A stretch of 24,000 bases of DNA from Histophilus somni (GTDB taxonomy: Bacteria > Pseudomonadota > Gammaproteobacteria > Enterobacterales > Pasteurellaceae): contig NZ_JACHGQ010000001.1 in NCBI RefSeq assembly GCF_014202395.1, positions 240,311-264,310 on the forward strand, given 5' to 3'. The translations under genes and the position numbers were made by a program. The first letter of the stretch is position 1. Each line of letters starts with the position of its first letter. Below, piece after piece: positions 1 through 24,000 of this stretch. The notes beneath the pieces are model-generated. The model saw only the letters and a list, made by a program, of their open reading frames with translations, was not told the DNA's origin and did not search any database.

Positions 1-102
1 CGTGTGTGCCTAGTGAATTACCAACATCATATCGTTACAATATAAGAGTATGATTTTTTTGTTGTAATTGATTTATTGAATTTTATTTTGGGGGAAAAGC
101 GA

Positions 103-1224
103 ATGGCAAAATCAAATAAAAAATGGCTGTTTAGTGGAATCGTTGGTATGTTATTAGGGGTGATTATTTTAGCGGGAGTACAGTATGCAATGAAAGCAAC
201 CAGCACCACTGAATTTTGCGTTTCTTGCCATTCAATGCAACAACCTCAAGCAGAATGGGAAGCCTCTATACATTTCTCTAACCGAAAAGGGATTCGTGCC
301 GAATGTGCGGATTGCCATATCCCGCAAGATAACGTTTTCCATTATGTGAAAACAAAAGTCTTTGCAGTGAAAGATCTTTGGCATACTTATGTTACTGATA
401 AATTGCCTGATGAAGAAGCATTTGAAAAGCATCGTTTAGAAATGGCGAAGTCCGTTTGGCAAGATTTAAAAGAATCAGATTCTGCCACTTGTCGCAGTTG
501 TCATAGTTTCGAAGCAATGGAAATGTCTTCGCAAACATCGACAGCACAAAAAATGCACAAAACCGGCATCGAAACAAATCAAACTTGTATTGATTGCCAT
601 AAAGGTATTGCTCATTTTATGCCTGAAATAGAGGTTGATGATACAGCCGCATATGGTGAATTAACTAAACATGCAGGAGAATTTAAGCAAACCGATAAAA
701 TATTATATAGTTTGGCAATGAGTCCGGCACAGCTGGCACAAGGCGATGAAGTGCGGTTAATGCCGTTTGCAGAAGTGAATGATTGGAAATTGCAAGATGA
801 CAATATTATCGGCACAATTCACGGTTGGCAACAAGTAGGTGCGGAAACAATAGTCTATGCACAATTAGGGCAACGCATTATGTTGGCTTTAGGTGATGGA
901 ATTGAGAAAAATGTGAACGTGTTGCAAACTGTTCATGACAAAGTCACAGATTCTGAGTGGAAAGAGGTTACGTTTGAAATAAACGTGGCAAAAAATGTAC
1001 TAACGTCTAATTTAGAGGCATTAAATCAGTTTGGAAATAATTTAAATCAAACTCATTGTAGTGGTTGTCATGCACCAATTGGGGCAGATCATTACACTGC
1101 AAATCAATGGATTGGTGTTGTAAATTCGATGAAAGATCGTACATCAATGACAGCAGATGACGTACGATCTGTAACAATCTATTTACAACGCAATGCCAAA
1201 GATTTTGGCGAAAAAAGCCATTAA
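103..1224 (+). CDS. torY: Membrane-anchored pentahaem c-type cytochrome, NapC/NirT-TorC family (TorY-like quinol dehydrogenase partner of TorZ)
   Basis: Five CXXCH haem motifs (CVSCH, CADCH, CRSCH, CIDCH, CSGCH). N-terminal hydrophobic anchor (WLFSGIVGMLLGVIILAGV). Tetrahaem NapC/NirT part plus a C-terminal monohaem extension, as in TorC/TorY. Lies just upstream of the torZ-like reductase. The track ORF starts at TTG 76; I prefer ATG 103, which is preceded by GGGGAAAAG. Confidence 0.9.
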   Translation: MAKSNKKWLFSGIVGMLLGVIILAGVQYAMKATSTTEFCVSCHSMQQPQAEWEASIHFSNRKGIRAECADCHIPQDNVFHYVKTKVFAVKDLWHTYVTDKLPDEEAFEKHRLEMAKSVWQDLKESDSATCRSCHSFEAMEMSSQTSTAQKMHKTGIETNQTCIDCHKGIAHFMPEIEVDDTAAYGELTKHAGEFKQTDKILYSLAMSPAQLAQGDEVRLMPFAEVNDWKLQDDNIIGTIHGWQQVGAETIVYAQLGQRIMLALGDGIEKNVNVLQTVHDKVTDSEWKEVTFEINVAKNVLTSNLEALNQFGNNLNQTHCSGCHAPIGADHYTANQWIGVVNSMKDRTSMTADDVRSVTIYLQRNAKDFGEKSH

Positions 1225-1491
1225 GCTACACTTAAAGGAAACGCTGAAATTTTTGAAAAAACTGACGACTCCGAGCTTGTTGACCTAAGTTGCAAAATAA
1301 GGTTGCAAGCCTGTAACATTGTCAAATGTTGCACATGGTATAACTAGAAATGGTTGTGCCACTCCCTTTAGAAAGGTGTCGAAAATAAAACTTTCACAAT
1401 GTGTTGGAGAAAGTGCGGTGTGTTTTCTAACCGTTTCGATGTCTTTTCTTTCACCAGTTCATTGTGAGCCTAGTAAATAACGAGGTTTAAA

Positions 1492-3960
1492 ATGAAAACA
1501 CAAAATAAAGTTAATACAAGTCGCCGTGATTTTTTAAAAAATTCATCATTAGGCGTGGCTGGCGTATCTCTAAGTGGCGGTGTTGTCGGAACATTAGCTT
1601 CGAAAGCTGTGGCGGCTGAACAACATACCGTTGTAACAGCTGCTCATTGGGGGGCTTTAGGTGTAGTTGTAGAAAATGGCAAGGTAGTTAAATCAGGATC
1701 TGCAATGCCAATTTCAGTCGAAAATGAATTACAAAGCGTAGTAGCTGACCAACTTTATAGTGAAACAAGGGTAAAATATCCAATGGTTCGTAAAGGATTT
1801 TTGGAGGGTAATAAAGATACCAGTTTGCGTGGACGTGATGAATGGGTTCGTGTTTCTTGGGATAAAGCCTTTGATTTAGTTGCAGGTGAAATGAAACGTG
1901 TTCGTGATGCTTATGGTGCAGGCAGTATTTTTGCCGGTTCTTATGGCTGGTATAGTTCAGGTGCATTACATGCCAGTCGTACCTTGTTACAGCGTTACAT
2001 GAATGTTACCGGTGGATTTGTCGGAGTCAAAGGGGACTATTCAACAGGTGCGGCACAAGTAATTATGCCTCATGTATTAGGTACAATTGAAGTTTATGAA
2101 CAACAAACCAGCTGGGAAACCGTTTTAGAAAGTTCAGATATTGTTGTGTTATGGGCGGCTAATCCTCTTACGACTTTGCGAATTGCATGGACTTCTACCG
2201 ATCAACAAGGTATTGAATATTTCAAAAAATTGAAAGAAAGCGGTAAACGTATTATTTGTATCGATCCGGTTAGAAGTGAAAGCTGTGAATTCTTAAATGC
2301 AGAATGGTTACCTGTGCATACAGGCACCGATGTTCCTTTAATGTTGGGGATTGCACATACGTTGGTTACTACAGATAAACATGATAAGGCATTCTTGAAA
2401 AAATACACTACTGGCTATGATAAATTTGAACAATATTTATTAGGAAAAACTGACGGTCAACCGAAAGACGCAAATTGGGCAAGCAAAATTTGTGGGTTAC
2501 CTGCAGATATCATCAAACAGTTAGCAGCTGATTTTTCGTCAAAACGTACTATGTTAATGGGCGGTTGGGGTATGCAACGTCAACGCCATGGTGAACAAAC
2601 TCACTGGACATTAGTTACTTTAGCGGCGATGCTGGGACAAATTGGGTTACCTGGAGGCGGATTTGGTTTCAGTTATCATTATTCTAATGGTGGTGCACCT
2701 TCCGCAGTCGGTGGTATTATTGGTTCAATTACAGCTAATCCATCAGTACAAGCCGGAGAAAAAACATGGCTGGATGATACATCAAAATTCTCTTTCCCAT
2801 TAGCACGTATTGCTGATGTATTGCTGAATCCTGGAAAAACAATTGATTATAATGGCTCTAAAGTGACCTATCCTGACATTAAGTTAATTTATTGGGCGGG
2901 TGGTAATCCTTTCGTTCATCACCAAGATACAAATACATTAGTGAAAGCATGGCAAAAACCTGAAACTGTTATTGTCAATGAAGTTAACTGGACACCGACT
3001 GCTCGCATGGCGGATATTGTATTACCAGCCACAACGAGCTATGAACGTAACGACTTAACTATGTCCGGTGATTATGCCATGATGAATATTTTTCCAATGA
3101 AACAAGTTGTCCCTCCACAATTTGAAGCGAAAAATGACTATGATATTTTTGCAGAATTAGCCAAACGTGCAGGAGTAGAAGACAAATTTACTGAAGGAAA
3201 AACGGAAATGGAATGGTTGCAAGATTTTTACAACGTGGCATTTAATGCAGCACGTAAAAATCGTGTACTTATGCCGAAATTTGAAAAATTCTGGCAAGAA
3301 AATAAACCTGTTAACTTTAAACCAACTGAAAAATCAAAAAAATGGGTACGTTACGAAGCATTCCGCAATGATCCTTTACTGAATCCACTTGGTACACCAT
3401 CAGGAAAAATTGAAATTTACTCTGATGTTGTCGCAAAAATGAATTATGATGATTGTAAAGGTCATCCATATTGGTTTGTTCCTGAAGAATTTGCAGGTAA
3501 TACAACGACGGAAGCCCCTTTAGCATTAGTTACACCACATCCTTACTATCGCTTACACAGTCAATTGGCTCACACATCATTACGGAAAAAATATGCAGTA
3601 AACGATCGTGAACCTGTGCTAATTCATAAAGAAGATGCAATGGCTCGTGGCATCATGGATGGTGATATTGTTCGTATTTTCAACAAAAGAGGACAAGTAT
3701 TGGCAGGTGCGGTAGTTACTGAAGGAATTATTAAAGGTACGGTCGCATTACATGAGGGGGCTTGGTATGATCCGGCTGATTTAGGTCAATCAGAACAACC
3801 TTTATGTAAAAATGGTTGTGCCAACGTACTGACACGTGATGAAGGTACTTCAAAATTAGCACAAGGTAATTCCCCGAATACATGTATTGTTCAAGTGGAA
3901 AAATACACAGAAACTGCACCGAAAGTGACGGTATTTGACCAACCGAAACAGTCTGTGTAG
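1492..3960 (+). CDS. torZ: Periplasmic molybdopterin (bis-MGD) S-/N-oxide reductase, DMSO-reductase family (TorZ/BisZ; the Haemophilus orthologue is described as methionine sulfoxide reductase MtsZ)
   Basis: 822 aa. Twin-arginine signal SRRDFLKNSS...AVA. No N-terminal Fe-S Cys cluster. GDYSTGAAQ segment (Ser Mo-ligand context of TorA/DorA-type enzymes). Paired with a TorY-type cytochrome. SD GAGG lies 6-9 nt upstream of the ATG. Confidence 0.93.
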   Translation: MKTQNKVNTSRRDFLKNSSLGVAGVSLSGGVVGTLASKAVAAEQHTVVTAAHWGALGVVVENGKVVKSGSAMPISVENELQSVVADQLYSETRVKYPMVRKGFLEGNKDTSLRGRDEWVRVSWDKAFDLVAGEMKRVRDAYGAGSIFAGSYGWYSSGALHASRTLLQRYMNVTGGFVGVKGDYSTGAAQVIMPHVLGTIEVYEQQTSWETVLESSDIVVLWAANPLTTLRIAWTSTDQQGIEYFKKLKESGKRIICIDPVRSESCEFLNAEWLPVHTGTDVPLMLGIAHTLVTTDKHDKAFLKKYTTGYDKFEQYLLGKTDGQPKDANWASKICGLPADIIKQLAADFSSKRTMLMGGWGMQRQRHGEQTHWTLVTLAAMLGQIGLPGGGFGFSYHYSNGGAPSAVGGIIGSITANPSVQAGEKTWLDDTSKFSFPLARIADVLLNPGKTIDYNGSKVTYPDIKLIYWAGGNPFVHHQDTNTLVKAWQKPETVIVNEVNWTPTARMADIVLPATTSYERNDLTMSGDYAMMNIFPMKQVVPPQFEAKNDYDIFAELAKRAGVEDKFTEGKTEMEWLQDFYNVAFNAARKNRVLMPKFEKFWQENKPVNFKPTEKSKKWVRYEAFRNDPLLNPLGTPSGKIEIYSDVVAKMNYDDCKGHPYWFVPEEFAGNTTTEAPLALVTPHPYYRLHSQLAHTSLRKKYAVNDREPVLIHKEDAMARGIMDGDIVRIFNKRGQVLAGAVVTEGIIKGTVALHEGAWYDPADLGQSEQPLCKNGCANVLTRDEGTSKLAQGNSPNTCIVQVEKYTETAPKVTVFDQPKQSV

Positions 3961-3976
3961 CATAATTTATACATTT

Positions 3977-4006
3977 AAGGCGATCTATGATCGCCTTTAT
4001 TTTTTC
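3977..4006 (+). terminator. Rho-independent terminator after torZ
   Basis: AAGGCGATC-tat-GATCGCCTT, a 9-bp stem (3977-3997), followed by TATTTTTT. Confidence 0.8.
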
Positions 4007-4057
4007 AAAAGTGTCAAAGTGCGGTAAAAATTTTAAAAAATCATATCATTGATTATG

Positions 4058-4336
4058 TCATTTATTGTGCTTAAGATACTGTCTTTCTTGTTCAAGTAAA
4101 TTTTCTTGCTGTTTTGGCATCTGCAAATAAAATCCATTTTGTTTAATTTGTTGTTGCACATCTTCATTGTTAGCATTAATCAATGATTTTTGTCCTGCTA
4201 AATTAAATAACATCACAAAAATTGGCTTGCCGAATGACTCAAGTAAGGAAGATGGAACGGAATCAAAATGCCCCCGTTTTTCAATATAAAGATACATCCC
4301 TTCTTTTCTTTTAGTCTTGTAAATAGCACAAAGCAT
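4058..4336 (-). CDS. ycgL: YcgL-domain protein (small conserved protein of unknown function)
   Basis: 92 aa. The recalled E. coli YcgL pattern is conserved (CxIY+sxKRxxxYLYxEK...F..VP..L...FG.P...M...L.....L.NA....V...L...G.YLQ.P). SD AAGGAAAG upstream. Confidence 0.85.
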
Positions 4337-4448
4337 TTTCTTTCCTTATATAGTGAAAAAATAAGCTACTTGATAACCAAGTGCGGGGAAAATTTTACTA
4401 TATTCAACCCATTAGATATATCACTTGCTGTTTAGCGATAAACTTCGC

Positions 4449-4883
4449 TCAAATACTCTGCCAAAACTCAGTATCTAATTTCTGTTCAGCCTTACGCAAT
4501 AACTCTGCCAAATCCTGATACGTTGGTTGCTCAATAGAAACAAGATTAGTATTTTTTTGCTGTAACACCTCAACTATCTTATCAAACCATACCTTTGTTT
4601 GTGGAGGTAAAGGCAACTTTGAGCGTTTACCTAGCCAATATAGACCTTGTAATGGCAAGCTCAACGCAAACAAAGCGGTTAAAACTGCAATAGCTAAAGC
4701 AACCAAATCATGTTTTATATAAACTTGTTGCCAAACTAATGAAAATACTGCTAAAAACGGCATAAATTTTTGTGCAAATAATGTTACCTTAATAACTCGA
4801 TTTTCAGGAAAAATAATACTCAGTTTAGGTATTGAAGGCCAAGTTTCCAAATAACGTTGACCTAATTTTAGTGTTTGATACAT
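4449..4883 (-). CDS. yfbV: UPF0208 inner-membrane protein YfbV
   Basis: 144 aa. Strong similarity to recalled E. coli YfbV (ENRVIK, RFMP..AVF, LFALSLP.QGL.WLGKRS..PLPP). Divergent from ackA, the same synteny as in E. coli. Confidence 0.88.
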   Translation of the reverse strand: MYQTLKLGQRYLETWPSIPKLSIIFPENRVIKVTLFAQKFMPFLAVFSLVWQQVYIKHDLVALAIAVLTALFALSLPLQGLYWLGKRSKLPLPPQTKVWFDKIVEVLQQKNTNLVSIEQPTYQDLAELLRKAEQKLDTEFWQSI

Positions 4884-5113
4884 ATTCGTTTAGAATTATT
4901 TATAAAAAAATCTATTATTTTTATCAAGAAAATTAAACGATGAGTTTGATACATTTTTTGATAAAAGTCGTATTTTTTGATTTTACCAATTTATTTTATT
5001 ATCTGAAAAGTGTATTCTATGCAGGGCAAAGACTTTCATGTCAGTTCATTTACTTGGAATATTGTTGAGTAAATGAATTTATTTTTTAACTTAACTTTCA
5101 AAATAGGTCTCGT

Positions 5114-6310
5114 ATGTCTCAAAAATTAGTCCTAATTCTTAACTGCGGTAGTTCATCTTTAAAATTTGCTATTCTTGATCCAGTTTCAGGTGCTGAAAAA
5201 TTATCAGGTTTAGCCGAGGCCTTCTACCTACCGGATGCCCGAATTAAGTGGAAACTTAACGGTGAGAAAGGTAATGCAGATTTAGGTGCTGGTGCAGCAC
5301 ATAGTGAAGCATTAAACTTTATCGTTTCAACTATCTTAACTGAAGATCTTAAAAATTCAATCGCAGCCATTGGACACCGTGTTGTTCATGGAGGTGAAAA
5401 ATATACCAAATCTGTTGTTATTACCGATGAAGTTATCCAAGGTATTAAAGATGCTGCTGAATTTGCTCCTCTTCATAACCCTGCACATTTGATCGGTATT
5501 GAAGAAGCATTTAAAGCATTTCCTCATTTAAAAGATAATAACGTAGCCGTATTTGATACAGCCTTCCATCAAACAATGCCAGAAGAAGCATTCTTATACG
5601 CTCTGCCATATTCTTTATACAAAGAACATGGCGTTCGTCGTTATGGTATGCATGGAACCAGCCACTATTTCGTGAGTCGTGAAGCTGCCAAACGTTTAAA
5701 TATTGCTGAAGATAAAATAAACGTAATTACCTGTCATCTAGGCAACGGTGCCTCTGTTGCTGCAATTCGCCAAGGTAAATGTATTGATACTTCCATGGGC
5801 TTTACTCCACTGGAAGGCTTGGTGATGGGTACTCGTTCCGGTGATCTTGATCCAGCAATCATTTTTTACATGCACAATACGTTAGGCATGTCAGTAGCAC
5901 AGATCGAGGAAACTTTAGTTAAAAAATCAGGTTTGTTAGGTTTAACAGAAGTCACGAGTGATTGCCGTTATTCTGAAGATAACTATGAAAAAGAAAGTGC
6001 TGCAAAACGTGCATTAGATGTATTCTGCTATCGTTTAGCAAAATATATCGGTTCATACATGGCTATTATTGGCGAAAACTTAGATGCGATTGTCTTTACC
6101 GGCGGTATTGGTGAAAACGCCGCCTTGGTTCGTCAAATTACTTTAAATCATTTAAAACTATTTGGTTATAAAATTGACGATGAGAAAAACTCAGCAGCTC
6201 GTTTTGGTAATGAAGGTGTTATTACAGCGGATAATACGCCAATCGCAATCGTTATTCCAACAAACGAAGAACTTGTAATTGCACAAGATACTGCTCGTTT
6301 AAGTTTCTAA
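5114..6310 (+). CDS. ackA: Acetate kinase
   Basis: 398 aa. Canonical N-terminus [15 protein letters not shown], plus [27 protein letters not shown] and FTGGIGEN motifs. Followed by pta. Confidence 0.97.
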
Positions 6311-6324
6311 TTGTAATCTACAGG

Positions 6325-6353
6325 CTGCCGATAAATTCGGCAGTTTCTTTTTT
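6325..6353 (+). terminator. Intercistronic hairpin plus T-run between ackA and pta (probably a partial terminator or processing/stability element)
   Basis: CTGCCGA-taaat-TCGGCAG, a 7-bp stem (6325-6343), followed by TTTCTTTTTT. It lies 23 nt upstream of the pta ATG. Confidence 0.5.
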
Positions 6354-6376
6354 AACAACATTATTTAAGGTTTATT

Positions 6377-8515
6377 ATGTCTCGTACAATTATCCTTATT
6401 CCTATTAGCACCGGTGTTGGTTTAACCAGTGTAAGTTTAGGTTTAATCCACGCTCTTGAGCAAAAAGGGGCAAAAATCGGTTTCATGAAGCCAATTTCGC
6501 AACCAAGTACCGATGAAGATAAATTAGACCGCACTACTTCAATTGTGCGTACCAGTACAACACTTGAAACAGCCGAACCGTTTATGCTAAGTGTGGCTGA
6601 AAATCTAATCGGTCAAAATCAATCCGATGTGTTACTGGAAAAGATTGTTGAAAATCATCAACAACTAGCTAAAAATAATGAATTGATTATTGTTGAAGGC
6701 TTAGTTCCAACTCGCAAGCATGGCTATGCAAACAGTATCAACTACGAAATTGCAAAGGCGTTAGATGCTGAAATCGTATTAGTTGCAGCACCTGCAACAG
6801 AAACGCTGGCAGAGTTAAAAGAACGCATTGAAGCGGCAGCCTCTCAATTTGGCGGAAAAAATAATCCAAACTTACTTGGTGTCATAATTAATAAATTTAA
6901 TGCACCAATTGATGAATCCGGACGTACTCGTCCAGACCTAAGTGAAATTTTTGATGCTTACCAACATAAACAAAATAACCTTAATGAGGTTTACAAGCTA
7001 TTTGAAAAAAGCCCTATTAAAGTATTAGCTTGCGTTCCGTGGAATGCGGAGCTTATTGCAACTCGTGCTATTGATTTGGTCAATCATTTAGGTGCTTCTA
7101 TTCTACATGAGGGCGATATTAAAACTCGTCGTATTCGTAGTATTACTTTCTGTGCTCGTTCATTACAAAATATGGTTGAGCATTTCAAAACAGGTAGTCT
7201 GTTAGTTACCTCCGCTGATCGTCCTGATGTCCTAACTGCCTCCGCACTTGCTGCGACTAACGGGATCGAGCTAGGTGGTATTTTACTCACAGGTGGTTAC
7301 AAAATTGACAATCAAATTAAAAAACTATGCCAACCAGTATTTGAAAATACCGGCTTACCTATTTTTCGAATTGAAGGTAACACATGGCAAAGTGCATTGG
7401 CTCTACAAAGCTTCAACCTTGAAGTACCTGTTGATGATAAAGAACGCATCGAAAACATTAAACAATACACAAGCCAACAATTTAAATCTTCATTTATTGA
7501 AAATTTAGTTGCCGCCTCAACTCGTCCTCGTCGTTTATCTCCTCCTGCATTCCGTTTTCAATTAACTGAGTTAGCTCGTGCAGCCAAAAAACGAATAGTA
7601 TTACCTGAGGGAGATGAACCTCGTACAGTTAAAGCTGCTAGTCTTTGTGCAGAACGTGGTATTGCAGAATGTATCTTATTAGCAAATCCTGATGATGTTA
7701 AACGTGTTGCTGATGCTCAAGGCGTTGTATTAGGAAAAGGTATTACAATAATTGATCCTGTCTCTGTACGTGAAAATTATGTAGACCGTTTAGTAGAATT
7801 ACGTAAAGCCAAAGGTATGACTGAAACGTCTGCACGAGAGCAATTAGAAGATACCGTCGTATTAGGCACTATGATGCTTGAGGCTAACGAAGTCGATGGA
7901 CTTGTTTCAGGTGCGATACATACAACAGCGAATACTATTCGTCCACCGATGCAAATCATTAAAACAGCACCTGGTAACTCAATTGTTTCTTCAATTTTCT
8001 TTATGTTATTACCTGACCAAGTACTTGTTTATGGCGACTGTGCAGTTAATCCGGATCCAACCGCAGAACAATTGGCAGAGATTGCAATTCAATCTGCTGA
8101 TTCCGCAAAAGCATTCGGTATTGATCCAAAAGTGGCGATGATCTCTTACTCAACAGGCACGTCAGGTTCCGGTGCTGATGTTGAGAAAGTAAAAGAAGCA
8201 ACTCGTATTGCCCAAGAAAAACGCTCGGATTTATTAATAGATGGCCCATTACAATATGATGCGGCAGTAATGGAAGATGTAGCAAAATCTAAAGCACCAA
8301 ATTCTCCGGTTGCCGGTAAAGCGACAGTATTTGTCTTCCCAGATCTCAATACCGGAAATACAACCTATAAAGCAGTACAACGCTCAGCAGATTTAGTATC
8401 TATTGGTCCGATGTTACAAGGTATGCGTAAGCCGGTCAATGACCTATCTCGTGGAGCATTGGTTGATGATATTGTGTATACTATTGCATTAACTGCAATT
8501 CAAGCGACACAATAA
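6377..8515 (+). CDS. pta: Phosphate acetyltransferase (long form: N-terminal DRTGG/regulatory domains plus C-terminal PTA_PTB catalytic domain)
   Basis: 712 aa. N-terminus [23 protein letters not shown] closely matches recalled E. coli Pta. C-terminal catalytic half contains [22 protein letters not shown] and [15 protein letters not shown]. Confidence 0.97.
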
Positions 8516-8547
8516 AAATTTGCGGAAATAGACCGCACTTTCATAAA

Positions 8548-8579
8548 AATAAGACTCTATAAGTAGAGTCTTATTTTTT
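8548..8579 (+). terminator. Rho-independent terminator after pta
   Basis: AATAAGACTCTA-taag-TAGAGTCTTATT, a 12-bp stem, followed by TTTT. A USS (ACCGCACTT, 8532-8540) lies just upstream. Confidence 0.85.
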
Positions 8580-8583
8580 ATCA

Positions 8584-8605
8584 AAATTTTTGACTTAGTT
8601 CACAA
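8584..8605 (+). promoter_or_regulatory. Candidate CRP (cAMP receptor protein) site of the tna promoter
   Basis: TTTGA-cttagt-TCACA (8589-8604) matches TGTGA-N6-TCACA in 9 of 10 core positions with the correct 6-bp spacing and A/T-rich flanks. A TACTAT -10-like hexamer at 8645-8650 would put the site near -60, the class I position reported for E. coli tna. Confidence 0.45.
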
Positions 8606-8699
8606 ATTTAAAACATTCTATATGACAAAGTGCAATTGCTAAGTTACTATCTTCCTCGTCTGAGATAAATTACATTTCATTTCTAAAAAGGGATAAGCT

Positions 8700-8786
8700 A
8701 TGGTAAATGTTTTATCACCAAATCAAGTTTGGATACTTGTAGATCCAAAGCTATCCCTGTATTTTCCCATAACTCCTCAATCCTAA
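8700..8786 (+). CDS. tnaC: TnaC-like tryptophan-sensing leader peptide of the tna operon (28 codons; absent from the ORF track)
   Basis: ATG 8700 with SD AAGGGA about 6 nt upstream. Peptide MVNVLSPNQVWILVDPKLSLYFPITPQS. W11, D15 and P23 reproduce the spacing of the essential E. coli TnaC residues W12, D16 and P24. Ends 50 nt before tnaA. Confidence 0.7.
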   Translation: MVNVLSPNQVWILVDPKLSLYFPITPQS

Positions 8787-8836
8787 TAATATTTTTGTAA
8801 TATACATTTTTTAATCAATTATTTGAGGATTTAATC

Positions 8837-10252
8837 ATGGAAAATTTCGAACATTTACCAGAACCGTTCCGTATTCGTGTTATTGAACCTGTCAAACGTA
8901 CAACTCGTGCCTATCGTGATGAATCTATCTTAAAAGCAGGCATGAATCTATTTTTATTAGACAGTGAAGATATTTTTATTGATCTATTAACTGATAGTGG
9001 TACAGGTGCCGTTACTCAAGATATGCAGGCTGCCATGCTAAGAGGTGATGAAGCTTATAGCGGAAGTCGCAGTTACTATGCTCTTGCCAATGCAGTGAAA
9101 GAAATCTTTGGTTATGAATACACAATTCCAACCCATCAAGGTCGTGGTGCAGAACAAATTTATATTCCTGTCTTGATCAAAAAACGTGAGCAAGAAAAAG
9201 GGTTGGATAGAAATAAAATGGTTGTTTTCTCTAACTATTTTTTTGACACTACTCAAGGTCATAGCCAATTAAATGGTGCAACTGTACGTAATGTCTATAT
9301 AAAAGAAGCTTTTGACACAGATGTAGATCATGATTTCAAAGGTAATTTTGATTTAGAAAAACTGGAACAAGGTATTTTAGAAGTTGGAGCAAATAATGTT
9401 CCTTACATTGTATGTACTATTACCTGTAATTCTGCCGGTGGACAACCGGTATCTCTTGCCAATATGAAAGCCATGTACCAAATTGCACGTAAATATGATA
9501 TTCCTGTGATTATGGATTCGGCTCGCTTCGCTGAAAATGCCTACTTTATTCAACAACGTGAAGCAGAATACAAAGATTGGACTATTGAACAAATTACTTA
9601 CGAAAGCTATAAATATGCAGATGCCTTGGCTATGTCTGCAAAAAAAGATGCAATGGTACCTATGGGAGGACTACTCTGCTTCAAAGATAATTCAATGGAA
9701 GATGTTTACAACGAGTGTCGTACACTTTGTGTTGTACAAGAAGGTTTCCCTACCTATGGTGGTCTAGAAGGTGGTGCAATGGAACGCCTAGCTGTAGGTT
9801 TACGTGATGGTATGCGTCAAGATTGGTTAGCTTATCGTATTAGCCAAATTGAATACCTTGTACAAGGTTTAGAAAAGATCGGTGTTGTTTGTCAACAACC
9901 CGGTGGACATGCCGCCTTTGTGGATGCAGGCAAATTATTACCACATATCCCAGCAGAACAATTCCCAGCTCAGGCTCTTGCTTGTGAATTATATAAAGTA
10001 GCAGGTATTCGATCCGTAGAAATCGGTTCTCTCCTATTAGGACGAGATCCGAAAACAGGTCAACAATTACCTTGCCCGGCTGAATTGTTACGTTTAACTA
10101 TTCCTCGTGCGACCTACACTCAAACACATATGGACTTCATCATTGAAGCATTCAAACAAGTGAAAGAGAATGCAAATAATATCAAAGGGTTAGATTTTAC
10201 TTATGAACCTAAAGTACTGCGTCATTTCACCGCTCGATTAAAAGAGATTTAA
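8837..10252 (+). CDS. tnaA: Tryptophanase (tryptophan indole-lyase, PLP-dependent)
   Basis: 471 aa. Long near-identical runs to recalled E. coli TnaA ([54 protein letters not shown] with the PLP lysine, [23 protein letters not shown]). SD GAGGA at 8825-8829. Confidence 0.98.
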
Positions 10253-10258
10253 TTTTGG

Positions 10259-10293
10259 CACCGCACTTTTAACAAAAAGTGCGGTGTTTTTTT
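10259..10293 (+). terminator. Strong USS-pair hairpin terminator between tnaA and tnaB
   Basis: CACCGCACTTTT-aaca-AAAAGTGCGGTG, a perfect 12-bp stem (10259-10286), followed by T7 (10287-10293). Built from an inverted pair of perfect USS 9-mers. Confidence 0.8.
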
Positions 10294-10317
10294 ATAGTTT
10301 TCAAAAGGAGCTATATT

Positions 10318-11547
10318 ATGCAAAAATCACCTTCTATTTTCGGTGGCGCTTGCATTATTGCGAGTGTCTGTGTCGGTGCCGGAATGTTAGGCTTACCTAC
10401 ATCTGGTGCGGGAGCTTGGACTATTTGGTCTGTCCTCACCATTGGATTTACGATGACTTGCATGACGTTATCCGGTTGGTTATTACTTGAGGCTTATAAA
10501 CATTTTGATTTACGAGCTTCTTTTAATACAGTCACCAAAAGCCTATTAGGTAATACTGTCAACATCATCAACAATTTATCCGTTTATTTTGTTGGAGGTA
10601 TTTTACTGTACGCTTATACTACAGCATCAGGTGGCATCCTAAGTGGATTAACAAGTGAAATGTTCAACATTGACTCTCGAGTTTGGTCAATTATCTTCGT
10701 TTTGATATTCTCTTTCTTTGTTTGGCATTCTACTCGCATTGTCGATCGCATTTCCGTTATATTAATTATTTTTATGGCAACCTCCTTTGTGCTTAGTGTA
10801 TTTGGCTTAACTAAAAATATTGACTTAGCCATTTTATTTAATACAAATACCGGCTCAGATAATAACTATGTCATATACACAATGGGTTTATTACCCGTTG
10901 CATTAACATCTTTCGGTTATCACCACTCGGTTGCAACAATGCGTGCATACTATAAAAATGAATATAAAGCCAAATTAGCTATTTTAGGCGGAACAATAAT
11001 TGCCCTTACACTCTATTTACTATGGGTCATTTCCATTTTTGGTAATCTGCCACGAAATCAATTTGCACCAATTATTGCCAGTGATGGCAATTTAGATGTG
11101 TTACTCAAAGCTTTGGGAAATGTAATTGAATCTGCATCGGTTAAACAAGCTATTAATGCTTTTTCCATTGCTGCAATTCTATCCTCTTTCATTGGTGTAG
11201 GTTTAGGTGTATTTGACTTCTTGGCTGACTTATTTAAATTTGATGACAACAAAATAGGGAGAACAAAATCTTGGGCAGTAACTTTCCTTCCTCCATTAAT
11301 ATTATCAGTTGCTTTCCCATTAGGTTTTTTGAAAGCTATCGGTTATGCAGGTGCGGTGGCAACAATTTGGGCTTGTATTATCCCTGCATTATTGGCTTAC
11401 AAATCACGTCAATTACCTAATGGTAAACAAGGATTTATGGTTGCAGGCGGAAACGTCACTATTCTACTGGTTATTCTATTTGGTATTGTTACCGCACTTT
11501 TCCATTTTCTATCGATGTTTAACATATTACCCTCTTTCAAAGGATAA
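10318..11547 (+). CDS. tnaB: Tryptophan-specific permease of the hydroxy/aromatic amino acid permease (HAAAP) family (TnaB/Mtr-like)
   Basis: About 409 aa polytopic membrane protein with the Mtr/TnaB/TyrP-type N-terminus (PS.FGGA.IIA..CVGAGMLGLP). Directly downstream of tnaA. I start at ATG 10318, which follows SD AAGGAG, not at the track GTG 10279, which lies inside the terminator. Confidence 0.9.
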   Translation: MQKSPSIFGGACIIASVCVGAGMLGLPTSGAGAWTIWSVLTIGFTMTCMTLSGWLLLEAYKHFDLRASFNTVTKSLLGNTVNIINNLSVYFVGGILLYAYTTASGGILSGLTSEMFNIDSRVWSIIFVLIFSFFVWHSTRIVDRISVILIIFMATSFVLSVFGLTKNIDLAILFNTNTGSDNNYVIYTMGLLPVALTSFGYHHSVATMRAYYKNEYKAKLAILGGTIIALTLYLLWVISIFGNLPRNQFAPIIASDGNLDVLLKALGNVIESASVKQAINAFSIAAILSSFIGVGLGVFDFLADLFKFDDNKIGRTKSWAVTFLPPLILSVAFPLGFLKAIGYAGAVATIWACIIPALLAYKSRQLPNGKQGFMVAGGNVTILLVILFGIVTALFHFLSMFNILPSFKG

Positions 11548-11852
11548 AATTTTGACTGAATTCTAATACCCTAAAATTTTTAGATAAAAATATAGCTAAA
11601 TTAGCTTCTCATTTTTGCTGAAATAAGTTATATTACCGCCCCAGTTTAATAACGTGGTTTAGAAATCTTGTATAAATAAAAGATTGACTTTCTCAACCAC
11701 GTTCAACACTCTTTCTATGGTAATGTTTTTTCTGCATCAGCAACATGTTAATATATATCCATAAATTTTCATTAAAAAACATCAAATCTTGTGATTTAGT
11801 TACCATTCTATTGAATTTGTTACATCTGAAAAGAATTAATCTTAACTTACCG

Positions 11853-11878
11853 GGACGCTATTTATAGCGTCCTTTTTT
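11853..11878 (+). terminator. Rho-independent terminator 34 nt upstream of the DHOD-like gene (orphan: about 305 nt after the tnaB stop)
   Basis: GGACGCTA-ttta-TAGCGTCC, an 8-bp GC-rich stem (11853-11872), followed by T6 (11873-11878). Confidence 0.75.
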
Positions 11879-11911
11879 ATTAACCATTATTTATTCATGG
11901 AGAAACTTAAA

Positions 11912-12898
11912 ATGAAAAAACTTTACATCAGCCCTGCAATATTAAATGCTCCTTGCCCTTGGTGTTCTGAATTAGAAAACTTACGTGAACTTTACGCCTG
12001 TGAATATACAGGTGCGGTTACAACCCGCACTTCTATGCTTGAACCTTATCCACACGATTGGGCAAAAAACCAATATGTATTATTTGATTCAGCCTCACAA
12101 CAAGCCGCCGGCGTCAATACAGCAAATGCTACTCTACAACAAACTACCAGCTTAAATACAATTGGACTTAGTCCCAATAATTTAGCGACTACCATTCGCT
12201 TTGTTCGTACTATCTCCGATGAATTAAAGACTATTTCCAACAAGCCTTTCATTATTTCCGTGTTTGGTTCACCTGAAGAAGTGGGAGAATGCTATGAGCA
12301 AATCGTGGCTCTGCAAACAGAAGTGAAGATGCCCTTAGCAATGGAAATCAATATTTCTTGCCCCAATATGCCCGGAGAAATTTCGCCTGCCTATGCCGCA
12401 GAAGAGTTATTACCTTATTTAAATGCGTTACAAACCACTTTAGCCAAGTTAAGTCTAGGGGAAGAGGCTTTACCGATTGGCATTAAAATTCCACCATTTA
12501 CCTATCAAAACCAATATGATGAATTAATTAATGGACTATTAAAATCGCTAACAGAAAATAAAACACTACCGATTTCCTTTATTACTTCTACTAATACGCT
12601 TGGCTCTTCATTAGTGATGCAAGAGGGGAAATCCATATTAAATTCTGAAACAGGAACAGGTATTGGAGGACTGGCAGGAACAGCAATTCACGCATTATCA
12701 TTAGGCAATGTCTATACTCTGCGTCAAATGCTGGATAAAGAACCAAAATTAAAAGACGTACAGATTATTGGTGTGGGCGGTGTTAATGACAAAGCCGGTT
12801 TTGAACGAATGAAAACCGCTGGAGCGGATTTCGTTGGGTTAGCCACCGCACTAGGAGTCAAAGGGATTCAGATTTTTGCAGAGATTTTGGAAGAATAA
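11912..12898 (+). CDS. Divergent class-1 dihydroorotate dehydrogenase-fold FMN enzyme (PyrD-1A-like; substrate uncertain)
   Basis: Motifs align to class 1A DHOD: EINISCPNMPG (Cys base context), IGIKIPPF, TSTNTLGSS, GIGGLAG, IIGVGGV and GADFVGLATAL. I prefer ATG 11912 (GGAGA 8 nt upstream) over the track start at 11897. Confidence 0.75.
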   Translation: MKKLYISPAILNAPCPWCSELENLRELYACEYTGAVTTRTSMLEPYPHDWAKNQYVLFDSASQQAAGVNTANATLQQTTSLNTIGLSPNNLATTIRFVRTISDELKTISNKPFIISVFGSPEEVGECYEQIVALQTEVKMPLAMEINISCPNMPGEISPAYAAEELLPYLNALQTTLAKLSLGEEALPIGIKIPPFTYQNQYDELINGLLKSLTENKTLPISFITSTNTLGSSLVMQEGKSILNSETGTGIGGLAGTAIHALSLGNVYTLRQMLDKEPKLKDVQIIGVGGVNDKAGFERMKTAGADFVGLATALGVKGIQIFAEILEE

Positions 12899-13034
12899 CG
12901 CTTGCAAGTAAAGAAATTTGACGTATGTTAGATTAGTGATTTAAGATTATTGCTATGCTTTTTATCGATTATTCATTTTCAGGAAATCATCATAGCTTCT
13001 CGCTTTCTACATAACCCAAAATTTCCCAATCCAA

Positions 13035-13069
13035 CCCGCACTTTTTGTTAAAAAGTGCGGGCTTTTTTT
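13035..13069 (+). terminator. Rho-independent terminator (imperfect USS pair), 137 nt downstream of the DHOD-like stop
   Basis: CCCGCACTTTTT-gtt-AAAAAGTGCGGG, a 12-bp stem (13035-13061), followed by C then T7. Confidence 0.8.
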
Positions 13070-13157
13070 ACTTTTTTACTTGTACTTCTCACTTTTTTGC
13101 TTCTTATCTTCATTTTTTACTTTTTTTATCTTTTTTCACATTTTTTTCATTTTTTTA
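13061..13157 (+). repeat. Array of helically phased T6-T7 tracts (about 10-bp period) immediately upstream of the -35 hexamer; predicted intrinsically curved DNA or UP-like element
   Basis: T-runs start at 13063, 13072, 13093, 13113, 13121, 13131, 13141 and 13151. The last five are consecutive at 8-10 bp spacing. Confidence 0.7.
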
Positions 13158-13185
13158 TTGACAGTCCCCCCCCCCCGCTTATAAT
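13158..13185 (+). promoter_or_regulatory. Consensus sigma70 promoter with a poly-C spacer, upstream of the adhesin gene
   Basis: TTGACA (13158-13163), then the 16-nt spacer GT-C11-GCT, then TATAAT (13180-13185). Both hexamers match consensus perfectly. Confidence 0.7.
13166..13176 (+). repeat. Homopolymeric C11 tract (simple sequence repeat prone to slipped-strand mispairing)
   Basis: Counted directly: 5 C at the end of block 13161-13170 plus 6 C at the start of block 13171-13180. It is the longest homopolymer I found in the window. Confidence 0.95.
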
Positions 13186-13338
13186 CCACCGCCCTTTATG
13201 AAATAACCCTTAAAGGGTTTTTGTTGTACATAGGATTTTAAGATTTATACATCTTAGTGGTTTTTCATCATCAATCGTCTCATTTGTCGCTTTTTTCTCA
13301 TGAGACATTATTTTTTTATTAGAGGATTTTTTTTCAAA

Positions 13339-14436
13339 ATGAACATGAACAAAACTTTTTTCCCTTTATCTTTAACTGCGGTAATGATTTTTAGTGCGAA
13401 TGTGGCTATGGCTCAGGCAGGTAAGAATTATTTTGCTTTTGAGGCGGATGGTACTACAGCTACTGGTACCGCCGATACTTATGAAGATAATATCGCCGTA
13501 GGAAAAGGTGCAAAAATCGAAAAAGTAGGTGGTAAGGCTAAAGCGGCTATCGCTGTTGGCTTTCAAGCCATAGCAACCGGCAATCAATCTATCGCTGCTG
13601 GTTACAAAGCAAAAACAACCGCTCAATCAGGAACGGCTGTAGGGGGAGAAACAGAGGCAGGCAATTATGCTTCTGCTTTTGGTCAAGGTGCTAAAGCAAA
13701 AAATTATCTCTCCACAGCGATTGGTTGGGGTACAAAATCACTAGCAGATCGTGCAGTAGCGGTTGGTTCTGGAGCTGAAGCTTCGGGCTTAAAATCTGTA
13801 AGTATTGGTAATACTGCCAAAGCATTAGCAGAACATGCTGTGGCAATAGGTAATGTAACTCATAATCACGGCAAAGAGTCTGTTGCTATAGGTTATAATA
13901 ACACTATAGAAGCAAGCTCTAACAATACTGTTGCTGTAGGGAATAACATTAAAACCACCGCTACAAACTCCGTCTTCCTCGGTGATTCTTCTGCTTATGT
14001 AGAAAAAGGCGAGACAACAGGCGGTATCGGTAAAGTCGACGGTAATTACGCCGGTGTTGATGCGAAAGGTGTCGTTTCCGTGGGAAACAAAGGCAATGAA
14101 CGTCGTATTCAAAATGTTGCTGCCGGTTTGCTTTCTCATCGCTCAACCGATGCGGTAAACGGTAGCCAATTACACGCAACCAACCAACGTGTTGAAGAGG
14201 TCAACAAAGACGCAAAAGCCGGTATCGCCGCCGCTATGGCTTTCAAAGAAGTCCCTTTCGTCCCGGGAAAATGGTCTTACGCCGCCGGTGCCGCTCGTTA
14301 TAGCAGCGAAAGTGCGGTCTCTTTAAACCTCGGTAGAACTTCCGCAAACGGAAAATATGCCATATCCGGCGGCATTTCTTCTGATAGTAGAGGCCGAGTT
14401 GGTTTCCGTGTCGGCATCAGCGGCGTATTTAACTAA
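13339..14436 (+). CDS. Trimeric autotransporter adhesin (YadA/Hia-like, short form, 365 aa)
   Basis: Sec signal peptide MNMNKTFFPLSLTAVMIFSANVAMA-QA. Repeated YadA-head motifs (AIAVG, SIAAG, AVAVGSGA, SVSIGN, AVAIGN, SVAIG, TVAVGN, SVFLGDSS). Neck/stalk signature RRIQNVAAG....STDAVNGSQL. C-terminal YadA-type 4-strand beta-barrel anchor (AGIAAAMAF...GFRVGISGVFN). I start at ATG 13339 rather than the track start at 13300. Confidence 0.9.
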   Translation: MNMNKTFFPLSLTAVMIFSANVAMAQAGKNYFAFEADGTTATGTADTYEDNIAVGKGAKIEKVGGKAKAAIAVGFQAIATGNQSIAAGYKAKTTAQSGTAVGGETEAGNYASAFGQGAKAKNYLSTAIGWGTKSLADRAVAVGSGAEASGLKSVSIGNTAKALAEHAVAIGNVTHNHGKESVAIGYNNTIEASSNNTVAVGNNIKTTATNSVFLGDSSAYVEKGETTGGIGKVDGNYAGVDAKGVVSVGNKGNERRIQNVAAGLLSHRSTDAVNGSQLHATNQRVEEVNKDAKAGIAAAMAFKEVPFVPGKWSYAAGAARYSSESAVSLNLGRTSANGKYAISGGISSDSRGRVGFRVGISGVFN

Positions 14437-14452
14437 TTCATCATATAAAACT

Positions 14453-14489
14453 AAACCGGCGATAGCAGTGTTGTTATCGCCGGTTTTTT
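14453..14489. terminator. Bidirectional terminator shared by the convergent adhesin and permease genes
   Basis: AAACCGGCGATA-(10 nt)-TATCGCCGGTTT, a 12-bp stem (14453-14486), with an A-rich 5' flank and a T-rich 3' flank. Confidence 0.8.
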
Positions 14490-14542
14490 GTAGATACTTT
14501 CGAGAGCTGACTAAGCTTACCCACCTAACATTTTATATACAA

Positions 14543-15856
14543 TTAAATTGCCCAACCGCCAATATAAAAAGCAACCAAAACAATGGCAATGATGACTGTA
14601 CCTACATTAAGTTTTTTCCAATCACCACAAACTAAACGACCGATAACTAAAGTTGCAAAACCTAGCATAATTCCGGTTACAATATTTGCAGTTAGTACAA
14701 TAAATACGCCACAAACCAGTCCGCTCATTGCTCCAACAAAATCGCTAAAATCAAGTTTGCTGACATTGCTTAACATTAATAATCCTACGTACATTAACGC
14801 AGGTGCAGTTGCATAGTTTGGCACCAAACTTGCTAATGGCTGGAAAAATAGCATTAATAAAAACAGTATACCGACAACAATCGCTGTCATACCTGTTTTA
14901 CCCCCAGCAGCAGTTCCGGCGGCAGATTCAATATATACAGCGGCAGGTGCGGTACCAAGTGTCCCAGATAATAAGCTACTTACGGAATCCGCTGTTAATG
15001 CTTTGCCGCCATTGATAATTTGACCATCTTTATCTAATAAATTTGCTTGACCTGCAACTGCACGAATTGTCCCTGTTGCATCAAATACTGCGGTCATTAC
15101 TAAGGCAAAAACAACAGGTAAAATTGCCGGTTGTAATGCTCCCATAATATCCAATTCTAAAAATAAGGATTGTTCACCAAAAGTCGGTAATCTGAAAATT
15201 TCGCCTTTAAACTGTACATTTTGATCCCAAATAAGCCCTGCGATCGTAATTGCGATCATAACCCATAAGATCCCACCTTTGACTTGCATTTTTTCCAAGC
15301 CAATAATTACAGCAAGTCCAACCAAAGACATCAGCACAGAGAAAGACGTAAAATCACCAAACTTAACTAATAAGCCATTTTGATTGGCTACAATAATACC
15401 CACATTCGTTGTAGCGATAAGTAGCAAAAATAAACCGATACCAATACCTGCACCATGTGCAATACTCGACGGAAGATTACGTAAAATCCAAGAGCGAATA
15501 CCTGTTGCAGAAATTAAAGTAAAGACTATCCCCATAAGAAATACCGCACCTAATGCGACAGGAATACTCACACCTTGTCCCAACACTAAGCTAAATGCAG
15601 TAAAGGCGGTTAATGAAATAGCACAACCAATCGCCATCGGTGCATTTGCCCATAAGCCAATTAAAATTGAACCTAATCCTGCTACCAAACAAGTTGCTAT
15701 AAACACACTTTCTGCCGGAAATCCCGCTGCACTCAGCATATTCGGTACAACAATTACTGAATAAACCATAGCCAAGAAGGTTGTTAATCCGGCAATAATT
15801 TCTTGACGTACGTTAGAACCACGTTTCGTCAACTCAAAAGTTTTTTCTAAAGACAT
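14543..15856 (-). CDS. NCS2/AzgA-family purine permease; closest by recall to the guanine/hypoxanthine permeases GhxP/GhxQ (YjcD/YgfQ)
   Basis: 437 aa polytopic protein. The run [30 protein letters not shown]......[34 protein letters not shown] matches recalled E. coli GhxP. A PurR box lies upstream. I start at ATG 15856 (SD AGGGGA), not the track TTG 15874. Confidence 0.88.
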
Positions 15857-15922
15857 AGCGTCCCCTATAGGCAAATTAAAATGAATAAAAAAAGTTCGCG
15901 TATTTTACCTGAAACTTTCAAA

Positions 15923-15938
15923 TAGTAAACGTTTGCGT
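15923..15938 (-). promoter_or_regulatory. PurR operator (purine repressor box) upstream of the purine permease
   Basis: The minus strand reads ACGCAAACGTTTACTA, against the pur-box consensus ACGCAAACGTTTTCNT with the central palindromic core GCAAACGTTTAC. It lies 67-82 nt upstream of the permease ATG and overlaps a TACTAT -10-like hexamer. Confidence 0.7.
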
Positions 15939-16037
15939 AAAAGATTTTATCTACTTGTTATGTGAATAAAAAAATCCTATCATGAACGTGAAAAAATCAT
16001 CTATACTGTTGAAAAAATTTATACATACGGAAAAATT

Positions 16038-17324
16038 ATGGAAAAATCTCACTCAATGCTACAACAAATCTTTAGTCGTAATATGCTTATTTGTGTGTTT
16101 ACAGGCTTTAGCTCAGGATTACCTTTTTATATTATCATTTCCTTATTGCCACTTTGGCTACGTAAAGAACACGTAGATTTGGAAACCTTAGGTTATTTTA
16201 CAGCTACAACGCTTCCTTTTACTTGGAAATTTCTATGGTCTCCTTTACTTGATCGTTTTATACCGCCCTTTTTAGGACGGCGTCGAGGTTGGTTACTCAT
16301 TTCGCAAGTTTTACTGCTCATTTCACTCGCTTTCTTCGGTTTTTTACAACCAAGCTCCTCCTTTAATTTACAACTGATTGCAGGTATTGCAGTGCTGGTG
16401 TCTTTCTTTTCGGCAAGTCAGGATATTGTACTTGATGCTTATCGCCGAGAAATTCTCTCTGATCGTGAATTGGGCTTGGGTAATTCTATTCATGTAAATG
16501 CCTATCGTATTGCAGGGCTTGTTCCCGGCTCACTTTCTTTAATTCTGGCAGACTATTTACCTTGGAAAACGGTCTTTTTAATTACCGCACTCTTCATGCT
16601 TCCCGGTATTTTTATGACCTTATTTTTAAGTAAAGAACCTCAAATTCAGCTAAAAAATGACCGCACTTTAAAAGAAAATGTGATCGAACCGTTCAAAGAA
16701 TTTTTTACACGCAAAGGCACGTCTTCCGCACTTGGTATTCTCGCTTTTATTTTTCTCTATAAAATTGGCGATAGTATGGCAACAGCCCTCATTTCGCCGT
16801 TTTATCTCGATATGGGTTATAACATGACCCAAATTGGCATAGTGGTCAAAAATTCTTCCTTGTGGCCGATGCTCATCGCCAGTATTATTGGTGGTGTCAT
16901 CATGCTGAAAATCGGAATTAATCGTGCATTATGGCTTTTTGGTGTTGTACAAATTGTAACAATTTTAGGCTTTGCATGGTTGGCAAAATTAGGCCCATTT
17001 GAAGAAATAGATAATTTTGCTCTGATTTCCCTCAGTTTAGTAGTTGCCGCTGAATATATCGGCATCGGCTTAGGTACTTCTGCCTTTGTCGCCTTTATGG
17101 CACGTGAAACCAATCCGATTTATACCGCCACTCAATTGGCTTTATTTACCAGCTTTGCCGCCTTACCTCGAGTTACCTTCAATACACAAGCAGGCGTTTT
17201 AATCAACTACTTGGGATACTATGACTATTTTTGGTTTTGTTTCTGGTTAGCCATTCCCGGTATGCTTTGCCTATTCTGGGTTGCTCCTTGGAATTCAAAA
17301 GAAGATACACAACAATCAAGATGA
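16038..17324 (+). CDS. ampG: AmpG-family MFS muropeptide (anhydromuropeptide) permease
   Basis: 428 aa. AmpG-like N-terminus (GF.SGLP......LL..WL), LWSPL.DRF..P..GRRRGW.L..Q motif, and 12-14 predicted TM segments. Confidence 0.88.
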   Translation: MEKSHSMLQQIFSRNMLICVFTGFSSGLPFYIIISLLPLWLRKEHVDLETLGYFTATTLPFTWKFLWSPLLDRFIPPFLGRRRGWLLISQVLLLISLAFFGFLQPSSSFNLQLIAGIAVLVSFFSASQDIVLDAYRREILSDRELGLGNSIHVNAYRIAGLVPGSLSLILADYLPWKTVFLITALFMLPGIFMTLFLSKEPQIQLKNDRTLKENVIEPFKEFFTRKGTSSALGILAFIFLYKIGDSMATALISPFYLDMGYNMTQIGIVVKNSSLWPMLIASIIGGVIMLKIGINRALWLFGVVQIVTILGFAWLAKLGPFEEIDNFALISLSLVVAAEYIGIGLGTSAFVAFMARETNPIYTATQLALFTSFAALPRVTFNTQAGVLINYLGYYDYFWFCFWLAIPGMLCLFWVAPWNSKEDTQQSR

Positions 17325-17379
17325 AAGGTGACACTTTTTTTGTTAAAATTCTCCAAATTTTTACTGATCACATGGCATT

Positions 17380-19272
17380 ATGACAAATTATTCAGCACAA
17401 GAAATAACCGTTTTAAAAGATCTTGAACCCGTTCAACTTCGCCCCGGTATGTACACGGATACGTCTCGCCCTAATCATTTAGGGCAAGAAGTTATTGATA
17501 ATAGTGTTGATGAAGCACTTGCAGGGCACGCAACCAAAATTGAAGTTATTTTGTATAAAGACCAATCTCTAGAGGTGATTGATAATGGGCGTGGAATGCC
17601 TGTCGATATTCACCCGACAGAAAAAGTATCCGGTGTTGAAGTTATTTTAACTAAACTTCACGCTGGCGGAAAATTTTCCAATAAGCACTATGAATTTGCA
17701 GGTGGTTTGCATGGTGTGGGTATTTCTGTAGTAAATGCCTTATCTGAGCGTGTAGATATTCAGGTAAAACGTAACGGTGAAATCTATAAAATTGCCTTCG
17801 AAAACGGCGTTAAGGTAGAAGAATTAGAGATTATCGGCACTTGCGGAAAGCGTACAACCGGGACCTCCGTTCACTTCAAACCTAATCCGAAATATTTTGA
17901 TAGTGCTAATTTTTCAGTCAGTCGCTTACGTCATTTATTGCGTGCTAAAGCAGTTTTATGTTCAGGATTAGAAATTAAATTTATCGATAAAATCAATAAC
18001 ACTGAGGATACTTGGTTATACCAAGACGGTTTATCTGATTATTTAATGGAAAATGTTAATGGTTATAACCTCTTGCCACAAACCCCTTTTGTCGGTGATT
18101 TTACGACGAATAAAGAAGCGGCAAGTTGGGCATTATTATGGTTACCTGAGGGAGGCGAATTACTTAACGAAAGCTATGTCAACCTTATTCCAACCATTCA
18201 GGGAGGTACTCATGTCAATGGCTTACGTCAAGGTTTGCTTGATGCTATGCGTGAATTTTGTGAGTTTCGTAACCTATTACCCAAAAATGTCAAATTAACC
18301 GCTGACGATATTTGGGATCGCTGTGCTTATGTGTTATCAGTAAAAATGCACGATGCACAATTTGCAGGTCAAACCAAAGAACGACTTTCCTCTCGTCAAA
18401 GTGCGGTCTTTGTTGGCGGCGTTGTAAAAGATAGTTTCAGTTTATGGCTAAATCAAAATATTCAAGATGCCGAAGAACTTGCAAAAATGGTGATAAGTTC
18501 AGCGGAAAGACGTTTACGTGCAGCAAAAAAAGTTGTGCGTAAAAAATTAGTCAGTGGTCCTGCTTTACCCGGAAAATTAGCGGATTGTAGTGAACAAGAT
18601 TTAAGTAAAACGGAGCTTTTTTTAGTAGAAGGAGATTCTGCCGGTGGCTCAGCCAAACAAGCTCGCAACCGTGAACATCAAGCAATTCTCCCATTACGGG
18701 GAAAAATTTTAAACACATGGGAAGTTTCACCGGATCAAGTTTTACGTTCACAAGAAGTTCATGATATTGCTATTGCATTAGGAATTGATCCTGACAACGA
18801 AGATTTATCTCAATTACGCTATGGTAAAGTTTGTATATTAGCCGATGCCGACTCTGACGGATTACATATCGCCACATTACTTTGTGCTTTATTTTTACGT
18901 CATTTTCCAAAATTAGTGCAAAATGGCCATGTTTATGTCGCAATGCCGCCACTTTATCGTATAGATTTAGGTAATGAAGTTTTTTATGCTCTTGATGAAA
19001 ACGAAAAAGAGAGCATTTTGGCACGCTTAAAAAATAAGAGAGGCAAACTCAATGTTCAGCGTTTCAAAGGGCTAGGTGAAATGAATCCTAATCAGCTACG
19101 TGAAACTACAATGGATCCAAACACTCGCCGTTTGGTGCAATTAACCTACGAACCCCACGAAGAAGATCTATCCACGTTAGAATTGATGGATATGTTATTA
19201 GCTAAAAAACGTTCCGAAGATCGGAAAATTTGGTTACAAAATAACGGTGATCAAGTAGATTTAACTGCTTGA
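17380..19272 (+). CDS. parE: DNA topoisomerase IV subunit B
   Basis: 630 aa, a length typical of ParE rather than the roughly 800-aa GyrB. Contains LEPVQLRPGMYTDT, the GHKL ATPase motifs, EGDSAGG and the Toprim DADSDGLHI. Directly upstream of parC. Confidence 0.96.
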   Translation: MTNYSAQEITVLKDLEPVQLRPGMYTDTSRPNHLGQEVIDNSVDEALAGHATKIEVILYKDQSLEVIDNGRGMPVDIHPTEKVSGVEVILTKLHAGGKFSNKHYEFAGGLHGVGISVVNALSERVDIQVKRNGEIYKIAFENGVKVEELEIIGTCGKRTTGTSVHFKPNPKYFDSANFSVSRLRHLLRAKAVLCSGLEIKFIDKINNTEDTWLYQDGLSDYLMENVNGYNLLPQTPFVGDFTTNKEAASWALLWLPEGGELLNESYVNLIPTIQGGTHVNGLRQGLLDAMREFCEFRNLLPKNVKLTADDIWDRCAYVLSVKMHDAQFAGQTKERLSSRQSAVFVGGVVKDSFSLWLNQNIQDAEELAKMVISSAERRLRAAKKVVRKKLVSGPALPGKLADCSEQDLSKTELFLVEGDSAGGSAKQARNREHQAILPLRGKILNTWEVSPDQVLRSQEVHDIAIALGIDPDNEDLSQLRYGKVCILADADSDGLHIATLLCALFLRHFPKLVQNGHVYVAMPPLYRIDLGNEVFYALDENEKESILARLKNKRGKLNVQRFKGLGEMNPNQLRETTMDPNTRRLVQLTYEPHEEDLSTLELMDMLLAKKRSEDRKIWLQNNGDQVDLTA

Positions 19273-19293
19273 CTTAGTTTATAAAATACGTTC

Positions 19294-19344
19294 AAAAGTG
19301 CGGTCATTTTTCAAATTTTTTCACTCTCAATACCGCACTTTTTT
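19294..19344 (+). terminator. USS inverted pair forming a long-loop hairpin plus T-run between parE and parC (weak or partial terminator)
   Basis: AAAAGTGCGGT (19294-19304) and ACCGCACTTTT (19332-19342) give an 11-bp stem with a 27-nt loop, followed by further T. Confidence 0.4.
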
Positions 19345-19370
19345 ATCATTAAAATATAAAAGATAACATT

Positions 19371-21617
19371 ATGAAAACTGAGATGAATTACGAAGGCATT
19401 GAACAAATGCCACTCCGCCAGTTTACGGAAAAAGCCTATTTAAATTACTCCATGTATGTCATCATGGATCGAGCCTTACCTTTTATTGGCGATGGGCTAA
19501 AACCTGTTCAACGCCGTATTATTTATGCAATGTCTGAGTTGGGACTCAATGCGAGTGCAAAATATAAAAAATCTGCACGTACTGTTGGTGATGTGTTGGG
19601 GAAATTCCACCCGCATGGCGATAGTGCTTGTTATGAAGCAATGGTACTGATGGCACAACCTTTCTCTTATCGTTATCCTCTCGTGGACGGTCAAGGCAAC
19701 TGGGGGGCACCTGATGATCCTAAGTCCTTTGCCGCCATGCGTTATACTGAATCTCGCTTATCAAAAATTTCGGAAATTTTATTATCTGAATTAGGACAAG
19801 GCACAGTCAATTATCAAGCCAACTTTGATGGCACATTAGAAGAACCGCAATATTTACCTGCACGCTTACCTCATATTTTACTCAACGGCACAACAGGAAT
19901 CGCTGTAGGTATGGCAACGGATATTCCACCGCACAATCTTAATGAAGTTGCCGATGCCACAATTATGCTATTAGATAATCCTAATGCAGATTTAGATCAA
20001 TTGATGACCGCACTACAAGGTCCTGATTTTCCAACTGAAGCGGAAATTATTTCACCGAAAGAAGAAATTCGTAAAATTTACGAACAGGGACGTGGCTCAA
20101 TTAAAATGCGTGCGGTATGGAAAAAAGAAAATGGCGAAATAATTATTACCGCACTTCCTCATCAATCTTCTCCGTCAAAAATTGTGGCACAAATTGCCGA
20201 GCAGATGCAGAATAAAAAACTGCCAATGGTAGAAGATATTCGTGATGAAGCGGATCATGAAAATCCAATTAGATTGGTCATCGTTCCTCGATCAAATCGA
20301 GTAGATACAGATGCACTTATGGCTCATTTATTTGCCACAACTGATTTAGAAAAAAGTTATCGTGTTAACATGAACATGATTGGCTTGGACAATAAACCCG
20401 CGGTAAAAAATCTTGTTCAAATTCTAACGGAATGGCTAACCTTCCGTCGTCAAACGGTGACTCGTCGCTTACAATACCGTTTAGATAAAGTGTTAGCTCG
20501 TTTACATATTTTAGACGGCCTACTCATCGCTTTTTTAAATATTGATGAGATTATTGAAATTATCCGTAATGAGGATAAACCCAAAGAAATATTAATCGCA
20601 CGCTTTAATTTAACAGATGAACAAGCAGAAGCGATTTTAAATTTACGCTTACGCCATTTAGCCAAATTAGAAGAACAAGAATTGCAAGCTGAAAAAAATA
20701 ATTTAGCAAAAGAACGGAACAGTTTAGAGCAAATATTAAACTCTGAAATTCGCTTAAATAATTTAATTAAAAAAGAAATTCAGCAAGATGCGAAAACTTT
20801 CGCAAGCCCTCGCCTATCGCCTTTAGTAGAACGTGCTGAGGCAAAAGCAATTTCTGAAACAGATATGACACCGAGCGAACCGATTACAATTATCTTATCG
20901 GAAATGGGTTGGGTACGTTGTGCAAAGGGACATGATATTAATGCACGGGCTTTGAGCTACAAGACCGGTGATAACTATTTGACCCATGCCTGCGGTAAAA
21001 GCAATCAGCCGGTGGTCTTTATTGATAGCACAGGACGTAGCTACACTTTAGATCCGCTTTCCTTACCTTCTGCCCGATCACAGGGAGAACCGCTTACAGG
21101 AAAATTGACCTTACCTAGCGGTGCTACTATTGAACATTTACTGATAGAAAACGAAAATCAATCTTTGCTTATGGCATCTGATGCAGGATATGGATTTATT
21201 TGTAAATTTGAAGATTTGGTATCTCGCAATAAGGCAGGAAAAGCGGTTATTTCCCTACCGGAAAATGCCAACGTACTACCTCCATTAGTTTTGCAAAATT
21301 CTACCGCACTTTTGGTCGCTTTAACTTCCATGAATAGAATGCTGGTTTTTCCTGTTGCCGACTTACCTGAATTATCCAAAGGTAAAGGCAACAAAATCAT
21401 TCATATTCCCGCTGCAAATGCTAAAGAGCGGTCAGAATTATTGGTCAAATTATTCTTGATCAGCGAAAAAACCAGTCTTGTCTTTCATGCTGGAAAACGA
21501 AAAGTCACCTTAAAACCGGAGGATATACAAAAATTTCGTGCGGAGCGAGGTCGCAAAGGATCGCCTCTACCGAGAGGATTACATAACGGTGTGACTATTG
21601 AACTTATTGATAGTTAG
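19371..21617 (+). CDS. parC: DNA topoisomerase IV subunit A
   Basis: 748 aa. The N-terminus [37 protein letters not shown] matches recalled E. coli ParC. Active-site context AAMRYTE. Length and parE adjacency separate it from GyrA. Confidence 0.96.
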
Positions 21618-21736
21618 GAATAATTTCTGATATTGATAGAAATAGGCTTTTTTCGTTGTAACAATGCTAAAAATCTTGTACCAAATGAGTTAGAATATCG
21701 CTACTTTTTTATTAACAAAACAAAAGGAAAATAAAT

Positions 21737-22000
21737 ATGTACGTTGTTATTTTTGGTCGTTCAGGTTGCCCGTATTGTGTTCGTGCAAAAAACTTAGCGG
21801 AAAAATTAAAAAATACCCTTGAAGACTTCGATTATCGTTATATTGATATTGTTGCTGAAGGTATTAGTAAAGCGGATCTATCATTGTCTGTCGGTAAACC
21901 GGTAGAAACTGTGCCGCAAATTTTCATTGATGAAAAACCTATTGGCGGTTGCACAGATTTCGAAGCATTGATGAAAGCACAATTTAATGTTGTCGCTTAA
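21737..22000 (+). CDS. grxA: Glutaredoxin 1
   Basis: 87 aa. VIFGRSGCPYCVRAK (CPYC active site) and GKPVETVPQIFID...IGG.TDF closely match recalled E. coli GrxA. Confidence 0.93.
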   Translation: MYVVIFGRSGCPYCVRAKNLAEKLKNTLEDFDYRYIDIVAEGISKADLSLSVGKPVETVPQIFIDEKPIGGCTDFEALMKAQFNVVA

Positions 22001-22020
22001 GAGTAAAAATTGGTCATTTT

Positions 22021-22067
22021 AATCTGCACTCTAACAGTTTAACAGACTTATTAAAGTGCAGATTTTT
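22021..22067. terminator. Hairpin terminator between the convergent grxA and ycjF genes
   Basis: AATCTGCACT (22021-22030) and AGTGCAGATT (22055-22064) give a 10-bp stem with a 24-nt loop, followed by T-run 22063-22067. Confidence 0.55.
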
Positions 22068-22107
22068 ATGTATATAATCTTTGCTTTTTGAAGCTAATAA
22101 ATTATTT

Positions 22108-23181
22108 CTACCGCACTTTCTCTTTCACTTTATTGGCACTAAATAAAGTCGTCTTTAATGTTCCCAATAATTCTGTTTGGATATAACTTAAACGCAATTT
22201 CTCCTCTGGAGCAACGGCTATAGGGCGACAAAATTCCATCGCTTTAATACCTAAGCGTGCAGTAAGTATGCCCACGCCAATCCCTTGAGCAACTCGTGCG
22301 GATAATTTTGCTGTTATATCTTGAGATAACCATTCTAAACCGAGATCTTGAATGACGTCTGCCGCACCGGCAAATGCCATATTAACAAAAACCATACGTA
22401 ACAAACGGAGACGACTAACATAGCCCAACTCAATACCATAAAGTTTTGCTAATTGATTAATCAAACGAATATTACGCCAAGCGATAAAGAACATGTCCAC
22501 AATGGCTAAAGGGCTAACTGCCACAATCAATGCACTTTCAACGGCATTTTTGCTAATAAGTTTCTTCGCTACCCGATCAAAAGGTATTAGTACATTTTGA
22601 CTAAATAAACGCAGAATTTCTTGTTCAGTGTAAGCTTCATGAACTTGTTCTTGCCAAGCAATGAGTTGTGGCGATTTATCATCAATTCCCATAAGCGAGG
22701 CAATTTTTAAACACAACTCTTTGCCCTCAGAAGAAACCTCAGTTAAATTAACCGCACTTTTTGAGCGAATTTCTCGGCTTTTTTCTTGTAATATCAAACG
22801 CTTTTTTAGTTGAACTAAACGTCGCCATTCTTTTATTATTGTTCCAAGCCCTAACAAAACCAAAAATAAACTGACCATAGCAAAAACAAAAGCAATCCAT
22901 TGATTATCCCGCCAACTATCAACCAACCATTGCACCGATTGAGCCAAAATGCCACAGCTAAACAAACAGATCGTAGCCATGAGCAATTTTTGCCACATTG
23001 TCACTTTTGGTCTAACCATATGCTGAAAAGGAATATCTGTATTTTGCCGATCCATTGTTGTTTCAAATTGAGAGCAGTCCATTTCTATATCTAATTCGTC
23101 TTGCTCAAATTCTTGTTTAGGCTCAAAATTTTCTGTGATTTTTTGCTCAACATCTTCTTGTTGAAAAACCTTTTTTGGCAT
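22108..23181 (-). CDS. ycjF: UPF0283 inner-membrane protein YcjF
   Basis: 357 aa. Acidic N-terminus, two central TM helices, then a conserved C-terminal domain (SPLA..D......WRN.R.I..LA..YG.ELGY.SR.RL...V). Starts 9 nt after the ycjX stop, as in the enteric ycjXF pair. Confidence 0.85.
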   Translation of the reverse strand: MPKKVFQQEDVEQKITENFEPKQEFEQDELDIEMDCSQFETTMDRQNTDIPFQHMVRPKVTMWQKLLMATICLFSCGILAQSVQWLVDSWRDNQWIAFVFAMVSLFLVLLGLGTIIKEWRRLVQLKKRLILQEKSREIRSKSAVNLTEVSSEGKELCLKIASLMGIDDKSPQLIAWQEQVHEAYTEQEILRLFSQNVLIPFDRVAKKLISKNAVESALIVAVSPLAIVDMFFIAWRNIRLINQLAKLYGIELGYVSRLRLLRMVFVNMAFAGAADVIQDLGLEWLSQDITAKLSARVAQGIGVGILTARLGIKAMEFCRPIAVAPEEKLRLSYIQTELLGTLKTTLFSANKVKEKVR

Positions 23182-23190
23182 ATTTATATC

Positions 23191-24000
23191 CTAATCTAAC
23201 TTGTCTGCTAATAAAAATTGTAAGACAGCATCCATACGTAAATGGGCGATTGGCTCACCATTTTCCACTGTAAGAGGTTCGAATTGATCAAACGCAAAAT
23301 GATACTTCTGCCAAAAGTCTGCATGAGGCAATTTACTCGGTACACTTCCGGGATATACAACAATTTTTTTCTTATCTATTGATCTAATTCCTTGTAATGC
23401 TTTGATCTTTTGTCCATTTTGCGTTACTTGTACTTGTTGAGTAGAACGAATGGCGGAAATTGCAGTATATTCAGTATCTATTCCTTCATATTCTACGTAA
23501 CGCCCTCCCTCTTGTACTAATTGACGCATTAAACTCACTAAATTCGGAAATTGCTCCAATGTAATGTGATCCGCTTTGGTCGCAATAAACATTAATTTAT
23601 CAATTTTTGGCGAAAACAAACGATTGAATAAAGTTCGCTTGCCATAATGGAAATTTTTGAATAGTTGCTGTAAAGCATTTTGCATATCCTGAAACGCTTG
23701 GCGACCATAATTAAGTGGTGTTAAGCAATCCGCTAAAATCACCTGACGATCAAAAGTAGAAAAATATTCTTGATAAAAACCTTTCACTATTTTTTGTTGA
23801 TAATGATGATAACGCTTGCTCAACATCGCAAAATAACTGTCAGATTTAGACCGCTCTTTTAGTCTTTTCCACTCTTGCTCAGTTAAATGAACCAGAGGAA
23901 AAAATTGTAATACCGGAGCACCTTTTAATTCACCGGGTAGCACAAAGCGTCCTGGTTGTGTTAAATGAAATCCCTGTTTTTTACAAGCAAATAAGAATTC
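23191..24000 (-). CDS. ycjX: YcjX-like P-loop NTPase (conserved stress-associated protein), 5'-truncated by the window edge
   Basis: The frame stays open from 23943 to position 24000 (upstream residues EFLFACKKQGFHLTQPGRF precede the track GVLPGE start), so the track GTG start is an artefact. C-terminal half of the YcjX family, immediately upstream of ycjF. Confidence 0.8.
   Translation of the reverse strand, partial: EFLFACKKQGFHLTQPGRFVLPGELKGAPVLQFFPLVHLTEQEWKRLKERSKSDSYFAMLSKRYHHYQQKIVKGFYQEYFSTFDRQVILADCLTPLNYGRQAFQDMQNALQQLFKNFHYGKRTLFNRLFSPKIDKLMFIATKADHITLEQFPNLVSLMRQLVQEGGRYVEYEGIDTEYTAISAIRSTQQVQVTQNGQKIKALQGIRSIDKKKIVVYPGSVPSKLPHADFWQKYHFAFDQFEPLTVENGEPIAHLRMDAVLQFLLADKLD

Follow-up and report, generated by a model that had tools for sequence, protein, structure and literature searches.

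The window, that is, the whole stretch of 24,000 nucleotides of Histophilus somni DNA analysed here, contains a gene for a DHOD-like protein (11897-12898) that precedes the promoter of a small adhesin gene. The elements in and around this promoter are as follows.

12986-13165, + strand: upstream 'module A', about 180 bp, ending at the -35 box plus GT; a near-identical copy lies at the OEP locus
13035-13069, + strand: intrinsic terminator of the DHOD-like gene, a 12-bp stem and then T7 (terminator scan)
13062-13157, + strand: array of nine or so T6-T7 tracts that abuts the -35 box
13158-13163, + strand: -35 hexamer TTGACA, perfect consensus, unchanged in 18 of the 18 promoter copies examined
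13164-13179, + strand: spacer of 16 bp, GT-C11-GCT (sequence and promoter scan)
13166-13176, + strand: poly-C tract, C11, uninterrupted, 11 of the 16 spacer positions
13164-13165 and 13177-13179, + strand: flanks of C11, GT and GCT respectively (sequence)
13180-13185, + strand: -10 hexamer TATAAT, perfect consensus; TAAAAT in the paralogs
13191-13224, + strand: predicted start of the transcript, carrying a small, stable hairpin and then U5 (terminator scan and folding)
13224-13229 and 13246-13251, + strand: TTGTAC-N16-TATACA, a weak alternative promoter candidate that fails the criteria of the consensus scan
13321-13326, 13327-13334 and 13339-13341, + strand: Shine-Dalgarno sequence AGAGGA, T8 and ATG (sequence)
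13339-14436, + strand: predicted gene for a YadA-type trimeric autotransporter adhesin of 365 aa (Pfam, NCBIfam, H. somni homologs and alignment)

The 333-aa product of the upstream gene has a DHO_dh Pfam match but falls far short of all the NCBIfam PyrD cutoffs (at best 107.6 bits against 301), and is a divergent DHOD-like oxidoreductase. The stem of the terminator behind this gene is an inverted pair of near-USS sequences (CCCGCACTT / AAGTGCGGG), with the near-copies at 13035-13061. This terminator is predicted to insulate the adhesin promoter from read-through, and because such a strong terminator closes off the upstream gene, the adhesin gene needs a promoter of its own. The T-tracts that follow are detected by TRF as arrays of period 8-9 at 13064-13157; their spacing is 8.5-10.5 bp among the last five and about 20 bp before them. 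The array is probably curved, UP-element-like A+T-rich DNA, the role being a predicted one. It lacks one ACTTTTTT unit in CP042993, and at the OEP locus its copy shows differences of single T's.

The adhesin gene starts 153 nt downstream of the poly-C promoter. The earlier note on this DNA had claimed it as a trimeric autotransporter adhesin gene, and three YadA Pfam domains above their gathering thresholds bear this out: PF03895 YadA_anchor (30.2 bits, cutoff 22.7, residues 309-361), PF05662 YadA_stalk (43.8 bits, cutoff 28.4) and PF05658 YadA_head (51.5 bits, cutoff 25, in three stretches). Among the NCBIfam models, those of the Ata, EmaA and YadA autotransporters are the most similar, with the C-terminal 87 residues aligning to the end of the Ata model. 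The N-terminus, MNMNKTFFPLSLTAVMIFSANVAMA-QA, as read by eye, is basic and hydrophobic, has an AxA layout and is a candidate signal peptide. By these similarities the product is a small trimeric autotransporter adhesin (type Vc, YadA family). Its head repeats are variable, and its stalk and anchor are near-invariant and common to the paralogs. Identical proteins are encoded on other H. somni chromosomes, for example CP018802, and gene callers in other genomes put the adhesin start at 13339. An in-frame ATG further upstream, at 13300, was rejected as the start because it has no ribosome-binding site and is not the ATG that the gene callers use. The T8 run between the ribosome-binding site and the ATG makes an unusually long spacing of 12 nt; it is not a second switch, since its length is the same in all nine assemblies compared. 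A convergent xanthine/uracil permease gene comes after the adhesin gene, so the promoter serves the adhesin gene alone. H. somni carries 16 YadA-family genes per genome, in a report that discusses repeats only in glycosyltransferase genes (PMC3339403), and unnamed YadA-domain proteins have been found by proteomics in its outer-membrane vesicles (PMC12077179).

The promoter string is ...TTTTTTTA TTGACA GT CCCCCCCCCCC GCT TATAAT CCACC..., and the hexamers, coordinates, 16-nt spacer and 11-C run that the earlier note had described all read in the sequence as it had them. In a consensus scan of 12000-14500, TTGACA-N16-TATAAT is the sole 12/12 promoter match; over the whole window it is the sole match with one mismatch or none at spacer 16, for which shuffled sequences average 0.37. 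An extended -10 motif is ruled out, as TATAAT is preceded by G-C-T rather than TGn. No homopolymer in the window other than the C11 run exceeds 8 nt, as had been claimed and as the homopolymer count confirms, and the runner-up is the T8 at 13327-13334. Because about 4e-4 runs of C or G of 11 nt or more are expected in the window at its composition (37.8% G+C), the tract is not a product of chance.

Sigma-70 promoters have an optimum spacer of 17 bp, with a steep fall in activity beyond +/-1 bp. We consider it probable that the C-tract is a slippage-driven spacer switch that sets transcription of the adhesin gene, and does so separately for each paralog. Slipped-strand mispairing in replication would lead to the gain or loss of C's, and each change in tract length would alter the distance and the helical phase between the hexamers and thereby the rate of transcription. 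The spacer at the window locus equals n+5, so that C12 gives 17 bp, as had been calculated correctly before. Transcription would then be maximal at C12, intermediate at C11 and C13, and low or off at C10 and below or C14 and above. Since both hexamers are perfect and the upstream region is A+T-rich, spacer length should dominate the output. Paralogs with divergent heads and a common anchor would switch singly and give a shifting mix of adhesin variants, as in a contingency gene family; each paralog has its own tract, so cells could express different subsets of adhesins. That the promoter fires, that its output follows spacer length and that switching is frequent and reversible we infer from the sequences.

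Tract length at the window locus was compared in nine assemblies, with the copies in other assemblies fetched via exact-protein matches; about 20 further genomes with the exact adhesin were left out of this distribution. The lengths are as follows.

C11, 16-bp spacer: the window and CP145800
C10, 15-bp spacer: CP018802, CP174270, JAHSQI01 and CP066558
C9, 14-bp spacer: CP042993, SSCQ01 and CP066565

An invariant tract had been named beforehand as a refuting outcome; the comparison found C9, C10 and C11. Over 20.66 kb, two SNPs and one indel separate the window from CP018802, and this indel is one C of the tract. Among 14 homopolymers within 1.5 kb around the promoter, the poly-C tract is the only one that varies in length in the nine assemblies, the 13 others (6-8 nt) being constant.

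The same promoter core also precedes other adhesin genes of the species. A protein search returned about 30 H. somni proteins of about 290-420 aa that are 53-67% identical to the window adhesin, plus one 97% allele. In an alignment of 21 sequences, the head varies, whereas the putative signal peptide and the last ~155 residues are near-invariant. The core ATTGACAGT(A)-Cn-GCTTAWAAT is present upstream of small paralogous adhesin genes at no fewer than three further loci, and every fetched paralog locus has ATTGACAGT(A)-Cn-GCTTAAAAT upstream of its adhesin gene. The paralog tracts range from C8 to C21 (C8, C9, C10, C17 and C21), and the paralog spacer equals n+6. By locus, the tracts are as follows.

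Opp-ABC locus: C10 in CP018802, C9 in CP066561, C8 in CP157211, and C9 with one extra flank base in CP174270
OEP locus (HSM_1212 in strain 2336): C9 in CP000947, C17 in CP157211, C21 in CP186878
tRNA locus with the permease at right: C9 in CP157211
tRNA locus with the FGGY kinase at right: C8 in LQGI01

At the OEP locus, one SNP in 5.17 kb and an indel of 8 C (C17 vs C9) are all that separates CP157211 from strain 2336. Both at the window locus and at the paralogs, the repeat is thus polymorphic in length between strains while its flanks stay constant, and the layout with the repeat inside the spacer (-35, Cn, -10) is identical in all 18 copies. These comparisons support the switch proposed in the earlier note, the effect on expression being a predicted one. 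The note had seen it as the switch of a single adhesin gene; the promoter is indeed there, but its core recurs throughout a gene family as a cassette.

The strain data also bear on a simpler reading, in which the promoter is real but fixed at a sub-optimal spacer, the length differences are sequencing or assembly error or neutral drift, and no switching takes place. Homopolymers of 9 nt or more are error-prone on long-read platforms, most of the differences at the window locus are only +/-1 nt, and two of the assemblies (CP066565 and CP145800) are noisy, with extra substitutions or frameshifted genes nearby. Some of the 1-nt differences between assemblies may therefore be artefacts, and a lone difference of this size is weak evidence. 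The overall pattern of variation is not. Across the nine assemblies, the T6-T8 tracts within 1.5 kb around the promoter do not vary, C10 is the length both in an Illumina-type draft (JAHSQI01) and in several finished genomes, others having C9 or C11, and the differences of 8 C and 12 C at a paralogous locus exceed consensus error. An uninterrupted C-run in every paralog, despite diverged flanks, would moreover be unexpected for a neutral sequence at 38% G+C. With this evidence, error or drift is an improbable account of the tract. Variation between strains is nevertheless a different matter from high-frequency switching.

Spacers over the 18 copies are 14 bp (five copies), 15 bp (seven), 16 bp (four), 23 bp and 27 bp (one each). 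In CP018802 the spacer is 15 bp at the window locus and 16 bp at the Opp locus; the four copies read in CP157211 have spacers of 14, 15, 15 and 23 bp and are predicted to be low or off. The 17-bp state is present in none of the 18 copies. The earlier statement that C12 would give the optimal 17 bp is therefore right in its arithmetic, but no sequenced strain carries that state. Its absence may reflect low or off states in isolates grown in the laboratory, with selection in culture against expression, or an optimum other than 17 bp, at odds with the E. coli rule.

When the upstream regions were aligned, they proved to be mosaics of two upstream modules and two leader modules, the modules of each kind being unrelated to each other, and the -35/tract/-10 core is the sole block common to all the regions aligned. 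Module A, for example, recurs before the OEP-locus adhesin gene of strain 2336 and others, where the leader is of the other type. The uninterrupted C-run in every copy, in an A+T-rich genome and with flanks that have diverged or been swapped, points to selection for the tract itself, and a core conserved across unrelated modules argues for selection on a tract-bearing promoter. The small adhesin paralogs also sit at synteny breakpoints, as seen when 11897-15874 of the window is compared with the fetched loci. Their left neighbours (DHOD-like, tRNA, Opp-ABC or OEP) are combined, by strain, with differing right neighbours (xanthine permease, FGGY kinase, ABC-F or IS1595/RluB-like), which suggests rearrangement of the chromosome via recombination between paralogs.

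Tentatively, and at slightly less than even confidence, we propose that four or more chromosomal sites carry a portable adhesin cassette, in which independent slippage at each copy together with recombination and transformation between copies would produce combinatorial antigenic variation at the level of transcription, the copies doubling as rearrangement breakpoints. Its parts would be an A+T-rich upstream module, an unchanging consensus promoter with a poly-C rheostat as spacer, a leader with a hairpin and a U-run at its beginning, a head that is hypervariable, and a stalk and anchor that are near-invariant; the leader would often contain an uptake-signal-like sequence, and the stalk/anchor part a perfect uptake signal. 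The Hin-type uptake signal AAGTGCGGT, a 9-mer, occurs in 16 copies in the window against 0.13 expected. One copy of AAGTGCGGT lies at 14310-14318, within the adhesin gene, in the conserved part that encodes the anchor. Leaders of the paralogs carry TAGTGCGGT. With uptake signals in the terminator or in the paralog leaders on one side and in the anchor part on the other, the variable head region is bracketed.

The cassette looks specific to H. somni within a limited sample of loci from other species. The promoter pattern gave no match in a species-representative genome collection that is without H. somni, and no poly-C or poly-G promoter was found upstream of trimeric autotransporter homologs at 80 loci of other species. 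The closest relative of the window adhesin in the species-representative collection, at 52% identity, is from Actinobacillus seminis. A C9 run about 650 nt upstream of the start of that homolog was rejected, as it lies in unrelated sequence and has no promoter hexamers. A metagenome scan with a relaxed pattern gave four matches, all due to chance, with interrupted C-runs on unrelated contigs.

The region between promoter and gene offers a second alternative, which we regard as no less improbable than error or drift. By this account, the main control of the adhesin lies in a downstream promoter, such as the one at 13224-13251, or in attenuation or processing at the hairpin of the leader; the consensus promoter would give mostly short terminated transcripts, and the C-tract would be of minor importance. 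From the predicted start, placed from the position of the -10 box only, the 5' UTR is long, about 148 nt, and a hairpin and U-run follow just 3' of the predicted start in every family member. The hairpin of the window leader, which the earlier note had missed, is AACCCUUAAAGGGUU, or in extended form GCCCUUUA...UAAAGGGU; it looks like either an intrinsic terminator or a stabiliser of the 5' end. A folding energy of -9.1 kcal/mol (z = -2.8) was obtained for the segment 13191-13224. The paralog leaders have instead GGUAGG-loop-CCUACC and then UCUUUUU (fetched loci L010, at ~2883-2905, L009, L093, L095 and L100), a stem-loop that alone folds at about -9 to -10 kcal/mol and reaches -12.5 kcal/mol with extra flanking pairs in some constructs. 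Non-homologous hairpins at the same position suggest a conserved role, as attenuator, 5' stabiliser or processing site, and a hairpin and U-run about 15-30 nt past the predicted start could blunt the output of the promoter. This element is the main reason for keeping control in the leader as an alternative. The hairpins are nevertheless short (6-8 bp, about -9 to -12.5 kcal/mol with flanking pairs) and would be weak terminators. The downstream candidate TTGTAC-N16-TATACA, which is present in the sequence as the earlier note had it, is a poor promoter and is not conserved in the paralogs, whose leaders are non-homologous to the window at 13224-13251. The -35/tract/-10 core, in contrast, is the most conserved non-coding block of the family, and a leader element would add to an effect of spacer length rather than replace it. 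An Rfam search of the whole window gave nothing in the leader, and the H. somni RNA-seq map and Hfq-sRNA catalogue have no entry for the adhesin leaders. The sRNA HS118 maps 3' of HSM_1212, outside the leader of that gene.

Very improbable is a third reading, in which the core with its C-run is chiefly a recombination junction for the shuffling of adhesin cassettes and its hypermutability a by-product: the mosaic upstream and leader modules do switch at the core, the paralogs do sit at synteny breakpoints and USS or near-USS sequences do flank the variable head region, but recombination needs neither two consensus hexamers nor promoter spacing nor a sense orientation upstream of each gene, and the near-invariant 3' half of the genes offers far longer homology.

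A spacer switch of the kind preferred here has several known counterparts, and those that the earlier note had cited are real, namely the poly-C of opc (PMC3960869), the spacer tract of porA (PMC5320596) and the T(n) of Hia (PMC11475388). Carson et al. (2000), as cited in PMC5320596, have reported that a poly-C tract lies between the -35 and -10 of gonococcal and meningococcal fetA (frpB), ranges from C10 to C14 among strains and alters expression. The H. somni promoter is similar in that the C-run forms the spacer and varies in length by strain (C10-C14 in fetA, C8-C21 in H. somni), in that the spacing and facing of the hexamers are taken to set the level of transcription, and in that the product belongs to the outer membrane. 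Dependence of expression on the tract has been measured for fetA, whereas it is predicted for the H. somni adhesin; and unlike the latter, fetA encodes a siderophore receptor at a single locus in the Neisseriaceae. In Neisseria meningitidis, the adhesin gene opc has a poly-C promoter (Sarkari et al., 1994, cited in PMC3960869) and porA a poly-G spacer (van der Ende et al., 1995, cited in PMC5320596). Both share with H. somni a graded 'volume control' of transcription from a homopolymer in the promoter of a surface protein, an effect that is predicted for H. somni. Both are single-copy, and Opc and the porin are beta-barrel proteins, in contrast to the trimeric autotransporter of H. somni. Expression of opc is high at C12-13, intermediate at C11 or C14 and nil at C10 and below or C15 and above, a range that resembles the one predicted for the H. 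somni adhesin. The opc promoter is not known to have a good -35, whereas both hexamers of the H. somni promoter are perfect.

Promoter repeats have also been described for trimeric autotransporters, T(n) for Hia of NTHi and TAAA(n) for meningococcal NadA (PMC11475388). The TAAA repeat of NadA sits upstream of the -35 and acts with the NadR repressor, whereas the H. somni repeat lies within the spacer. Moraxella UspA1 has a poly-G in its 5' UTR. Hia, NadA and UspA1 are all trimeric autotransporters like the H. somni adhesin, Hia being also from the Pasteurellaceae, and all have a repeat in the promoter or leader and graded expression under immune and colonisation selection. Unlike in H. somni, none of them has a poly-C spacer and none shares its repeat with a set of paralogs. 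In this last respect the opa genes of Neisseria, a multigene family with CTCTT repeats in the ORF (PMC11475388), offer a likeness: they too are scattered paralogous adhesin genes, each with its own repeat, and they show the independent switching, antigenic variation and recombination between members that are proposed for the H. somni family. Switching of opa, however, is a translational frameshift in the signal-peptide region and strictly ON/OFF, whereas the H. somni repeat lies in the promoter and stepwise transcription is expected. If true, the cassette system would be a promoter-based counterpart of neisserial opa. In H. somni, lipooligosaccharide genes are the ones for which phase variation has been documented so far (PMC3339403, PMC3406970), and the reference list of PMC12077179 includes a report of a poly-G tract inside tbpA of its relative Histophilus ovis. 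Neither a poly-C promoter nor a phase-variable trimeric autotransporter is described for H. somni in the full-text literature covered, a scope outside which most subscription journals fall. The proposed switch is of a known mechanism class, and its sharing as a cassette by a paralog family is the added point.

H. somni is a cattle pathogen and a major agent of bovine respiratory disease, against which current vaccines work poorly. If the adhesin family switches independently, single adhesins would be unreliable as vaccine antigens. If the switch is true, isolates grown in the laboratory may under-report expression in the animal, as 18 of 18 copies are at non-optimal spacers, and tract lengths in genomes could predict the adhesin repertoire of each strain. 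The copies also form a natural series, with perfect hexamers and a varying spacer, that suits the testing of spacer-length rules for the RNA polymerase of Pasteurellaceae.

Some other features were observed outside the adhesin locus. In CP174270 (fetched locus L006, 15999-18339), genes for a DNA cytosine-methylase and an HNH-nuclease are inserted between parE and parC; this insertion is missing from the window (equivalent position ~19273-19370) and from CP018802. A Moco riboswitch (RF01055, 1257-1394, + strand), at 75.6 bits against a gathering threshold of 36, is the sole Rfam match in the window and sits between a gene for a NapC/NirT-type cytochrome (76-1224) and one for a molybdopterin oxidoreductase (1492-3960). 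A leader ORF of 28 codons, MVNVLSPNQVWILVDPKLSLYFPITPQS (8700-8786, + strand), lies 5' of tnaA (8837-10252) and the permease gene tnaB (10279-11547). E. coli TnaC has the residues W12-D16-P24. The leader ORF has W11-D15-P23, which matches this spacing, and probably encodes an attenuation peptide of the TnaC type.
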